Shown one piece after another: positions 1-64,000 of a stretch of 64,000 nt of DNA. The notes under the pieces are model-generated. The model worked only from the letters and a program-made list of their open reading frames with translations. It was not told the DNA's origin and did not search any database. The translations under genes were made by a program, and so were the position numbers. The DNA comes from Spirochaetia bacterium (GTDB lineage Bacteria > Spirochaetota > Spirochaetia > SZUA-6 > Bin103). The DNA lies in contig CBDBOV010000006.1 in the NCBI GenBank assembly GCA_965208575.1, forward strand, positions 1,472,001-1,536,000, in the 5' to 3' direction. The first letter of the stretch is position 1, and each line of letters opens with the position of its first letter.

Positions 1-655
1 CCGGGCCGGCGGCGTCGAAGTTGGACGTGAGCCTGGCCGTGGACAGGTCCACCATGAACCGGCCCCCGGTCGAGTCCGGGTCCAGCGCCTCGCTGAAGAA
101 CAGCCGCATCGTGCCCCCGTCGACCTCTCCCCGCAGCAGGCGCGGCGGCGTGGTGTCGCGCGCCGTGCCGCCGTCCGTCGAGATCCGCCAGTCCACCTTG
201 TGCGCCGCATCGTGCGCCAAGCCCCCGTGGCCCAGCGCCGCGTCCGCACCGGACGCCGAGCGGATCGTCCCGCCGCCGGGCGCCAGGGTGTTGGCGAGCA
301 CCGCGACGCCCTCGGTCGACAGGTTCGGCTCCACCACCGTGTGCGCGAAGACCAGCACCGCCGTCCCGCTGCCGCCGGCGTAGAGCGCGCGCTTCTCACC
401 CCAAGCCGCCGGGTCCATGTCGATCGAGAGCCGCGGCGTCCCACCGGTCGTGTCCACCGCCACCGCCTCGGTGAAGGTCACCGTCACCCGGATCGTCTCG
501 CCACCCGCGTAGGTGGTGTCCGCGCCGGCGTCCGACGTCACCGCCACGCCGCTCACCCTCGGTGCGCCCGCGGACGCGGCCGGCACCGCCCCGAGCGGCG
601 CCGGCGCGAATGCAAATGCGAGGGCGGCGAGCAACAGAACATGGCGGACGGTCAT
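1..655 (-). CDS. Secreted/surface protein with Ig-like domains, partial (runs off the left edge)
   Basis: Not in the ORF track (no stop in the window). Translated manually from ATG at 655 (GGAG upstream): MTVRHVLLLAALAFAFAPAPLGA (signal peptide), then beta-rich VSGVAVTSDAGADTTYAGGETIRVTVTFTEAVAVDTTGGTPRL... and DTTPPRLLRGEVDGGTMRLFFSEALD (SwmB-like). Confidence 0.75.
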   Translation of the reverse strand, partial: MTVRHVLLLAALAFAFAPAPLGAVPAASAGAPRVSGVAVTSDAGADTTYAGGETIRVTVTFTEAVAVDTTGGTPRLSIDMDPAAWGEKRALYAGGSGTAVLVFAHTVVEPNLSTEGVAVLANTLAPGGGTIRSASGADAALGHGGLAHDAAHKVDWRISTDGGTARDTTPPRLLRGEVDGGTMRLFFSEALDPDSTGGRFMVDLSTARLTSNFDAAGP

Positions 656-872
656 GGTGGCGTTCTCCATTACAGACGGGTCGTTCCAACCTTAGCCGAT
701 TCAGCATATGAGTTGTGTGTCGAAACGGGGTCTATATGGTGTTTGTTTCATAAATCATTCGCGCCAAGCGCAAGCGCCGCTCGTTTCGCTGCGGCGGCAT
801 CGGATCCCGGCGCCCTGGATCGCGTCCGGTCAGCGCTCGCCACCGGTCAACAGCGGCCAACAACTGGTCAGC

Positions 873-902
873 TTGACAGGCCGGCGAGCATGCAATCATC
901 TT
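873..902 (+). promoter_or_regulatory. Putative sigma70 promoter of gatCAB-aspS
   Basis: TTGACA (873-878), 18-nt spacer, CATCTT (897-902), 12 nt upstream of the gatC ATG. Confidence 0.5.
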
Positions 903-914
903 ACGCGGGGTCCG

Positions 915-1229
915 ATGGAGTACCGGCACACCCTCAGCGAAGCGGAACTTGAGGTCACCGCGCAGATGGCGCGGCTGCGCCTGAACAGCGCGGAACGCGA
1001 CCGGCTGCGCGTCGGAGTGCAGCAGATCCTGGCGTACTTCGATGTGATGGCGGCGGCCGACGTCGGCGACGTGGAACCGACCACGCATGCCCTCGTGCCG
1101 CGCAACCGGCTGCGCCCCGATGCGGTGGTGGCGTCCGCGCAGCGCTGGGCCGGGGCGTCGCCGGAGCGGCTCCTGGAGACGGCAACGGAGAGCGAGGACG
1201 ATCACTTCACGGTACCCAACGTGTTATAG
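915..1229 (+). CDS. gatC: Asp-tRNA(Asn)/Glu-tRNA(Gln) amidotransferase subunit C
   Basis: MARLRL...ILAYFDVM...VEPTTH...NRLRPD...FTVPNVL; directly upstream of gatA; start trimmed to ATG 915. Confidence 0.9.
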   Translation: MEYRHTLSEAELEVTAQMARLRLNSAERDRLRVGVQQILAYFDVMAAADVGDVEPTTHALVPRNRLRPDAVVASAQRWAGASPERLLETATESEDDHFTVPNVL

Positions 1230-1258
1230 GTGCCCGAGAGTCCGGGATTCAGACGTAC

Positions 1259-2767
1259 ATGGTGACTGGTACGATCGATAATGGGCGGCCGGCGGCCGCC
1301 GCGGCATGGTCTGCCGTGATGAGCACCGCCGCCGGCGCGCGGCGCTGGCAGCAGGCGGCGCTGGCGGCCGACAAGGCGATCAACGGGTTCGTCGAGGTGG
1401 ACCCGACCCGCGACGCATCCGCCGTCGACGGTTCGGCCGGCAGCAACGGCGCCGCCGGCGCCAGCGCCGCGCAGGTGCTGGCCGGGGTGCCGTTCGCGGT
1501 CAAGGACAACATCGCCGTGGAGGGATTCTCGCTGTCATGCGGCTCGGCGCTGCTGCGCGGCCTCGCGGCACCCTATACCGCCACCGCGGTGGCCAGGCTG
1601 CAGCGCGCCGGGGCGCGGGTGGTGGGCAAGACCAATCTCGACGAGTTCGGCATGGGTTCGTCGAGCGAGCACTCCTGCTTCGGTCCGGTACGCAACCCCT
1701 GGACCCCCGAGGTAGTGGCGGGCGGTTCGAGCGGCGGCTCGGCGGCCGTGGTAGCCGCCGGCCTGGTGCCGTTCGCGCTCGGCTCCGACACCGGCGGCTC
1801 GGTGCGGCAGCCGGCGTCGTTCTGCGGCGTGTACGGCCTCAAGCCCACCTACGGCGCGGTGTCGCGGTTCGGGCTGGTGGCGTATGCTTCGTCCCTGGAC
1901 GTGATCGGCGTGACCGCGTCCGACCCGGACACCGCGCGGGCGGTGTTCGAGGCCATGCGCGGCGTCGATCAGCTCGACCAGTCGTCCGCGGACTACCCGC
2001 CGCCGCCGCCGCCGGAGCCGGCGCCCGGCGGCCTCGTGGTGGGCGTCCCGAACGGCATCCTGGAGGGGGTGGATCCGGCCGTGCGCCGCGCGCTCGAAGC
2101 GTGCCGCGAGCGGCTGCGCGACGCGGGCGTCCGCTGCGTGCCGGTAGAGCTCGGCTCGCTGGAGTACGTGGTCCCCGCGTACTATGTCATCGCCACCGCC
2201 GAGGCGAGCGCCAACCTGGCCCGCTACGACGGCGTGCGCTACGGGACGCGCGACGGGTACGGCGCGGCGGACGCCGAGCAGATGACCATCGCGGCGCGCA
2301 GCGCCGGGTTCGGCGCCGAGGTGAAGCTGCGCATCCTGGTCGGCACCTACGTGCTGCGCTCCGGCTTCCAGGAGCAGTACTACCAGCGCGCCCAGCGCAT
2401 CCGCACCCTCATCCGCCGCTCGTTCGAGCGCGCCTTCGGCGAGGTGGACCTCCTGCTCATGCCCACCTTTCCGGTGCCGCCGTTTGCCCGCGGCGCCGCC
2501 GGCCTCGACGCCTTCCAGCAGAAGCAGGGCGACCTGTTCACCTGCGCCGCCAACCTGACCGGCCACCCGGCGCTGACGGTACCCGGCATCATCGACGGCG
2601 GGCTGCCGATCGGCGTGCAGTTCATGGCGCCCTATTTCCGTGAGGACCTGCTGTTCCAGGTGGCCGGCCCGCTGGCGGCGCAGTTCGACACGCCGCGCCC
2701 GCCCCGCTACCTCGGCCCCCGCTCCCTGCTCGACGCCGGCGGCACGCCCGCCGGCGAGGAACGCTGA
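1259..2767 (+). CDS. gatA: Amidotransferase subunit A
   Basis: Amidase signature VKDNI, GKTNLDEFGMGSS, GGSSGGSAA, GSDTGGSVRQPAS, SANLARYDGVRYG. Confidence 0.96.
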   Translation: MVTGTIDNGRPAAAAAWSAVMSTAAGARRWQQAALAADKAINGFVEVDPTRDASAVDGSAGSNGAAGASAAQVLAGVPFAVKDNIAVEGFSLSCGSALLRGLAAPYTATAVARLQRAGARVVGKTNLDEFGMGSSSEHSCFGPVRNPWTPEVVAGGSSGGSAAVVAAGLVPFALGSDTGGSVRQPASFCGVYGLKPTYGAVSRFGLVAYASSLDVIGVTASDPDTARAVFEAMRGVDQLDQSSADYPPPPPPEPAPGGLVVGVPNGILEGVDPAVRRALEACRERLRDAGVRCVPVELGSLEYVVPAYYVIATAEASANLARYDGVRYGTRDGYGAADAEQMTIAARSAGFGAEVKLRILVGTYVLRSGFQEQYYQRAQRIRTLIRRSFERAFGEVDLLLMPTFPVPPFARGAAGLDAFQQKQGDLFTCAANLTGHPALTVPGIIDGGLPIGVQFMAPYFREDLLFQVAGPLAAQFDTPRPPRYLGPRSLLDAGGTPAGEER

Positions 2768-2768
2768 C

Positions 2769-4262
2769 GTGGCCGCTGCTGCCCCCGCCGCTGCCGCTGC
2801 TGCCGCCGCCGCCGACTACCAGCCACACATCGGGCTGGAGATCCACGTGCAACTGCTCACCGACTCGAAGGCGTTCTGCCAGTGCCGCAACGCGTTCGGC
2901 GACCGCCCGAACGAGAACGTGTGCCCGGTCTGCCTCGGCTACCCCGGCATCCTGCCTGCGCTGAACCGCGAGGCGGTGCTGGGCGCGTACGTGCTCGCGC
3001 GCACGCTCGGCTGCACCCTGAGCACGCGCACGGTGTTCGAGCGCAAGAACTACTTCTATCCCGACCTGCCCAAGAACTACCAGATTTCGCAATTCGGGGC
3101 GCCGGTCGGGCGGGACGGAGCGTTCACGGCCGAGGTCGACGGCAGCACGACCACGGTCGGCATTCGCGAGGTACACCTGGAAGAGGACGCCGGCAAGATG
3201 ATTCACGCCGGCGACATCTCGCTTCTCGACTACAACCGCACCGGAACGCCCCTGGTGGAGGTGGTCACGCAGCCGGAGCTGACCGGCGCCACCGCGGCCG
3301 AGCAGTTCCTGGAGGAGTTCCGCCGCATGGTGCGGTTCCTGGGCGTGTGCGACGGCAACATGGAGCAGGGCTCGCTGCGCTGCGACGCCAACGTGTCGGT
3401 GAACCGCGCCGGCGCCGGCCTCGGCAGCAAGGTGGAGATCAAGAATCTCAACTCGTTCAAGTTCGTACGCAACGCGCTCGCGTTCGAGATCGAGCGCCAG
3501 ACCGCGGTGCTCGCCGACGGCGGCGCGGTGCGCGTGGAGACGCGGCTGTGGAACGAAAACCGCGACTGCACCGAGCCGATGCGGGTCAAGGAGAGCGAAG
3601 ACGATTACCGCTACTTCCCGGAGCCGGACCTGCCGCCGTTCTGTCCCGACGAAGCGTTCCTTGCCTCCGTGGAGGAGCGCTTGGTGGAGTTGCCGCTCGC
3701 GCGCCGCGACCGGCTGCGGGAGCAGTTCGCGGTGACGGCGCAGCAAGCCGCGTTCCTGACCGCCGAGCCCGACACCGCCGACTTCTTCGAGCGCACGGTG
3801 GCGGCCGGCGCAGACGCGTCACTGGCCGCCCGCTGGCTCGGCGCCGACATCCGGGGCCACCTCAACCAGCGCCGCGAGACGCTGGCCGCCAGCCACCTGA
3901 CGCCGGAGCGCCTGGCCGCACTCCTGGCCATGCTCGCGAGGGGCGAAGTGAATGGCAAGATCGCCAAGCAGGTGCTCGCCACGGTCATAGCCGAGGACCG
4001 CGACCCGCACGCCGTGGTAGAACAGGATGGACTGCGCCAGATCACCGATGCCGGTGAGTTGCGCCCCATCCTGGAGCGCATCGTGGCCGACAACCCGCGC
4101 GTGGCGGCGCAGATCGCCGCCGGCGAACGCAAGCCGGCCGGGTTTCTGGTGGGCCAGGTGATGCGCCGCACGGCGGGCCGCGCACACCCGGACCAGGTGC
4201 ATGCGCTGATCGAGGCGCTGTACCAACCGGCGCCGGGTGGGGAACCGCGAGACGATGGCTAG
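2769..4262 (+). CDS. gatB: Amidotransferase subunit B
   Basis: IGLEIHVQL, RKNYFYPDLPKNYQISQ, HLEEDAGK, EIKNLNSF, DYRYFPEPDLPP; GTG start at 2769 just after the gatA stop. Confidence 0.96.
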   Translation: MAAAAPAAAAAAAAADYQPHIGLEIHVQLLTDSKAFCQCRNAFGDRPNENVCPVCLGYPGILPALNREAVLGAYVLARTLGCTLSTRTVFERKNYFYPDLPKNYQISQFGAPVGRDGAFTAEVDGSTTTVGIREVHLEEDAGKMIHAGDISLLDYNRTGTPLVEVVTQPELTGATAAEQFLEEFRRMVRFLGVCDGNMEQGSLRCDANVSVNRAGAGLGSKVEIKNLNSFKFVRNALAFEIERQTAVLADGGAVRVETRLWNENRDCTEPMRVKESEDDYRYFPEPDLPPFCPDEAFLASVEERLVELPLARRDRLREQFAVTAQQAAFLTAEPDTADFFERTVAAGADASLAARWLGADIRGHLNQRRETLAASHLTPERLAALLAMLARGEVNGKIAKQVLATVIAEDRDPHAVVEQDGLRQITDAGELRPILERIVADNPRVAAQIAAGERKPAGFLVGQVMRRTAGRAHPDQVHALIEALYQPAPGGEPRDDG

Positions 4263-5571
4263 CGCAGCGCCGGGAAAGGAACGGGTTCTGGCGCGCGCAC
4301 TGGCCGGGCACACCGGCGCCGCGGTGCTGCTGCGCGGCTGGGTGCACCGCCAGCGCGACCTGGGCGGCGTCTGCTTCGTGCTGCTGCGCGACCGCTCCGG
4401 CATCTGCCAGGTGGTGTTCGACAGCGCGCCCACCGACGGCGCCGGCGCACCGGTCACCCTGGAGTCGGTGGTGGAGATCGCCGGCGTGGTGGCCGCCAAC
4501 GGCAAGGCGCCGGGCGGCTACGAGGTGAAGGCGCAGCGGCTGCAGATCATCTCCGCGGCGGCCGGGGAGTTGCCGCTGGCGGTGAACCGGGACCCGTCGC
4601 AACTCAGCCTCGACGCCATGCTCGAGCACCGCATGGTGAGCCTGCGCAACCCCAAGACGCTGGCGATCTTCCGGCTGCAGGCCGCCATCGTGCAGCACTT
4701 CGCCGAGCATCTGCGCAGCGAAGGGTTCACGGAGATCAAGTCGTCCAAGCTGATCGGCAGCGGCACCGAGGGCGGCACCGGGCTGTTTCCGGTGGAGTAC
4801 TTCGACCGCACCGTGTACCTGGCGCAGTCGCCGCAGCTCTACAAGCAGGCGATGGTGGCGGCCGGGCTGGAGCGGGTGTTCGAGATCGGCATGGCCTACC
4901 GGGCGGAGAAGCACGACACGCCGCGGCACATCAATGAGTACGTGTCGCTGGACGTGGAGATGGCGTTCATCGACTCCGAGCACGACCTGATGGACCTGGA
5001 GCAACGCCTGCTCGCGGGCATGTTCGCCGGTCTGGCGCGCGACTGCGCCGCGGTGCTCGAGACGTGGCAGGCCACGCTGCCGACCGCCGCCGAGGTGGCC
5101 GCGATCCCCCGGCTGAGCCACGACGAGGCGCGCGCTGCCGTCGCGGAGGCGACCGGACGGCGGGTGTACGACATCAATCCGGAGGGCGAGCGCGTGCTGT
5201 GCGACCGGGCCGCCGCCGAGCACGGCATCGCCGCCGTGTTCGTGTACGGGTACCCGCGCCGCAAGCGGCCCTTCTACACCTATCCCTCCGACGGCAACCG
5301 GACCATGTCGTTCGACCTGCTGTTCCGCGGCCAGGAAATCACCTCGGGCGGGCGGCGCATCAGCGATTACGCCACGCTGGTGGACAGCATGCGGCGTTTC
5401 GGGCTCGACCCGGAGGCGATGAGCGACTACCTGTCGGTGTTCCGCTACGGCTGCCCGCCGCACGGCGGCTTCGCGATCGGCCTCGAGCGGCTCACGCAGA
5501 CCATCCTCGGCTTGGCCAGCGTCAAGCAGGCCTCCCTGTTTCCCCGCGACCGCAAGCGCGTGCGCCCGTAG
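4255..5571 (+). CDS. aspS: Non-discriminating (archaeal-type) aspartyl-tRNA synthetase
   Basis: ~440 aa with no GAD insert; GWVHRQRDLGG, KAPGG, YLAQSPQLYKQ, YRAEKHDTPRHINEY, PPHGGFAIGLER; co-operonic with gatCAB. Confidence 0.92.
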   Translation: MASAAPGKERVLARALAGHTGAAVLLRGWVHRQRDLGGVCFVLLRDRSGICQVVFDSAPTDGAGAPVTLESVVEIAGVVAANGKAPGGYEVKAQRLQIISAAAGELPLAVNRDPSQLSLDAMLEHRMVSLRNPKTLAIFRLQAAIVQHFAEHLRSEGFTEIKSSKLIGSGTEGGTGLFPVEYFDRTVYLAQSPQLYKQAMVAAGLERVFEIGMAYRAEKHDTPRHINEYVSLDVEMAFIDSEHDLMDLEQRLLAGMFAGLARDCAAVLETWQATLPTAAEVAAIPRLSHDEARAAVAEATGRRVYDINPEGERVLCDRAAAEHGIAAVFVYGYPRRKRPFYTYPSDGNRTMSFDLLFRGQEITSGGRRISDYATLVDSMRRFGLDPEAMSDYLSVFRYGCPPHGGFAIGLERLTQTILGLASVKQASLFPRDRKRVRP

Positions 5572-5759
5572 CACACCGCGTGCCGCGGCGGCCGGCTGCC
5601 CGCCGGGCCGCCCGCCGGCGGTGCCCAAGCCCGCGAAACGGGTATGCTACCCGTGCTCGGTGCGCTGTCAGTCCCGGCGGCGTCGTGCGCCGAACCGCGG
5701 GCGCCATCGCCGGACGCCTGCAGCCGAGCGGCCGCGGGCCGGCGCCCGAGACCAGACCG

Positions 5760-5815
5760 ACCGGGCGCGGGACGGGTGGTGCATTACCGATGCCCCGCCG
5801 TGCCGCGCGCCCGGT
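5760..5815. terminator. GC-rich stem-loop between convergent aspS and HAD genes
   Basis: ACCGGGCGCG (5760-5769) / CGCGCCCGGT (5806-5815) perfect inverted repeat with further inner pairing. Confidence 0.4.
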
Positions 5816-5827
5816 GCGATGGCATGG

Positions 5828-6514
5828 TCAGGCGGCGAGGTACGTGCGCACCGCGCGTGGATGGGCTGCCAGGCGGGCGGCGCCGGCCGCGATCAGCGCG
5901 CGCGGACTGCGATAGCCCCAGGTGGCGCCCGCCGGCCAGGCGCCGGCGCGTCGGGCGGCGAGCATGTCGGTATCGCCGTCACCCACCACGAGCACGCGCC
6001 GGGGGGCGACGCGCAACGCCCGGCACAGCTCCAGGATGCCGGCCGGGTCCGGCTTGGCGGGGCGCGGCGGCTGCAGCCCCAGGATCGCCCGGAACGGCAC
6101 ACCTGGAAACGCGCCCCGCACCACGTGCACGGTCTCCGGGTGCAGCTTGTTGGACAGCACCGCCATCGGGACGCGCCGGCGGGCCAGGTCGGCGAGGAGC
6201 GCGGGCACGCCGGGGTAGGGCCGGGTGGTGCGCAGCGCGTTGCGGCGGTAGTGGGCGCGCATCATGGCGCCCGCGGTCGCCACCAGGTGCTCGCTGCGGC
6301 GGTCGGGATCGATGGCGCCGGCCACCATCACCTCCACGCCGCCGCCGATCAGCGGCAGGTAGAACGGCAGCGGGTGGACCGGCTCGCCGAGCGCGCGCAG
6401 GGTGGCGTTCATGGCGGCGGCCAGATCGGGCAGCGAGTCGACCAGCGTGCCGTCCAGGTCGAAGATGACGGCGGCGAAGCGGGAAGCGCGGCTGCGGTGC
6501 AAGACAGTGCGCAT
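5828..6514 (-). CDS. HAD-family phosphatase (phosphoglycolate phosphatase-like)
   Basis: IFDLDGTLVDS, PYPGV, LSNK, KPDP, VGDGDTD, WGY motifs. Confidence 0.9.
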   Translation of the reverse strand: MRTVLHRSRASRFAAVIFDLDGTLVDSLPDLAAAMNATLRALGEPVHPLPFYLPLIGGGVEVMVAGAIDPDRRSEHLVATAGAMMRAHYRRNALRTTRPYPGVPALLADLARRRVPMAVLSNKLHPETVHVVRGAFPGVPFRAILGLQPPRPAKPDPAGILELCRALRVAPRRVLVVGDGDTDMLAARRAGAWPAGATWGYRSPRALIAAGAARLAAHPRAVRTYLAA

Positions 6515-6643
6515 CTTACGCGGCGAGGATGCGCCTGTGCCAGAGCCGCGCCGCCGGGGTGCGGGGCCGGCGCGGCTGGTCAGGATCGGGTACGCGCCGC
6601 GAGCGGCCGGACGGCGTCGCCGCCGGCACGCGCGGCGCTCGGG

Positions 6644-7468
6644 TCAGGGTACGAAGGCGTCCGCCGCGGGCGTGGTCAGAACGGTGCCGTCGTCGCCGAC
6701 CTGAACGGCCTGCGCGGCGCCGCTGTCGTGAATCAGCAGGTGATAGCCGGCCGGCAACTGCATCGTGAAGGCGGTTTGGCCATCGCTGTGCAGCGGGGCA
6801 GCCCAGGGATCCCACCACGCCCAGCGCCCGACCGGCAGCGACAGGCTGATCGTGTGCTTCGGGCGCGGGCGAATTGCCGAGGCGCTCATCTCCCCGGCCT
6901 GCAGCGCGGCCAGGATGGCGCTGCGGTCGAGCGCCCACGGGTCGGCGCCGGCGCGCACGCCCAGTTCCCGATCCAGGCGTTCGATGTTGAGCAGCCAGGG
7001 GTTCGCACCGCCGCGCCACAGGTCCATGATCAGCGTGGCCAGCACGCCGCCCTCCCAGGTGACCTGCAGCACGCCGGCGGCGTCGACGTCGTGGGGTACG
7101 ACGGCGCCGGCGGGCCGCAGCCGCAGTGCGGAGGGATCGCCGTTTGCACTGCGGCTGCCGGCGCCCGCCGGCCCTACTACCACCGGTTCGGCAACAACCA
7201 CCGACGCAGAGTGGCGGCCGACCGGGAGCACGGCGACGGATCCCGGAAGCGCGTCGGGCAGCCGCTGCTCGGCGCCGTCGCGGGCGTCCACGGCGGTGAG
7301 CCGCAGGACGATCGCGAAGTGCCGCCACGCCGCGGGCAGGTCGGGAAGGTGAACCTGCCGCGGTCCGGGGAACAGACTGCAGCCGCACAGCGACATCAGG
7401 GCCGCCGCCGTCGCGACGGCAGCGGCGCGTCGCCCCACGCAGGATCCGGGAGTCCGCCATCGTGTCAC
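6644..7468 (-). CDS. Hypothetical lipoprotein
   Basis: Hydrophobic stretch followed by lipobox-like LMSLCGC; start uncertain (GTG 7468). Confidence 0.55.
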   Translation of the reverse strand: MTRWRTPGSCVGRRAAAVATAAALMSLCGCSLFPGPRQVHLPDLPAAWRHFAIVLRLTAVDARDGAEQRLPDALPGSVAVLPVGRHSASVVVAEPVVVGPAGAGSRSANGDPSALRLRPAGAVVPHDVDAAGVLQVTWEGGVLATLIMDLWRGGANPWLLNIERLDRELGVRAGADPWALDRSAILAALQAGEMSASAIRPRPKHTISLSLPVGRWAWWDPWAAPLHSDGQTAFTMQLPAGYHLLIHDSGAAQAVQVGDDGTVLTTPAADAFVP

Positions 7469-7568
7469 GCCAGGTACAATGGCATGCGCTCCGTGGCGCT
7501 TCAGGCAGCGTCCGCACCGCCGGCCGAAACGCGGGGCGCGGTGCCGGCGGGACGGCTTGCGACTTGGC

Positions 7569-9470
7569 TCAGCGGCCCCGGTTGGAGTGATACATGCCGA
7601 GGAGCCGGTAGCTGGCGGCGGCCGCCTGGACCTGCTGCATGGCACGGTCGAACGACGCGCGTTCGGCCGGCACGTCCAGGTCGACGTAGAACATGTACTC
7701 CCACGGGCTGCCGGGAATGGGCCGCGACTCCAGCTTCTTCATGTTGAGGTTGTTGTCCGCGAGCACCTGCAGGACGTGGAACAGGCTGCCGGGCTCGTCG
7801 CGTGCCGAGAACACGATCGACGCGCGCGTGGGATCGGGAACCTCCGCCTGGCCGGCGCGCGCCAGGGCCACGAACCGGGTGTAGTTCTGGACGTTGGTCT
7901 CCACGCCTTCGGCCAGGATCTCCATGCCGTGCTCGCGCGCCGCGGCGGCGCCGGCGAGCGCCGCCTGCGTAACGTCGCCGCCGCGCGCCACCTCCGCCAC
8001 CGCGCCCGCGGTATCGTAGAACGGCACCTCCTCCCACTCCGGGAAGCCGGCCAGGAACCGGGCGCACTGCGCCAGTCCCTGCGGATGGGACAGCACGCGC
8101 CGGATGCGCGTGGTGGAGGCCCCGGGCGGCGCGATCAGGCACCAGCGGATGCGGATGGTGATCTCGCCGACGATGTGTACGTCGGGGTACTGCATCAGCA
8201 GGTCATAGTTCTGGTGGATCGAGCCGGTCAGGGAGTTTTCCACCGGCAGCACGCCGTAGTCGACCGAACCGTCGAGCACCATCCGGAACACGTCCGGGAA
8301 CTCGCGGCCCGGCACCGGGCGCGGGTCGGAGAAGTACTGGTAGATTGCGTTCTCGCTGTGCGCGCCGCGCTCGCCCTGGAATGCCACGCTGACCGCGTCC
8401 GTCTCCGTATCCGGCGCGGATACCGTGCGCTGCCGCGGCCGGTCGGTGCGCGGCAGCCGCAGGACCTCCTTGCCGAGTACCGGCGCCAGCCGCTCGATGT
8501 CGCGCATCAGCTTTTCGAACTGGCCGGGGTAGAGCGACTGTGGACCGTCGGAGCGCGCCGTGTCGGGATCGGGGTGCACCTCCACCAGGATGCCGTCGGC
8601 GCCGGCCGCCACGCCGGCGAGCGCCATCGGCTGCACCTGGTCGCGGCGCCCGGTGCCGTGGCTCGGATCGACCAGCATCGGCAGGTGGCTGAGCTTCTTG
8701 ACCACCGGGATGGCGGACAGGTCGAGGGTGTTGCGGGTGTAGGTCTCGAAGGTACGGATGCCGCGTTCGCACAGGATCACCGCATCGGTGCCGTGCGCCA
8801 TCAGGTACTCCGCCGACATCAGCAGGTCCTCGATGGTGGCCGCGAGACCGCGCTTCAGCAGCACCGGCTTGCCAAGTGCGCCCACCCGCTTGAGCAACTC
8901 GAAGTTCTGCATGTTGCGCGCGCCGACCTGCAGCACGTCCACGCAATCGGCAAGCAGGGGCAGGTACTCCGCCGCCACCACCTCGGAAAAGATCGGCATT
9001 CCGTAGCGCTCACCCGCTTCCTTGAGCAGCTCGATGCCGGGCTTGCCGAGGCCCTGAAACGAGTATGGCGAGGTGCGCGGCTTGAAGGCGCCGCCGCGCA
9101 GCGCAACCGCGCCCGACTCCCTGAGTTGCGCCGCGACTTCGAAAATCTGCTCGCGCGACTCCACCGCGCACGGGCCGGCGATCACGGCCAGGCGCCCGCC
9201 GCCGATCTTGATCGGACCGACGGCAATTTCGGTTTCGGTGCCCTTGAATTCGCGCGACGCGAGCTTGTAGGGCTGATTGAGGGGAACTACCTGCGCCACG
9301 CCCGGTAACCCTTCAATCTGGCGCTGGTCGAGTGGGTCGCCGCCCACCGCCCCGAGGATCGGTTCCCCGTCCTGAAGCAACTCGCGGATCTGGTACCGAT
9401 GCCCGGTGAGGAATTCGCGTACCGCACGCTTGTGCTGCGCGCTGATGCCGCGATCGAGAACGACGACCAT
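7569..9470 (-). CDS. DAHP synthase (type I-beta) fused to prephenate dehydratase + ACT domain
   Basis: [49 protein letters not shown]; then [38 protein letters not shown]...WEYMFYVD. Confidence 0.93.
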
Positions 9471-9477
9471 GGCAGAC

Positions 9478-9505
9478 ACTATGGAGACCGCTTTTCCCGT
9501 GTCAA
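9478..9505 (-). promoter_or_regulatory. Putative promoter (likely leaderless mRNA) for the DAHPS-PDT gene
   Basis: Minus-strand TTGACA (9505-9500), 16-nt spacer, CATAGT (9483-9478); ATG 7 nt downstream. Confidence 0.5.
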
Positions 9506-9625
9506 GATGCCCGCCCGAACCGATCCGAACCGATCGTGGGCGAGCGGCCGCGCCGTGCAGGCGGGTGGTGCACGACGGCGGCGGCGCCGGTGCGCTCACG
9601 TGCGGATCGCGGTACACTTGGTGGC

Positions 9626-10174
9626 GTGCGCAAGCTGATTGTTCAATATGTCAAGGATCTGACCGCGGGGCGGCTGGCGTCCGGTTTCGAGCACTCCTAC
9701 CGGGTGTACCACCTGGCGCGCGAGATCGGCGAGGGAGAGCGGTACGACGACGACGTGCTGCACGCGGCCTGTTTTCTGCACAACGTCGAAATCCCGGCCC
9801 GGCGCCTGGCCGAAGCGGCCGAAAAGGCGGAGCTGATCTTGTCCGAGACCGGGTTCCCGCCCGACCGCACCCAGTTGGTGATTCAGGCGATTCGCCAGCA
9901 CCGTCCGGGCAGCCGGCCCACTACCGTCGAGGGCAAGCTTCTGTACGATGCCAACCTGCTCGACACGACCGGCGCCATCGGGTTCGCCCGGCTCGCCATC
10001 GGCGCCTTCTTCTGGCACCACTACAAGACCATGCAGGAGGTGCTCGACCTGCTGCGCGAGCGGCTCGGCCACGCCGACAGCTTCCATTTCGAGCGCGCGC
10101 GCCGGATGGCGGCGCCCAAGGTGGCGTTCATGCGCGAGGCGATCGCCCAACTGGAAGCGGAGTTGGACCTGTAG
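9626..10174 (+). CDS. HD-domain protein
   Basis: GFEHSYRV...AACFLHN...IRQH...LLYDANLLDTTGAIG pattern (HD degenerate to HN); GTG start. Confidence 0.75.
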   Translation: MRKLIVQYVKDLTAGRLASGFEHSYRVYHLAREIGEGERYDDDVLHAACFLHNVEIPARRLAEAAEKAELILSETGFPPDRTQLVIQAIRQHRPGSRPTTVEGKLLYDANLLDTTGAIGFARLAIGAFFWHHYKTMQEVLDLLRERLGHADSFHFERARRMAAPKVAFMREAIAQLEAELDL

Positions 10175-10197
10175 CGCGCGTGGCCGCCGGGTGCCGG

Positions 10198-11052
10198 TCA
10201 ATTCGGCAGGTCCGGGTCGAAGCCGAGGCCGCGGCGTTTCATGCTCACGAAGCCGGCGGCGGCGATCACCACGTGGTCGTGCAGGCAGATGTCCATCGTT
10301 TCGGCGCTGCGCGCGAGGCGGCGGGTGACGCGGATGTCGTCGGCACTGGGACACGGATCGCCGGAGGGATGGTTGTGCGCCACGATAATGTTGGGGCAGT
10401 TGTCCTTGATCGCCGGCCTGAGCACTTCGGCGATCCGTACCGACGCCGAGTTGACCGTGCCCTGATACACCTCGTGCACGCGCAGCAGCTCCTGCTTGGT
10501 GTTGAGCAGCAGCACGCACAGTTTCTCCTGCGCCAACGGCGCGAGATCGGCGCGCAGCAGCAGGTCGACATCTTCGGGCGTGCTCATCAGGGGCCGGTCC
10601 GCGGGTCCGAGCGAGGCTGAGCGCCGTCCCAACTCCAGCGCGGCCAGAATCTGGCATGCCTTGGTCTCGCTGATCCCGCGCAGCGAGCACAGCTCCGCCA
10701 CCGAAGCGTGCGCCAGCCCGCGCAGGCCGGCGAAATCGGCGAGCAGCCGTGCCGACAGTTGCAGCACGCTCGCGCCGGCCGACCCGGTCCGCAGCAGGAT
10801 CGCGATCAACTCGGCGTTGGACAGAATGCGCGCACCGGCTGCCAGCAGCCGTTCGCGCGGGCGTTCGGCAGGCGGCAGGTCGCGCACGTCGGCGTGGTAG
10901 TTGAACGCCGGATAGCGGATCGGCTCGTCGCGGTCTCTCGCGCGGTGCACCGGTACCGCGCCGGGCAGGGATGGCGGCGCCTGCGGTGCGATGACTGGTG
11001 CGGGGTGCGGCACGCGTATGCGTGGCAGGCCATTGCTGGTTGTGGTGTCCAT
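10198..11052 (-). CDS. radC: RadC family JAB-domain protein
   Basis: ERPRERL...LSNAELIAILLRTG, HhH region, AHNHPSGDPCPSADD, LHDHVVI; start uncertain. Confidence 0.92.
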   Translation of the reverse strand: MDTTTSNGLPRIRVPHPAPVIAPQAPPSLPGAVPVHRARDRDEPIRYPAFNYHADVRDLPPAERPRERLLAAGARILSNAELIAILLRTGSAGASVLQLSARLLADFAGLRGLAHASVAELCSLRGISETKACQILAALELGRRSASLGPADRPLMSTPEDVDLLLRADLAPLAQEKLCVLLLNTKQELLRVHEVYQGTVNSASVRIAEVLRPAIKDNCPNIIVAHNHPSGDPCPSADDIRVTRRLARSAETMDICLHDHVVIAAAGFVSMKRRGLGFDPDLPN

Positions 11053-11265
11053 GTCACTGACAATGGCGCGCCATGGCCTGGCGCTTTGGCGCGCCGCGTC
11101 CGGACGGCGCCGGCAGGGCTTGGCGGACGCTTGCGGGCGCTCTTGCGGCGCTTGACATCGACCGGCACCCTCTTGCCACTATCGGGCCACCCCGCCCGGC
11201 TGCACCGGGGCGGCCGTGCCGCCTCCCGGTTGCCGGCAAGCCGGCAAGGAGACCAAAGCGCCGCA

Positions 11266-12321
11266 ATGGAAGCATGGCTGACCGGACTGGCTCAGCAACT
11301 ACCGCTCGCCGCCCTGTTTGCGATCATCGCGGGATCGATCCTGGTGCTGGTCAAGGGTGCGGACCTGCTGGTCGACCAGGCAGTGGCGCTGTCGCTGCGC
11401 TGGGGAGTGCCCACCATGCTGATCGGCGCCACCATCGTCAGCATCGGCACCACCCTGCCGGAGGCCTCGGTCAGCGTGTTCGCGGCGCTGCAGGGTGCCC
11501 CCGGCCTGGCGCTCGGCAACGCGGTCGGCTCGATTATCGCCGATACCGGGCTGATCCTCGGTCTGGCGATCCTGATCGGGCGGGTGCCGGTCGACCGGCG
11601 GCTGGTGAGCCGGCAGAGCTGGATCCAGGTGGCGAGCGCGCTGCTGCTGGTGGCGGCGTGCGTACCCTACCTTGCGCTGCGCGGCACCTTCAGCGCCGGC
11701 GGACGGCTGCCGCAACTGGCCGGGGTCGCCTTCCTGGTGCTGCTTGTGCTCTACCTGTGGCGCTCCATCGCCTGGTCCAAGGACGCACCGGCGCCCGGCG
11801 CGGAGGAGGCCGAGGCGCACGCCGGCGCCGCCGACCAGGGCACGCTGCCGGCGCTGCTGAAGCTGGCGGCGGGCCTGGCGATGGTAGTGGTCGGGTCACG
11901 CCTGCTGATTCCGGCCGTGGAGGAGACCGCGCTGCGGCTGCACATACCGGACGCCATCATCGCCGCCACGCTGGTCGCATTCGGCACCTCGCTGCCGGAG
12001 CTGGTCACCTCGGTCACGGCGGTGCGCAAGGGGCACGGCGCCCTGGCGATCGGCAACGTGCTCGGCGCCGACGTGCTGAACGTACTGTTCGTGAGCGGCG
12101 CCGCCGCCGCCGCGACGCGCGGCGGGCTGGCGGTGCCGCCGCAGTTCTTCTTCCTGTTCTTCCCGTCGATGCTGTTCGTGGTGCTGGTGCTGCGCGTCGG
12201 CGTGAGCCGCGCCGAGGGCGAGTTCAGCAAGGGCTTCGGCTTCGTGCTGCTGGCCGCCTACCTGGTCACCGTGGTGCTCGGCTACGTGGTCCCCGGCTCC
12301 CCCGGCGACCCGCACGGCTGA
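11266..12321 (+). CDS. Calcium/sodium antiporter (CaCA family)
   Basis: Two alpha repeats GTTLPE / GTSLPE, GNAVGS, GNVLGAD; multiple TM helices; GGAG RBS. Confidence 0.92.
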   Translation: MEAWLTGLAQQLPLAALFAIIAGSILVLVKGADLLVDQAVALSLRWGVPTMLIGATIVSIGTTLPEASVSVFAALQGAPGLALGNAVGSIIADTGLILGLAILIGRVPVDRRLVSRQSWIQVASALLLVAACVPYLALRGTFSAGGRLPQLAGVAFLVLLVLYLWRSIAWSKDAPAPGAEEAEAHAGAADQGTLPALLKLAAGLAMVVVGSRLLIPAVEETALRLHIPDAIIAATLVAFGTSLPELVTSVTAVRKGHGALAIGNVLGADVLNVLFVSGAAAAATRGGLAVPPQFFFLFFPSMLFVVLVLRVGVSRAEGEFSKGFGFVLLAAYLVTVVLGYVVPGSPGDPHG

Positions 12322-12458
12322 TCAGCGCGCCGGAGCATGACCGGTGCCGCGCCGGGACGAGGCGGCACGATGCACGCACGTGCACGGCGCGGCCGGGAGG
12401 GATAACGTCCGGCTTCCCCGAACGAGGCAATTGCAGGTGTGACGGTCTTGTATTAAGT

Positions 12459-12536
12459 TTCCCGGAAGTTACCCGCCGGCAGCGTGCTGTCGGCTCAGGG
12501 GCTGCTCTTCGGAGCGGCCCTTGCTATTTCCGGGAA
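12459..12536 (+). ncRNA. Predicted three-way-junction structured RNA in the pheS leader
   Basis: P1 12459-12469/12526-12536 (11 bp); P2 12475-12482/12487-12494; P3 12497-12507/12512-12522 capped by a cUUCGg tetraloop; G-U pairs favour the + strand. Confidence 0.55.
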
Positions 12537-12556
12537 CATCGTTGCGAACCGCTGTC

Positions 12557-14098
12557 ATGAACGCCGTAGAACAGTTACATCCGCTGGAAATCCGTACCCT
12601 GCGCGCGGTCGCCGGGGATGCGCCGTTCACGGCCGCCGACGTGATGGCGGCGGCCGGGATGAACCTGGGACAGTGCAACCAGGCGTTCAGTTGGCTGGTG
12701 GACAAGGGGCTGATCGAAGAGCGGGAGCGGGTTCGTGAGGTGCGTTACGAGCTGACCGACCTGGGCGAGCAGTACCGCCGCGACGGGCTGCCGGAGGAGC
12801 GCATGGTGGCCCTGCTGCGCGACGCGGGACCGTTGCCAATGCCGGAAATTGCCGCCCGGCTGGGGCTGGAGCAGCGCGACGTGGGTTCCGCTTACGGCGC
12901 CCTGGCGCGGGAAGGCGTGCTGGCGATGGACGGCGGCCGGCAGGTGAGCGCGGCCGGCGGCGACAGCGCGCGCGTGGCCACGGTGCGCGGCCTGCTGGAC
13001 CGGCTGGCCGGCGCCGGCCCGGAGGCGGCGGAGGCGCTGACCGGCGCGGAGCGCGAGCAGGCGGCGGCGCTGAGCCGCAAGCGGGGTGCGGCGCGCGGCG
13101 TGTTTCGCGCCACCGAGAACGAGACGGTGAGCTACGCGCTTACCCCGGCTGGAGAAGAGATGCGGCGCGCGGCGGCGGAAGCCGGCCTCAGCGGCGTGGA
13201 GGCGGGGGCGCTGACGCAGGAGATGCTGGCCGACGGCTCCTGGCGCCGGGTGCAGTTCCGCCGCTACAATGTCAACTCGCCGCCGGGACGGGTGCTGCTC
13301 GGGCGCCGCAACCCGTACACCGCCTACCTGGACCGGGTGCGCGACCAGCTCACCGCGCTCGGCTTCGAGGAGTTCGACGGGCCGCTGGTGGAGACCAACT
13401 TCTGGTGCTGCGACGCGTTGTTCATGCCGCAGTTCCACGCCGCCCGCGACGAGCACGACGTGTACTTCATCAAGGAGCCGCGCCACGCCAGTCACCTGCC
13501 GGAACCCTACCTGCAGCGGGTCGCGGCCACCCACGCCGACGGCTGGCAGACCGGCAGCCGCGGCTGGGGCTACCGCTTCGACCCCGACTTCGCGCGCCGC
13601 ACCATCCTGCGCAGCCACGGTACCGTGGTGTCCGCCAAGACCCTTACCCGCGCCAAGGTGCCGGGCAAGTACTTCGGCATCATGCGCTGCTTCCGGCCCG
13701 ACGACGTGGACGCCTCGCACCTGGCCGACTTCTACCAGACCGAGGGCATCGTGCTCGGCGAGCACGTCAACCTGAAGACCCTGCTCGGGCTGCTCAAGCT
13801 GTTCGCCGAGGAGGTGGCCGGCGCGGCCAGTGCCGACGTGCGCTACGAGCCCGCCTACTTCCCGTTCACGGAACCGTCGGTGGAGGTGTTCATCCGCCAT
13901 CCCACGGTGGGCTGGATCGAGCTCGGCGGGTCGGGGATCTTCCGGCCCGAGGTGACCCGCCCGCTCGGCGTCGACGTGCCGGTGCTGGCGTGGGGCCTGG
14001 GCATCGACCGCATGGCGATGATGTCGCTCGGCATCGACGACATCCGCGACCTGTTCTCGCCCGACCTGGACCAGGTGCGGCGCCGCGTGGCGCATTGA
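12557..14098 (+). CDS. pheS: Phenylalanine-tRNA ligase alpha subunit, archaeal/eukaryal type
   Basis: ~510 aa with N-terminal winged-helix extension; FWCCDALFMPQFHAARDEHD, FRPDDVDASHLADFYQTEG, YFPFTEPS, WGLGIDR. Confidence 0.95.
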   Translation: MNAVEQLHPLEIRTLRAVAGDAPFTAADVMAAAGMNLGQCNQAFSWLVDKGLIEERERVREVRYELTDLGEQYRRDGLPEERMVALLRDAGPLPMPEIAARLGLEQRDVGSAYGALAREGVLAMDGGRQVSAAGGDSARVATVRGLLDRLAGAGPEAAEALTGAEREQAAALSRKRGAARGVFRATENETVSYALTPAGEEMRRAAAEAGLSGVEAGALTQEMLADGSWRRVQFRRYNVNSPPGRVLLGRRNPYTAYLDRVRDQLTALGFEEFDGPLVETNFWCCDALFMPQFHAARDEHDVYFIKEPRHASHLPEPYLQRVAATHADGWQTGSRGWGYRFDPDFARRTILRSHGTVVSAKTLTRAKVPGKYFGIMRCFRPDDVDASHLADFYQTEGIVLGEHVNLKTLLGLLKLFAEEVAGAASADVRYEPAYFPFTEPSVEVFIRHPTVGWIELGGSGIFRPEVTRPLGVDVPVLAWGLGIDRMAMMSLGIDDIRDLFSPDLDQVRRRVAH

Positions 14099-14119
14099 GC
14101 GGGGGCGAGCGAGAGACCC

Positions 14120-14350
14120 ATGCCGACCGTTGACGTCCGTGAGGAATTGCTCGCCGAGTTGTTGAGCGCCGCGGTGCCGGGTGGCGCACCGAGCGGGGGG
14201 ATCCATGCCGACCATTGACGTACGCGACGAACTGCTCGCCGAGCTGTTGGGCACCGCGGTGCCGGGTGGCGCACGGAGCGAGGGGATCGATGCCGACCAT
14301 TGACGTTCGCGACGAGTTGCTCGCCGAGTTGTTGGGCGCCGCGGTGCCGG
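14120..14350 (+). repeat. Three tandem diverged copies (85-bp period) of the pheS-end/pheT-start junction
   Basis: ATGCCGACC(G/A)TTGACGT...CTCGCCGAG(T/C)TGTTG...GCGGTGCCGG starts at 14120, 14205 and 14290; only the third is in frame with pheT. Confidence 0.9.
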
Positions 14351-16044
14351 CGGACGACGAGTTGGAGCGCCTGCTGTCTACGGCAAAGGCGGAGGTGGAG
14401 GGCTACGATCCGGCTACCGGCGTGCGCCGGGTCGAACTCAAGGACACCAGCCGCCCCGACCTGTGGACCACCCCCGGGCTGGCCCGCCACCTGCGCTGCT
14501 ACCGCGGCGGCGCGCTGCCCGACTACCCGTTCGTATCCACCGGCGCGGCGCCGCCCGCCACCGGCGAACGGGTGGTGGAAGTGGACCCGGCGCTGGCGAA
14601 GATCCGGCCCTGCATCGCCGCGTTCACGGCCGCCGGGCCGCCGGTCAGCGAGGCGCTGCTGCTGGAGTTGATCCAGTCGCAGGAGAAGCTGTCCGACAGC
14701 TACGGCCAGCGCCGCCGCGCCATCGCCATGGGCCTGTACCGCGCCGGCGCCATCGAGTGGCCGGTGCGCTACCGCGCCGCGCCGCCGGACACCACCCGCT
14801 TCGTGCCGCTCGGCTTGGAGCGCGAGTTGTCGCTGACCGAGATACTCGACCAGCACCCCAAGGGCAAGGAATACGGCCACATCGTGCGCGGGCAGCCGGC
14901 GTTCCCTTACCTGGAGGACGCCGCCGGCGCCACGCTGTCGTTCCCGCCGGTAATCAACAGCGCCGGCCTCGGCAGCGTGGTGGTGGGCGACGACCACTTT
15001 TTCGTCGAACTCACCGGCCCGCACCTGGACACCCTGCTCCTGGTGGCCTCGATCGCCGCCTGCGACCTGGCCGACGCCGGCTACACCATCGAGCCGGTGC
15101 TGGTCCGCTACCCCTACGACACCGCCCACGGCCGCGACGTGGTGACGCCGCGCTACTTCCAGGCCGAAACCCGCATCGAGCTGGCGGCCGCCGAACGCCT
15201 GCTCGGCGAGACGATCGCCCCCGAGGAGGGACGCCGCCTGGTGCAGCGCATGGGCAGCCGCGCGCGCGTTGAAGGATCCTCCGTGGTGGTGACCCCGCCG
15301 CCGTACCGCAACGACTTCATGCACCCCGTCGACGTGGTGGAGGAGATCGCGATCGGGCGCGGGCTCGGCACCTTCGAGCCGGAGTTGCCGGACGAGTTCA
15401 CGCCCGGCCACCTGACCGAGCAGACCCGCTTCGGGCGTGCCGCACGCGACGTGCTGGTGGGGCTTGGCTACCAGGAGATGATCTTCAACTACCTGGGCGC
15501 GCGCCGCGACTACACCGAGCGCATGAACGCGCCGGACCGGGTGCTGGTGGAGGTGGCCAACCCGATGACCGAGAACTACGCCGTGGTGCGCGACTCGATC
15601 ATCCCCTGCCTGCTGGCGGCCGAGATGAGCTCCCAGAACGCCGCCTACCCGCACCACATGTTCGAGGTCGGCAAGGTGGCGCTGCCCGACGCCGCCGACC
15701 CCACCGGCTCGCGCACCGTCGACGCCTGCACGCTGCTGGTGGCCGACCGCGCCGCCGGCTTCAACGACGTCAGCGCCCACCTCGCCGCGCTGCTGTTCTA
15801 CCTCGGCGCCGAGCACCGCCTCATCGAGTTGGACGACCCCCGCTTCATCCCGGGCCGCGCCGCCCGCGTCGAGGCCGCCGCCCCTGCCGCCCCCGCCGCG
15901 GAACGCGGCCAGCGCACCTGGACCCCCATCGGCGTGCTCGGCGAACTGCACCCCGCCGTGCTGGAGCACTGGTCGATCGGCATGCCCTGCGCCGCCGTCG
16001 AACTCCACCTCGACCCCCTCCGCACCACCCTGCACCGCGTCTGA
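14290..16044 (+). CDS. pheT: Phenylalanine-tRNA ligase beta subunit, archaeal/eukaryal type
   Basis: MPTIDV start, SRPDLW, QEKL..YG.RR..IAMG, SFPPVINS, PPYRNDFMHPVDVVEEIAIG, GELHP; no OB-fold or FDX-ACB domains. Confidence 0.94.
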   Translation: MPTIDVRDELLAELLGAAVPADDELERLLSTAKAEVEGYDPATGVRRVELKDTSRPDLWTTPGLARHLRCYRGGALPDYPFVSTGAAPPATGERVVEVDPALAKIRPCIAAFTAAGPPVSEALLLELIQSQEKLSDSYGQRRRAIAMGLYRAGAIEWPVRYRAAPPDTTRFVPLGLERELSLTEILDQHPKGKEYGHIVRGQPAFPYLEDAAGATLSFPPVINSAGLGSVVVGDDHFFVELTGPHLDTLLLVASIAACDLADAGYTIEPVLVRYPYDTAHGRDVVTPRYFQAETRIELAAAERLLGETIAPEEGRRLVQRMGSRARVEGSSVVVTPPPYRNDFMHPVDVVEEIAIGRGLGTFEPELPDEFTPGHLTEQTRFGRAARDVLVGLGYQEMIFNYLGARRDYTERMNAPDRVLVEVANPMTENYAVVRDSIIPCLLAAEMSSQNAAYPHHMFEVGKVALPDAADPTGSRTVDACTLLVADRAAGFNDVSAHLAALLFYLGAEHRLIELDDPRFIPGRAARVEAAAPAAPAAERGQRTWTPIGVLGELHPAVLEHWSIGMPCAAVELHLDPLRTTLHRV

Positions 16045-16094
16045 GCCTGGACAGGCGCCGGAGGGCTCGCTGGGGCTCGCTACCGCGGGTCCCC

Positions 16095-16122
16095 TTGAAC
16101 GAGATATATCTCATGATATACT
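16095..16122 (+). promoter_or_regulatory. vapBC promoter with palindromic operator
   Basis: TTGAAC (16095-16100), 16 nt, TATACT (16117-16122); perfect palindrome GAGATATATCTC (16101-16112) in the spacer. Confidence 0.7.
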
Positions 16123-16140
16123 ACTCTGAGAGAGGACTCC

Positions 16141-16383
16141 ATGGGGAAGACGGCCAGCTATCGAGGTGTCGCCAAAGTGTTCTGGAGCGGGAGAAGTCAG
16201 GCGGTCCGGCTGCCGGCGGCGTGCCGGTTCGAGACCTCCGAGGTCGAGGTGATCAAGGAGGGGGACCAGGTGACTCTGCGTCCGCGCGGGAAAAACTGGC
16301 GCGCCTACTTCGACCGGGACACGCGGGGATCACTGCCGGCGAGGCAGCAGCCGGCGCTTGAAGAGCGGGACCAGATTCGTTGA
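16141..16383 (+). CDS. vapB: VapB antitoxin (AbrB/MazE fold)
   Basis: AKVFWSGRSQAVRLP..RF...EVEV.KEGD.V.LRP; overlaps vapC. Confidence 0.9.
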   Translation: MGKTASYRGVAKVFWSGRSQAVRLPAACRFETSEVEVIKEGDQVTLRPRGKNWRAYFDRDTRGSLPARQQPALEERDQIR

Positions 16384-16775
16384 GGTACATGCTCGATACG
16401 AACATCTGCATCTACGTCATCAACGAGCGTGATCACGGTGTCCTGGAAAGGTTCGAAGAACACTCCGCCCGGATATGCATCTCGTCAATCACGTACGCGG
16501 AGTTGTGCTACGGGGTCGTGAATTCGGCTCACATCGAGCGCAACACGCGGGAACTGGACGCGTTTCGGCTCGACCTCGAGATCCTGCCGTTCGGGGAGGA
16601 GGCGGGGATGCACTACGCGGAAATCCGGCGTGCCTTACGGCAGCGCGGCACCCCGATCGGCGCCAATGACCTCCTCCTGGCAGCCCATGCACGCAGCCTG
16701 GGTGCTACCCTGGTCACCAACAACCGCAACGAGTTCGACCGGGTGCCGGAACTGAACGTGGCGAACTGGGTATGA
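16380..16775 (+). CDS. vapC: VapC PIN-domain toxin
   Basis: YMLDTNICIY, ITYAEL.YG, PIGANDLLLAAHA, LVTNN..EF.RV..L...NW. Confidence 0.93.
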   Translation: MRYMLDTNICIYVINERDHGVLERFEEHSARICISSITYAELCYGVVNSAHIERNTRELDAFRLDLEILPFGEEAGMHYAEIRRALRQRGTPIGANDLLLAAHARSLGATLVTNNRNEFDRVPELNVANWV

Positions 16776-16827
16776 AGATCATGCCTGGACGGCGCGCTCG
16801 CCCGTTGCCGAATGCTTTGGAGACGTC

Positions 16828-18309
16828 ATGCTGACCCGCATCGAAGTAGATGGCTTCAAGAACCTGGTCGATTTCGCGCTGGACTTTGGCCCCTACACCT
16901 GCGTCGCGGGGGTAAACGGCGTGGGCAAGTCGAACATCTTCGACGCGATTCGGTTTCTATCGCTCTTGACCGACCATACGATCAATCAAGCCGCCCTCCA
17001 GATTCGTAGTCCCGAGCAGGGCACCGGCGAGATCGGAGATCTGTTCTTCTTCGCAAATGGCGAGAGCCGGCGGAGAATCGCCATGGCGGCAGAGATGATC
17101 GTCGACAGGCCTGTCGTTGATGACTTCGGACGGCCGGGAGACGCGTCATCGACCTTCCTGCGCTACGAGGTTGCCTTTCGTCACGAGCCACCTTCTCGCT
17201 CGGCCGGACCACTTGGCGGTCTCGTCTTGGAACGCGAGGAGTTGCGGCATATACCATCGGGAGAGGCTGCGGAGAGGCTGCGATTCTCACACAACAAGCG
17301 ACAGTTTCGAAACAGCGTGATCTACAACAAACGGCGCGGGTCCGGGTTTATCTCTACCCGGCCGGACAGGACCATCGTGATTCACCAGGATGGCGGCTCG
17401 TCTGGACAGGCACGTCCGGCTGCACCCGCCGAGCGCGCTCCGCGCACCATAGTGGGGACCGAGAACACCGCGGCGACGCCCACGATCCTGGCCGCGCGAC
17501 GAGAGATGCAGCGCTGGCGTATCCTGGCGCTGGAGCCGTCGGCGATGCGACGGCCGGACAGATTCACGGACGAACCGGGCATCACGGCAGACGGTGGTCA
17601 CATACCGGTTACGCTGCATCATCTGGATACGCAGGCATCCGCCTCGGATGGTGCCGATGAGGGCGACGAGGACATCATGAGCAGGATTGCGAGCCGGCTG
17701 TCGAGCCTTGTACCGGTGCAGGCGGTTCGCGCGGTAAGCGACGATGTGCGGCAGCTCTACGCGCTGGAGCTGGAAGAGCGTACCGGTGTGCGGTTACGGG
17801 CCAATTCGATTTCCGACGGCACGCTGAGGTTCCTGGCGCTGACGGCGATTGCCGAGGCGACCGACGCTACCGGCGTTTACTGCATGGAAGAGCCGGAGAA
17901 CGGTATCCACCCCGAAAAGCTCGCGGCCATGAACCAGTTGCTGCACGACATCGCCGTCGATCTCGATGAGCGTGTCGATTCCGACAACCCGCTTCGCCAA
18001 GTGATCGTCGCTACCCACTCGCCGTACTTCGTGCAACTCCAGAGCCCGGAGGAGTTGGTGATCGCCAAGAACCCCGCCGTGAGAGCGTCGGCAGGGAAAG
18101 CGATATGGCCACTGAGGTGCTATCCGCTTGCCGGAACGTGGCGAGTTCCGAAGCAGCAAGAGGATACGCCTGTCGAGTTGGGGTTGGGCAAGTTGGAGCT
18201 GCAGTCCTATCTGCTACCGCCGGAGGATGCCCAACTCAGATTCCCGGACGAATTCTGGCCGGAACAGCGTCAGGAAAACGGTGACAGTTCGGTTCTTGCT
18301 GATCTGTGA
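16828..18309 (+). CDS. ABC-type (AAA_15/AAA_21-like) ATPase
   Basis: Walker A GVNGVGKS, signature SDGT, Walker B EEPENGIHP, H-loop ATHSP. Confidence 0.88.
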   Translation: MLTRIEVDGFKNLVDFALDFGPYTCVAGVNGVGKSNIFDAIRFLSLLTDHTINQAALQIRSPEQGTGEIGDLFFFANGESRRRIAMAAEMIVDRPVVDDFGRPGDASSTFLRYEVAFRHEPPSRSAGPLGGLVLEREELRHIPSGEAAERLRFSHNKRQFRNSVIYNKRRGSGFISTRPDRTIVIHQDGGSSGQARPAAPAERAPRTIVGTENTAATPTILAARREMQRWRILALEPSAMRRPDRFTDEPGITADGGHIPVTLHHLDTQASASDGADEGDEDIMSRIASRLSSLVPVQAVRAVSDDVRQLYALELEERTGVRLRANSISDGTLRFLALTAIAEATDATGVYCMEEPENGIHPEKLAAMNQLLHDIAVDLDERVDSDNPLRQVIVATHSPYFVQLQSPEELVIAKNPAVRASAGKAIWPLRCYPLAGTWRVPKQQEDTPVELGLGKLELQSYLLPPEDAQLRFPDEFWPEQRQENGDSSVLADL

Positions 18310-18901
18310 GGGTTCGTCAGACGCAGCGCTCATCTTTCACATCCAGAGGCTGCTCATTCATTGCGGTGCCTCGGAGGCGGATGGGACCGCGTCATTTCGT
18401 GGTCGTTCCATCGGTGAGAAGATTCGGCTGGGGCTCCGGCAGTATGGCGCGGCGGATCTGCTGTTCATCCACCGTGACGCCGACAACGCGGGCGCGGATG
18501 CACGGTATACCGAGATCGAGAGAGGCGTATCCGACGCCGGCTATTTCGGAGACTGGGTCGGGATCGTTCCAGTGCGAATGATGGAGGCATGGCTCCTGGT
18601 TGACGAACCGGCTATCCGAAGAGTGGCCGGGCGCCCACGCGGCAGCGAACCGCTTGACCTGCCATCACCTGCCGATCTGGAGGGTCTTGCAGATCCGAAG
18701 CAGAGGTTGCGGGAGGTGCTGCTGAGCGCGGGAGGGCCGCGGGGCGTTCGGCGCAGAAAGAGATTTGTCGCAGGGTTCGGCGGGCTCCGCCGGCAGCTCA
18801 CGGAGAATCTGCCGCTGGGCGGGCCCTTGGAGCAGGTGCCCGCATGGGTGCGATTCCGCGACGATGTTTTCGGGGTGGTGAGAACCCGACTGGGCGGTTG
18901 A
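18281..18901 (+). CDS. DUF4276-like / TOPRIM-like partner of the ABC ATPase
   Basis: LICEGSSD, FIHRDAD, VPVRMMEAWLL.D, E...DPK; overlaps the ATPase 3' end. Confidence 0.75.
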   Translation: MTVRFLLICEGSSDAALIFHIQRLLIHCGASEADGTASFRGRSIGEKIRLGLRQYGAADLLFIHRDADNAGADARYTEIERGVSDAGYFGDWVGIVPVRMMEAWLLVDEPAIRRVAGRPRGSEPLDLPSPADLEGLADPKQRLREVLLSAGGPRGVRRRKRFVAGFGGLRRQLTENLPLGGPLEQVPAWVRFRDDVFGVVRTRLGG

Positions 18902-18976
18902 TGCTGCCGGCGTCGGAGCGGGGGTGCGGAGCGTCGTCTCCGTTGGCGGCGGTGGGCGGAGCGCGTATGATGGGCC

Positions 18977-19426
18977 ATGGCAGAGAGAAGCGGCGACTGG
19001 TTCCGGCAGGCGCGGCGCGATCTCGACAGTGCCCGAGCACAGCGGGCGGCGGAGTTCTTCGAATGGGCGTGTTTCATTTCCCAGCAGGCGAGCGAGAAGG
19101 CGCTGAAGGCGGCGTTGCAGAAGCTCGGCGGCGAGGCCTGGGGCCACTCGATTGCCGACCTGCTCAGAACGCTGAAGGAACGGGTGGAAGTGCCCGCCCA
19201 CCTGCACGGATCGGGCATCAACCTGGACCGTTTCTATATCCCCTCCCGCTATCCCAACGGCTGGGCGGCCGGCAGTCCAGCCGACTACTTCACCGATGAG
19301 GACGCGGGTGCCGCGATCGGTCATTCAGAGGCAATCCTTCGGTTCTGTGAAGGTGTTCTGGCTGGACCGCGACCTGCTGAAGAGCCGGATCAGGAGGGCG
19401 GCGAGGAACCTGACCCGCGACCATGA
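18977..19426 (+). CDS. HEPN-domain protein
   Basis: W.RQA.RDL..A, WACF.SQQA.EKALKA, WGHS, YIPSRYPN. Confidence 0.88.
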   Translation: MAERSGDWFRQARRDLDSARAQRAAEFFEWACFISQQASEKALKAALQKLGGEAWGHSIADLLRTLKERVEVPAHLHGSGINLDRFYIPSRYPNGWAAGSPADYFTDEDAGAAIGHSEAILRFCEGVLAGPRPAEEPDQEGGEEPDPRP

Positions 19427-19733
19427 GGAGGTAGTCCGGGTGATCCTGTTCGGTTCGGTGGCTTCCGATCGTGCGCTTCCCTCCAGCGATGCGGACATCC
19501 TGGTCGTGGTGCGGGACACCGACCTGCCGTTCATCGACCGCGCCGGCCGGTACCGCGACTGCTTTTCCCGAATCGGTGTCGGGGTCGACCTGTTTGTGTA
19601 TACCGAGCAGGAGTTAGCCGCTGGAACGATTCCCTTGGCCGCCACGGCGCTGAGAACAGGGATCGAACTCCATCCGGCTGACAAATCAAGACCGACTGAC
19701 GCAGCGTGCCGGCGCGAATGGAAGCGACGCTAA
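19347..19733 (+). CDS. Minimal nucleotidyltransferase (MNT), partner of HEPN
   Basis: LFGSVA...SSDADILVV (GS-x10-DxD), VDLFVYT..E; overlaps the HEPN gene. Confidence 0.85.
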   Translation: MKVFWLDRDLLKSRIRRAARNLTRDHEEVVRVILFGSVASDRALPSSDADILVVVRDTDLPFIDRAGRYRDCFSRIGVGVDLFVYTEQELAAGTIPLAATALRTGIELHPADKSRPTDAACRREWKRR

Positions 19734-20932
19734 CTTGGCTCGACCTCACCGCGAGCGACCGCGACAAGATGCGGCGCGTGCTCGACCTGTTCAAGGAACG
19801 GGGAACGCTTGATGAGATGGGGCTCGGGAGCTTGCGTGACGCGCTCTCGGACGCCTTGTTTCCCGGAACCTCGTACCTGCAGACACGGTTGCGCTACATA
19901 TTGTTCATCCCGTGGATCTACCGGCGACTCGAAGGTCGGCTACGCGATCGCTCCAACGTTGCCGAGGCGGCGCGGCAGAGGGAGATTGGGCTGGTCGGCG
20001 CTCTGGAGCGTTCTCCCGAGACAGACGGCATCATCGGCGTGGTCGCCCGCGCGGCACTGGTACGGTTGCCCAGTTCGGTGTATTGGAATGCCCTTACTAC
20101 CTGGGGCATCTTTCAGCATCAGCAGAGTCAAGGTTGGTACCATTCGAACTTCGCGACGCTCGCTGGCGCTGAAAGCGTCGCCCGCGCCGACGACCCTGGA
20201 GTGGTGTGGAGTCATCAGCCGAATTGGCATCCGCGTCTGCCGGATGCGCCGGATTCGTTTCCCGGCGAGGCGTCGTTTGCATTAACTCGCGGGGAGGCGG
20301 ATTTCCTGCGCGGCCGTTTCGAGGAAAGGTGCTCCGGGACCCTGCTTGCATGGCTGGCGCGCAACGGTTCGGATACGCCCGCGGACAGTGTCTGGGACGA
20401 TCCCGACGCATTGCGCGCACCGAACGGTATTCGATGGACGGTCGAGCTGGCACGGAGGTTCTCACTGCACGTCGAAGGAATGCCGCTGCTCTACAACCTC
20501 CTCGTGGCCGAGCGCCGGAGTGACAAGCTTGGGTCGCAAGAAACCGAAACGATCGACAGATTCCGCGCGGAACTGGCCGAGTGGAGGGTGCGAGAATGCA
20601 ACGAGCCCCCGTACGAACCGGACAACTTGTGGCAGCTCCTGCACCGCACAGGTGTACGGCTGCGTTCTCCGCAACGCCTGTTCGTGGAGCGCTGGGGCCA
20701 GCGGCTCGCCGAGTTGGGTTCCGGTGCCGTTGCCGCCGACGGCTTGTTGCGGTCGCTGATCTATAACCGGGAGCTGCAACTCAAGGGGGCGCGGGCACGA
20801 CTGGCGAACGTCAACCGGTTGCTGGATTGGAAGCCGGGAGTCGGCGTGGGGCGCATGGACTTCCGCTGGGTGCGCGTCCGGCGGCTGCTGATCGACCTGC
20901 ACCGGGGCATCGGGTCCGATGCTGTCGCCTGA
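19718..20932 (+). CDS. DUF6361-like protein (first gene of an Azaca-like defence operon)
   Basis: WLD.......M...LF.E.GT.DE.GLG..RD..SD.LFPGTS..QTRLRY..FIPW, GIIG, RLPSSVYW..L, RE..LKG.RARL, M.FRW; coupled to the PLD and helicase genes. Confidence 0.75.
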   Translation: MEATLTWLDLTASDRDKMRRVLDLFKERGTLDEMGLGSLRDALSDALFPGTSYLQTRLRYILFIPWIYRRLEGRLRDRSNVAEAARQREIGLVGALERSPETDGIIGVVARAALVRLPSSVYWNALTTWGIFQHQQSQGWYHSNFATLAGAESVARADDPGVVWSHQPNWHPRLPDAPDSFPGEASFALTRGEADFLRGRFEERCSGTLLAWLARNGSDTPADSVWDDPDALRAPNGIRWTVELARRFSLHVEGMPLLYNLLVAERRSDKLGSQETETIDRFRAELAEWRVRECNEPPYEPDNLWQLLHRTGVRLRSPQRLFVERWGQRLAELGSGAVAADGLLRSLIYNRELQLKGARARLANVNRLLDWKPGVGVGRMDFRWVRVRRLLIDLHRGIGSDAVA

Positions 20933-22511
20933 CGCGCGCGCGGTGGCCTTCGAGCTGATCCGTGCACCGGACGGGTACCGGCTCGACTTCGCCGTACTGA
21001 CTACCTACACACTGGACCTGGAGGCGCTGCTGGTGCTTCCGCTATCGATCCTTGCCCACCAGGACGCAAGCATGGAGGAGTTGCTCGCCGATCCGGTCCA
21101 GCTTCATCAGGCTCTGCGCGATGCAGGCGACCGGGTACACGTCTTTGTCGACCACGCCGGCATCGGAGTTCCTCGTGCCGCCCGCGCGCTGTACGCGATG
21201 CTTGAACCGAGCGTGCATGGTGTGCGGGCACCAGGCCGCGGTTCATTCCACGCCAAAGTGTGGGTCGCCCGGTTCACGGTTTCCGGCGCTGCGCAGCAGG
21301 AGCGGCCGCCCCTGCTGCGGGTCGCGGTGTTGTCTCGCAACCTGACATTCGACCGATCCTGGGACATCGCGCTCGCCAGCGAGGCATCTCCCCGTGGGAA
21401 GAGGCGCTGTGCCGCAACCCGGCCGCTCGGTTCCTTTCTCGCCGCCTTGCCAGGGCTGACCGGCACACCGTTGGAGGAGCACATAGCGGCGCGGGTACGG
21501 GCGTTGGCCGAGGACACCGGGCGGACACGGTTCCCGGCGCCAGCCGGATTTGTGGATCCGGTCGAGTTCCACGTGCTGGGCCTGTCGTCGCGTCGCCGGT
21601 CGTGGCGGCCCAGAACACAGGGATATCGCACACTGGCCATCGCGCCGTTCGTGAACCGTAGCGGGATCGAGGCTGTCGTCTCGCTCGGCGGTTCTGAGCG
21701 GGTGCTCCTGAGCCGCGGTGAGGAACTCGACAAGCTGTCCGAGGACGCGCTCGACCGTTGGAGCGAGGTGCTGGTGCTGACAGACGCGGCACAAGACGAA
21801 CCGGAGGACGGCCACGTGGGCGACCGTGAGCCGACCGGCGGCGGCGGCGCGGTCGCCGGCGGACTGCACGCCAAGATCGTCGCGGTAGAGCACGGTTGGG
21901 ATGTCACCTGGTACGTCGGATCGGCGAATCTGACCGCGGCGGCGTTCGGCGGCAGCAACGTCGAGATGATGGCCTCCGTCACCGGACGGAAGGGACGGCG
22001 GAATGGTGTGACCGGTCATGGCATCGAGCGCTTCCTCGACGGCGACAGCGGGTTCCGCAAGCTATGCGAGCCCTATTGCCGCGGCGAGCAGGAGACAGAA
22101 CCCGCCGAGGTTACCGCGGCACGCCGGCGCCTGGAGGACGCGCGCGACCATCTCGAGCAGTCCGAACTCCACGTCGTGTGCGAGAATGCCGGCGAGACTT
22201 GGTCGTTGACCCTTGACGGCCGCTTGGCGGTGCCGGAGGAGGTCGCCGTCGTGGCGTGGCCGATCTCCATCCCCGAAAGTGAAGCGCGCGCGCTCGCCCT
22301 GCCGTTGAACTGGACGTTGCCGGTCGCACGGCTGACCGCGTTCACGGCGTTCCGCCTTGCGATCCGGGTGCCCGGAGTGGACGACATCCGTATGGCGCTG
22401 CGGCTACCCGCCACGGGTATGCCGGCAGATCGGATGCATCACGTGCTCAAGAGCTATCCCACCGGCCCCTGGGCCGGCGCAGTCATGAAAGAAACAAGGG
22501 TGAGCTATAGT

Positions 22512-22720
22512 GTGGGCAGAGTTCTGGGTGGAGCGCGAAAGTAGGCCGGCGCGTCACTGGCGTTACGTTCTGCGAACCCGTTCAAGAGCTTGGCCCCGGG
22601 GCGGGTGGCGTAGTCATTGGTGAGGTTGTCAGCCGGCGCGGCCGGGTGGCGATCATCCCGTTCAGGAGAATACCTGCTACACACGCCTTGGCCGCACCAC
22701 TCAGTCGTAGCGGAGGTTTC
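22512..22720 (+). ncRNA. Putative IS110 bridge RNA
   Basis: -10-like TATAGT at 22506-22511; TCAAGAGCT (22582-22590) equals the left target flank plus core; TCAGGAG (22662-22668) equals the element right end; RNA ends approximate. Confidence 0.75.
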
Positions 22721-24109
22721 ATGGCACGACGCAGACACAGACGCAAGGGCAAGGGCAGTCGCACAGCGCAACCAAAGGTGATGCACCCGGACGCTGCCGG
22801 CTTGGACATAGGCGCTACCGAGGTGTACGCGGCTGTGCGCCCGGAGCGCGACCCGGACCCGATCCGGAACTTTGCTACGTTCACCGCGGACCTGCACGCC
22901 TTGGCCGACTGGCTCAAGGAATGCGAGGTCACCACGGTGGCGATGGAGTCCACCGGTGTGTACTGGATTCCGGTGTATCAGATCCTGGAGGCACACGGCT
23001 TCGACGTGGTGCTGGTGAATGCGCGTCACGTGCACTCGGTACCCGGTCGGAAGTCCGACGTGGCCGACTGCGAGTGGTTGCGCTACCTGCACTCGGTGGG
23101 ATTGCTGCGCGGCTCATTCCGCCCTGCCGACGAGGTGTGTGCACTGCGCTCGGTGCTGCGCCATCGCGACACCTTGATCAAGATGGCGTCGCGCAGCGTG
23201 TTGCACATGCAGAAGGCGTACAGCCAGATGAACGTGCATCTGCACCATGCCATCTCTGACCTGACGGGGACGACCGGTCTGGCCATTACGGACGCTATCC
23301 TGGCGGGTGAGCGGGATCCGGCGCGGTTGGCCGCTCTGGCCGACCGGCGGATCAAAGCCAGCCGCGAGACCTTGATCAAGGCGCTGCAGGGCGACTGGCG
23401 CGCCGAGCACCTGTTGGCGTTGCGGCACGCGCGAGCGACCTATGCCCACTACCAACAACTCATCACGGAGTGCGATCAGGAAATCGAAGCCGGCATCCGC
23501 GCGTTCGAAGCCAGCAGCGAGCCACCCGGCGCGGTGGGCGACGACCCACCGGATGAGGGAATCGATGCGGAGCCCGAGGCGCCAACCGAGTCACCGGCCA
23601 AGCGGTTCGACCTGCGCGGCCACCTTACGCACCTGTTCGGCACTGACCTGACGCTGATTCCCGGCATCGGCGAAAGTACGGCGCTGGTTCTGTTCACCGA
23701 ACTCGGCCCGGAACTGTCCCGCTTTCCGACCGCACCGCAATTCGCCTCCTGGCTGCACCTGTGCCCCCACAACCAGATCACCGGCGGCAAGATCATCAGC
23801 TCGCACACCGGTCGGGGCACCAATCGGGCCGCCCAGGCGCTGCACTGGGCGACCCAGTCGTTGTACCGCAGCCCATCGGCCCTGGGCCAGCACTTCCGCC
23901 GCATGCGGGCGCGTCTGGGTACTCCCGAAGCGACCACTGCAGTCGCGCATAAACTGGCTCGGATCATCTACCATCTGATCACGCATCGCGTGGCCTACGA
24001 TGACAGCATCCTCGCCGCCGAGGAGCGCCAGGACCGGCGCCGCTTTGAACGCCGGCTCCGAAGGCAGGCACACGCACTCGGTTATGAGCTTGTCCCGGAG
24101 GCCGCCTGA
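22721..24109 (+). CDS. IS110 family transposase/recombinase
   Basis: GLDIG, AMESTGVYW, GRKSDVADCEW (DEDD RuvC-like), IPGIG, F..A..FASWL.LCP....TGGK, A.TAVAHKLAR; GGAGG RBS. Confidence 0.95.
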   Translation: MARRRHRRKGKGSRTAQPKVMHPDAAGLDIGATEVYAAVRPERDPDPIRNFATFTADLHALADWLKECEVTTVAMESTGVYWIPVYQILEAHGFDVVLVNARHVHSVPGRKSDVADCEWLRYLHSVGLLRGSFRPADEVCALRSVLRHRDTLIKMASRSVLHMQKAYSQMNVHLHHAISDLTGTTGLAITDAILAGERDPARLAALADRRIKASRETLIKALQGDWRAEHLLALRHARATYAHYQQLITECDQEIEAGIRAFEASSEPPGAVGDDPPDEGIDAEPEAPTESPAKRFDLRGHLTHLFGTDLTLIPGIGESTALVLFTELGPELSRFPTAPQFASWLHLCPHNQITGGKIISSHTGRGTNRAAQALHWATQSLYRSPSALGQHFRRMRARLGTPEATTAVAHKLARIIYHLITHRVAYDDSILAAEERQDRRRFERRLRRQAHALGYELVPEAA

Positions 24110-24426
24110 TTGTTGTTTCTCAGGAGCTTGCTGGACAGCCCAGATAAGTTCCTCCGCTTCTTGCGGGCGCTGCTTGGCGGCCTGGATGGCATGGTCGAGT
24201 GGACGCGCGCCGGCGGCGAGAGCGGTGCGTGGGGTGCGGGCGTAAGCGCCGATACGTTGCTGGACGACTTGCTGCGCGCCGCATCGCGCGATCCCAGCCG
24301 CTTGCAACCGGTGCGCCGATTGATCGATGACCTCCGCAAGACGGAGGGCGGGCGCAGGATCATTCCCGACGACCTGCTGGCCGTCTGGAACGCCGTAAAC
24401 GAAGCACTGGGGAAGGCGGGCGCTGC

Positions 24427-27400
24427 ATGAACCCGCCCGATGTCGAGACGATCCTGAAACCGCTGAAGCCGTTTCAGCGCCGTACCGTCGAACACGCGTT
24501 TCACCGCTTATTCGTTGCGAAAGACAGTACTGCCCGATTTCTGGTGGCCGACGAGGTTGGCCTCGGCAAGACACTGGTGGCGCGCGGCGTAATCGCCCGA
24601 GCCGTTAAACACCTTTGGGATGACGTCGAACGCATCGACGTCGTTTACGTCTGCAGCAACAACAGTATCGCACGGGCCAATCTGCCGAAGCTTCAAGTAG
24701 GCGATGCCGGCCAACGATCGTTTGCCCTTGCCACCCGCCTCACGATGCTGGCGACACTGTTCGCTTCGCCCGATGGGCAGTCCGGTCTCGCCGGTAACAA
24801 GCTGAACTTCGTCAGTTTCACGCCGGGCACGTCGTTCAACATGGGGCGCTCCGCCGGTCAGGCGCAAGAACGACAAGTGCTGTTTCACCTTCTGCTGCCA
24901 TGCTACCCCACCCGACGGACAGCACTCATGAATCTGCTGCAGGGACGGAAGGCCAGCAAGGATGACTGGCGTCAGCAATTGCAGAACGAGCCGTGTCCTA
25001 TCGAGCCGACCATACGGGAGCGCTTTGAGGCGACGTTCCGAGAACAAGCGGATCTACATGGCGAACTGCGTTCGCTTTTCGAGATTTGGTTCTTTCGGCA
25101 TCGGCAGTCGTGGCCGAATGAAGCCCAATGCCGCAGAGATCGGATCATATCACAACTGAGACGGATGCTGGCTGACGAGTGCGTCCGCGCCCTTGAGCCC
25201 GATCTGGTAATCGTCGATGAGTTCCAGCGCTTCAAGTCGTTGCTCGAATCCCGGGTAGAACGCCAGGATCCCGCCGCGGAACTCGCTCAGAAGCTGTTCG
25301 GTGCTCGGACGTCCGACGGACAAATGGTGCGGACGCTCCTCCTCTCCGCGACGCCGTACAAGCCCTACACCGCCGACGCCGAGATCGAGCAGGACGATCA
25401 CTACGAGGACTTCCTGGACACCACCCGTTTCCTCCTGGCGGACAATGACGCCCGCGTCGCGCAGATCAAACGTCGGCTGTCCCGATTTGGCACGGCGCTG
25501 AAGCGAGCCACCATCGGCGGACAGGATCACGAAAATGGGGTTCAATGCGCCAAGCTTGGTGTGGAGGACTCGCTCCGGGCGATCATGGTCCGGACCGAGC
25601 GCGTTAGGGCCAGCACCGAGAGGGATGCCATGTTGGTCGAGCGCTGTCGCCCCGTCGTTCCCACGCCAGCAGACGTGCGCCAATACTTGGTTGCTGATCG
25701 CCTGTATCGCGCTGTGGGCGACCAGGATCCCATGCCTCTCTGGAAGTCGGCCTCGTATCTCGCTCACTTCACGCAGGGCTACCGTTTCAACGAACGGCTC
25801 GAAATGGCGCTCGATCAGTCGCCGGATCGAGTGGCCCAGGTACTGCGCCGATATGAAAGTGCCTTCCTCGACGCCGAGAAAGTCCGCGAGTGGGCGAAAC
25901 TCGATCCGGGCGCCGCGAAGTTGCGTGACTTGGTGCGCGATCTGCTCGATTCGGGGCTGTGGCGCATGCTGTGGATGCCTCCCACGGTCCCGTACTGGCC
26001 GTTGGAGGGGCCGTTCAACGGGAAGCATGCTGCCACCAAACCCTGCTGTTCTCGGCGTGGAACGTGGTGCCCGATGTCGTGAGCGCCATTCTCAGCTACG
26101 AGGCGGAACGGCGGATGGTCGGCGGGAGGATCGCCTCGTACGAGAATCCTGCGGACCAGCAGAGGCCCTTGCTGCGGCTCACGCAGTCGACCTCCGGTGC
26201 GAGATCCCGACATCGTTTGCTTTTGCTGCTCATACCATGCCTACCGCTGGCTGATCGCGCACATCCCCTTGCAGGGCCAGACGGACTGGACCGGAGAGTT
26301 TGGGTGCGTGCCAGAGTAGAAGAGTTGTTGACAGACCCGACAATACCGGATCCCCAGGATGGAACCGTGGACGATCGGTGGGAATGGGCAGCGCCCCTAC
26401 TGCTGGATGAGGAATTGCGCGAGTTTCTGCGCATCTGGAGGAATGACGACACTCTGCATCCGCATCGCGAGGTGTTCACGGCATACATCGACGATTTACT
26501 TGCCATCGAACCGAATGATCTAGGCCGTCGGCCGCCACACCTTGCAGACTTGCTGACGGAGGTCGCTCTCGGCTCTCCGGCAATCCTTGCGTCGCGCTGC
26601 CTGGCCGCGTCCGTTGGTGTCAGCGCCGGCTTGCGCCGCCGACTCGCAGTGAAAGTCTCCCTTGCGTTTTGGACCCTGTTCAATCAACCCGCTGTTGTCT
26701 GTCTGCTCCGTCAACTCGCCGTCGGCGCCGCAGGGGATAGCGATGAGTCCGTATACTGGCGGCTGGTGCTCCGTTATTGCCGGCATGGCAACCTGCAGGC
26801 CGTGCTGGACGAGCACTGGCACCTGCTGTGGGAGCAGTGCGCGTGGTCCGAGCGCGAGACGCCCGGCGAGATCGCGGAGTTGTGCGCGTGTGAACTGGTC
26901 AACGCTGTCCGTCCCATCCGGTCACGGGTTCACGCGCGCTTTTTCCGACTTCGCAATTGCTCACATCCCGTGCCAGAAGAAATTCGGTTTCGCACGATTT
27001 TCGCCCTGCGATTTGGCCACGGTCGCAATGAGGAAGCCGGCTATGTAAGCCAGGATGCAGTGCGGAGAGCTTTCAACAGCCCGTTCCGGCCGTTTGTTCT
27101 CGCCAGCACTTCCATTGGGCAAGAGGGACTCGACTTTCATCCTTGGTGTCACCGCGTGGTGCACTGGAATCTGCCCGGCAATCCCGTCGACCTGGAACAG
27201 CGGGAGGGCCGCGTACACCGCTACAAGGGGCACGCGGTGCGGCGCAACATCGCAGCCGTCTACGCCAGCGACGCGATGCGAACCTGGTGTCTTGGCGACG
27301 CTCTCTGGGAGTTGATTTTCGAGCGCGCCGAAGAAGAGGCCCGGACCAACGGCGAGAACGACCTCGTTCCTCTGTGGATCGCACCAGGCCCGCACCGTGT

Positions 27401-27602
27401 TGAGCGTCACGTGCCGATGCTTCCCTACACCAGCGATCACGACACGCTTGCGCGGCTGAAACGCCAGCTTGCGGCCTATCGGGTGGTATTCGGCCAGCCG
27501 CGCCAAGAGGAGCTGCTGACGCTGCTCGGCCACTCCAACTTCGACGCAGCGCAACTCCGCAGTTGGACGATCGACCTGTCGCCTCTGGCGAACCGCAGTT
27601 GA
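24427..27602 (+). pseudogene. SF2 helicase (Azaca-like third gene) with a 1-nt frameshift near 26038-26040
   Basis: RFLVADEVGLGKT, IVDEFQRFK, LLSATPYK in 24427-26082; TLLFSAW, FNSPFRPFVLASTSIGQEGLDFH, LEQREGRVHRY in the next frame; adding one A to AAA fuses them (~1058 aa). Confidence 0.85.
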
Positions 27603-27716
27603 CGACTCCGTCATGCGAGCCAGTGCGCGACCTGCGTGGCAGTCGGCGCGGCGACTGGGACCGCGCCGGGCAGCCGGCTGAACCACACTCAGCACGTAGA
27701 ATAGCTAATCTGAGTT

Positions 27717-27767
27717 ATTGATCTATCTTATGATAGGTAATTGACAGGCACTGTTGAATAGGTCAAT
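27717..27767 (+). promoter_or_regulatory. AT-rich promoter with two tandem imperfect palindromes (putative operator)
   Basis: ATTGATCTAT..ATAGGTAAT (27717-27741) and ATTGAC..ATAGGTCAAT (27740-27767); contains TATGAT and TTGACA. Confidence 0.6.
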
Positions 27768-27781
27768 GTCACGCAACGACA

Positions 27782-30700
27782 TTGGGGCCATCTTCCGACA
27801 TACGGCGCATTCGGCTGGGCATGGGACTTACGCAGGACCAATTCGCAGAGCGGCTTGGAGTAACCGTGCTCACGGTGCACCGCTGGGAAGCGGGCAAGTC
27901 ACGGCCGCAGCGAATCGCGCGGGAGCGCCTGCGCGAGTTGGAGCAGGTGATGGCGAGGCAGGTTGCCAGCGAGCCGTCGGAGACGGGGGCGCCGCTTCCG
28001 CGCACAGCGGAGCAGCTCGACTTTGCCGGCAACCCCGATTCGGTGGCCGCGGTCGCGGAAGCGTGGCGGTTGGCCTACGGCCACCAGTTCAACCCGGCCT
28101 TCGCCAGCGAGACGGCGCGGATCGATGCCCTGCCGCATCAGCGCACAGCGGTGTATGAGCGGATGTTGCGGCAGGAGCCGTTGCGCTTCCTGCTGGCCGA
28201 CGACGCCGGTGCCGGGAAGACGATAATGACCGGCCTCTACGTCCGCGAGATGCTGTCCCGTGGCCGTCTGCGGCGCGTGCTCATCGTCCCGCCGGCCGGC
28301 TTGGTTGGCAACTGGGAACGCGAATTGCGCACCCTGTTTCGCCTGCACTTCCGCATCGCCGTCGGTACCGAAAACCCGTTTCGAGGGCCACAGGCCGACT
28401 TGGTAATCGTGTCGCTGGACACCCTGACCGGCGAGCGGACGTTCGCCGCGCTGCGCGACGCCAGCGTCGCTCCCTACGACCTCGTGGTGTTCGACGAGGC
28501 GCACAAGCTGAGCGCCACCACCGAGAATCACCGCGTCCGCAAGCGTCGCCGCTACGAGTTGGCGGAAGCCCTCGCCTGCGGCCTTGCCGACGGCCGGTTC
28601 TCTGGCCTCGGCTGGGCGGCGCGCCACTTGCTGCTGCTGACCGCCACCCCGCACATGGGTAAGGACTCGCCCTATTACCATCTTTGGCGACTGCTCGACC
28701 CGCGGGTGTTTTCGACCGGCGAAGCGGTGCGCCGCTTTCCCCTCCAACGTCGGCATCGCCACTTCATCCGGCGCACGAAGGAAGAGATGGTCGACCTGAA
28801 CGGTGGTCCGCTGTACCGGAAACGCACCTGCGCTACGTTCAGCTACGACTTGAGTAGCGGGCCGGAGGGGGAGCAGGCGCTCTACGACCTTACTACCGAA
28901 TATCTGCGCCGCACATACGGGCGCGCTCTGAGCAACCGCCCCGCGGTCCAGCTCGCGATGAGCGTGTTCCAACGGCGGCTCGCCAGTTCGACCTGGGCGC
29001 TGCTGCGGTCGTTCGAACGCCGGATCGACAAACTCGAGCAGAGCGTTGCCGACCTTGAGTCAGGGAAGATCAGCGTGCGCGAGTTGCAGCGCCGCCAGCG
29101 CGGCCTCGATCGCGAGACTCGAGACGACTTCTTCGATACTCATAGTGCCGACGAAGATGCCCGCAGCGACGGACTCGGTGAGCGGAACGAGGACTATGAG
29201 GACGCCGTACTCGGAGCGATGACCGCGGTGTCCGTAGAGGAAATCCGGGAGGAGATCGACCAACTCCGCGCCCTGAGCGACCGCGCGCGGCGGCTACTCG
29301 ACCGGGGCGACGAGTCCAAGTTCGAGAAACTGCGCGAGGTGCTGGAAGGCCCGCACTACGGCAGCGAGAAGTGGCTGATCTTCAGTGAGCACCGCGACAC
29401 GGTCGACTACCTCATCCGACGTCTGGAGGGTCTTGGCTTTTCGGGCCGGATCGCTCAGATCCACGGCGCGATGACTTGGCCCGAACGCGAGCGGCAGGTG
29501 GCGCGCTTTCGCCGCCCGGACGGCGCGCGCTACCTGGTGGCCACTGACGCCGCCGGCGAGGGCATTAACCTGCAGTTCTGCCGGCTGATGGCGAACTACG
29601 ACATACCGTGGAATCCGGCTCGACTGGAACAGCGCATGGGACGCATTCACCGCTACGGACAGCAACATGACGTGCGGATTGTCAACCTCCTCGCAGGCGA
29701 CACTCGCGAGGGCCGGGTCCTGCGAATCCTGCTGGACAAGCTCGACGCGATCCGGCGGGAACTGGAATCTGACAAGGTGTTCGACGTCATCGGGCGGTTG
29801 TTCGACAACGTGCCGCTCCGGAAATACATGATTGAAGCGCTGACCGACGCGCGCGGGGTAGCCGGCAGGATCGAGAGAACACTCACCAGCGAGCGGGTGC
29901 GCGATATCGGCAACCAGGAGCGGTGCGTCTATGGTGCACCGGATGCGGCTGTCGGCGGCGCGAGCGCGCTCCGCGAGGAGTTGGATCGCGAGCGCTATCT
30001 CCGACTGTTGCCCGGCTACGTAAGGCGCTTTGTTGCACAGGCTGCCGGACTGCTCGACCTTGCGATCGACGGCGACCTCGACGGGTTCTTTTCTCTCGTT
30101 CCCCGCCGGCTGGGCGCGCTCGATTCCCTGCTGCCCGCTCTCGAGGGTTATTCGCCTGCGGCGCGCCGGCGACTGTGCGTGCGCCGCCCCGAAGCCGACG
30201 CTCCGTGCGTCTGGCTGCACCCGGGCGAGCCTATGTTCGACGCGCTGTCCGATCTGATCCGCAAGACTTTCGGCCGCGACGCCGATCGCGGTGCGATCTT
30301 CATCGACCCGAGGGCTGATGCACCTTACTTCTTCCACCTCGTCCTGGTGTCGGTGGAGCAAGAGTTCCAGGAGGAGGGCGGGCGTCAGATCCTCGAACGC
30401 CGCCTCTTGGGACTGCGCCACGGCGCGGATGGGTCGCTCGTCGAGTTTCCCGTTGAGCCGCTGCTCCTGCTGCGTGGCGCCCCCACCTTGCCACCCGGGG
30501 CGGTCCCTTTGGCTGCTCGCGGCGTGGTTATGAGGGCGGAAGCAGCGCGTTTCGCCGAGCGGGAGGTTCTTGAGCGCTTCGTAGAGGACCGTCGGTCGGC
30601 GGCGGTCTCCGAGCTACCCGAACGCCGCCGCAGTACAAGCGTCGGCTTCTCGCTTCGCGCCGCGGACTTGGCCGCACGCAGAGTGCAACTTGCTAACCGC

Positions 30701-31294
30701 CGCGCCGGAGTCGTGGACGATGACGGACTTGCCGAGATCAAGCGGGAACAGCGAGCCCTCTCCACCGAAAAGGAACGTGCCCTCGCGCGGCTTGATACCG
30801 CCGCCGAGCGGATTGTAGCCGGCGGCGTCCGTTTCCTGGCCCACGCCCTCGCGGTACCAGCCGGCGACTCGGAAGAGATCGAGCGCTACGATGAGAGGGT
30901 GGAGGAGATCGCCGTGCGCATCGCGATAGCGTGGGAGCGGGAGCGCGGCGGTCAGACAACGGACGTTTCGAAGCCAGAGCGCGCTCGGCTGGCGGGTCTG
31001 TCCGACTGGCCGGGCTTCGACGTAATCTCGCTGTACCCTGGAGGGGGAGTGCGAAACATAGAGGTCAAGGGACGCGCCGGAACGAGCGCGATTCAGATGG
31101 AGGCGAACGAATGGAAGCAAGCGTGCCACCTCGGCGAACGATACTGGCTCTACGTGGTCTTCGACTGCGCCACGCCGAGCCCGCGCCTGGTGCGGGTACG
31201 CGACCCGTTCGCCAAACTGCTCGCCGGAAGCCGAGAGTCGACCGCCTACACCATCAGCGCCAAGTCGTTGTTCGAAGCTGCGGAGCAAGCATGA
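27782..31294 (+). CDS. XRE-HTH + SNF2 helicase + DUF3883-like PD-(D/E)xK nuclease
   Basis: IRRIR..MGLTQDQFAERLGVTVLTVHRWEAGK; RFLLADDAGAGKT, DEAH, TATPH, ATDAAGEGINLQ, EQRMGRIHRYGQ; C-terminal GFDVIS...IEVKG...YWLYVV. Confidence 0.9.
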   Translation: MGPSSDIRRIRLGMGLTQDQFAERLGVTVLTVHRWEAGKSRPQRIARERLRELEQVMARQVASEPSETGAPLPRTAEQLDFAGNPDSVAAVAEAWRLAYGHQFNPAFASETARIDALPHQRTAVYERMLRQEPLRFLLADDAGAGKTIMTGLYVREMLSRGRLRRVLIVPPAGLVGNWERELRTLFRLHFRIAVGTENPFRGPQADLVIVSLDTLTGERTFAALRDASVAPYDLVVFDEAHKLSATTENHRVRKRRRYELAEALACGLADGRFSGLGWAARHLLLLTATPHMGKDSPYYHLWRLLDPRVFSTGEAVRRFPLQRRHRHFIRRTKEEMVDLNGGPLYRKRTCATFSYDLSSGPEGEQALYDLTTEYLRRTYGRALSNRPAVQLAMSVFQRRLASSTWALLRSFERRIDKLEQSVADLESGKISVRELQRRQRGLDRETRDDFFDTHSADEDARSDGLGERNEDYEDAVLGAMTAVSVEEIREEIDQLRALSDRARRLLDRGDESKFEKLREVLEGPHYGSEKWLIFSEHRDTVDYLIRRLEGLGFSGRIAQIHGAMTWPERERQVARFRRPDGARYLVATDAAGEGINLQFCRLMANYDIPWNPARLEQRMGRIHRYGQQHDVRIVNLLAGDTREGRVLRILLDKLDAIRRELESDKVFDVIGRLFDNVPLRKYMIEALTDARGVAGRIERTLTSERVRDIGNQERCVYGAPDAAVGGASALREELDRERYLRLLPGYVRRFVAQAAGLLDLAIDGDLDGFFSLVPRRLGALDSLLPALEGYSPAARRRLCVRRPEADAPCVWLHPGEPMFDALSDLIRKTFGRDADRGAIFIDPRADAPYFFHLVLVSVEQEFQEEGGRQILERRLLGLRHGADGSLVEFPVEPLLLLRGAPTLPPGAVPLAARGVVMRAEAARFAEREVLERFVEDRRSAAVSELPERRRSTSVGFSLRAADLAARRVQLANRRAGVVDDDGLAEIKREQRALSTEKERALARLDTAAERIVAGGVRFLAHALAVPAGDSEEIERYDERVEEIAVRIAIAWERERGGQTTDVSKPERARLAGLSDWPGFDVISLYPGGGVRNIEVKGRAGTSAIQMEANEWKQACHLGERYWLYVVFDCATPSPRLVRVRDPFAKLLAGSRESTAYTISAKSLFEAAEQA

Positions 31295-31405
31295 GGTAGA
31301 GGCAATGGGAGTAACCCACGTCGATGCAACCATCGACAATCTCGCTGCGCTAGGGAGCGCACCGAAAGTACTGATGCCAATGACTCATGGCAGCAGAGGA
31401 GGCAT

Positions 31406-32314
31406 GTGTTGCCGATAATTGATCTGTTCTCCAAACGCCAGAACAGAGCTCGCGGAAGAGTGCCCGATGTATACACATACGATGAGCTGCCTGATTCGCT
31501 CAGGGTACAGGTTGTCCATATCTGGCGTGATGTGCTCGGAGATGAGCGGGATTACGCGATTGATCCTGAAGTAACGGAGTGGTACAATTACATTGCTGGG
31601 AGCCTTTGCCGAGAGTACGGCGTCTTTCAGTTACCAAGCAAATCATACTCTCGTACTCGTTTCGAAGAGCTTGTCAATTTTCTGCTCCAAGAGTCAGGTG
31701 TGGAACGCGTCATTGATGTCATTGAGTTGTCTTTTCGGGTTATTTCGCATCGTCACCACGGAAATCAGGCGGCTCAAGGAGCTGTCAATGAGTTGAACGA
31801 GAGATTCAGGGAGCATGGTGTAGGGTATCAATTTGCAAACGACAAGGTCATTCGTGTAGACTCGGAATTTGTTCACTCCGCCGTAGTTAAGCCTGCACTC
31901 CAGCTACTTCGTCAGAAGCGCTATGCTGGCGCACAGGAAGAGTTCATGAGTGCGCACCGGCACTACCGGAAGGGAGACACTAAGGAGGCGCTGAATGAGT
32001 GCTTGAAGGCGCTCGAAAGCGTGATGAAAGCAGTTTGCGATATGAATGGATGGCGCTACCCCAGCGGCGCTTCTGCAAAGATACTCATCGACGTATGTTT
32101 CAAGAACGGATTGATATCGCCGTTTTGGCAGAGCCACTATTCGTCGCTCCGAGGCCTCCTTGAGAGTAGTGTACCGACGATGAGAAACAAGCTGAGCGGT
32201 CATGGTCAAGGGGTGAAACCGGTGGCGGTGCCGACCCACATTGCTGCTTATGCACTGCATATGACGGCATCGACCATCGTGTTTCTGGCTGAGGCGGAGT
32301 CACAGTTACAGTGA
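31406..32314 (+). CDS. AbiJ-N-like + HEPN-like abortive-infection protein (STM4504/CBY_0614-like)
   Basis: FSKRQ..RG..PDVY.YD.LP..LRVQ..HIW; C-terminal RNKLSGHGQG (R-N-x4-H); visibly lower GC than its neighbours. Confidence 0.72.
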   Translation: MLPIIDLFSKRQNRARGRVPDVYTYDELPDSLRVQVVHIWRDVLGDERDYAIDPEVTEWYNYIAGSLCREYGVFQLPSKSYSRTRFEELVNFLLQESGVERVIDVIELSFRVISHRHHGNQAAQGAVNELNERFREHGVGYQFANDKVIRVDSEFVHSAVVKPALQLLRQKRYAGAQEEFMSAHRHYRKGDTKEALNECLKALESVMKAVCDMNGWRYPSGASAKILIDVCFKNGLISPFWQSHYSSLRGLLESSVPTMRNKLSGHGQGVKPVAVPTHIAAYALHMTASTIVFLAEAESQLQ

Positions 32315-32378
32315 TTCATCTAAGCCGCCCGTGTGTCGGTGGAGGCTCGGCAGCGCTGTTGTTTGGACGAACGTGGGC

Positions 32379-35300
32379 ATGTCTGCAAGCCGTCTGATCG
32401 AGGCTGGGTTTCCGGTACGGCAGGTGTCGCTGGATTCGGTGCACGAGAAGAACGTGCGGCATGGTCACCTGTCGACGCTGCACATCTGGCCGGCGCGGCG
32501 TCCGTTGGCGGCGAGCCGAGCGGCGTTGCTGGCCACGCTGTTGCCCGATCCGGATAGGCGGGAGGCGCGTCTTGCCTTGCTGGAACGGATGGCGGGGCAC
32601 GTGGTGAGCGTGCCGAGCGCTGCCGGTGATCGGATGCGGGAAGAGACGCGCGGCGGCATCTTGCACTGGGGTCGCGACGACGAGGGTGAGCTTACGCGGT
32701 TACGTAGCGAGGTCAGGCAGGCGTTCGGTGGACGGACGCCGCGGGTGCTCGATCCGTTTGCCGGCGGCGGCGCGATCCCGCTGGAGGCGATGCGACTCGG
32801 CTGCGAGGCGGTGGCGGCAGACCTCAACCCGGTGGCGTGGTTCATCCTCCGTTGCACCCTGCACTATCCGCGGTTGCTGGCTGGCGATACGCGGCCGCTG
32901 CCGGCGTTCGCCCTGGAGGAGCGGGAGTTCCTCGAAGCATTTCTGAAGGCACAGGGTGTGACGAGTGCCGTCACGCTCCGCGAGGAGTTGGCCCGGCATG
33001 GACACGGTGACGGCGAGGCGGTGCAGGTGGCGCCGCTCCCCCTGGAGGTGGCGCCGGTCGAGCGCGCGGACTTCGCGTGGCATCTGCGGGCGTGGGGGCG
33101 ACGGGTGCTGGCCGCGGCGAGGGCCGGACTGGCGGCGCGCTACCCGACGTACGCAGAGTTCGAGCCGGTGCGCCGCAAGGGTCGGGGCCGCACCGCACCG
33201 CGGATCGTGGTGCGCTTCCGGCCGCGGCCGCCGACGCTGCTCCAACCCGACACGGAGGGTCGGGTATCGGTGGCGGCACTCAACGCGGAGTTCGATTCGC
33301 TCTATCTGGAAGAGGAGGCGAACCCGCGCTGGGTAGCAAAGCCGGCAGTGGCGTACCTGTGGGCACGGACGGTCCGGTGCGGAGACTGCCGGGTGGAGAT
33401 TCCACTGCTCAAGACGTGCTGGCTGTGCAGGAAAAAGAAAAAACGAGTGCTGCTTACGCTGGTACCCCGGGAGGACGGAGGGGGCGTCGACCTCGGTATC
33501 GAGCAGGACGTCCCCGAAGGCGCAGGAAGCGCGGCGCAGAAGCGCGAGCACGACCGCAAGCTCGGTGCGGGTACCATGAGTGCGAGCGGTGCCACCTGTG
33601 CGTGCTGCGGCGCGATTGCAACGACAAGGGACATTCGCACGGAGGGCCGCGCCGGACGACTCGGCGTGCGCATGACCGCCGTTATCGTCGAGGGGCAGCA
33701 GGGCAAGGAGTACCGCCTGCCGACCGAGGTAGAGATACAAGCCGCACAGGTGACAGACGACGAACTCGGGAGGCTGTATGAGGAGATTCCGTTCGGACTC
33801 CCGGAGGAGCCGATCAGTCCAGATCGGCCATCGCCCAACTCGCGCGGCGCATCAGGTCTGCCGCGCTACGGATTCGACACCTGGAGGCAGGTGTTCACGA
33901 ATCGACAGTTGCTGACCCTTGGTACGTTGATTCGAGAGATTCGGGGCAGCCTCGACCACATGGACGCATACCCGGAGGTGTGGCGTGAAGCGCTGACGGC
34001 GTATCTCGCGCCGACGATCAGCCGGCTGGCCGATCGCGGCAGCGCTCTGGCGACTTGGACTAACGGCCCGGAGCAAGTCAGGAACGCCTTTGCCCGCTTT
34101 GCGCTGCCTATGGTATGGGACTTCGCCGAGTCTTGTCCCTTGGCAGACACCACCGGGGGCTTCATTCAAGCCGTGGAGTGGATCGCCCGCGTCTTCGAGC
34201 ATACGGCAGCGGCCACCGCCGGCGCTCCCAGCGCGTGCGTCGGACAGGCGTCGGCCACTGCGCCCCGCTCCGGCCAATTCGACGTGATCTGCACCGATCC
34301 GCCCTACTACGACGCCATTCCCTATTCCGATCTGATGGACTTCTTCCACGTCTGGTTACGGCGCACGCTGCACGGGTTGGCACCCGAGACCGACGCAGCG
34401 TTCTCGGAACCACTCGGCCCGAAGTGGGATGCTGACAGGAACGACGGCGAGTTGGTCGATCAGCCGAGCCGGTTCGACGCCAACGGCGCAAAGTCCAGAA
34501 GGGTCTATGAAGACGGCATGCTGCGTGCGTTTCGCAATTGCGGCAGCGCGTTGCGGGATGACGGCCGAATGGTGGTGGTGTTCGCCAACAAGCAGCCCGA
34601 GGCGTGGGAGACTCTGGTGTCGGCGCTGATTCAGGCTGGGTTCGTAGTCGCTGCCTCGTGGCCGATTCAGACCGAGCGGGCAAGTAGGGTGGCCGGCGGC
34701 GCGAGACTCTCCGCCTCCATCTGGCTGGTTTGCCGGAAGCGTCCAGTGGCGGCGCGGCACGGCTGGGACGGGAAGGTACTGGCCGAGATGCGGGAGAACG
34801 TGAGCGAGCGACTCCGCGACTTCTGGGACGCCGGGATCCGTGGGCCCGACTTCGTTTGGGCCGCGACCGGTCCGGCATTGGAAGCGTTCAGCCGCCATCC
34901 GGTGGTTCGCAAAGCGGACCACGAGGGCGGGCGCCTGACCGTCGCCGAGTTTCTGCGCCACGTGCGGCGCATGGTCGTTGGCTTCGTAGTGAGTCGCCTG
35001 CTACAGCGCGCCGGCGCAACGACCGGCGAGCTGGACGACCCGACGACCTACTACCTGCTGCACCGTAACGACTTTGGCCTTGGCGGGGCACCCGCGGGGG
35101 CTTGCATCCTCTACGCGCTGTCGTGCAACCTGTCAGACGCCGACCTCGCCGGCCGCCTCGATCTGCTGGTGCGCGGGAGGCGCGCACCAAGCGCGGAGGA
35201 TGACGATGCCGAGGAAGACGGCTCAACGTCGGGCGGCGAAGTGCGGCTCAAGCCGTGGCACCAGCGGCGTACGCGCGCCCTTGGAGAACCTGACGCGGAC

Positions 35301-35564
35301 GGAGCTGCGGCACCGCTCATCGATCGTGTTCACAAACTGATGCAGCTCTGGAAGACCGGCAAGCGGAGCCGCGTGGACAGCTACATCGAGGGACAGGGGC
35401 TCTGGCACCATGAACTGTTCGCGCGTGTCGTGCAGGCACTGATCGAACTGGCCGACGGCGGCTCGGACGAGCGCGCCACCATCGAGTCGATTCAGAATCA
35501 CGTGCGTACCCACGGCGGCACCCGGACGCCGCGACAGATGAACTTGGCAATGGATGGGGAGTGA
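32379..35564 (+). CDS. DUF1156-domain DNA adenine methyltransferase
   Basis: RLIE..FP...VS..S..EK..R.GH.STLHIWPARRPLAASRA, DPFAGGGAIPLE, Zn-ribbon CxxC, TDPPYYDAIPYSDL. Confidence 0.9.
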   Translation: MSASRLIEAGFPVRQVSLDSVHEKNVRHGHLSTLHIWPARRPLAASRAALLATLLPDPDRREARLALLERMAGHVVSVPSAAGDRMREETRGGILHWGRDDEGELTRLRSEVRQAFGGRTPRVLDPFAGGGAIPLEAMRLGCEAVAADLNPVAWFILRCTLHYPRLLAGDTRPLPAFALEEREFLEAFLKAQGVTSAVTLREELARHGHGDGEAVQVAPLPLEVAPVERADFAWHLRAWGRRVLAAARAGLAARYPTYAEFEPVRRKGRGRTAPRIVVRFRPRPPTLLQPDTEGRVSVAALNAEFDSLYLEEEANPRWVAKPAVAYLWARTVRCGDCRVEIPLLKTCWLCRKKKKRVLLTLVPREDGGGVDLGIEQDVPEGAGSAAQKREHDRKLGAGTMSASGATCACCGAIATTRDIRTEGRAGRLGVRMTAVIVEGQQGKEYRLPTEVEIQAAQVTDDELGRLYEEIPFGLPEEPISPDRPSPNSRGASGLPRYGFDTWRQVFTNRQLLTLGTLIREIRGSLDHMDAYPEVWREALTAYLAPTISRLADRGSALATWTNGPEQVRNAFARFALPMVWDFAESCPLADTTGGFIQAVEWIARVFEHTAAATAGAPSACVGQASATAPRSGQFDVICTDPPYYDAIPYSDLMDFFHVWLRRTLHGLAPETDAAFSEPLGPKWDADRNDGELVDQPSRFDANGAKSRRVYEDGMLRAFRNCGSALRDDGRMVVVFANKQPEAWETLVSALIQAGFVVAASWPIQTERASRVAGGARLSASIWLVCRKRPVAARHGWDGKVLAEMRENVSERLRDFWDAGIRGPDFVWAATGPALEAFSRHPVVRKADHEGGRLTVAEFLRHVRRMVVGFVVSRLLQRAGATTGELDDPTTYYLLHRNDFGLGGAPAGACILYALSCNLSDADLAGRLDLLVRGRRAPSAEDDDAEEDGSTSGGEVRLKPWHQRRTRALGEPDADGAAAPLIDRVHKLMQLWKTGKRSRVDSYIEGQGLWHHELFARVVQALIELADGGSDERATIESIQNHVRTHGGTRTPRQMNLAMDGE

Positions 35565-35633
35565 CGATCCGAGGGATGAGTGTTTCGCTACGGGACATCC
35601 TGATCGCGTTTACGTGATAAGGTAGGGACCGCC

Positions 35634-36893
35634 ATGATTCGTCGTATCCAGTCTGTCGGCTATCGCTGTTTGCGCTACGCGGACGTGTGCCTGGACCGCT
35701 TTCACGTACTGGTCGGTCCTAACGCGAGTGGCAAGAGTACCCTGTTCGATGTCGTCGCGTTCCTGGCCGACCTCGTCGGGGATGGACTCGATGCCGCCAT
35801 AGAACGCCGCACGCGCAACTTTCGGGACTTGCTATGGGGCAGGCCCAATCAAGAGTGGGGGTTCGAATTGGCGGTGGAGTTCGATTTGCCGCAGGAAGTG
35901 AGGGAGAGCCTTCCTCCTTCTTATGGCTTTCGGGTATTTCGTTACGAGGTCGCGATCAGTGAAGGCGAGCAGGGAGTGTTCATCGATTTGGAACGCGGCA
36001 TTCTAATGCCTGACCGAGAGTTGCAAGCTCACGCGAGGTCTTCGTTTCCAGATCCGCCCACAGATCGTGATACCATTTTGACCGGACGACCCCGTGGAAT
36101 TCGCACGGTACTGAGCAAGCACAGGGATAGGGACCGCTTCAACATCGAAGTAGCGGAGCGATCGGGAACGGCGTGGGCTACGAGCGTGTCATTTGGCGAT
36201 CGTCGTTCTACGTTGGGCAACCTGCCGGAGTCATCGCAACAGTTCCCAGCCGCTACCCACGTGAAACAGATTCTAGATGGACGGATCAAGTCGCTGTTTC
36301 TGGACAGCGCCAAGATGCGGCAGGCAAGTCCCCCGGAGTTGCGTCGTGCCGGCTTCTCGCATGACGGCTCCAATCTCCCCTGGGTGATTGCGCGGCTCCA
36401 GAACGATCACAGGAGTGATTACGGCGAGTGGCTGACACACCTGCAGACGATCCTAACCGACTTGGATGACATTAGAGTCGTCGTACGCCCAGATGACCGA
36501 CATGCATATCTCATGCTCTTGTACAAGACCGGTGTACAGGTGCCGTCATGGATGACGTCGGATGGGACTTTGCGGTTCCTGGCGCTTACTCTCCTTGCCT
36601 ATCTCCCGAGAAGGGATGAAGTGTACCTGTTGGAGGAACCGGAGAACGGAGTACATCCGCTGGCACTCGATGCGGTCTACGACTCGCTTGCTTCAGTACA
36701 CGCTTCGCAAGTACTGGTGGCGACCCACTCCCCCACATTCCTGAGACTGGCTGACCCGGAAGAGGTGCTTTGTTTTGCCAAGGACGACGAAGGCGCGACG
36801 GATATCATTCGAGGGGCCGACCATCCTCATCTGAGGAAGTGGCACGGCGCCGCCGACATGAATCTGCTGTTCGCGACCGGAGTAATCGGATGA
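35634..36893 (+). CDS. ABC-type ATPase (MAD3-like)
   Basis: LVGPNASGKS, SDGTLR, LLEEPENGVHP, ATHSP. Confidence 0.85.
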   Translation: MIRRIQSVGYRCLRYADVCLDRFHVLVGPNASGKSTLFDVVAFLADLVGDGLDAAIERRTRNFRDLLWGRPNQEWGFELAVEFDLPQEVRESLPPSYGFRVFRYEVAISEGEQGVFIDLERGILMPDRELQAHARSSFPDPPTDRDTILTGRPRGIRTVLSKHRDRDRFNIEVAERSGTAWATSVSFGDRRSTLGNLPESSQQFPAATHVKQILDGRIKSLFLDSAKMRQASPPELRRAGFSHDGSNLPWVIARLQNDHRSDYGEWLTHLQTILTDLDDIRVVVRPDDRHAYLMLLYKTGVQVPSWMTSDGTLRFLALTLLAYLPRRDEVYLLEEPENGVHPLALDAVYDSLASVHASQVLVATHSPTFLRLADPEEVLCFAKDDEGATDIIRGADHPHLRKWHGAADMNLLFATGVIG

Positions 36894-37537
36894 GCGACAA
36901 GCCCCGCCCCATGGATCTCATGGTGCTGGTTGCGGATCTCGATATCGAACAAGCCGTGAGAGGCCTTCTTTCGCGGCCACACCACATCAAGGTCAAGACC
37001 CTGACCTTCGAAGTGAGACGGCACCCGAACCGGGACGCCGGATGCAGAACCCAAGCTGCTGCCTATCTGCGGCCGTTCTTCGCGCGCTATCGGCGCGCCC
37101 TGGTCGTATTCGATCTTCATGGATCGGGAAGCAAGTCATCACGAGAGGACACGCAACATGCCGTTGAACATCAACTCAGAACGAACGGGTGGGGGGAACG
37201 TTCGAAGGCAATCGTAATTGAACCGGAACTGGAAGCGTGGGTCTGGACTCGCTCGCCCTACGTGTCTCGTGCGATGGGGTGGGAATCGCGCTACGACCAG
37301 CTTCGCGCGTGGTTAGAGGCCGAGGGACTCTGGCCGTCCGATCTCCCGAAACCACCCGATCCGAAACGGGCGATGCAACGAGCGATGGCTCAGGCGGGGT
37401 TGCGAAAGCGCGTGAGGCGTTCAGCAGCCAAGTTCCATGACCTCGGGCGCGGATTGGATACGGAGCGCTGCAAAGACCCTGCGTTCGGCGAGATGCGAGC
37501 GACTCTTCAAGCTTGGTTCCCGGCGGCGCAGCGATGA
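36890..37537 (+). CDS. TOPRIM-like partner protein (MAD4-like)
   Basis: DL.VLVAD.D.EQA..GLL.R, RHPNRDAGC, VVFD..G.G, IEPELEAWVW, KP.DPK, C.DPAF; ATGA overlaps on both sides. Confidence 0.7.
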   Translation: MSDKPRPMDLMVLVADLDIEQAVRGLLSRPHHIKVKTLTFEVRRHPNRDAGCRTQAAAYLRPFFARYRRALVVFDLHGSGSKSSREDTQHAVEHQLRTNGWGERSKAIVIEPELEAWVWTRSPYVSRAMGWESRYDQLRAWLEAEGLWPSDLPKPPDPKRAMQRAMAQAGLRKRVRRSAAKFHDLGRGLDTERCKDPAFGEMRATLQAWFPAAQR

Positions 37538-40500
37538 AGAAGCGATTCAAGCCCTGGCACCAGGTGGTGCGTCTGAAGGAGGAGTTGCGCAGCGGGGAGC
37601 TCGCGCTCGCCGAGTTTGCCGCTGACCTGCACGAGGTCACTCAGGCGCAGGGCCGGCGTCCGATCTACGAAGACCCGAGTCAGTTCTTCGCGCTCACCTA
37701 TCCGACCCACGCGCTGCGCGAGTTGGTGAAGGATGTGGCCGGACGGCTGGCCGGGGACAGCGACAAGGCGGTACGACAGCTAGAGCTGACCTACGGGGGC
37801 GGCAAGACCCATACGCTGATCACGCTCTATCACCTGTTTCGCGATCCGGCGGCCCTGCCCGACCTGCCAGCGGTGCGGGATTTCCGGGAGCACGTGGCCG
37901 CCGAATTGCCGCGAGCGTTGCCGGTGGCGCTCTGTTTCGACAAGATCGACGTTGAGCGGGGTCTTGACGGCGTACGAGCGCCCGACGGCGAGACCCGTAC
38001 GCTGCGCCATCCGTGGAGCGTGCTGGCGTTCCAGCTCGCAGGTGCCGCCGGACTGCGCGCAATTCACTCCTCCGGCCGCGACGAGGAACGCGAGACGCCG
38101 CCGGCCGAGCCGCTCCTGGTGGAGTTGATCGAACAACCGCAACGAGACGGCCATGCGACCTTGATCCTGGTGGACGAGGTGCTCATGTACGCCCGCGAGA
38201 AGGCGGGGCTCGATCTGGTGTGGCAGGACCGGATCACCGATTTCTTTCAGTACCTGACCCAGGCCGTGACCAAAGTGGACCGGGCGGCGATCGTCGCATC
38301 GCTCCTGGCCACCGACCCCAACAAGCAGCGGGGAAAGCTGGGCCAGTTGTTGATCACCGGGCTGTTCGACGTATTCCGCCGACAGCGAGAGGAAGGGGTC
38401 CAGCCGGTCCGCAAAGAGGACGTCACGGAAGTGTTGTGTCGTCGTTTCTTCGAACCGGATGGGATCCGCGATCGTAGTGCATTCCGTTCTCATGTCATCG
38501 GCGCGGTGCGGGGACTGGCCAAACTGGACGACGCAATCGCACGGGAGGGGGCGGCCGCTGAGCAGCGGTTCTGTGACAGCTTCCCGTTTCACCCCGAGCT
38601 CACTGACGTGTTCTACAGTCGGTGGACCCAGCTCGCGGGGTTCCAGCGTACACGTGGTATTCTGAGGACGCTCGCAACGGCACTGCGCGAGGCCGAGAAG
38701 TGGGACGTGAGCCCACTAATCGGTCCGGCGGCTTTGCTGGCCGCACCCGGGGCACCGCAGGTCTCTGAAGCGGTGCGCGAACTTGCAGGCGTCGCGAGCG
38801 CGGAGGGCGCCGGCGCCGAAAGCAGCCGCACTGACTGGGCGCCGTTGCTGGAGGCCGAACTCGCCCGTGCGCGGCGGATCCAGGACGAGCTGCCGTCGCT
38901 ACGCGACGGACGCGAGGCCGAACAGGCGGTGATCGCCGTGTTTCTGCACTCGCAGCCAATCGGTCACAAGGCGTATACGCCGGAACTCGTGCGGCTCACG
39001 GGAAGTTGCGCGCCGGACGCTATCGAGCTCGAAAAAGGACTGCGTCGCTGGCGGGAAATCTCGTGGTTCCTGGACGACGCCGACGCCGGGGTCGACGACG
39101 ACACGTTGGCGCGGTCGTTGCCGCCCTCGTGGCGGTTGGGCAACCGTCCCAATCTGCGCCAGATGCACGACGAAGCGTGCGCTCAGCGGGTCAGCGCTGA
39201 CGCGGTCGAAGCGCGTCTGGAAGAGGCGGTGCGCAGGACGAAGTCCCTGGTCGAAGGCGCCTCGGCCGTAGGGGTGAACGTACACCTGTTGCCCGCGGCA
39301 CCACGCGACGTGCGCGATGACGGCAGTTTCCGGTACGCGGTCCTCGGACCCGACGCGGTGTCGGAATCGGGGAAGCCGAGCCCGGTAACGAAACGTTTTC
39401 TCGACGAGACTACCGGACCCGATCGGCCGCGCGTGCACCGCAACGCCGTGGTGCTGGCGGTCGCCTCACGCGACGGGCTGGAAGCGGGGCGCGCGGCCGT
39501 GCGGGCGCTGCTTGGCTGGGAGGAGGTGCACGCCCAACTGGCAGGCCACGAAGTGGATGCCGTGCAGGCCGAGCGCCTCCGGCGCCGGCTCCAGGAGGCG
39601 CGCGGCCGCGTTCCGGAGACGGTGCGCCAAGCTTACGCAGTGGTGGTGACAGTGAACGAGCGCAACGCCGTTCACGCCTTCAAGTTGGCCGCGAGCAGCA
39701 GGCCGCTCTTCACCGAGATCAAGAACGACGACCGTTCGCGCATCAAGGAGACGCCGGTGGACGCGGCGGCGCTGCTGCCCGACGGTCCCTACGAGTTGTG
39801 GCGCGAGGGCGAAGATGCCCGGTTGGTAAAGGATCTGGCCGGGGCGTTCGCCCGTCACCCGCGGCTGCCGAAGGTGCTGACGCCGAAGGTGCTGCTCGGT
39901 ACGGTGCTGCAGGGCGTGCGGCGCGGTCTGCTCGTCGCGCGGCTCGCTCGCCCCGATGGCAGTGTCCGCACTTGGTGGCGCGAGCCGGTCGATGCGGCGG
40001 TGCGCGACGACCCGCAACTTGAGGTGGCTTTGCCCGAAACGGCGGAGTTGAGCACCTTGTCGGACACCCTGCTGGAACCCGGCGTGCTCCCGGATCTGTG
40101 GGGAGGAGCGGAAGACGCACCGACGGTGACGCTACGTGAAGTGATGGAGTACTTCGGTGGCGGACGTGTGGTCCACATTCCGAGAGAAGGGTACGACGAG
40201 CCGTACACGATTCCGGGCTGCTCCGATAAGCAGGTGCGTGACGCCGTGGCGCGGGCGGTGGTGCAGGGTACCGTGTGGCTGACCAACGGTCCCGCCTCCG
40301 TGTGGAAGGAGCCGCTCCCCTACGGTGTCCTCGATGCGAACGCCGTGCTGCATCCTGCGCCGGAGCCAATAGCGCCGCAGGAGCTCGTGGAAGCAGCGCT
40401 GCCCGGTGCGTGGAAGGAAGGCAAGACAAACGGCATCGCTCTGGCGCAGGCGCTGTCGCGGACTCGGGGTATCGCACTGCCCTGGGGCCTCGTCCGCGAC

Positions 40501-40905
40501 GCCATCGCCGCATCGGCGGCAAGCCGTTGGCTTCGGCTGGCAACCGGCAGCAGCAGGGTGAACTGCTCCTTCGAAGAGGCCGGAGGCTTGGTTATGGAAC
40601 GTCCCGCAGACGATTCGCAGCGGTACACCGCAACCGGTACTCCCTCACCGCGCCCTTGGGCGCGCAACGCAATAACACCCTCCAACCGCGGCGCAGTGCT
40701 TGACGGCGTGCAAATCCAGGACCTCGCCGACCAGATTCCGCAACTGCTGGCGGCGAGCGCTGGCGCCGACTTGAGCTTTCGCGTCCAGGTCGAACTCGCC
40801 GGTGAATTATCGCGCGAAGACCGCGCCACCGTGGACGCACTGCTGGCCGAGGTGTCCGAAGATCTCAAATCGGCGTTTGCACCACCCGACGGAGATAGTT
40901 GCTAA
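37534..40905 (+). CDS. DUF499-domain AAA+ ATPase (BrxC-related)
   Basis: KPWHQVV.L..E..SG.L...EFAADL, LTYGGGKTH, ILVDE, FPFHPEL, FQRTRG.LR. Confidence 0.88.
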   Translation: MKKRFKPWHQVVRLKEELRSGELALAEFAADLHEVTQAQGRRPIYEDPSQFFALTYPTHALRELVKDVAGRLAGDSDKAVRQLELTYGGGKTHTLITLYHLFRDPAALPDLPAVRDFREHVAAELPRALPVALCFDKIDVERGLDGVRAPDGETRTLRHPWSVLAFQLAGAAGLRAIHSSGRDEERETPPAEPLLVELIEQPQRDGHATLILVDEVLMYAREKAGLDLVWQDRITDFFQYLTQAVTKVDRAAIVASLLATDPNKQRGKLGQLLITGLFDVFRRQREEGVQPVRKEDVTEVLCRRFFEPDGIRDRSAFRSHVIGAVRGLAKLDDAIAREGAAAEQRFCDSFPFHPELTDVFYSRWTQLAGFQRTRGILRTLATALREAEKWDVSPLIGPAALLAAPGAPQVSEAVRELAGVASAEGAGAESSRTDWAPLLEAELARARRIQDELPSLRDGREAEQAVIAVFLHSQPIGHKAYTPELVRLTGSCAPDAIELEKGLRRWREISWFLDDADAGVDDDTLARSLPPSWRLGNRPNLRQMHDEACAQRVSADAVEARLEEAVRRTKSLVEGASAVGVNVHLLPAAPRDVRDDGSFRYAVLGPDAVSESGKPSPVTKRFLDETTGPDRPRVHRNAVVLAVASRDGLEAGRAAVRALLGWEEVHAQLAGHEVDAVQAERLRRRLQEARGRVPETVRQAYAVVVTVNERNAVHAFKLAASSRPLFTEIKNDDRSRIKETPVDAAALLPDGPYELWREGEDARLVKDLAGAFARHPRLPKVLTPKVLLGTVLQGVRRGLLVARLARPDGSVRTWWREPVDAAVRDDPQLEVALPETAELSTLSDTLLEPGVLPDLWGGAEDAPTVTLREVMEYFGGGRVVHIPREGYDEPYTIPGCSDKQVRDAVARAVVQGTVWLTNGPASVWKEPLPYGVLDANAVLHPAPEPIAPQELVEAALPGAWKEGKTNGIALAQALSRTRGIALPWGLVRDAIAASAASRWLRLATGSSRVNCSFEEAGGLVMERPADDSQRYTATGTPSPRPWARNAITPSNRGAVLDGVQIQDLADQIPQLLAASAGADLSFRVQVELAGELSREDRATVDALLAEVSEDLKSAFAPPDGDSC

Positions 40906-41168
40906 CCGGGTGGCTCCTGTTTCGTACGTGTTTCGAGGGGGCAACGGCAGATGCCCAAAGCCTTTCCGGGTTGTCCGGGCAATTCGCGCGCCACCGCTCG
41001 TCGCAACAAGCATACGGTGTCAGCAGCGGTCCGTGGAGAAATTCGTACGTGCGTAGTGCCGGACGATTCAGGCACCGGTGCACGTGTACGCAGGCTCGTC
41101 CGCGGAATGGGACTGCTCACAGACGCGGTCCACGCTTCGTACCGGTCCCATAGACAGCACCAGAGTCG

Positions 41169-41471
41169 TCAAACGCTACGGCGATACAATCTTTCCTTCT
41201 GGCGCTCCAGCTTCTGCATCTTCCGGCGCAAGCTGTCCAATCTGTCGATCTGTTCACGTACGCAGTCAGGTTCCGGGAGACCTCTGGTGCGCGGTTTCGC
41301 AAGAGTCTGGTCATGTCGCACGTCGGAAAACTCCGAAAGGGACTCGCCAAGCTGTTGGAGGGTTCTCGCCACCCGTCGCAGCTCGCGGCTGACGTCGTCA
41401 ATCTCCAACCTCACTTCCTCAATCCGGTAGAGAACGTCCATCTTTTTCCGTCTATTGTCGTCCTTGTTCAT
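41169..41471 (-). CDS. Small coiled-coil hypothetical protein
   Basis: 100-aa charged helical ORF with GAGGAGG RBS, downstream of and co-oriented with the KAP gene. Confidence 0.55.
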   Translation of the reverse strand: MNKDDNRRKKMDVLYRIEEVRLEIDDVSRELRRVARTLQQLGESLSEFSDVRHDQTLAKPRTRGLPEPDCVREQIDRLDSLRRKMQKLERQKERLYRRSV

Positions 41472-41530
41472 ACTCAGTCCTCCTCGTGACGAGCTGCGTC
41501 GCTGGCCGCGAGAAACGCGTAACAGGATGC

Positions 41531-44500
41531 CTACGCAAGTCGGGCGACACCATTGTAATGGCTAACCTTCTCTTCTGTAGCCTGTTCGCCTGACGTTTGG
41601 TGAGCATAAATAGCCTTCTTGAGTTCCTCAAGAACCCTGTCGCAAAACGCCTGCCGACCGTCCGGCGGAAGTTGCAGCGCTACCTGTCTGATACTCCCGT
41701 GCACCCATTCACGGAAAGCAGAACCGGCGTCCTCCGACAGAGACCATGCATCGGTTAGTCCCGCTACTACATGGGGCGGTATCGGTTCTTCAATGTCGTG
41801 TGACTCTGCCTCGTGGCGCACACTCTGCAGGGCGGCGAGTGCAACCACCAGGGAGTCGCCAGGTAACACCTCCGGATCTTCGGTCCGCCACCTATTGCGA
41901 GACAAGGCAGCCAGAAAGCGAACCCTGTTGACAAACCGCTTGAATTGGCGCGGCGAATCTGTCCTAGCCCGCACAACCGGATGCCATATTTCCAATGCCC
42001 GCTTGAACTCGGGTGAGTCTTGTGAGTGGTCTTCTTCACGTCGCGAAAGGTACTCTCGAGTGACGAACAAATGAACAGTGATAGCGATTAGCGTTATCAG
42101 CCATGTCGCAAGTGGTACCCTCGTTGAGCGAGGGTGCTGGAATGCCGTAGGACCAGGAAAGTCATTGTCTCTCTCAGTGACTCGGACACTAGGAGCTCTA
42201 CTATCGTGGAAACGCGATTCCCCGCTCTCCACTAAGTGCTCGATAATCGCAGCGCCGTCACCGGCATCCACGTCGTTGGTCGCAGAAACGGTTACCGATT
42301 GTGCAACACTCCAGGTCTCGGGTGTGAACGTGAGCGCCGTGCCGGCCGCTACCGTGAGATCCAGATCTCCTTCGCGTCGCGCCGCCTTGATCACGACGGA
42401 AAGCGACGGTTGCTCCGTCAGAACCACGGTGTATTCTTCTGATGAGCCCTCACGAACTTCCAACTCTGTTGGAGAAATCTCGACCAAGGGACTCTGGGGA
42501 GGCGGCGAAGGAACCGTCGTTACCGACTCGGACGCAGTCTCGTCGATGGGTGCGGGTGACGGCAAGATCCGTCCAAAGACGAACAACAACGCTGCCGGCA
42601 ATCCAACGATAACTATGACAAACGTGATGAACTGCGTGATCTTATTAAGTCGTCCGGGCTCCCTTCCAGTCTTCGCCGGACCTGAAGCTCTAGGGCGCAA
42701 TCTCCGTATGAACGTCGCCATGTCGCGTTCGGATACCCTTGGGATCTTTACTTCAAGGTTGATGATCTTTTCGAGATACTGTCGAGCGTAATCGGCCCGT
42801 TTCAGACGCTCGGTGTCGTCGTTGCTACTGGACTTGCTTTCCTCATCAGAGTATACGACAGACACCTCCTGGGCGATGTCCTTGAATCGTAGACCCACAC
42901 ACCGTGTGACGTGTTCGCGTGCGATCCCGAAGACTACGTAACACTGTGCCGCGTCAGCAAGGAAGTTGATTGCTTCAAGTGTGTCTACGACTTGCTCCGG
43001 ACGGCAGCGATCCAAATCGTCGATAGTAATTACCAAGTGTTGCGGATTCATAGCTTCAACTACTTCCTGCAGTGCTTCCCGAAACTTGTGACGGAATCCG
43101 AGCTGGTTGCCGAATCTCTTTGGGCGCACAATTCTCGCCGTAGCTGCCAGCAGGTCGCCGGGATTTACTCGTTTTAGATCCGGCACAAGCACCTTCCATG
43201 CGGTGTAAGGAAGTGGTATTAGAGACAAAAAGACGGTCACGATGACGCCAGTATTGCCATCGCTAGAGTTCATACCTTCCAATGTTGGCAGTAACTCGAT
43301 TGTCGTGATCAACCAATCGGGAAAGACCAATGTGCCAACACAGATTACAAGCAGAATGAGGAGGAGTGTCGTCCAAAACAGGTGACGAGACAGCCTTTGG
43401 CCGGCTAGTCTCGCATAGAATCGAAAGCCGGAACGAGTGAACAGGGGGGGGAGCGCTTGCTCGCAGATGGACTGCATCAGGGACGCGAACATGTGACGTT
43501 CTTTTTGGTGATGCCACGCATTGAACCACACAGCGTTGTGGTTCCGCGATTTTAGATTCTCATGAACGAGATTCATGAGGGAACTCTTGCCTTGACCCCA
43601 ATCGCCCGTGATGGCTACGGTCAGGGGTGGTTCGGAAGCCGGGTTGTGCAGGACGTCAGCTAGTGCCTTGGCGATGGGCTCCCGTTGGAGCGTATCTTCT
43701 CCTGTTCTGATCGGGCGGTCGGATACGAATTGATCTGCGACGTTCGACGCTGGCGGCGGGTCGGGCAACCGTCGACGAGCGGGCAGAGCCGCAAGGATGC
43801 CTACGGTGAACATGATCCAGGTCCATGGCGCCGGGAGCTTGCGGTAGTCTGTCAGAGTCGAAGACCATGTCGCACCACCGTCGCCCGTATTGAGGATTGC
43901 ACCGTCATGACCCACAGTCCAACCCAAGACAGAGTCGCCCGCGACCGCGACCGCGACAGAGGTGAATGACGCCGACTCCAGCTCGCTCGGAAGACCGGCA
44001 TTACTCGGAGTCCAGGTGTCGCCGTCGGTTGTCCTGAGGATGGTGCCATTACTGCCGACGGCCAATCCTGTGGTACCGTTTCTCGTAAACGCGACAGATC
44101 TGAGGTCCGCGGCGGTGTCGGTCGAGCGGCGCTCCCACGTCTGACCACCGTCGGCCGTCTTGAGGATCGTGCCGCGGCGCCCGACAACCCAGCCAGTGGC
44201 GCCATCCGCACTGAATGTCACCCACTCAAGCCACGCGGTCGTACCGCTGTCGAGCCGCTCCCATGTCTGTCCTCCGTCCGTGATCTTGACTATCCCCGCG
44301 GACGGCCCAACGGCCCAAGCCGTTGCGCCGTCGACGCTGGACGTAACCGATTCGGTATTTGGGGAACGTCTGGGAAACTGGGTCCAGGTGTCGCCGCCGT
44401 CGGTGCTCCTGACCACAGTGTTGTTCCACCCCACCGCCCAACCGGTGGTGTCGTCAGCGGCGAACGTCACGGAGGTTAAGAATCCAATGTCGATGTCGAA

Positions 44501-45916
44501 TCCGGCGTCGCGGGGCATCCATGAAGCACCGCCGTTGTCCGTCTTGAGAATGGTCCCATTCTCTCCCACCGCCCAACCGGTTTCACCATCGTTTGAGGAT
44601 GTCACCGATAGAAGGTCATTCGAGGTGATGTCGCCTCTCCAACTGTCTTCCGAAGTGATGTCCTCCGAAGTGCTGATGTGGCGTGGCTTCCAGGTTGCAC
44701 CACCGTTGCTCGTCCCAAGAATCGTGCCGTTCCGGCCTACGATCCACCCTGTTGTGCCGCCGTCGGTGAATGTTACCGACTCGAAGTCATCGGAGGCTCC
44801 GCGGGCGCGGGGGAACCAGGTTTCGCCGCCATCCTTGGTCTTGAGAATCGTGCCGTTCCGGCCCACGATCCACCCAGTCCTGCCATCGCGCCTGAACGTC
44901 ACTGATTCCAAATCCACCGACGTACCGCTGCGCTTCCTCTCCCAACTCTCGCCAGCGTCGACCGTCTTGAGGATATCACCGTCGATCCCCACGGCCCACC
45001 CCGTGAGGCCGTCGCCTGCGAAGGTGACTGAGTTGAGAATCAAAGGCTCGGGGAAAATACGTCGCTCCCACGTATCGCCGCCGTCAACCGTCTTGAGAAT
45101 GGTCACGGGCTGGGCGCCGTCGATCGGAATGTTCGGGAACGGACCGACCGCCCAGCCGGTCCGACCGTCGGCAGAGAACGTCACCGATTCAAGGCGTTCG
45201 GATGTTGGGCTAGCGCGCGGCGCCCAGCTCTCGCCACGATCTACCGACTTGAGGATGGTGCCGTTCTGTCCCACCGCCCAGCCCGTTTTGCCATCTCCAG
45301 CGAAGGTCACCGAAGAGAGATCCTGCGACGTGGTGCTGTTCACTCGGCGCCAGTTGTCGCCAGCGTCGGTCGTCTTGAGGATGGTGCCATTCCAGCCCAC
45401 CGCCCAGCCCGTCTCGCCATCTCCAGCGAAGGTCACCGAAGAGAGATCCTGCGACGTGGTGCTGTTCACTCGGCGCCAGTTGTCGCCAGCATCGGTCGTC
45501 TTGAGGATGGTGCCGGACCATCCCACCGCCCAACCGCGCAGAGCGTCATCCGCGAAGGTGACCGATTCGAGCGGAAAATTACCCAAACTAGCGCGTTGCT
45601 CCCACGTGTCGCCACCATCAGTTGTCTTGAAAATCCGGACAAACTGGCCGACGGCCCACCCCGTTCGTCCATCGGCGGCGAAGGTGACCGAATAGAGGTC
45701 GCTGGAAATGGAAAGCAGCCGGAGATGCGGATTGCGCTCGATTGGGTACCAAAGCTGCGAATTGCCTATGGGCTCAAAGGGATCGGGATGCGGCGGCTGC
45801 AAATAGGCTCCCAAGCACGCACCGATGACCAGCGCGATCGATAGCCCCAACCACAGTAATCTCCGGCGCAAGAACCGACGATCTTGCAGCTTGGTCAACA
45901 CCTCCTGCCACGTCAT
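41531..45916 (-). CDS. Membrane protein: YCF48/BNR beta-propeller + KAP-family P-loop NTPase + Ig/Calx-beta-like insert
   Basis: N-terminal TM; ~14 repeats of L.SVTF..DG.TGWAVG..GTILKT.DGG..W; TM; GDWGQGKSS, WFNAW, two TMs, IDDLDRC, YLEKII; TM-Ig-like-TM; SPRQFKRFVN. Confidence 0.85.
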   Translation of the reverse strand: MTWQEVLTKLQDRRFLRRRLLWLGLSIALVIGACLGAYLQPPHPDPFEPIGNSQLWYPIERNPHLRLLSISSDLYSVTFAADGRTGWAVGQFVRIFKTTDGGDTWEQRASLGNFPLESVTFADDALRGWAVGWSGTILKTTDAGDNWRRVNSTTSQDLSSVTFAGDGETGWAVGWNGTILKTTDAGDNWRRVNSTTSQDLSSVTFAGDGKTGWAVGQNGTILKSVDRGESWAPRASPTSERLESVTFSADGRTGWAVGPFPNIPIDGAQPVTILKTVDGGDTWERRIFPEPLILNSVTFAGDGLTGWAVGIDGDILKTVDAGESWERKRSGTSVDLESVTFRRDGRTGWIVGRNGTILKTKDGGETWFPRARGASDDFESVTFTDGGTTGWIVGRNGTILGTSNGGATWKPRHISTSEDITSEDSWRGDITSNDLLSVTSSNDGETGWAVGENGTILKTDNGGASWMPRDAGFDIDIGFLTSVTFAADDTTGWAVGWNNTVVRSTDGGDTWTQFPRRSPNTESVTSSVDGATAWAVGPSAGIVKITDGGQTWERLDSGTTAWLEWVTFSADGATGWVVGRRGTILKTADGGQTWERRSTDTAADLRSVAFTRNGTTGLAVGSNGTILRTTDGDTWTPSNAGLPSELESASFTSVAVAVAGDSVLGWTVGHDGAILNTGDGGATWSSTLTDYRKLPAPWTWIMFTVGILAALPARRRLPDPPPASNVADQFVSDRPIRTGEDTLQREPIAKALADVLHNPASEPPLTVAITGDWGQGKSSLMNLVHENLKSRNHNAVWFNAWHHQKERHMFASLMQSICEQALPPLFTRSGFRFYARLAGQRLSRHLFWTTLLLILLVICVGTLVFPDWLITTIELLPTLEGMNSSDGNTGVIVTVFLSLIPLPYTAWKVLVPDLKRVNPGDLLAATARIVRPKRFGNQLGFRHKFREALQEVVEAMNPQHLVITIDDLDRCRPEQVVDTLEAINFLADAAQCYVVFGIAREHVTRCVGLRFKDIAQEVSVVYSDEESKSSSNDDTERLKRADYARQYLEKIINLEVKIPRVSERDMATFIRRLRPRASGPAKTGREPGRLNKITQFITFVIVIVGLPAALLFVFGRILPSPAPIDETASESVTTVPSPPPQSPLVEISPTELEVREGSSEEYTVVLTEQPSLSVVIKAARREGDLDLTVAAGTALTFTPETWSVAQSVTVSATNDVDAGDGAAIIEHLVESGESRFHDSRAPSVRVTERDNDFPGPTAFQHPRSTRVPLATWLITLIAITVHLFVTREYLSRREEDHSQDSPEFKRALEIWHPVVRARTDSPRQFKRFVNRVRFLAALSRNRWRTEDPEVLPGDSLVVALAALQSVRHEAESHDIEEPIPPHVVAGLTDAWSLSEDAGSAFREWVHGSIRQVALQLPPDGRQAFCDRVLEELKKAIYAHQTSGEQATEEKVSHYNGVARLA
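45271..45514. repeat. 126-bp tandem duplication (one propeller blade)
   Basis: 45271-45388 vs 45397-45514 differ at 3 of 118 positions by eye. Confidence 0.9.
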
Positions 45917-46538
45917 GACAAAGCCAACAAGCCTCTGGAATGTGCGAAGCTCTCGTTACCGTTCACGAACATACGCGCTCCATACGCACGCATCGCCGTG
46001 CTACGAGGTCCTGTCGAAGGCATGTAAACGATTGGACCCAAGGCAGTTGACAGTCCTCCATTCGGCCCTCCAGCTCGGGAAGCTCGTGCACTAACTGATC
46101 ACACTGCGGTGCCGGCAACCAGTCGGCACCACTGAAGAGCTGCGGCATCCGTGCCAGCCACCTGTGTGGGTATCTCAATTCTGTCGGGTGGATTCCCAAC
46201 AATCTGGCCAGTTGGCGGAAGCTATACTGAGTGTTTCCGGCGGCAGGGTCAAGATGCTGAGTGGATGAAGGGCCGTTGCGCACACCCCAAGGACTGGAGC
46301 CAGGATCCAACCGACTTGCGCGCCGTCGACACCCCGCCTGGGTGTCGGACCGAGTCGCCGGCTTCAACCAATCCACGTACCACCTCGCCGCGCGGCTGTT
46401 GTGTTTCGGCGTGGAGCACCCCTTGGTCGAGCTGGACCGTTCCGCTTCACCCCCGGCCTCGGCCCTTCGTCGAGCGACGCAGACACTCTCATCGTGGTGC
46501 GAGCCCCTGTACCGTAGAGCGACCGCACAATCCCAATT

Positions 46539-46665
46539 CGTGATTGGCTTCGCCGATATCGGTGTAGGAGTCGACCTGTTTGTATACACCGAGCAAGAGG
46601 TGGCCGCCGGGACCTTCCCGCGGCCGCCACCGCGCTCCGAGCCGGAATCGAATTCTATCTGGCAG
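46539..46665 (+). pseudogene. Decayed 3' fragment of an MNT gene homologous to 19347-19733
   Basis: IGVGVDLFVYTEQEVAAGTFP vs IGVGVDLFVYTEQELAAGTIP; 50/63 nt identical (46558-46620 vs 19572-19634), mostly synonymous; continues after a frameshift as AATALRAGIEF. Confidence 0.85.
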
Positions 46666-47005
46666 TCGATACCAGTGGAGCTGCTGACGCGGCGTACTGG
46701 AACGGATGAAGCGACCCTGAGTCTGAGGTGTTCTCCGCGTACATCGGTAACTTGCACTCCTTCGAGTCCACCTTGTTTGGCCGTTGGGCCGGCGTCTGGT
46801 TCGGTGCCGAAGCGATGACGAAGTGATCCGAATCGTGCTGAGAACCGGACCAACGGGTCGTAGCTGCTGTCTCTCGTACCGAGATCGGCGGAGCTGACCT
46901 TGTCGCGTTGCAACTGGGACATCTTATAGCCGGAGAAGGCGAAGACCATACCCGCCTGACGGCGCAGCCTGTGCTTGCCACGGTGCTTGGAGTTCGGGAG
47001 ATTGC

Positions 47006-48418
47006 TCAGTGGGTGGCGAGGTAGGCGGCGCCGTTTGGGTCGTGGTGGTGGCGGGTCCAGTCGGCGAGCAGGGTGCGGTGCTCTTGGAGCGTGGCCTGAT
47101 GCGGCGGCGATGCAGCCAGGTTCATGGTCTCCAGGGGGTCGTCGTGCAGGTCGCACAGCAGCTCCTCCGAGACGCCGGCGTGGTGGTAGACGCAGTACTT
47201 GTAGCGGGCGCTGCGCAGCATCCGGCCGGACACCGTTTCGCTGACGATGAACTCCGGCCATGCCGGCGCCGGGTCGGCGTGCGCGAGAGGCAGGAAGCTG
47301 TGGCCGGGCAGGCCGGCGGGGGGAGCGGCGCCGGCCAGGTCGCACAGGGTGGGCAGCAGGTCGATGCCGTTGTTGACCAGGTGGCTGTCGTCGACGCGGC
47401 CGGCCGGCACGCGGTCCGGCCAGCGCACCAGCAGCGGCACGTGCGCGGCCGCCTCGTAGAAGGAGCGCTTCATGGTGAGGCGGTGCTCGCCGTCGTGGTC
47501 GCCGTGGTCGCTGGTGAAGATCACCGCCGTGTCGCGCTCCAGGCCGGACTCGCGCAGCGCGTCGAGCACGATGCCGATCTGGCGGTCCACGTCGGCCATG
47601 CAGTGGCGGTAGAAACCGCGGTACAGGCGCCACTGCCGCTCGCTCCAGGAGCGCGCGCTGCGCCCGAAGCGGCGGTTCAGGCCCAGCTCCAGGGTCGACT
47701 CGTCGGCGAGGGTGCCGTCGCGGAAGCCGCCGGTCCAGCGCGGCTCGGCGCGGGTGGGGGCGAAGTTGTCGGGCGGCGGCGGGCAATCGTCCAGCGCCAC
47801 CGGCGCGAAGGCGGGGCGGTCGGCGCCGCGCGGCAGCACGTGGCAGATGTCGTGCGGATTGATGAACGACGCCCACAGGAAGAACGGCTGCGATGGGCGC
47901 GCCGGGTCGCTGCCGCGTTGCAGGAGAAAGTCGCGGCTGCGCAGCGCCAGCTCCTCGCGCGAGTCGCCGGTCAGGCTGCGGAAGCCGAACCGTCCCTCCA
48001 CCTCGGACGTGAACGCCGGGACGCCCTCGACGTGCAGCTTGCCGCCGTAGACGGTGTCGTAACCGGCAGTGCGCAGACACTGGCCCAACTGCGGCGTCGA
48101 CACCCAGTCGGCGATGGCGGGAAGCGGCGTGCCGTTGCTCTGCCGGTTGGTCTCCAGGCCGCCGAAGCGGTGCGGGAAGTGCCCGGTGAGCAGGCTGTAG
48201 CGCGACGGCACGCACACCGGGTTGGCGGCGTAGGTCAGCTCGAAGCGGGTGCCCTCGCGCGCCAGGCGGTCGAGGGCCGGGGTGCGGACGTAGCGGTCGC
48301 CGGCGTATCCGGCCAGCCGGTGGTGCTGCTGATCGGTGGTGATCAGCAGGATGTTGGGCCGCGCGGACGGCGCTGCGCCGCCGGAGGAACCGGATGCAGC
48401 GGTACGCGGGCGCGGCAT
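47006..48418 (-). CDS. Cys-type sulfatase
   Basis: RPNILLITTDQ, CVPSR (CxPxR), GK.H, NPHD, FTSDHGD, VPL.VRWP, D.LPT. Confidence 0.93.
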   Translation of the reverse strand: MPRPRTAASGSSGGAAPSARPNILLITTDQQHHRLAGYAGDRYVRTPALDRLAREGTRFELTYAANPVCVPSRYSLLTGHFPHRFGGLETNRQSNGTPLPAIADWVSTPQLGQCLRTAGYDTVYGGKLHVEGVPAFTSEVEGRFGFRSLTGDSREELALRSRDFLLQRGSDPARPSQPFFLWASFINPHDICHVLPRGADRPAFAPVALDDCPPPPDNFAPTRAEPRWTGGFRDGTLADESTLELGLNRRFGRSARSWSERQWRLYRGFYRHCMADVDRQIGIVLDALRESGLERDTAVIFTSDHGDHDGEHRLTMKRSFYEAAAHVPLLVRWPDRVPAGRVDDSHLVNNGIDLLPTLCDLAGAAPPAGLPGHSFLPLAHADPAPAWPEFIVSETVSGRMLRSARYKYCVYHHAGVSEELLCDLHDDPLETMNLAASPPHQATLQEHRTLLADWTRHHHDPNGAAYLATH

Positions 48419-49101
48419 CACTCGATGCGTTCCCAGGCCACGCGGCTGCCGGTGCCGGGTTCGGTCGCCGCGGGCGGGGTCAGGTGCAGGGTGAGCCGGG
48501 AGCCGTCGAGTTCGATCCAGCGGGTCAGTTCGGTGCCCACTTGGGCGGGCAGGAGGCCGCATTCGATGCGATGCGTTACCGTGCCGGCGGCGGAGTCCAC
48601 CCGGTAGCTGCCGGCGTAGGCGAGGTAGCCGCCGAGCACGTCCCGCAACTGGTCTGCGGAAGCCGCCACGACACCGTCATCGGTCAGATCGCCGCGCCGG
48701 CGGCGCATCACCTGCACGAACACCCGCCCACCGCGGTGGTACGACAGATAGCCGAGGGCGTCGGGGCCCATGGGATGGCTGACGCCGTCAGCGGAGACAT
48801 TCTCCCAGGACACCAGGCGCCAGGTTCCCACGAGGTCAGCGGCAACGACGGTATCGAAGTGACTGCGCAGGGATTGCACCGAGTCGAACGCCCGAAAGTT
48901 CCCTGCGTCAATGTCTGCGATTCCGGCGCTGGCGGCGTATCGTAGGGCCTCGAGACGCGCCGCGGCTTCTGCCTCCCGGTGCTCCATCAGGCGGAGGCCC
49001 TCTCGCAGCACTTCACTCGCGTTCTGGTAACTGCCGGACCCGACCATGCGGTTGACGAACCGGGTCTGATGATCGGTAAGGACGACGTTGCGCGTAGGCA
49101 C
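48418..49101 (-). CDS. ParD-family antitoxin domain fused to a lipocalin-like domain
   Basis: MPTRNVVLTDHQ...V.SG.YQNASEVLREGLRL.E.RE (RHH ParD), then LVGTWRLVSW...G....GYL.Y...YLAY.G.Y...VTH (lipocalin-like). Confidence 0.75.
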   Translation of the reverse strand: MPTRNVVLTDHQTRFVNRMVGSGSYQNASEVLREGLRLMEHREAEAAARLEALRYAASAGIADIDAGNFRAFDSVQSLRSHFDTVVAADLVGTWRLVSWENVSADGVSHPMGPDALGYLSYHRGGRVFVQVMRRRRGDLTDDGVVAASADQLRDVLGGYLAYAGSYRVDSAAGTVTHRIECGLLPAQVGTELTRWIELDGSRLTLHLTPPAATEPGTGSRVAWERIE

Positions 49102-49191
49102 TTTCCGTATCGCTCTATGGCGTATTATGCCAATGGAGCACTACCGGTGGCAAGGGCGCGGCGGCGAACGAGGGCGAATGAGATCAAGGGC

Positions 49192-49905
49192 TCAGGTGCG
49201 GGCGAACAGGTAGGCGCGGTTGCGGCGGCCGACCAGCTCGATGGCGCCGATGCGGCGCAGGGTGTAGGTCGTCATGCCGGCCAGCGACGCGGGCATGGCG
49301 CCGGTCGCGGCCAGGGTGCGGTTGGTGAACGGCTCCTCCAGGCGCGGCGGCAGCAGGCGGGCGAAGTCGGCGGGGGTGCGGAAGCGGCGCCGATCGCACA
49401 CCTCCAGCAGCCGGGTGTCGAGGATGCTGACGCCGCGGCGCCGCCAACTGCCGCGGCCGTCGGCGCAGCGCAGTTCCTCCACCTCGACGATCAGCACTTC
49501 GAGGGTGAAGTTGGGATGTCCGACCAGGTGCGGGATGCGCACCAGCTCCGCAAACAGGTCGCGGTAGGCGCCCCGCTTCGGCGACGCGCGCCGGCGCAGC
49601 ACGCTGCCGTCCGGCGCGGTGGTGACAATCCACTTGCGCCGCGCGATGGGATGCACCAGCCGCACGCGGTGGCCGCGCACCAGCCGGGTCAGCTTGCGTG
49701 CCAGCTTGGCGAAGCCACCGGTCTGGATCTCGATAAGCGTGCCGCGCCGCACCAAATCGATGACGCAGCCCTCCAGCGGCACCTCGGCGCGGTCGCCGGG
49801 CAGCGCGTACCAGCGCTTCAGCGCCGCGTGCAGCGACCGCTCGCGCAACTCGCCGATGGAGTGCGTGGCAGGGGCGCGTGCAACTGCGGCAACCTGATCA
49901 GCCAT
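49192..49905 (-). CDS. Conserved hypothetical protein, possible PD-(D/E)xK fold
   Basis: ERSLHAALK.WY...E......ID.......IEIQT; GAGGAG RBS. Confidence 0.65.
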   Translation of the reverse strand: MADQVAAVARAPATHSIGELRERSLHAALKRWYALPGDRAEVPLEGCVIDLVRRGTLIEIQTGGFAKLARKLTRLVRGHRVRLVHPIARRKWIVTTAPDGSVLRRRASPKRGAYRDLFAELVRIPHLVGHPNFTLEVLIVEVEELRCADGRGSWRRRGVSILDTRLLEVCDRRRFRTPADFARLLPPRLEEPFTNRTLAATGAMPASLAGMTTYTLRRIGAIELVGRRNRAYLFART

Positions 49906-50204
49906 CGCTCCTCATACCCTATATTGTCGGATGCGACAGTCAGATAAGCCAAACAACCCACGGGCGGGCTGAACCGCCGTGTCGTAGACGCAGTCGTGCG
50001 GTCGACGGTGAGTTGCCGAGCGTGACCGAAACGTTTAGCATGGAGAGCGACGTTCAGGAGCGTCGCGATGCCCGACGACACGGACCAGAGAACACGCGGG
50101 GCGAACGAATACGACAAGATGAGTTCGGATGGGTGCAGCGCACCGGTCATTGCCGACCGACTGGTCGGGGTGCGGCGCCATGACATAGACTTGGCGGGAC
50201 GGCT

Positions 50205-50843
50205 ATGAGCGATCCTGGCCGCGACCTGTCGTCTTGCCTTGGCGCTCAAACATTCAGCACCGTCATGGCCGATCCGCCGTGGCGGTTCTTGAACCGGACG
50301 GGAAAGGTCGCTCCAGAGCATCGGCGGCTCTCACGCTACACGACGCTGACGGTCGAGGAGATATGCTCGCTGCCCGTGGCCCAACACCTCCGCGATACAG
50401 CTCATTGCTACTTGTGGGTGCCGAATGCGTTACTGCCGCACGGTTTGCAGGTGCTTGAGGCTTGGGGGTTTCAATACAAGACCAACTTGATCTGGCACAA
50501 GGTGAGAAAGGATGGCGGGTCGGATGGACGAGGAGTCGGCTTCTATTTCCGCAACGTGACCGAGATGATCCTGTTTGGAATACGGGGAAAGGGTGCCCGT
50601 ACGCTGGCGCCAGGACGCAGCCAAGTCAATCTGTTTGCTTCGCGCAAGCGGGAGCACTCCCGCAAACCGGACGAACAGTACGCGATTATCGAGAGCTGTA
50701 GTCCCGGGCCATACTTGGAACTGTTTGGACGGGGCTGTCGACCTGATTGGACCGTCTGGGGGGATGAAGCGGTGGCCGGCTATTCACCAAGCTGGCCGAC
50801 GTACAGTTACAACTCGTCGTCTACCCGGCCCGTAACGGCGTGA
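50205..50843 (+). CDS. MT-A70 family DNA methyltransferase
   Basis: ADPPW, YLWVPNA, WGFQYKTN..WHK, REHSRKP, LELF.R. Confidence 0.92.
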   Translation: MSDPGRDLSSCLGAQTFSTVMADPPWRFLNRTGKVAPEHRRLSRYTTLTVEEICSLPVAQHLRDTAHCYLWVPNALLPHGLQVLEAWGFQYKTNLIWHKVRKDGGSDGRGVGFYFRNVTEMILFGIRGKGARTLAPGRSQVNLFASRKREHSRKPDEQYAIIESCSPGPYLELFGRGCRPDWTVWGDEAVAGYSPSWPTYSYNSSSTRPVTA

Positions 50844-51574
50844 ATCTTGACGACCTACGTCGCATTGGGTTTGACGTAAGGACACGGAATCATGCCCGCG
50901 CAGTGCTCACTGAGGATTTCCCTGCTCAGTTGGCGGAGTTGTGTCACGTTCTTGGTACTCTCCGGATCAATGCCGAGGAATTGGTGCGCGGGGGTGGTGG
51001 AGAAGCGCAGCTCACGCAACGTCTGCGGCGGAGTCTGGCTTCAAGGCACTGGGTAAAGCGCAACATCGTCATCCGCAAGATCGTCGACGACGAAGAACGC
51101 GAGGGGACGAGTCACGAAATAGACCACGTTCGTAAAGCGCAGAGCGGCTCGATAGCCTTGGAACTCGAATGGAACAACAAGGATCCATTTTTCGACCGTG
51201 ATCTAGAGAACTTTCAAAGGTTACATGCGGAAGGAGTGATCAGTGTAGGCGTGATAGTGACCCGCGGTGCGTCGTTGCAGAACAATATCCGGTCTATCAT
51301 TCGGGATTGGGCAATAGAATATAGCATAAGTGGGTTTTCTGACCTTGTTGCGTATGGTGTCAGGCCAACGCAACGGCAACGAGATATCGTGGAACGCTCC
51401 AACAAGGATTTTGTCACCGCTTGGTCTCACCAGTTCACAAGTGACAAGTTCGGCACTGCAACCACACACTGGGACAAACTACAGCAACGGATCGATCGAG
51501 GTGTTGGCAACCCGTGTCCTCTGTTGTTACTCGGAGTTCCTGACGAGGTCGTTTTCCTACAGACGTCTCGATAG
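50840..51574 (+). CDS. BglII/BstYI-like type II restriction endonuclease
   Basis: HEIDH.......ALELEWNNKDPFFDRDLENF, KFG.ATTH..KL..R..RG.G..CP.L; overlaps the MTase. Confidence 0.85.
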   Translation: MNLDDLRRIGFDVRTRNHARAVLTEDFPAQLAELCHVLGTLRINAEELVRGGGGEAQLTQRLRRSLASRHWVKRNIVIRKIVDDEEREGTSHEIDHVRKAQSGSIALELEWNNKDPFFDRDLENFQRLHAEGVISVGVIVTRGASLQNNIRSIIRDWAIEYSISGFSDLVAYGVRPTQRQRDIVERSNKDFVTAWSHQFTSDKFGTATTHWDKLQQRIDRGVGNPCPLLLLGVPDEVVFLQTSR

Positions 51575-51952
51575 AGCGTTGTGTGTGAATTACTCGCTTT
51601 GGTGCGCCAGCGAGAGCTCCGTGGAAAGGGTCGAAGCCATTCGACGCCCAGAATCGGGATGCGCATGCGTATAAGGTCTGGCGCCGACAGACGGAATCAC
51701 CCTCTCGGAGACAGAGAATCTTGGACTTGACGAGCACTCCGAACCTGCCAACCCCCGGCTGCAGGATACACGGTTGCGATCCTCGGTCGCTCCCATCGCA
51801 CCGTATCACGGTCGCGTAGCAAGGACGGGTTACCCGCGGCAATTCTGCACCCGATGAACGACTATCCGCCGAATCACCCGCGCTAAGGATGGCATGTCAG
51901 TGTAGCTGCCTCCTACTTCAATGCGCATTCAAGTGGAACGGACATGTGTAGG

Positions 51953-52906
51953 CTATTTCAAAGCCTTATGTGCTTCTACAAGAAACAGGATATTCGCGGC
52001 CGCTAAGTGAAGTGCGTAGCTCGCAACATGGGCGGGTGTGTCACGGGGTATCGAGCCTTGTCCATGTGCGCCCTCCGTGTTCCTCACTTCGGGTCGACCG
52101 GACTTGAGCGTGGCTACAAGCTGATCGAACGAATTGTCGAGATAGTCGGGAAGGAGACCGTGTTTTCTGACCAACTTTAGGAGGTCCGAGGCGCGGGCAC
52201 CATCAGGATATTCCCAGCGACGTTTTCGACAGATCGACTTCAGTGTGCTCTCGAATGCGTTGTTTGCATCTATGATGGCGTCCTTCATTTCACCGGCTCG
52301 GTAGTGAGCATGAGCGCGCATGAACTCATCGCGTGGTCCCTCAAATCCTTTGTGGCCAAGGAATCGTAGGGCAGGGCGCACAACTTCAGAGTGAAGTAGC
52401 TCAGAGTCGACCCGCACAATTTGGCCGCTCTCGAAACGGTAACCCACGCTAGCCCGCATGAACCGCAGATTCAGCTCTTCGATGGCCTCGTTGGCGGACA
52501 CCTTTATCCCTCGGGACTGTCTCTCGTGATCGTGCATCTGTCGCACGACATGGTCAATGTAACGGAAGCTCAGTTCAACGATATCAAGAGCGGCATCTGT
52601 GGAGGAGTTGCTGAGAAGATACTCCTCACAACTCTGGTTGAGATTGTATCTCGCACTCAGTGCGAACTTACCGTGCTCGCGGGCAACGATGTCGTGAATC
52701 ATCTTCCAACCTTCGTTGTTTTCGGTAGTTTCCGACAGATCGTAGCGACTATACTCATAGAACGGACCGATGGCGTCTCGCCATATGTGGATTATCTGAA
52801 CGCGCAATGATTCAGGAAGTTTGTCGTAAGAAAAGACGTCAGGAGTCCTACCACTGGCGTTGCGCTTACGATACGAGAACTGGTCAAATACAGGCATTTT
52901 CGTCAT
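51953..52906 (-). CDS. AbiJ-N-like + HEPN-like protein, paralog of 31406-32314
   Basis: Shares PDV..YD.LP.SLRVQ..HIWRD, RVDSE..HS.VV.PAL, EFM.AH.HYR.G, RNTEGAHGQG, A.YALH. Confidence 0.72.
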   Translation of the reverse strand: MTKMPVFDQFSYRKRNASGRTPDVFSYDKLPESLRVQIIHIWRDAIGPFYEYSRYDLSETTENNEGWKMIHDIVAREHGKFALSARYNLNQSCEEYLLSNSSTDAALDIVELSFRYIDHVVRQMHDHERQSRGIKVSANEAIEELNLRFMRASVGYRFESGQIVRVDSELLHSEVVRPALRFLGHKGFEGPRDEFMRAHAHYRAGEMKDAIIDANNAFESTLKSICRKRRWEYPDGARASDLLKLVRKHGLLPDYLDNSFDQLVATLKSGRPEVRNTEGAHGQGSIPRDTPAHVASYALHLAAANILFLVEAHKALK

Positions 52907-53260
52907 TCCTCTGAGGAGAAGGTGTCCGCTGTCGATTGGAATTGCGACGTAATCTGGGTGGTTGTAGCTTGATATTGTACACCACTCACCCCGTATGGAA
53001 GTACCACAGCCGCGATATTCCTGCGATGGACCGAAGGCGTCTATCGTCGGAGATCGGCGCTCGCACGTTGCGAGGTACTGAATGGAGCAGACTCGTGGAA
53101 GGAAGTGAGCGGTTGGCGCGGCCGCCGATCTGTGTCAGACTGACGTAACGGGCATAATCGGGCAGAGAGCGCCGGTTGCCGCGTGGCGATCGGTTCTGGG
53201 TCCGCGGTGCTGTTCCACGAGTTGCGAACACGTTTAGGCTTAGAAAAAGGAGACCGACAG

Positions 53261-53764
53261 GTGGGAGACGTGCCGACGTATGAGCTGGAGCGGGCGTTCG
53301 ATGCGCCGCGTGGGCTGGTGTGGCGGGCCTGGACCGAACCGGACTTGGTGGCGCGGTGGTACGGGCCGAACGTGGAGACAATCAACCATCGGCACGAACC
53401 GAGGCCGGGCGGGGTGTGGCTGTGCGAGATGCGCTGGGGCGGCAACTCGCACTACCAGAAGGCCGAGTTCACCGAGGTGAGCGCACCGGAGCGGCTGGTC
53501 TGGCTGCACTCCAATACGGACGCGGAGTGGAACGTGGCGCCCTCCCCGGTGATGCCGACTTGGCCGCTGGTGCTGCTGACCACGGTTACGTTCGCGGAGG
53601 AGGGCGGTCAGACGCGGATGCGCCTGACTTGGGTGCCGCACGAGGCGAGCGAGGCGGAAGTGGCGGCGTTCGGGGCTGCCATCGGCGGCCTGGACGAGGG
53701 CTGGGGCGCCGGGATGGAGCTCCTCGAGCAGTTGCTGGCCGAGCTGCAGGCGCCGGGCGCGTAG
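53261..53764 (+). CDS. SRPBCC/AHA1-like domain protein
   Basis: LERAFDAPR.LVWRAWT.P....RW.GP, RPGG.W, EV.APERLV, VTF.E.GG.T, GW. Confidence 0.85.
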   Translation: MGDVPTYELERAFDAPRGLVWRAWTEPDLVARWYGPNVETINHRHEPRPGGVWLCEMRWGGNSHYQKAEFTEVSAPERLVWLHSNTDAEWNVAPSPVMPTWPLVLLTTVTFAEEGGQTRMRLTWVPHEASEAEVAAFGAAIGGLDEGWGAGMELLEQLLAELQAPGA

Positions 53765-53776
53765 CGGCCGGTTCCG

Positions 53777-54919
53777 ATGGCGGACGCGCAGACCGGAGTC
53801 GCGATCGACGGGGAAACGTGGCTGATCAACGGTGAGCCTACGTATCGCGGGCGGGAGTATCGCGGCTGGCCGATCGAGGGGCGGCTGCTGAATAGCCGGA
53901 TGGCGAACGCGATCTTCGACGATGCCAATCCGGCAACCCGCTTCCTGTGGTGTTACCCGGATACCGGCCGCTGGGACGCGGACCGTAACACCGGCGAGTT
54001 CGTGCGCTGCCTGCCGCTCTACCGCAAACACGGCCTGACGGCGGTCACCGTCAACCTGCAGGGAGGCGCGCCGTTCGGTTACTACCGCGAGGATCGGTTC
54101 CGGGAGCTGCTCACCGAGCGGCAGGTAGACTACACCGATGCCGAGTTGTGGCGCGGGCTGCCCGGCTCCGCCTCCCAGCCGTGGCACAACTCGCCGTTCG
54201 CGGCCGACGGCGCACTATCGCGCGAGCCCGGCGGCCATCTCGCGCGACTGAGCCGGATCCTGCGGCGCACCGACGAGCTGGGCATGGTGGTGGTCCTCGG
54301 GATCTTCTACTTCGGCCAGGACGAGCGGCTGCGCGACGAGGCGGCGGTGTGCCGGGCGGTGGAGGAGACTTGCGGATGGGTGCTGCAGGAGGGCTGGCGC
54401 AACGTGGTGATCGAGATCAACAACGAGTGCGACGTGCCGCGCTACGAGCACGAGATCCTGCAGCCGCACCGCGTGCACGAACTGATCGCCCTGGCCCGGC
54501 GCGTCACCCACGGAGGTCACCGCCTGTTGTTCGGCACCAGCTACGGCGGCGGCAGCGTACCGGGCGACGCGGTATGCGCCGCCTCCGACTTCATCCTGCT
54601 GCACGGCAACGGCGTCGGCGAGCCACGCGGCATCGCCGACATGGTGGACCGCACCCGAGCCCTGCCTGCCTACGCCGGCAAGCCGATCGCGTTCAGCGAG
54701 GACGACCACTATGCGTTTGATCGGCCGGACAACAACTTCGCGGCGGCGCTGTCGCGGCGTGCGGGGTGGGGGTACTTCGATCCGGGTACCGGCGCCGGCG
54801 GCGGACTGTCGCCCGGCAACTACGCCGACGGCTACCAGAACGTGCCGGTAAATTGGTCAATCAACACGCCACGCAAGCGCGCTTTCTTCACCCTGCTGCG
54901 CCAGGTGACAGACGCTTGA
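53777..54919 (+). CDS. Conserved hypothetical protein, glycoside-hydrolase-like TIM barrel
   Basis: LING..TY.G, EG.L.NSRM, NLQGG, IEINNEC (NE motif), LLHGNG, SEDDH, WGYFD. Confidence 0.65.
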   Translation: MADAQTGVAIDGETWLINGEPTYRGREYRGWPIEGRLLNSRMANAIFDDANPATRFLWCYPDTGRWDADRNTGEFVRCLPLYRKHGLTAVTVNLQGGAPFGYYREDRFRELLTERQVDYTDAELWRGLPGSASQPWHNSPFAADGALSREPGGHLARLSRILRRTDELGMVVVLGIFYFGQDERLRDEAAVCRAVEETCGWVLQEGWRNVVIEINNECDVPRYEHEILQPHRVHELIALARRVTHGGHRLLFGTSYGGGSVPGDAVCAASDFILLHGNGVGEPRGIADMVDRTRALPAYAGKPIAFSEDDHYAFDRPDNNFAAALSRRAGWGYFDPGTGAGGGLSPGNYADGYQNVPVNWSINTPRKRAFFTLLRQVTDA

Positions 54920-55140
54920 CGATGCATGCTGTTGAGTGTCCGGATGGGCTCAGGTCCTTGCGTCCGTCCCACACGCAACAGACCATGCCACAGTACCCTA
55001 ACGGAGCGGCGCCACATGTCCGGTCGTCCTAACAAGTCCTACACAGACACAACTTGCCCAACCATGCTAACCTGTAATCACAATATGTGTAACCCCGCTC
55101 CGCAATCCTCCTTATCGCCCATGAAGAAGGTTAACTCACG

Positions 55141-55898
55141 ATGAAGTATCCTTTGGAGAACCTCGGACCTCACCGGTTTCAACAGCTTTGCCAAGCGCTA
55201 CTCACAAGGTCTTATCCGGATTTGCAGTGTTTTCCAGTATCCCAACCAGATGGTGGACGCGACGCCTTCATAACACCCGATACCGATTCCGACAAGCAGA
55301 CGATCATTTTCCAAGTGAAGTACACCGACCAAGCACTTGGGAAGCGGCGCCCTCACACGCGGATCATCAACGAACTCCGCCGGGAGCTACCTCGCCTTGC
55401 ACCCAACATCCTCGGCCCAACAAAGTACATTTTGATGACGAATGTTCCGGGAACCGGAGCCCGCGGAGGGGGATCAATTGACGTTGTCGAAGAGCTGCTG
55501 AGTGAGGCGTTGGGAACCCCGTCCCAGTGCTGGTGGCGGGATGACATAGAGCGACGGCTCGACGACGCTTGGGATGTCAAGTGGTCTTTCCCAGAGGTGT
55601 TCAGTAACCAGGACATATTGCGCTTGACGTTATACAGGCTGCCAAGGGATCGGAGGTTAATGCTCTGTTGTCCGAGAGCGATCAGGAGTATGGTAGGCGT
55701 TTGGCCCATCTTTCGTTTGGAGGGATGTGGAACTTCGTAGCTGCGCACGAGGCCCGAGTCGTTGCTGTGGTCGATGAATTGTTGGATCGCGACAATCCGT
55801 TCATAGTCTATCGGAAGCGAAGTACTATTCAGGAGTTTGCCGCAGCCCTATCGGCTCGTAGATATTGGTTAGCGTTCAGCGAATCGTCGCGGCGGCCG
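55141..55898 (+). pseudogene. Remnant of a large REase-NTPase-type gene: N-terminal nuclease-like domain joined out of frame to a downstream segment
   Basis: Y..E.L...RFQQLCQALL...P..Q.DGGRDA...FQVKY; frame switch near 55625 to ...ALLSESDQEYGRR...FSESSRRP; no Walker motifs remain. Confidence 0.6.
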
Positions 55899-56054
55899 TG
55901 TCGGCTCTCAGATTGATCTGAGCGGAATGGGGGCGGACGTCTCACGATCGACTGGAGTGGAGGACGGGAGAGTCGAGGTAAACTGACCAGAAAAACAGGG
56001 TAGCTGCCCCAGGTGATGAGAACCGGACAGCTACCCTGAACTAAGGACAGCCGA

Positions 56055-56666
56055 TTGGTACTCCATCTGGCGGTTGATTTCAAGAGACTTCAGGAACAGG
56101 GCAAGGAGTATCGGTGGCCGCGGCCGGAGCGCTGCCTGGAGTGCGGTCGGAGGCGGCCGTGGGGCCATGGCTATGTCGGACGGTGCTTCGATGGCTGCGG
56201 CGAGCCGCTGTGGATGAAGCGCTACCGGTGTCCGGACTGCGGGACCGTGTACACGCTGCGACCGGACAGCCACTACCGCGGGTTCTGGGCGCCGTGGCGA
56301 GTGATTCTGGTAGCCCTGCTGGGCAAGCTGAAGGGTGGTCGCTGGATCGCGCGGGTGAGCCGACAGCGGCAGCAGTACTGGCGCCAGGGGTTGCGCCGGC
56401 AGTTGTTGCTGGAGGGGGTGACCGCGGTGAGCCGGCCGGGCCAGGTTGCGGCCAGTGCGCTGAAGGCGCTGGTGGTGCGGTTGATCATCGTCAGTACGCA
56501 TTCGGTGAGCTACCGCCAGATACGGCGAGTGGATGCCGCCCCCGAGTTGGTGCTGGCGGTGCCGGTGGTGGGCTTTGCGGGACACCTTGATGGCGTCGGG
56601 AGCACAGCAGACAGCGCCCTGAAGGAGCCAGGGAATGAGCCGACACCCAGTCACGGGGCACGATGA
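56055..56666 (+). CDS. Zn-finger transposon accessory protein (DUF6431-like)
   Basis: RPERCLECG....WGHGY..R....L...RYRCPDCG.V.TLRP. Confidence 0.7.
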   Translation: MVLHLAVDFKRLQEQGKEYRWPRPERCLECGRRRPWGHGYVGRCFDGCGEPLWMKRYRCPDCGTVYTLRPDSHYRGFWAPWRVILVALLGKLKGGRWIARVSRQRQQYWRQGLRRQLLLEGVTAVSRPGQVAASALKALVVRLIIVSTHSVSYRQIRRVDAAPELVLAVPVVGFAGHLDGVGSTADSALKEPGNEPTPSHGAR

Positions 56667-56947
56667 GCACGGTGCTGGTCGCGGGGTGCCGGCTCAGACC
56701 GGGCAAGTGGCTGGTGAGCAGTGCAGGAGGACGCCGCCGCGGTGCTGGCGAGCGCCTTTGGCGCTTGGGTGGCTGTCCGGGCGACGCTGCGGGCAGGGCG
56801 CTGGTGGCGCGGCTGATCATGATCGGAGCGGAGAAAATAACGCGAACTGGCGCCTGGGTGACCCCAAGCCTACCGGATCTTTGCGGTGATCGGCGAACCA
56901 ATGGGGAGCAAATTGATGCCACCAACACCCCAGGAGGTTCCTCGATC

Positions 56948-58264
56948 ATGGAGGAAGAGAAGAAAAAGCGGATCGCGTTGTTCCGGTTCGGTGTGATCGC
57001 CGGCCTGATCGGGTATGCGAAGCTCGACCAGGGCAAGCGCGAGGCGCGCATCAAGGACCTGGCGGAGCAGGAATGGAAGATCCCATTCTCGCTGCGCAGT
57101 TCGATCAGCCGGTCGACGATCCGCGACTGGCTGCGGCGTTACGAGCACAGCGGCAAGAAACTGGAGAGCCTGTTCCCGAAGGACCGCGCGGACGCCGGCG
57201 TGGGGCGCAGCATCGATCCCGAGACCGAGTTGGCACTGGTCAATCTCCGGCGTGAACTGGCACAGGCGTCGTTGTCAGTGGTGCTGCAGGTGGCGCGCCG
57301 CCGCAATCTCCTGCCGCCCGACTTCGCAGCCTCACGGCAAAGCATCTACCGATTGTTCCGGCGCCATGGTCTGCACCGGCAGCGGCCCGCGACGCAGGAC
57401 CGGCGGCGCTTCGAAGCGGAACTGCCGAACGACTTGTGGCAAGCGGATTGCATGCACGGCCCGCGCGTGAAAAGCGACGGCAAGCTGCGCAAGACGTTTC
57501 TGTTCGCCTGCATCGATGATCACTCGCGGCTCATCACCGGCGCCCGCTTCTATCTGCGTGAAAACATCGACTGTTTCCAGGACTGCCTGCTGCGGGCGCT
57601 CGAAACGCGCGGTCTGCCACGCAAACTGTATGTCGATAACGGCCCCAGCTTTCGCTCCCAACGACTCAGTTACGCCTGTGCATCGCTGGGCATAGCGCTC
57701 CTCTTCGCGACCCCATACACGCCCCAGGGAAAGGGTAAAATCGAGCGCTATTTCCGCACCATACGCACCCAGATGCTGCCTCTGGTCAGCGATCACGATA
57801 CCCTCGAGCAGCTCAACGCCCAGCTTGCCGAGTGGCTCGACCACAGCTACCATCAGCGGCTTCACTCCAGCACCGGGGAGCAGCCCCTGCAGCGCTATCT
57901 GCGCCACCTGGAACTGCTGCGGCCTGCGCCCCAGAATGTGCGTGACCACTTCCGCACCATGGTGCGCCGCAAGGTCGACAAGGATCGTGCCGTCGCCCTC
58001 TACGGCAAGCTCTACGAAGCGCCGGTGGGGCTCATCGGGAACACCGTCAACCTGCTCTATCATGAGGCTGATCCGTCCCGCATCGAGGTGTTCTTCGAAG
58101 ATCGCTCTTACGGCTTCCTCAGTGAGTTGAACCCCCACGTCAACAGCCGCGTGCGCCGCATCAGCGGCCATGAGACCGAGCTCGAGCCGGCGCCGGAGCC
58201 GCCCGCTGATGACCCCCAGCCCGGCCCCCGCGGCGGCCAGCTGTTCGAGGAGTCCGACCGATGA
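56948..58264 (+). CDS. DDE integrase/transposase with Mu-like C-terminus
   Basis: IALFRFGVIA, HTH, LWQADCMHGP, IDDHSRL, LYVDNG, PYTPQGKGKIER.FRT, R.V.KD..V.L.G.LYE; AGGAGG RBS. Confidence 0.92.
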   Translation: MEEEKKKRIALFRFGVIAGLIGYAKLDQGKREARIKDLAEQEWKIPFSLRSSISRSTIRDWLRRYEHSGKKLESLFPKDRADAGVGRSIDPETELALVNLRRELAQASLSVVLQVARRRNLLPPDFAASRQSIYRLFRRHGLHRQRPATQDRRRFEAELPNDLWQADCMHGPRVKSDGKLRKTFLFACIDDHSRLITGARFYLRENIDCFQDCLLRALETRGLPRKLYVDNGPSFRSQRLSYACASLGIALLFATPYTPQGKGKIERYFRTIRTQMLPLVSDHDTLEQLNAQLAEWLDHSYHQRLHSSTGEQPLQRYLRHLELLRPAPQNVRDHFRTMVRRKVDKDRAVALYGKLYEAPVGLIGNTVNLLYHEADPSRIEVFFEDRSYGFLSELNPHVNSRVRRISGHETELEPAPEPPADDPQPGPRGGQLFEESDR

Positions 58265-59091
58265 TCGACCTCAGACATGCCTTCGGTTTCCAACGCGATC
58301 CGTTCCCCCAGGACGTCCCGATCAACGGTCTGTACCCGATCCCGGGCCTGAAAGCGCTCACCGAGCGCTTTCAGTATGCCCTCGGGCTCGGCCTCATCAC
58401 CGTCATCACCGGCGAGGTGGGAGCGGGAAAATCCACTTCCCTGCGCCATGTCACGAGCACCCTGCACCCCGCCGAATACCGTCTCCTGGCGGTCATCGCC
58501 ACCACCGGCACGCTGCTCGACCTGCTGCGCCAGATCTGCCTGGAGATGGGCACCCCCCCGCGCTCCTCACTGGCCGTCCTCAGCCGCACCGTGCGCGACC
58601 TGCTGACCGACATCAGGCGCAAGAAGCAGACCCCGTTGCTGGTCGTCGACGAGGCACATCTGCTCCGCTTCGAGGTGTTCGCACAGCTCCACACTCTCAC
58701 TCAGTTCGCCTTCGATTCGCAGACCTTGATGCCGATGGTGCTGGCCGGCCAGAGCAGCCTGCTTGACCGCCTGTTGTTCCATACCTCGCGCCCGCTCGCC
58801 TCACGGGTCGTGGGCCGCAGCCACCTCGATGCTCTCTCCCTTGATGACATGCGCGGCTACCTCGACCACCATCTGCAGCTCGCCGCCGGGCGGGACACCC
58901 AGTCCGCCACAGCGCGGCGCAGCGCCGACCTGCTCAGCGACGAAGCCGCCGTCGCCATCCATCAGGGCTCCGGCGGGCTCCTGCGGCGCGCCAATCATCT
59001 CGCCCGCGGCGCCCTCATGGCGGCCGCTCGCGAGCATTGCTCGGTGGTCGCCGCCGAGCATGTCCGGCTCGCTGCCACCGAGATTCTGTAG
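58261..59091 (+). CDS. ExeA/TnsC-like AAA+ ATPase
   Basis: FGF...PF, ITGEVGAGKST, VVDEAH, LAGQ, SGG..R..N.LA; ATGA overlap with the transposase. Confidence 0.9.
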   Translation: MIDLRHAFGFQRDPFPQDVPINGLYPIPGLKALTERFQYALGLGLITVITGEVGAGKSTSLRHVTSTLHPAEYRLLAVIATTGTLLDLLRQICLEMGTPPRSSLAVLSRTVRDLLTDIRRKKQTPLLVVDEAHLLRFEVFAQLHTLTQFAFDSQTLMPMVLAGQSSLLDRLLFHTSRPLASRVVGRSHLDALSLDDMRGYLDHHLQLAAGRDTQSATARRSADLLSDEAAVAIHQGSGGLLRRANHLARGALMAAAREHCSVVAAEHVRLAATEIL

Positions 59092-59100
59092 GTCGGTTCC

Positions 59101-59415
59101 GTGATCAACGTCGCTATCAGAAAAATCGCCGGCAGCGACCGCGAATACTTCGCCTACGCCAGGACGTTCGCCGGTCGCGCCACCTACTTCGTGTATTTCC
59201 GTGATGACATCTGGGGCGCCATGGTGCTGCACAACTTCACCGACATGCTGCGCGCCGTGTTCCAGAACTCACCCGTCAAGCTGACTCTCGTCGAACAGGA
59301 ACTCTCTCTCAAACATCCTGCCGTTCTCGGCTTCCTGAGACAATCTCCTGAGGACCCCTCAGCACCACCGACAGGAGATCTCGCCCGCGGCCACCGGCAA
59401 CCCGGTGCAGAATAA
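59101..59415 (+). CDS. Small transposon-associated hypothetical protein
   Basis: 104-aa ORF following the ATPase, inside the element ends. Confidence 0.6.
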   Translation: MINVAIRKIAGSDREYFAYARTFAGRATYFVYFRDDIWGAMVLHNFTDMLRAVFQNSPVKLTLVEQELSLKHPAVLGFLRQSPEDPSAPPTGDLARGHRQPGAE

Positions 59416-59469
59416 TATGGTGTCCAGATTACCGTGCGAAAAAACAGCAGAATTACGTGAGACCCAACA

Positions 59470-60499
59470 GTTGGCCACTATATGGGACCGGTATCAGGTG
59501 ACTGGTGATTCTGGCGAGGGAGTAGACGAGATTGAGTCTGGTAGTAGCGACGTCCTTTCAAGATGTCACACGCTAGTTGGGATTAGCAGGGATCTCGCGG
59601 GCAGTTGGTCGACAGATGTGTGGGCATCAGACCTGGGACCGTGGACAACTCTTATCGAGCGCGGTCGGGATTTGTTTGGCGACCGGTGGGCGTTTTATGT
59701 ACTCGCCAGTTTGGCGGCTGGAGTGTCATCAAGATCGGAGCAGGGCGGAAGTTCGGGAGACTTATTCGATTCGGATGTACCGATCGTGCAACGTGCTCGA
59801 TACGCGCGAATGCGCGCGGGGCAGTGGCGATGGTGGAAGCGTCAGCTGAGGAGCATTGCTAGCAAAGAGCAAGTCGCGTTTCTTTTGCTCATGCTGTTTC
59901 GTTGGGCGGGTCGGTCCGTGGTTGTGAGATTGAAAGAAGAAATTGAGCATGAGCTCTATGGAATGGACGAGGAGTGGTGGTCGAAGCTTGTTGGCTCTCT
60001 TCATGGCTTGGGTACGTTAAGCGGTCGGAGGCGCCTGGTTTGCGTGAGTGGTCGAGAGTTGGGAGAGGATCTCTCGGAGAGACTCGCCGCGGCGATCTGG
60101 TGGCGGACTGGCGAGAAGGGGAAGAAGTTGATGTTCCGCAACCTCTTGAACTCCTACACGGGTCCGGATGAAGCCGTAGCGGAGTTCTGCCAAGAAGTGG
60201 CTTTGGACGCTTCCGTGAGAGGTCGGTGGGGTACATGGCAGGAGTTGTTACCAGGAATCGCCAACAGGTATCGCATGGGTGTCAGGTCGAGCGGTATGTG
60301 GTTTCATCCGTTGCGGTTCTTGCGGCGCCGGGATGGTATGGAGTTGGAGGTGGCGGAGGGAATCGTGGCGGAGAGTGACCACTATCCGATGGTACTGTTG
60401 TCCTGGGCGGAGAGGGTGTGTCGCGAGGCAGGGCCGCTTAGCGATGTCATCCCGGTAGGAAGGGTAGCCGAGCGTGGGGGGTGGTTTCGACGGCGGTGA
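59470..60499 (+). pseudogene. C-terminal fragment of the gene interrupted at 55898
   Basis: Open frame begins at the transposon right end; helical, ends ...YP..L...AE..C...PVGRVAERGGWF; linkage to the 55141 fragment is inferred. Confidence 0.55.
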
Positions 60500-60731
60500 G
60501 TAGGTGCGACTCGCACGTTTGTAGCGGGCGTGCGCTGGAAGTTGAGATTATCACTGCACACAATTGCCGCATCAAGTCGGGCGGGGTGTTGCCGGAGAAC
60601 GCTCGCGTATCAAGCATCAAGTGCGAACTGGTGCTACCGATGAAATTGTGGTGTGAGTATCGTAGCAAGACGGCATGGCGGACTACAACGACTGAGCTTC
60701 ACGACCTATTTTGCTTGAAGAGGTCGTCAGT

Positions 60732-60883
60732 GAACTGCTCGCAGGCGGCAGGCTGTCTATCTACCGAATACCGAGTTGTGGTGCGGGCTACCCCGGCCCG
60801 GCCTCGCAGCCGTGGCACAAATCGCCGTTCACGGCCGACGGTGCGCTGCCTGATCCTGCGGCGCGCCAACGAACTGCGCATGG
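60732..60883 (+). pseudogene. Decayed internal fragment homologous to 54104-54287 of the TIM-barrel gene
   Basis: CCGAGTTGTGGTGCGGGCT...CAGCCGTGGCACAAATCGCCGTTCACGGCCGACGG matches CCGAGTTGTGGCGCGGGCT...CAGCCGTGGCACAACTCGCCGTTCGCGGCCGACGG; contains indels. Confidence 0.85.
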
Positions 60884-60967
60884 ATCGTCGCCCTGGTGGC
60901 ACACGCGGTCTACGCAGGCTAGCCTGATCACGTTCACTGGTGCGCCCGCGAGCACGGTCCCGGTCGG

Positions 60968-61750
60968 TCAGTTGATGGCGGCGAGTTCTTCCTCGAGGTC
61001 GGCCATTTGCGCGCCGCCGGCCATGAGCTGGCGGATGTCGCCGCCGCCGAGGTTGTCGGCGACGCCTTCTCCGATCACTTGGCCGAGGCTCAGGAAGGTG
61101 TAGCGGTCGGCCACCAACTGCGCGTGGATTTCGTTGTGGGTGATGAGGATCACCGCGATGTCGCCGCGCTTCTGCACGCGCTTGATGGTCTTGAGCACCT
61201 CGAGCTGCTGCTTCTGGCCGAGGGCGGAGGTGGGCTCGTCGAGAATCAGCACGCGTGCCCCGAAGTGGATGGCGCGGGCGATGGCGAGGGCCTGGCGCTG
61301 ACCGCCGGACATCGTTCCTACCGCCTGCTCGGGGTCGGCGATGTTGATGCCGATCTTGGCCATCTCCTGTTGGGTGATGGCGTTCATCTTCGCGGTCTGC
61401 AGGATCCCGAAGGGCCGCGGACCGCGCGTGATCTCCCTCCCTACGAAGAAGTTGCGGGTCACGGAGGTGAGCGAATTGAGGGCCAGGTCCTGGTACACGG
61501 TGCCGATCCCGGCGTCGGACGCCGCCAGCGGGGTGCGGAACGCGACCGGCTGGCCGTCGAGGTAGATTGTACCCCCGGTCGGCTGATGGACCCCGGCGAG
61601 AACCTTGATCAGGGTGGACTTGCCGGCGCCGTTGTCACCGAGCAGCGCATGCACTTCGCCGGCGTGGACATCCATCGAGACCCCGTTCAGCGCCGTGAAG
61701 TTGCCGAACCGCTTGACGATGTTTTCGAGCCTGATCAGCGGGTCGGCCAC
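60968..61750 (-). CDS. Sugar ABC transporter ATP-binding protein
   Basis: LLGDNGAGKST, VYQDLAL, MSGGQRQ, ILDEPTSAL, ITH. Confidence 0.93.
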   Translation of the reverse strand: MADPLIRLENIVKRFGNFTALNGVSMDVHAGEVHALLGDNGAGKSTLIKVLAGVHQPTGGTIYLDGQPVAFRTPLAASDAGIGTVYQDLALNSLTSVTRNFFVGREITRGPRPFGILQTAKMNAITQQEMAKIGINIADPEQAVGTMSGGQRQALAIARAIHFGARVLILDEPTSALGQKQQLEVLKTIKRVQKRGDIAVILITHNEIHAQLVADRYTFLSLGQVIGEGVADNLGGGDIRQLMAGGAQMADLEEELAAIN

Positions 61751-61751
61751 G

Positions 61752-62882
61752 TCATATGCCCCCGGTGATTCGTTTGCGGATGGTCTCGTTGCTGAACGCT
61801 GCAACGAGCAGCACGGTGCCGAGGAACATCCGGTAGTACGACCCGTCGATCCACGATATGTAGAACACCGAGTTCTGCACCAGTCCGAAGATGACCGCGC
61901 CGAACACCACCCCGACGATCGACCCGAAGCCGCCGGACAGGATCACTCCGCCTACCACGGCGGCGGCGATCGCCTCCAGTTCCTTGAGATTCCCCTTCGC
62001 CGCGTCCGCGGTGTTGGTGTCGAACACCTGGGTGGCGGCAAAGATGGTCGCGCAGAAGGCGGTGAACATGAACAGCGAGACCTTCACCTTGTCGGTGGGT
62101 ACGCCGTTGGCGCGCGCCGCCTCCTCGTTGCCGCCGGTGGCGTAGATCCAGTTGCCCACCTGCGTGCGCGACAGCACGAACCAGGCGGCGACGGAGATCA
62201 CCAGCCACCAGGCCACCTTGGCGTCGAAGCCGGTTACCCACTGGTCGCCGGCGCGGTTGAAGTTGAGGCCGAGCCAGAACAGCAGGTCGTAGAACCACTG
62301 GAACGTCTCGCCGCCGAGCAGGGAGGCGAAGAAGTCGGTCTGCTTGAAGTCGGGCAGGCCCGACACCTGGGTGGAGCCCTCGTTGAAGGTGCGGAAGCTG
62401 ACCTCGGTCGCGCCGCGCAGGATGAACAGGAACGACAGCGAGACGATGAACGAGGACAGCCGGGTGCGCACGACAATGGTGCCGATCAGCCAGCCGATGG
62501 CCAGGGTGAGGCACAGGGTGATCAGGAATGCCGACAGCGGGGTCGCCGGGCCGATCCCGAACGGCAGGCCCCACTTGAGCATGATCGCCATCGACATGCC
62601 GGCAAAACCGATCATCGACCCGATCGACAGGTCGAATTCCCCGGCGATCATCAGCAGGCACGCGCCGGTCGCGATGATGCCGAGCTGGGCGATGATCGCG
62701 AGGTTGTTCTTGATCCCGAGCGGGTTGTAGACGACGTCCCCGGCCGCGATGGCCAGGAGTACCAGGATCACGCTCATGCCCGAGAACGCACCGATCTCGG
62801 GGCGGTGGATCAGGCGGGAGAACCATCCGGCCTCCCGCAGGCGATCGGCCTCCGACTGGAGGTCTGCCGTGGCTTGCATCAT
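61752..62882 (-). CDS. Sugar ABC transporter permease
   Basis: MIAGEFDLSIG, GNWIYATGGNEEAARANGV, ELEAIAAAVVGG..L.GG.GS. Confidence 0.93.
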   Translation of the reverse strand: MMQATADLQSEADRLREAGWFSRLIHRPEIGAFSGMSVILVLLAIAAGDVVYNPLGIKNNLAIIAQLGIIATGACLLMIAGEFDLSIGSMIGFAGMSMAIMLKWGLPFGIGPATPLSAFLITLCLTLAIGWLIGTIVVRTRLSSFIVSLSFLFILRGATEVSFRTFNEGSTQVSGLPDFKQTDFFASLLGGETFQWFYDLLFWLGLNFNRAGDQWVTGFDAKVAWWLVISVAAWFVLSRTQVGNWIYATGGNEEAARANGVPTDKVKVSLFMFTAFCATIFAATQVFDTNTADAAKGNLKELEAIAAAVVGGVILSGGFGSIVGVVFGAVIFGLVQNSVFYISWIDGSYYRMFLGTVLLVAAFSNETIRKRITGGI

Positions 62883-62989
62883 CTCACCCGACTATAGCGG
62901 ATGAGCCCGGTATCGTCGGCCGCCGGCTCACCCCCGTTCCGCGGGAGCAGGCCGGCCGCCGACAACCGGTCAGCCGAGCAGCTCGGCTA

Positions 62990-63913
62990 CTAGCGGTTGA
63001 CGCCCGCCTGGGCGGCGACGCCGGCCGCGTTCGAGGCATCGACGAAGCCGGGCCCGGAGGGGATGTTCGCACCCGGGAGCAGCCCCGCGTTCTGGTTGTA
63101 GAGGTGCAGCACGATGATCGGCATGTACCCCTGCAGACGCTGCTGCTGATCGATGGTGAAGGCGACCTCGCCGCCCTGGATCAGGTTGATCACTTCCGGC
63201 GACAGGTCGAAACAGGCCAGGTGCACTTCCGCACCCACCTCGCGCACCGCGTCCGCTGCCGCCACGCACACGTGCGGACCGACCGCGAGCACCGCATCGA
63301 TGTCGCGGTCCGCCTGCAGGGCGGCGGCGGTGCGCGTCTTGATCTGGGCGACGTCGTTGGACACGTCGATCATGTTGAGGTCCTTGCCCATCGAGTCGAA
63401 GTAGCCGGCGCAGCGGTCGACCAGCGCGGTGTTGAACGACTCCTGGTTGAGGCAGATCGCGTGCGTCGCACCCTCGGCCCTGGCGCGCTCGCCCGCCTTT
63501 TCACCGGCCAGCCGCTCCGGCTGCCCGACGTGCATGAGCGCTCCCACCGCGGCGGAAGACTCCAGCCCGGAATTCATGGTGATGACCGGGATTCCGGATG
63601 CGACCGCGGCCCTGATGGCGCCGCCGAGCGCGTCCGCGTCCGGCAGGGACACGACGATGCCGTCCGGCTGGGTGGCCGTTGCCGCCTCAATGAGCCGCGC
63701 CATGTCGGCCATGTCACCGGAGGGGGCGAAATTGTACTCGAAGTCCGCCCCGACGGCGCGTGCGGCATCCTCGCCGCCCTTCTGCACCACGGGCCAGAAC
63801 GGATCGGTGCCCTGGGTGTGCGTGATCATGACGAAGCGCTCGGCGCTGGCGGTGCCGGCGACGAGCAGGATCGCCATCACGGCGAGCAGGGACGAAAAGA
63901 CAGCTTTCTTCAT
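62990..63913 (-). CDS. Sugar (possibly inositol) ABC transporter substrate-binding protein
   Basis: Signal peptide; DPFW.VV.KG...AA, PDGIVVS.PD, IPVI..NSG, FD, IDQQ..LQGY; GGAGG RBS. Confidence 0.9.
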   Translation of the reverse strand: MKKAVFSSLLAVMAILLVAGTASAERFVMITHTQGTDPFWPVVQKGGEDAARAVGADFEYNFAPSGDMADMARLIEAATATQPDGIVVSLPDADALGGAIRAAVASGIPVITMNSGLESSAAVGALMHVGQPERLAGEKAGERARAEGATHAICLNQESFNTALVDRCAGYFDSMGKDLNMIDVSNDVAQIKTRTAAALQADRDIDAVLAVGPHVCVAAADAVREVGAEVHLACFDLSPEVINLIQGGEVAFTIDQQQRLQGYMPIIVLHLYNQNAGLLPGANIPSGPGFVDASNAAGVAAQAGVNR

Positions 63914-64000
63914 GGAAAACCTCCTGTTTGTGTCTGCGAAACGAGCGTTTCGATTCGCCGCGCCACTGTGTCACGGCTAGACCGTCTCGATCAAGACGGT

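Follow-up and report, generated by a model that had tools for sequence, protein, structure and literature searches.

A predicted bridge RNA in an IS110-family insertion sequence that interrupts a ZacB-like gene of a Spirochaetia bacterium

The stretch of DNA analyzed here (the window) comprises 64,000 nucleotides of the genome of a Spirochaetia bacterium and contains an insertion sequence of 1,673 bp within a ZacB-like gene. The genes of the locus and the landmarks of the inserted element are the following.

20919..24430, + strand: interrupted host gene, ZacB-like (PADLOC ZacB, E=3.5e-136), in two parts, 20919-22453 and 24127-24430
From 24427, + strand: ZacC-like helicase gene (PADLOC ZacC, 6.1e-158), next after the ZacB-like gene
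22447..22453, + strand: target arm TCAAGAG, found at 14 of 15 copies, its last two bases (AG) being the predicted crossover core
22454..24126, + strand: inserted unit of 1,673 bp (CT ATCCC...CTCAGGAG), an IS110-family insertion sequence
22490..22497, + strand: left arm of a subterminal inverted repeat, AGAAACAA, the reverse complement of 24113-24120
22721..24109, + strand: recombinase gene, 462 aa (PF01548, PF02371, NF033542), with a GGAGG ribosome-binding site at 22712-22716
24113..24126, + strand: right end, in which the inverted-repeat right arm TTGTTTCT (24113-24120) overlaps the donor arm TCAGGAG (24120-24126)

With exactly 1,673 bp taken out, the host gene regains an intact reading frame (...VLKS|LLDSPDKF...) as in the uninterrupted ZacB-like homologues of two genomes of the same family (...VLRS|LLDSPGKF...), so that the empty site reconstructed for this copy in an initial annotation of the sequence, CTCAAGAGCTTGCTGG, is right. 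A candidate anti-phage gene of the host has been knocked out by a recently expanding element. The recombinase matches PF01548, the N-terminal DEDD or RuvC-like domain (E=6.4e-20), PF02371, the C-terminal Tnp domain (E=1.5e-11), and the model NF033542 'IS110 family RNA-guided transposase' with 251.1 bits against a cut-off of 140, which bears out the family assignment made initially. All 14 relatives compared keep the D motif (GLDIG), the E motif (MEST) and the DxxD motif (SDVADCEW). Comparison with the structure of the IS621 recombinase (8wt6) gives E=1.3e-7, and in a weak pairwise alignment of 22 bits Thr354 (QITGG) is placed opposite the catalytic Ser241 of IS621 (YESG), a position at which relatives have either Ser or Thr.

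The genome carries 15 copies of the element that are mutually 100% identical, among them a tandem dimer with a period of 1,673 bp. In the X1 contigs the element stands at ~195x and its flanks at ~23x, and no joints were seen in these contigs. The element is recently active and is recently expanding in its host. Its left end (22454-22720, 267 nt) is non-coding and its right end (24110-24126) is 17 nt long, a combination of long upstream end and short right end as in the IS110 group; there are no terminal inverted repeats, and insertion is site-specific with a core of 2 nt common to both junctions, as in the IS110 family. A subterminal inverted repeat of 6 to 9 bp, which covaries between clades, occurs in each of 27 related elements, and its arms lie 6 nt from one tip of the element and about 36 nt from the other. 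The left junction of the window copy reads CTCAAGAG-CT|ATCCC (22446-22460) and the right junction CTCAGGAG|CTTGCTGG (24119-24134), and because GAGCT is present at both, the boundary of this copy is ambiguous by up to 5 nt. The other copies at TCAAGAG-CT that the initial annotation anticipated do exist: TCAAGAGCT lies to the left of 14 of the 15 copies, TCAAGAG being followed each time by the CT of the element, and the remaining copy, the inner one of the tandem, has TCAGGAG to its left instead. TCAGGAG is also the right tip of all 15 copies, whereas CT follows ...CTCAGGAG in only three of them. The tandem junction, CTCAGGAG-CT-ATCCC, is the sequence predicted for the junction of a circle, and would arise just as well if a second element had inserted into the target that the first copy re-creates at its left junction. 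At occupied sites C (position -1), T (-4), A (-6) and T (-8) are more frequent than at 317 free TCAAGAG sites, preferences that are explained by no guide.

Empty sites were located in relatives for nine of the insertions, each with a single TCARGAG and the right flank directly after it, and each exactly 1,673 bp shorter than the occupied site. CT is missing at eight of the nine, and is present only where the right flank itself begins with CT. The two junctions have AG in common and nothing else (GAG in the window element), and a sister element in genome G003, present as five identical copies with left flank TGTCAAG-CT and right tip CTAAGGAG, has related empty sites of the form TGTCAAG|flank and the predicted guides UGUCAAGCU and UAAGGAG. 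Models with a TCA core or an AAG core are ruled out by the A-type empty sites together with those of G003. The sequence common to target and donor across the family is AG alone, and AG on the sense strand of the gene (CT on the other strand) is accordingly the predicted core. Three of the nine empty sites, all in the relative G006, have TCAGGAG rather than TCAAGAG; at two of these, in one of the two long reading frames present, the exchange would fall on a third codon position and be synonymous, so ordinary polymorphism is plausible there. Excision footprints were considered as the cause of the G at position 6 in G006 and judged unlikely, as the identity of the 15 copies marks them as recent. 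Among the 4-5 genus genomes searched, no empty site was found for copies L008 and L012 and no usable one for L010 and L011, and none was found for the G003 copies L102 and L112. A test of open reading frame continuity across the 15 copies after removal of 1,671, 1,673 or 1,675 bp was ambiguous, because long spurious open reading frames are common, and is superseded by the empty sites.

The left end very probably encodes, upstream of the recombinase, a bridge RNA of ~180 nt with two homologous internal-loop modules, as predicted from the following features.

22506..22511, + strand: TATAGT, a candidate -10 box upstream of the RNA
22524..22704, + strand: predicted bridge RNA body (from covariation), with an outer closing helix, 22524-22535 / 22693-22704
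22544..22595, + strand: target-binding module (from covariation), with an outer helix of GGCCG (22544-22548) and UGGCC (22591-22595) and an inner helix of UGGCGU (22558-22563) and ACCCG (22576-22580) capped by a small hairpin
22549..22557, + strand: loop 1 5' strand, GCGCGUCAC, the putative right-target guide, which lies 5' of the left guide and would pair with the recombinase-sense strand right of the core
22582..22590, + strand: loop 1 3' strand, UCAAG-AG-CU, equal to target arm, core and the element's own first two bases (handshake-type)
22596..22691, + strand: long-range helix CCGGGG (22596-22601) / CCUUGG (22686-22691) around the donor-binding module
22608..22617, + strand: loop 2 5' strand, GCGUAGUCAU, by homology to loop 1 the expected place of a second donor guide (candidate)
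22618..22660, + strand: donor-module inner helix UGGUGA (22618-22623) / UCCCG (22656-22660) with a variable cap hairpin
22662..22670, + strand: loop 2 3' strand, UCAGG-AG-AA, equal to donor arm, core and 2 nt; UCAGGAG is the right tip of 15 of 15 copies

The outer closing helix was read by eye, and its sequences are quite different between clades. Across the five inner helices, with 24 pairs, 97.4% of the cells of the alignment are paired, compared with 24.7-53.1% when the partners are slid; 13 of the 24 pairs have changes on both sides, and on four of five measures the observed value was reached by none of 500 shuffles. The long-range helix has compensatory changes in five of its six pairs, and the donor-module inner helix is near-invariant with two covarying pairs (AU 30 / GC 9 and AU 35 / GC 4). 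The helices keep pairing through compensatory changes and therefore point to selection at the level of RNA. The initial annotation of the left end as a two-loop bridge RNA thus holds as a prediction, through the loops, the helices and the covariation with target and donor. As to its further suggestion, that the two loops may have arisen by duplication, the modules are homologous in every member of the family; any duplication is therefore ancient, and the CCCGU context and the AG, which are conserved scaffold and core, are no sign of a recent one. Folding of the single, G+C-rich sequence was no better than that of shuffled sequences (z about -0.1), a search of 22300-24300 against Rfam gave no family at E up to 10, and a consensus scan for a promoter and a terminator found none. 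TATAGT, TATACT or TATTAT occurs in close relatives at the place equivalent to the candidate -10 box. In the metatranscriptome run X18, reads fell only on parts of the recombinase gene of a variant with 95-99% identity and none fell on the left end. The raw RNA runs X21 and X22 contributed no reads, which has no weight as evidence.

The strings from which a bridge RNA was initially proposed are where they were said to be: TCAAGAGCTTG occupies 22582-22592, and TCAGGAG starts exactly 80 nt further on (22662-22668), each after CCCGT. The 11-nt match of the first string to the target is meaningful over 9 nt, seven of which are target and two the element's own CT; the last two letters, TG, are part of UGGCC, a conserved strand of a helix, and their match to the flank of the window copy is a coincidence. 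By an estimate that assumes uniform base composition and compares a 266-nt end with a 16-nt site, the 11-mer has a chance of ~4e-4 and the 7-mer alone, at about 0.1, is not unlikely; support for the putative guides comes from the 15 copies and from covariation in the family rather than from the chance of the 11-mer. UCAAGAG(CU) at 22582-22590 has the sequence of the left junction in 14 of the 15 copies, and among 40 related elements the target-side 9-mer agrees with the element's own junction with no mismatch in 13 and one mismatch in 15. It is matched over at least 7 nt in the element's own left-end window in 23 of 40 elements, compared with 13 of 816 comparisons among elements with different guides, so that the proposed covariation of 22582-22590 with the flanks of homologues is observed. 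The last two nucleotides of the target guide are the first two of the element in 37 of 40 cases, with five types of dinucleotide, and recur at the right junction in only two of 25. Since CT is the element's own beginning and is absent from eight empty sites, the CU of the guide appears to behave as a handshake guide of the IS621 type.

The putative right-target guide is best seen in a sister clade, where the five homologous nucleotides can base-pair with the right flank (GCCGA/TCGGC, GGGGA/TCCCC, GGCGA/TCGCT) with a mean pairing of 4.15 out of 5 in 23 elements, compared with 2.06 in 342 mismatched pairings. In the window element, comparison with 14 right flanks gives a weak match to a YG preference, with p=0.0085 in one of six registers. 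The right flank is thus barely specified (Y, then G), and specificity would rest on the 7-nt arm and on positions -1, -4, -6 and -8. On the donor side, the element's own donor 7-mer is found within 150 nt past the stop codon in 27 of 32 relatives, and a 7-mer of a foreign class in none of 634 comparisons; in only three of 25 elements does the target begin with the 2 nt that follow the donor guide. The GUAG of the loop 2 5' strand can pair with CTAT at the left tip of the element; over the whole family, a test of the second donor guide against the left tip was not significant (longest common substring of 3.69 compared with a background of 3.28). AG is invariant in both guides (39 sequences), and across about 40 related elements the target-side and donor-side segments each covary with the DNA that they match. 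The two left guides first proposed are therefore upheld by UCAAGAG in 14 of 15 copies, UCAGGAG in 15 of 15 and this covariation, and the target and donor arms do differ, as proposed, by 1 nt (TCAAGAG and TCAGGAG).

The reading preferred here, with a probability of roughly 0.85, is that of an IS110 element with a bridge RNA of which module 1 would read the genomic target and module 2 the element's own joined ends. The element inserts directly after the final G of TCAAGAG, whatever comes next, and adds 1,673 bp that begin with CT. The RNA would pair with both strands of the target and of the donor, a tetramer of the DEDD/Tnp recombinase would exchange strands at the core, and the CU of the guide would pair with the donor bases that adjoin the core after the exchange. 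On the antisense strand of the recombinase gene the core would read CT and each loop would have the order of same-sense guide, stem-loop, and complementary guide with core and a 2-nt handshake guide; this is the IS621 loop order, and the mechanism is therefore presumed to be that of IS621, with the genes apparently inverted relative to the core. TCAAGAG-C is left intact at each left junction, so a usable target is regenerated, which explains the tandem dimer.

The same pairing could be had with the polarity of IS621 if AG were a true different core, cut on the recombinase-sense strand, and the loops were a circular permutation of those of IS621, in which the right guide stands 5' and the left guide, reaching 2 nt into the donor, stands 3'. 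Every sequence fact is equally compatible with such permuted loops, and in the account of Siddiquee (PMC11187229) the reversed order in IS1111-type RNAs is treated as a possible mechanistic difference. The flipped frame, however, places all loop elements of IS621 at once: the core becomes CT, the invariant AG falls on the bases that pair with the core, the 2 nt that covary with the donor take the handshake position, and the outer helix is followed by a conserved G. The argument is one of parsimony rather than a test, and permutation is improbable but the strongest of the alternatives. It is far more improbable that the internal copies of the element ends are subterminal protein-binding repeats, as in many transposons, instead of RNA guides. 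The lack of RNA reads on the left end in X18 and the true subterminal inverted repeat would agree with DNA sites of this kind, but the first segment covaries with host DNA that flanks the element and lies outside it, the segments are in loops framed by helices with compensatory changes, and the protein belongs to a family for which guidance by RNA is described as experimentally shown (PMC11208160). Least credible of all is the layout of the initial annotation, in which the element would have the IS621 order in the sense frame, a duplicated CT core, an 11-nt left guide and wobble-pairing right guides TTGGTGAG and GTAG: it fits the 11-mer and the CT on both sides of the window copy, whose right flank happens to start with CTTG, but not the counts of CT at right tips and empty sites given above, and its right guides, correctly located at 22617-22624 and 22707-22710, are respectively the near-invariant 5' strand of the loop 2 inner helix (UGGUGA with UCCCG), conserved in elements with unrelated targets, and an unconserved string outside the structure, while the right-target guide maps elsewhere (22549-22557).

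The bridge-RNA reading can be set beside IS621 of E. coli as described by Durrant 2024 (PMC11208160) and Hiraizumi 2024 (PMC11208158), the sources used here for its loop layout, core and handshake guides. According to these descriptions the two elements have in common the DEDD RuvC-like and Tnp domains, a long non-coding end ahead of the recombinase gene, a pair of pseudo-symmetric internal loops for target and donor respectively (here predicted from sequence), guides for both DNA strands that include the 2-nt core (here also predicted), a 2-nt position beside the core that matches the other partner as a handshake guide, and duplication of the core only on insertion. The proteins are weakly similar, with 462 aa here and 326-328 aa in IS621. 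In IS621 as described, the sense strand carries a CT core and the stem-loop has the left guide before it and the right guide after it, an arrangement that the window element fits only with the strand flipped; the window core is AG on the sense strand of the gene (CT on the other), and the order of guides along the RNA is therefore reversed in the gene frame relative to IS621. The window element differs further in that its long, well-specified arm is on the 3' strand, its donor module is nested by a long-range helix, it has a subterminal inverted repeat of 6-9 bp, and it has Thr at the position aligned, weakly, with the catalytic Ser.

In the IS1111-type elements with seekRNAs (ISEc11, ISKpn4 and ISPa11; Siddiquee 2024, PMC11187229), as described there, the segment that matches the top strand comes after the one complementary to it, as here, and subterminal inverted repeats are present, as in the window element. 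The same account places the non-coding region downstream of the recombinase gene, whereas it is upstream in the window element, and gives the usual length of the inverted repeat as 11-13 bp, extended by 7 and 3 bp, compared with 6-9 bp here; it also mentions that in a few relatives of IS1111, such as ISMtsp17, the non-coding region lies upstream. The catalogue of Durrant 2024 (PMC11208160) is reported to contain predicted bridge RNAs for 85.7% of IS110 and 93.0% of IS1111 elements, and a preprint (bioRxiv 10.64898/2026.10.21.760802) reports 32,190 bridge RNAs and 86 covariance models; by the text of both, many structures deviate from IS621 and yet covary with target and donor. A search of the literature for bridge RNA together with circular permutation found no paper, a result that is no measure of whether the inverted polarity is unpublished.

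The bridge-RNA principle is already known, and the window element changes none of it. It is a tentative and rather doubtful suggestion that the clade, which the published catalogues may already include, represents a third, undescribed arrangement of bridge-RNA elements. Such an arrangement may combine an upstream RNA, as in IS621, with core polarity and guide order as in the IS1111 type; a short, covarying subterminal inverted repeat may flank the donor site and a long-range helix may enclose the donor loop, and several apparently active members may have threonine in place of serine at the nucleophile position. If this were true, targeting would be essentially one-armed, with 7 nt of RNA pairing and flank positions read by something else, and regeneration of the element's own target would lead to tandem arrays.

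Programmable recombinase technology is built on bridge RNAs, and natural variants are therefore design material. The family compared here, with about 40 members, has a gene-to-core polarity that appears inverted, a handshake-type dinucleotide that is backed by covariation outside IS621, and a natural alternation of Ser and Thr at the nucleophile position, as judged by weak alignment with IS621. The core and the handshake position are unreadable from a single copy and were read from 15 copies and nine empty sites. The clade spans a sponge- or coral-associated genome, Acidobacteriota, Alphaproteobacteria and enterobacterial plasmids.

The strings quoted in the initial annotation are all present where it placed them, and the features that concern the element and its insertion site have the following window coordinates.

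Features of the IS110-family element and the gene that it interrupts
20919-22453 and 24127-24430: two parts of the ZacB-like gene (PADLOC, E=3.5e-136)
22454-24126: element, 1,673 bp
22490-22497 and 24113-24120: 8-bp inverted repeat, AGAAACAA and TTGTTTCT
22524-22535 with 22693-22704: outermost helix, closing the whole predicted RNA
22582-22590: target guide, in the first module
22596-22601 with 22686-22691: long-range helix, enclosing the second module
22662-22670: donor guide, in the second module
22721-24109, + strand: recombinase ORF, 462 aa, with both IS110-family recombinase domains
24427-26082: ZacC-like helicase gene, downstream of the ZacB-like gene (PADLOC, E=6.1e-158)

The 462-aa ORF matches PF01548 (E=6.4e-20) and PF02371 (E=1.5e-11) and scores 251 bits against a cut-off of 140 for NCBIfam NF033542, 'IS110 family RNA-guided transposase', and the assignment to IS110 holds on all three models; similarity to the IS621 protein of known structure is only distant (E=1.3e-7). 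Thr354 (codon 23780-23782, within the motif QITGG) is aligned with the IS621 catalytic residue Ser241, at a position that alternates between serine and threonine among relatives: Thr is also present in the G003, L023 and L047 elements, and Ser in L022, L025, L049, L050, L051 and a Citrobacter plasmid element. Because the Thr-bearing elements are present in multiple identical copies, they appear to be active. There are 15 full-length copies of the element in the window's genome, 100% identical, which also carries element fragments and a single relative that is both diverged and truncated. Past the right end of the full copy at C2:52107-53778, at a distance of about 300-400 bp, is the decayed 3' part of a further copy (C2:51409-51817; loci L016 and L018; 94-95% identical). 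Contigs of sequencing run X1 are broken inside the element at 23691-23693, with unrelated sequence on both sides, which may represent an insertion in one copy or a rearranged copy in that sample.

The sequence TCAAGAGCT stands immediately 5' of ATCCCACC in 14 of the 15 copies; in the fifteenth, the inner member of a head-to-tail dimer, this place is taken by the right tip of its neighbour, TCAGGAGCT. The right end is TTTCTCAGGAG in all 15, and the two bases past it vary (TG, CG, GA, CC, CA, AC and others), being CT in only three, which argues against the CT core proposed in the initial annotation. A search of congeneric genomes gave uninserted sites for nine insertions, mostly from genome G006 with flanks 92-98% identical; every one has a single TCARGAG with the right flank directly after it, and CT is found only at the one whose right flank starts with CT. 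The window copy splits the ZacB-like gene (PADLOC model ZacB) after codon 512. Two uninterrupted ZacB-like homologues (64% identical) read ...VLRS across the junction into LLDSPGKFLRFLRALLGGLD..., and removal of exactly 1,673 bp makes the window read ...VLKS into LLDSPDKFLRFLRALLGGLD..., whereas removal of 1,671 bp makes the frame run to nonsense. Because of the empty sites, the junctions of the 15 copies and this restoration of the frame, the inserted unit is CT...CTCAGGAG, with CT as part of the element. The crossover sequence common to target and donor is (G)AG only. A sister element in genome G003, with five identical copies, has the left flank TGTCAAG-CT and the right tip CTAAGGAG, which have only AG in common; related uninserted sites there read TGTCAAG with the flank directly after it; and across 39 aligned family members both guide segments end in an unvarying AG. 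The ZacB-like and ZacC-like genes make up a candidate anti-phage locus that the element has probably inactivated.

The relation of the guides to the flanks was followed through 52 related loci from public genomes and further ones from the genus. With the target guide defined as the nine nucleotides before a conserved UGG and after the first CCCG(U/A), there are 22 distinct, clade-specific 9-mers, which include TCAAGAGCT, TGTCAAGCT, TGTGAAGCT, ACAGAAGTC, CGATAAGCG, CCCAAAGCG, TGAATAGCG and AATAAAGTC. Of 40 elements, 13 have the exact 9-mer at their own left junction and 23 have at least 7 nt of it; matches of at least 7 nt between elements with different guides were found in 13 of 816 comparisons. 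When the 40 guides are anchored at AG, there are no mismatches in 13, one in 15, two in nine, three in two and four in one. The final two bases of the guide are the first two of the element in 37 of 40 (CT, TC, CG, CA and TT), and that first dinucleotide is seen again at the right junction in 2 of 25. The donor guide, defined as the seven nucleotides after the second (C/U)CCG(U/A), occurs at the right tip no more than 150 nt past the stop codon in 27 of 32 elements with complete genes, and a donor 7-mer of another class occurs after the stop codon in none of 634 comparisons. This agreement at left junction and right tip confirms both left guides and, with them, the central idea of a bridge RNA with target and donor guides; the guide length of 11 nt does not hold, the varying segment being the 9 nt before UGG. 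The same RNA layout, CCCCGU-AAAAAAAC-AUGG and AUCCCGU-UCAGGAAG, is found upstream of a recombinase gene 46% identical on Citrobacter freundii plasmid NZ_OW967265.1 (89602-92306; L149), a gene that adjoins an IS66-family gene and is identical on many Citrobacter, Enterobacter and Serratia plasmids.

The structure predicted by RNAalifold on 39 sequences, together with reading of the alignment by eye, consists of two homologous modules, each with an outer helix, a 5' strand of 9-10 nt, an inner helix (near-invariant UGG(U/C)G with CCCG, and a variable hairpin cap) and a guide-bearing 3' strand. Standard pairs fill 97.4% of cells in the five aligned helices, compared to 24.7-53.1% with partners slid by one to three columns, and 13 of 24 pairs are changed on both sides. 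The observed values were reached by 0 of 500 shuffles on four of five measures and by 154 of 500 on the fifth (further pair types). The outermost helix, which was read by eye and has unrelated sequences in different clades, was left out of these counts because of a one-column shift in the alignment at that place. No promoter was found near the predicted RNA by a consensus scan, no circle junction was seen among X1 contigs, and no transcript was seen, the reads of run X18 covering only parts of a variant's recombinase gene.

The two right guides proposed earlier are displaced. The segment TTGGTGAG forms the 5' side of the second module's inner helix and belongs to the scaffold, because it is conserved among elements with unrelated targets; GTAG (22707-22710) lies 3' of the structure, beside the ribosome-binding site, and is not conserved. 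Instead, the first loop holds the right-target guide, as its 5' strand. In an acidobacterial clade, the right flank begins with five bases whose reverse complement forms the centre of this strand (GCCGA/TCGGC, GGGGA/TCCCC, GGCGA/TCGCT), with a mean pairing of 4.15 out of 5 over 23 elements and 12 elements at 5/5; mismatched combinations of guide and flank average 2.06 over 342 comparisons, with one at 5/5. The elements of this clade (L025-L065) insert in a semi-conserved, partly palindromic sequence, GGATTAGTCC...AAG followed at the junction by TCGGC..., which is similar to a REP-type repeat, such as IS110-family elements usually target. The corresponding strand of the window element, GCGCGUCAC (22549-22557), fits 14 independent right flanks weakly, with one of six registers at p=0.0085, and this register agrees with the flank preference in the same genome for C at +1 (10/14) and G at +2 (8/14). 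In the donor loop, GUAG within the strand 22608-22617 can pair with CTAT at the left tip; in a family-wide test for this second donor guide, similarity to the left tip was not above background.

There are 346 TCAAGAG sites in the genome: 14 occupied, 15 that are the guide itself and 317 free. Four flanking positions differ between occupied and free sites, and no RNA segment matches or explains them.

Flanking bases enriched at the 14 occupied versus the 317 free sites (Fisher tests at 18 positions, p uncorrected)
-1, C: occupied 11/14, free 0.29, p=3e-4
-4, T: occupied 8/14, free 0.15, p=4e-4
-6, A: occupied 11/14, free 0.31, p=5e-4
-8, T: occupied 7/14, free 0.13, p=1e-3

Many occupied sites are in frame as Leu-Lys-Ser (CTC AAG AGC). 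At three of the nine empty sites (L135, L078, L084), G006 has TCAGGAG rather than TCAAGAG, and all left junctions with a guide-type arm in the window's genome have A at this position. The simplest reading is an ordinary polymorphism, with insertion into A alleles only; insertion that tolerates the mismatch, followed by heteroduplex resolution, may also produce the difference. At the insertion sites L007 and L009, the A/G difference would be a synonymous third-codon change in one of two long frames, either of which is possibly a real gene, and at L015 the left flank is not collinear.

The element begins with C and reads little of the right flank, so that TCAAGAG-C, which can serve as a target again, is present at the left junction after each insertion. 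If a further element inserted into this regenerated target beside a first copy, the product would be exactly the head-to-tail dimer at C4:1265899-1269242 (L003, L011), whose inner junction is CTCAGGAG-CT-ATCCC. A tandem array in genome G005 (L095; C2, about 196323-201019) holds two variants about 81% identical to the window element; the target guides TCAGGAG and CTAGGAG each match the right tip of the other variant (TCAGAAG and TTAGGAG) at all but one position.

Bridge RNAs are established for the IS110 family (PMC11208160), with predictions running to tens of thousands (PMC11208160; bioRxiv 10.64898/2026.10.21.760802), so the principle by which the window element would operate is already known, and the element adds some instructive peculiarities. 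As described for IS621 (PMC11208160, PMC11208158), each loop runs from a stem through the left guide and a stem-loop to the right guide; the left guide is top-strand sequence including the CT core, and the right guide is the complement of core and right arm, with two handshake bases after it that, once strands have been exchanged, pair with the other DNA at positions 6-7. Along the recombinase-sense strand, the window element differs in having AG as its core and the guides in reversed order. When the other strand is taken instead, the core becomes CT, the same-sense guides are the 5' strands, as in IS621, and the 3' strand UCAAG-AG-CU becomes right-arm complement, core complement and two bases complementary to the donor positions beside the core, which would place CU at an IS621-type handshake position. 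By homology, the genes and RNA would be inverted relative to the core in comparison with IS621. Two target-matching segments in reversed order are reported for IS1111-type versus IS110-type seekRNAs (Siddiquee et al., PMC11187229), and the order as such is therefore known; in the window element it occurs together with an upstream non-coding region. A subterminal inverted repeat of 6-9 bp is present in 27 of 27 related elements, shorter than the 11-13 bp given for IS1111 (PMC11187229) and otherwise placed: in the window element the TTGTTTCT arm borders on the donor arm at the right end, the AGAAACAA arm lying 36 nt inside the left end. The repeat covaries between clades (AAGGAACA/TGTTCCTT, AAGTAAC/GTTACTT, GATGAACA/TGTTCATC).
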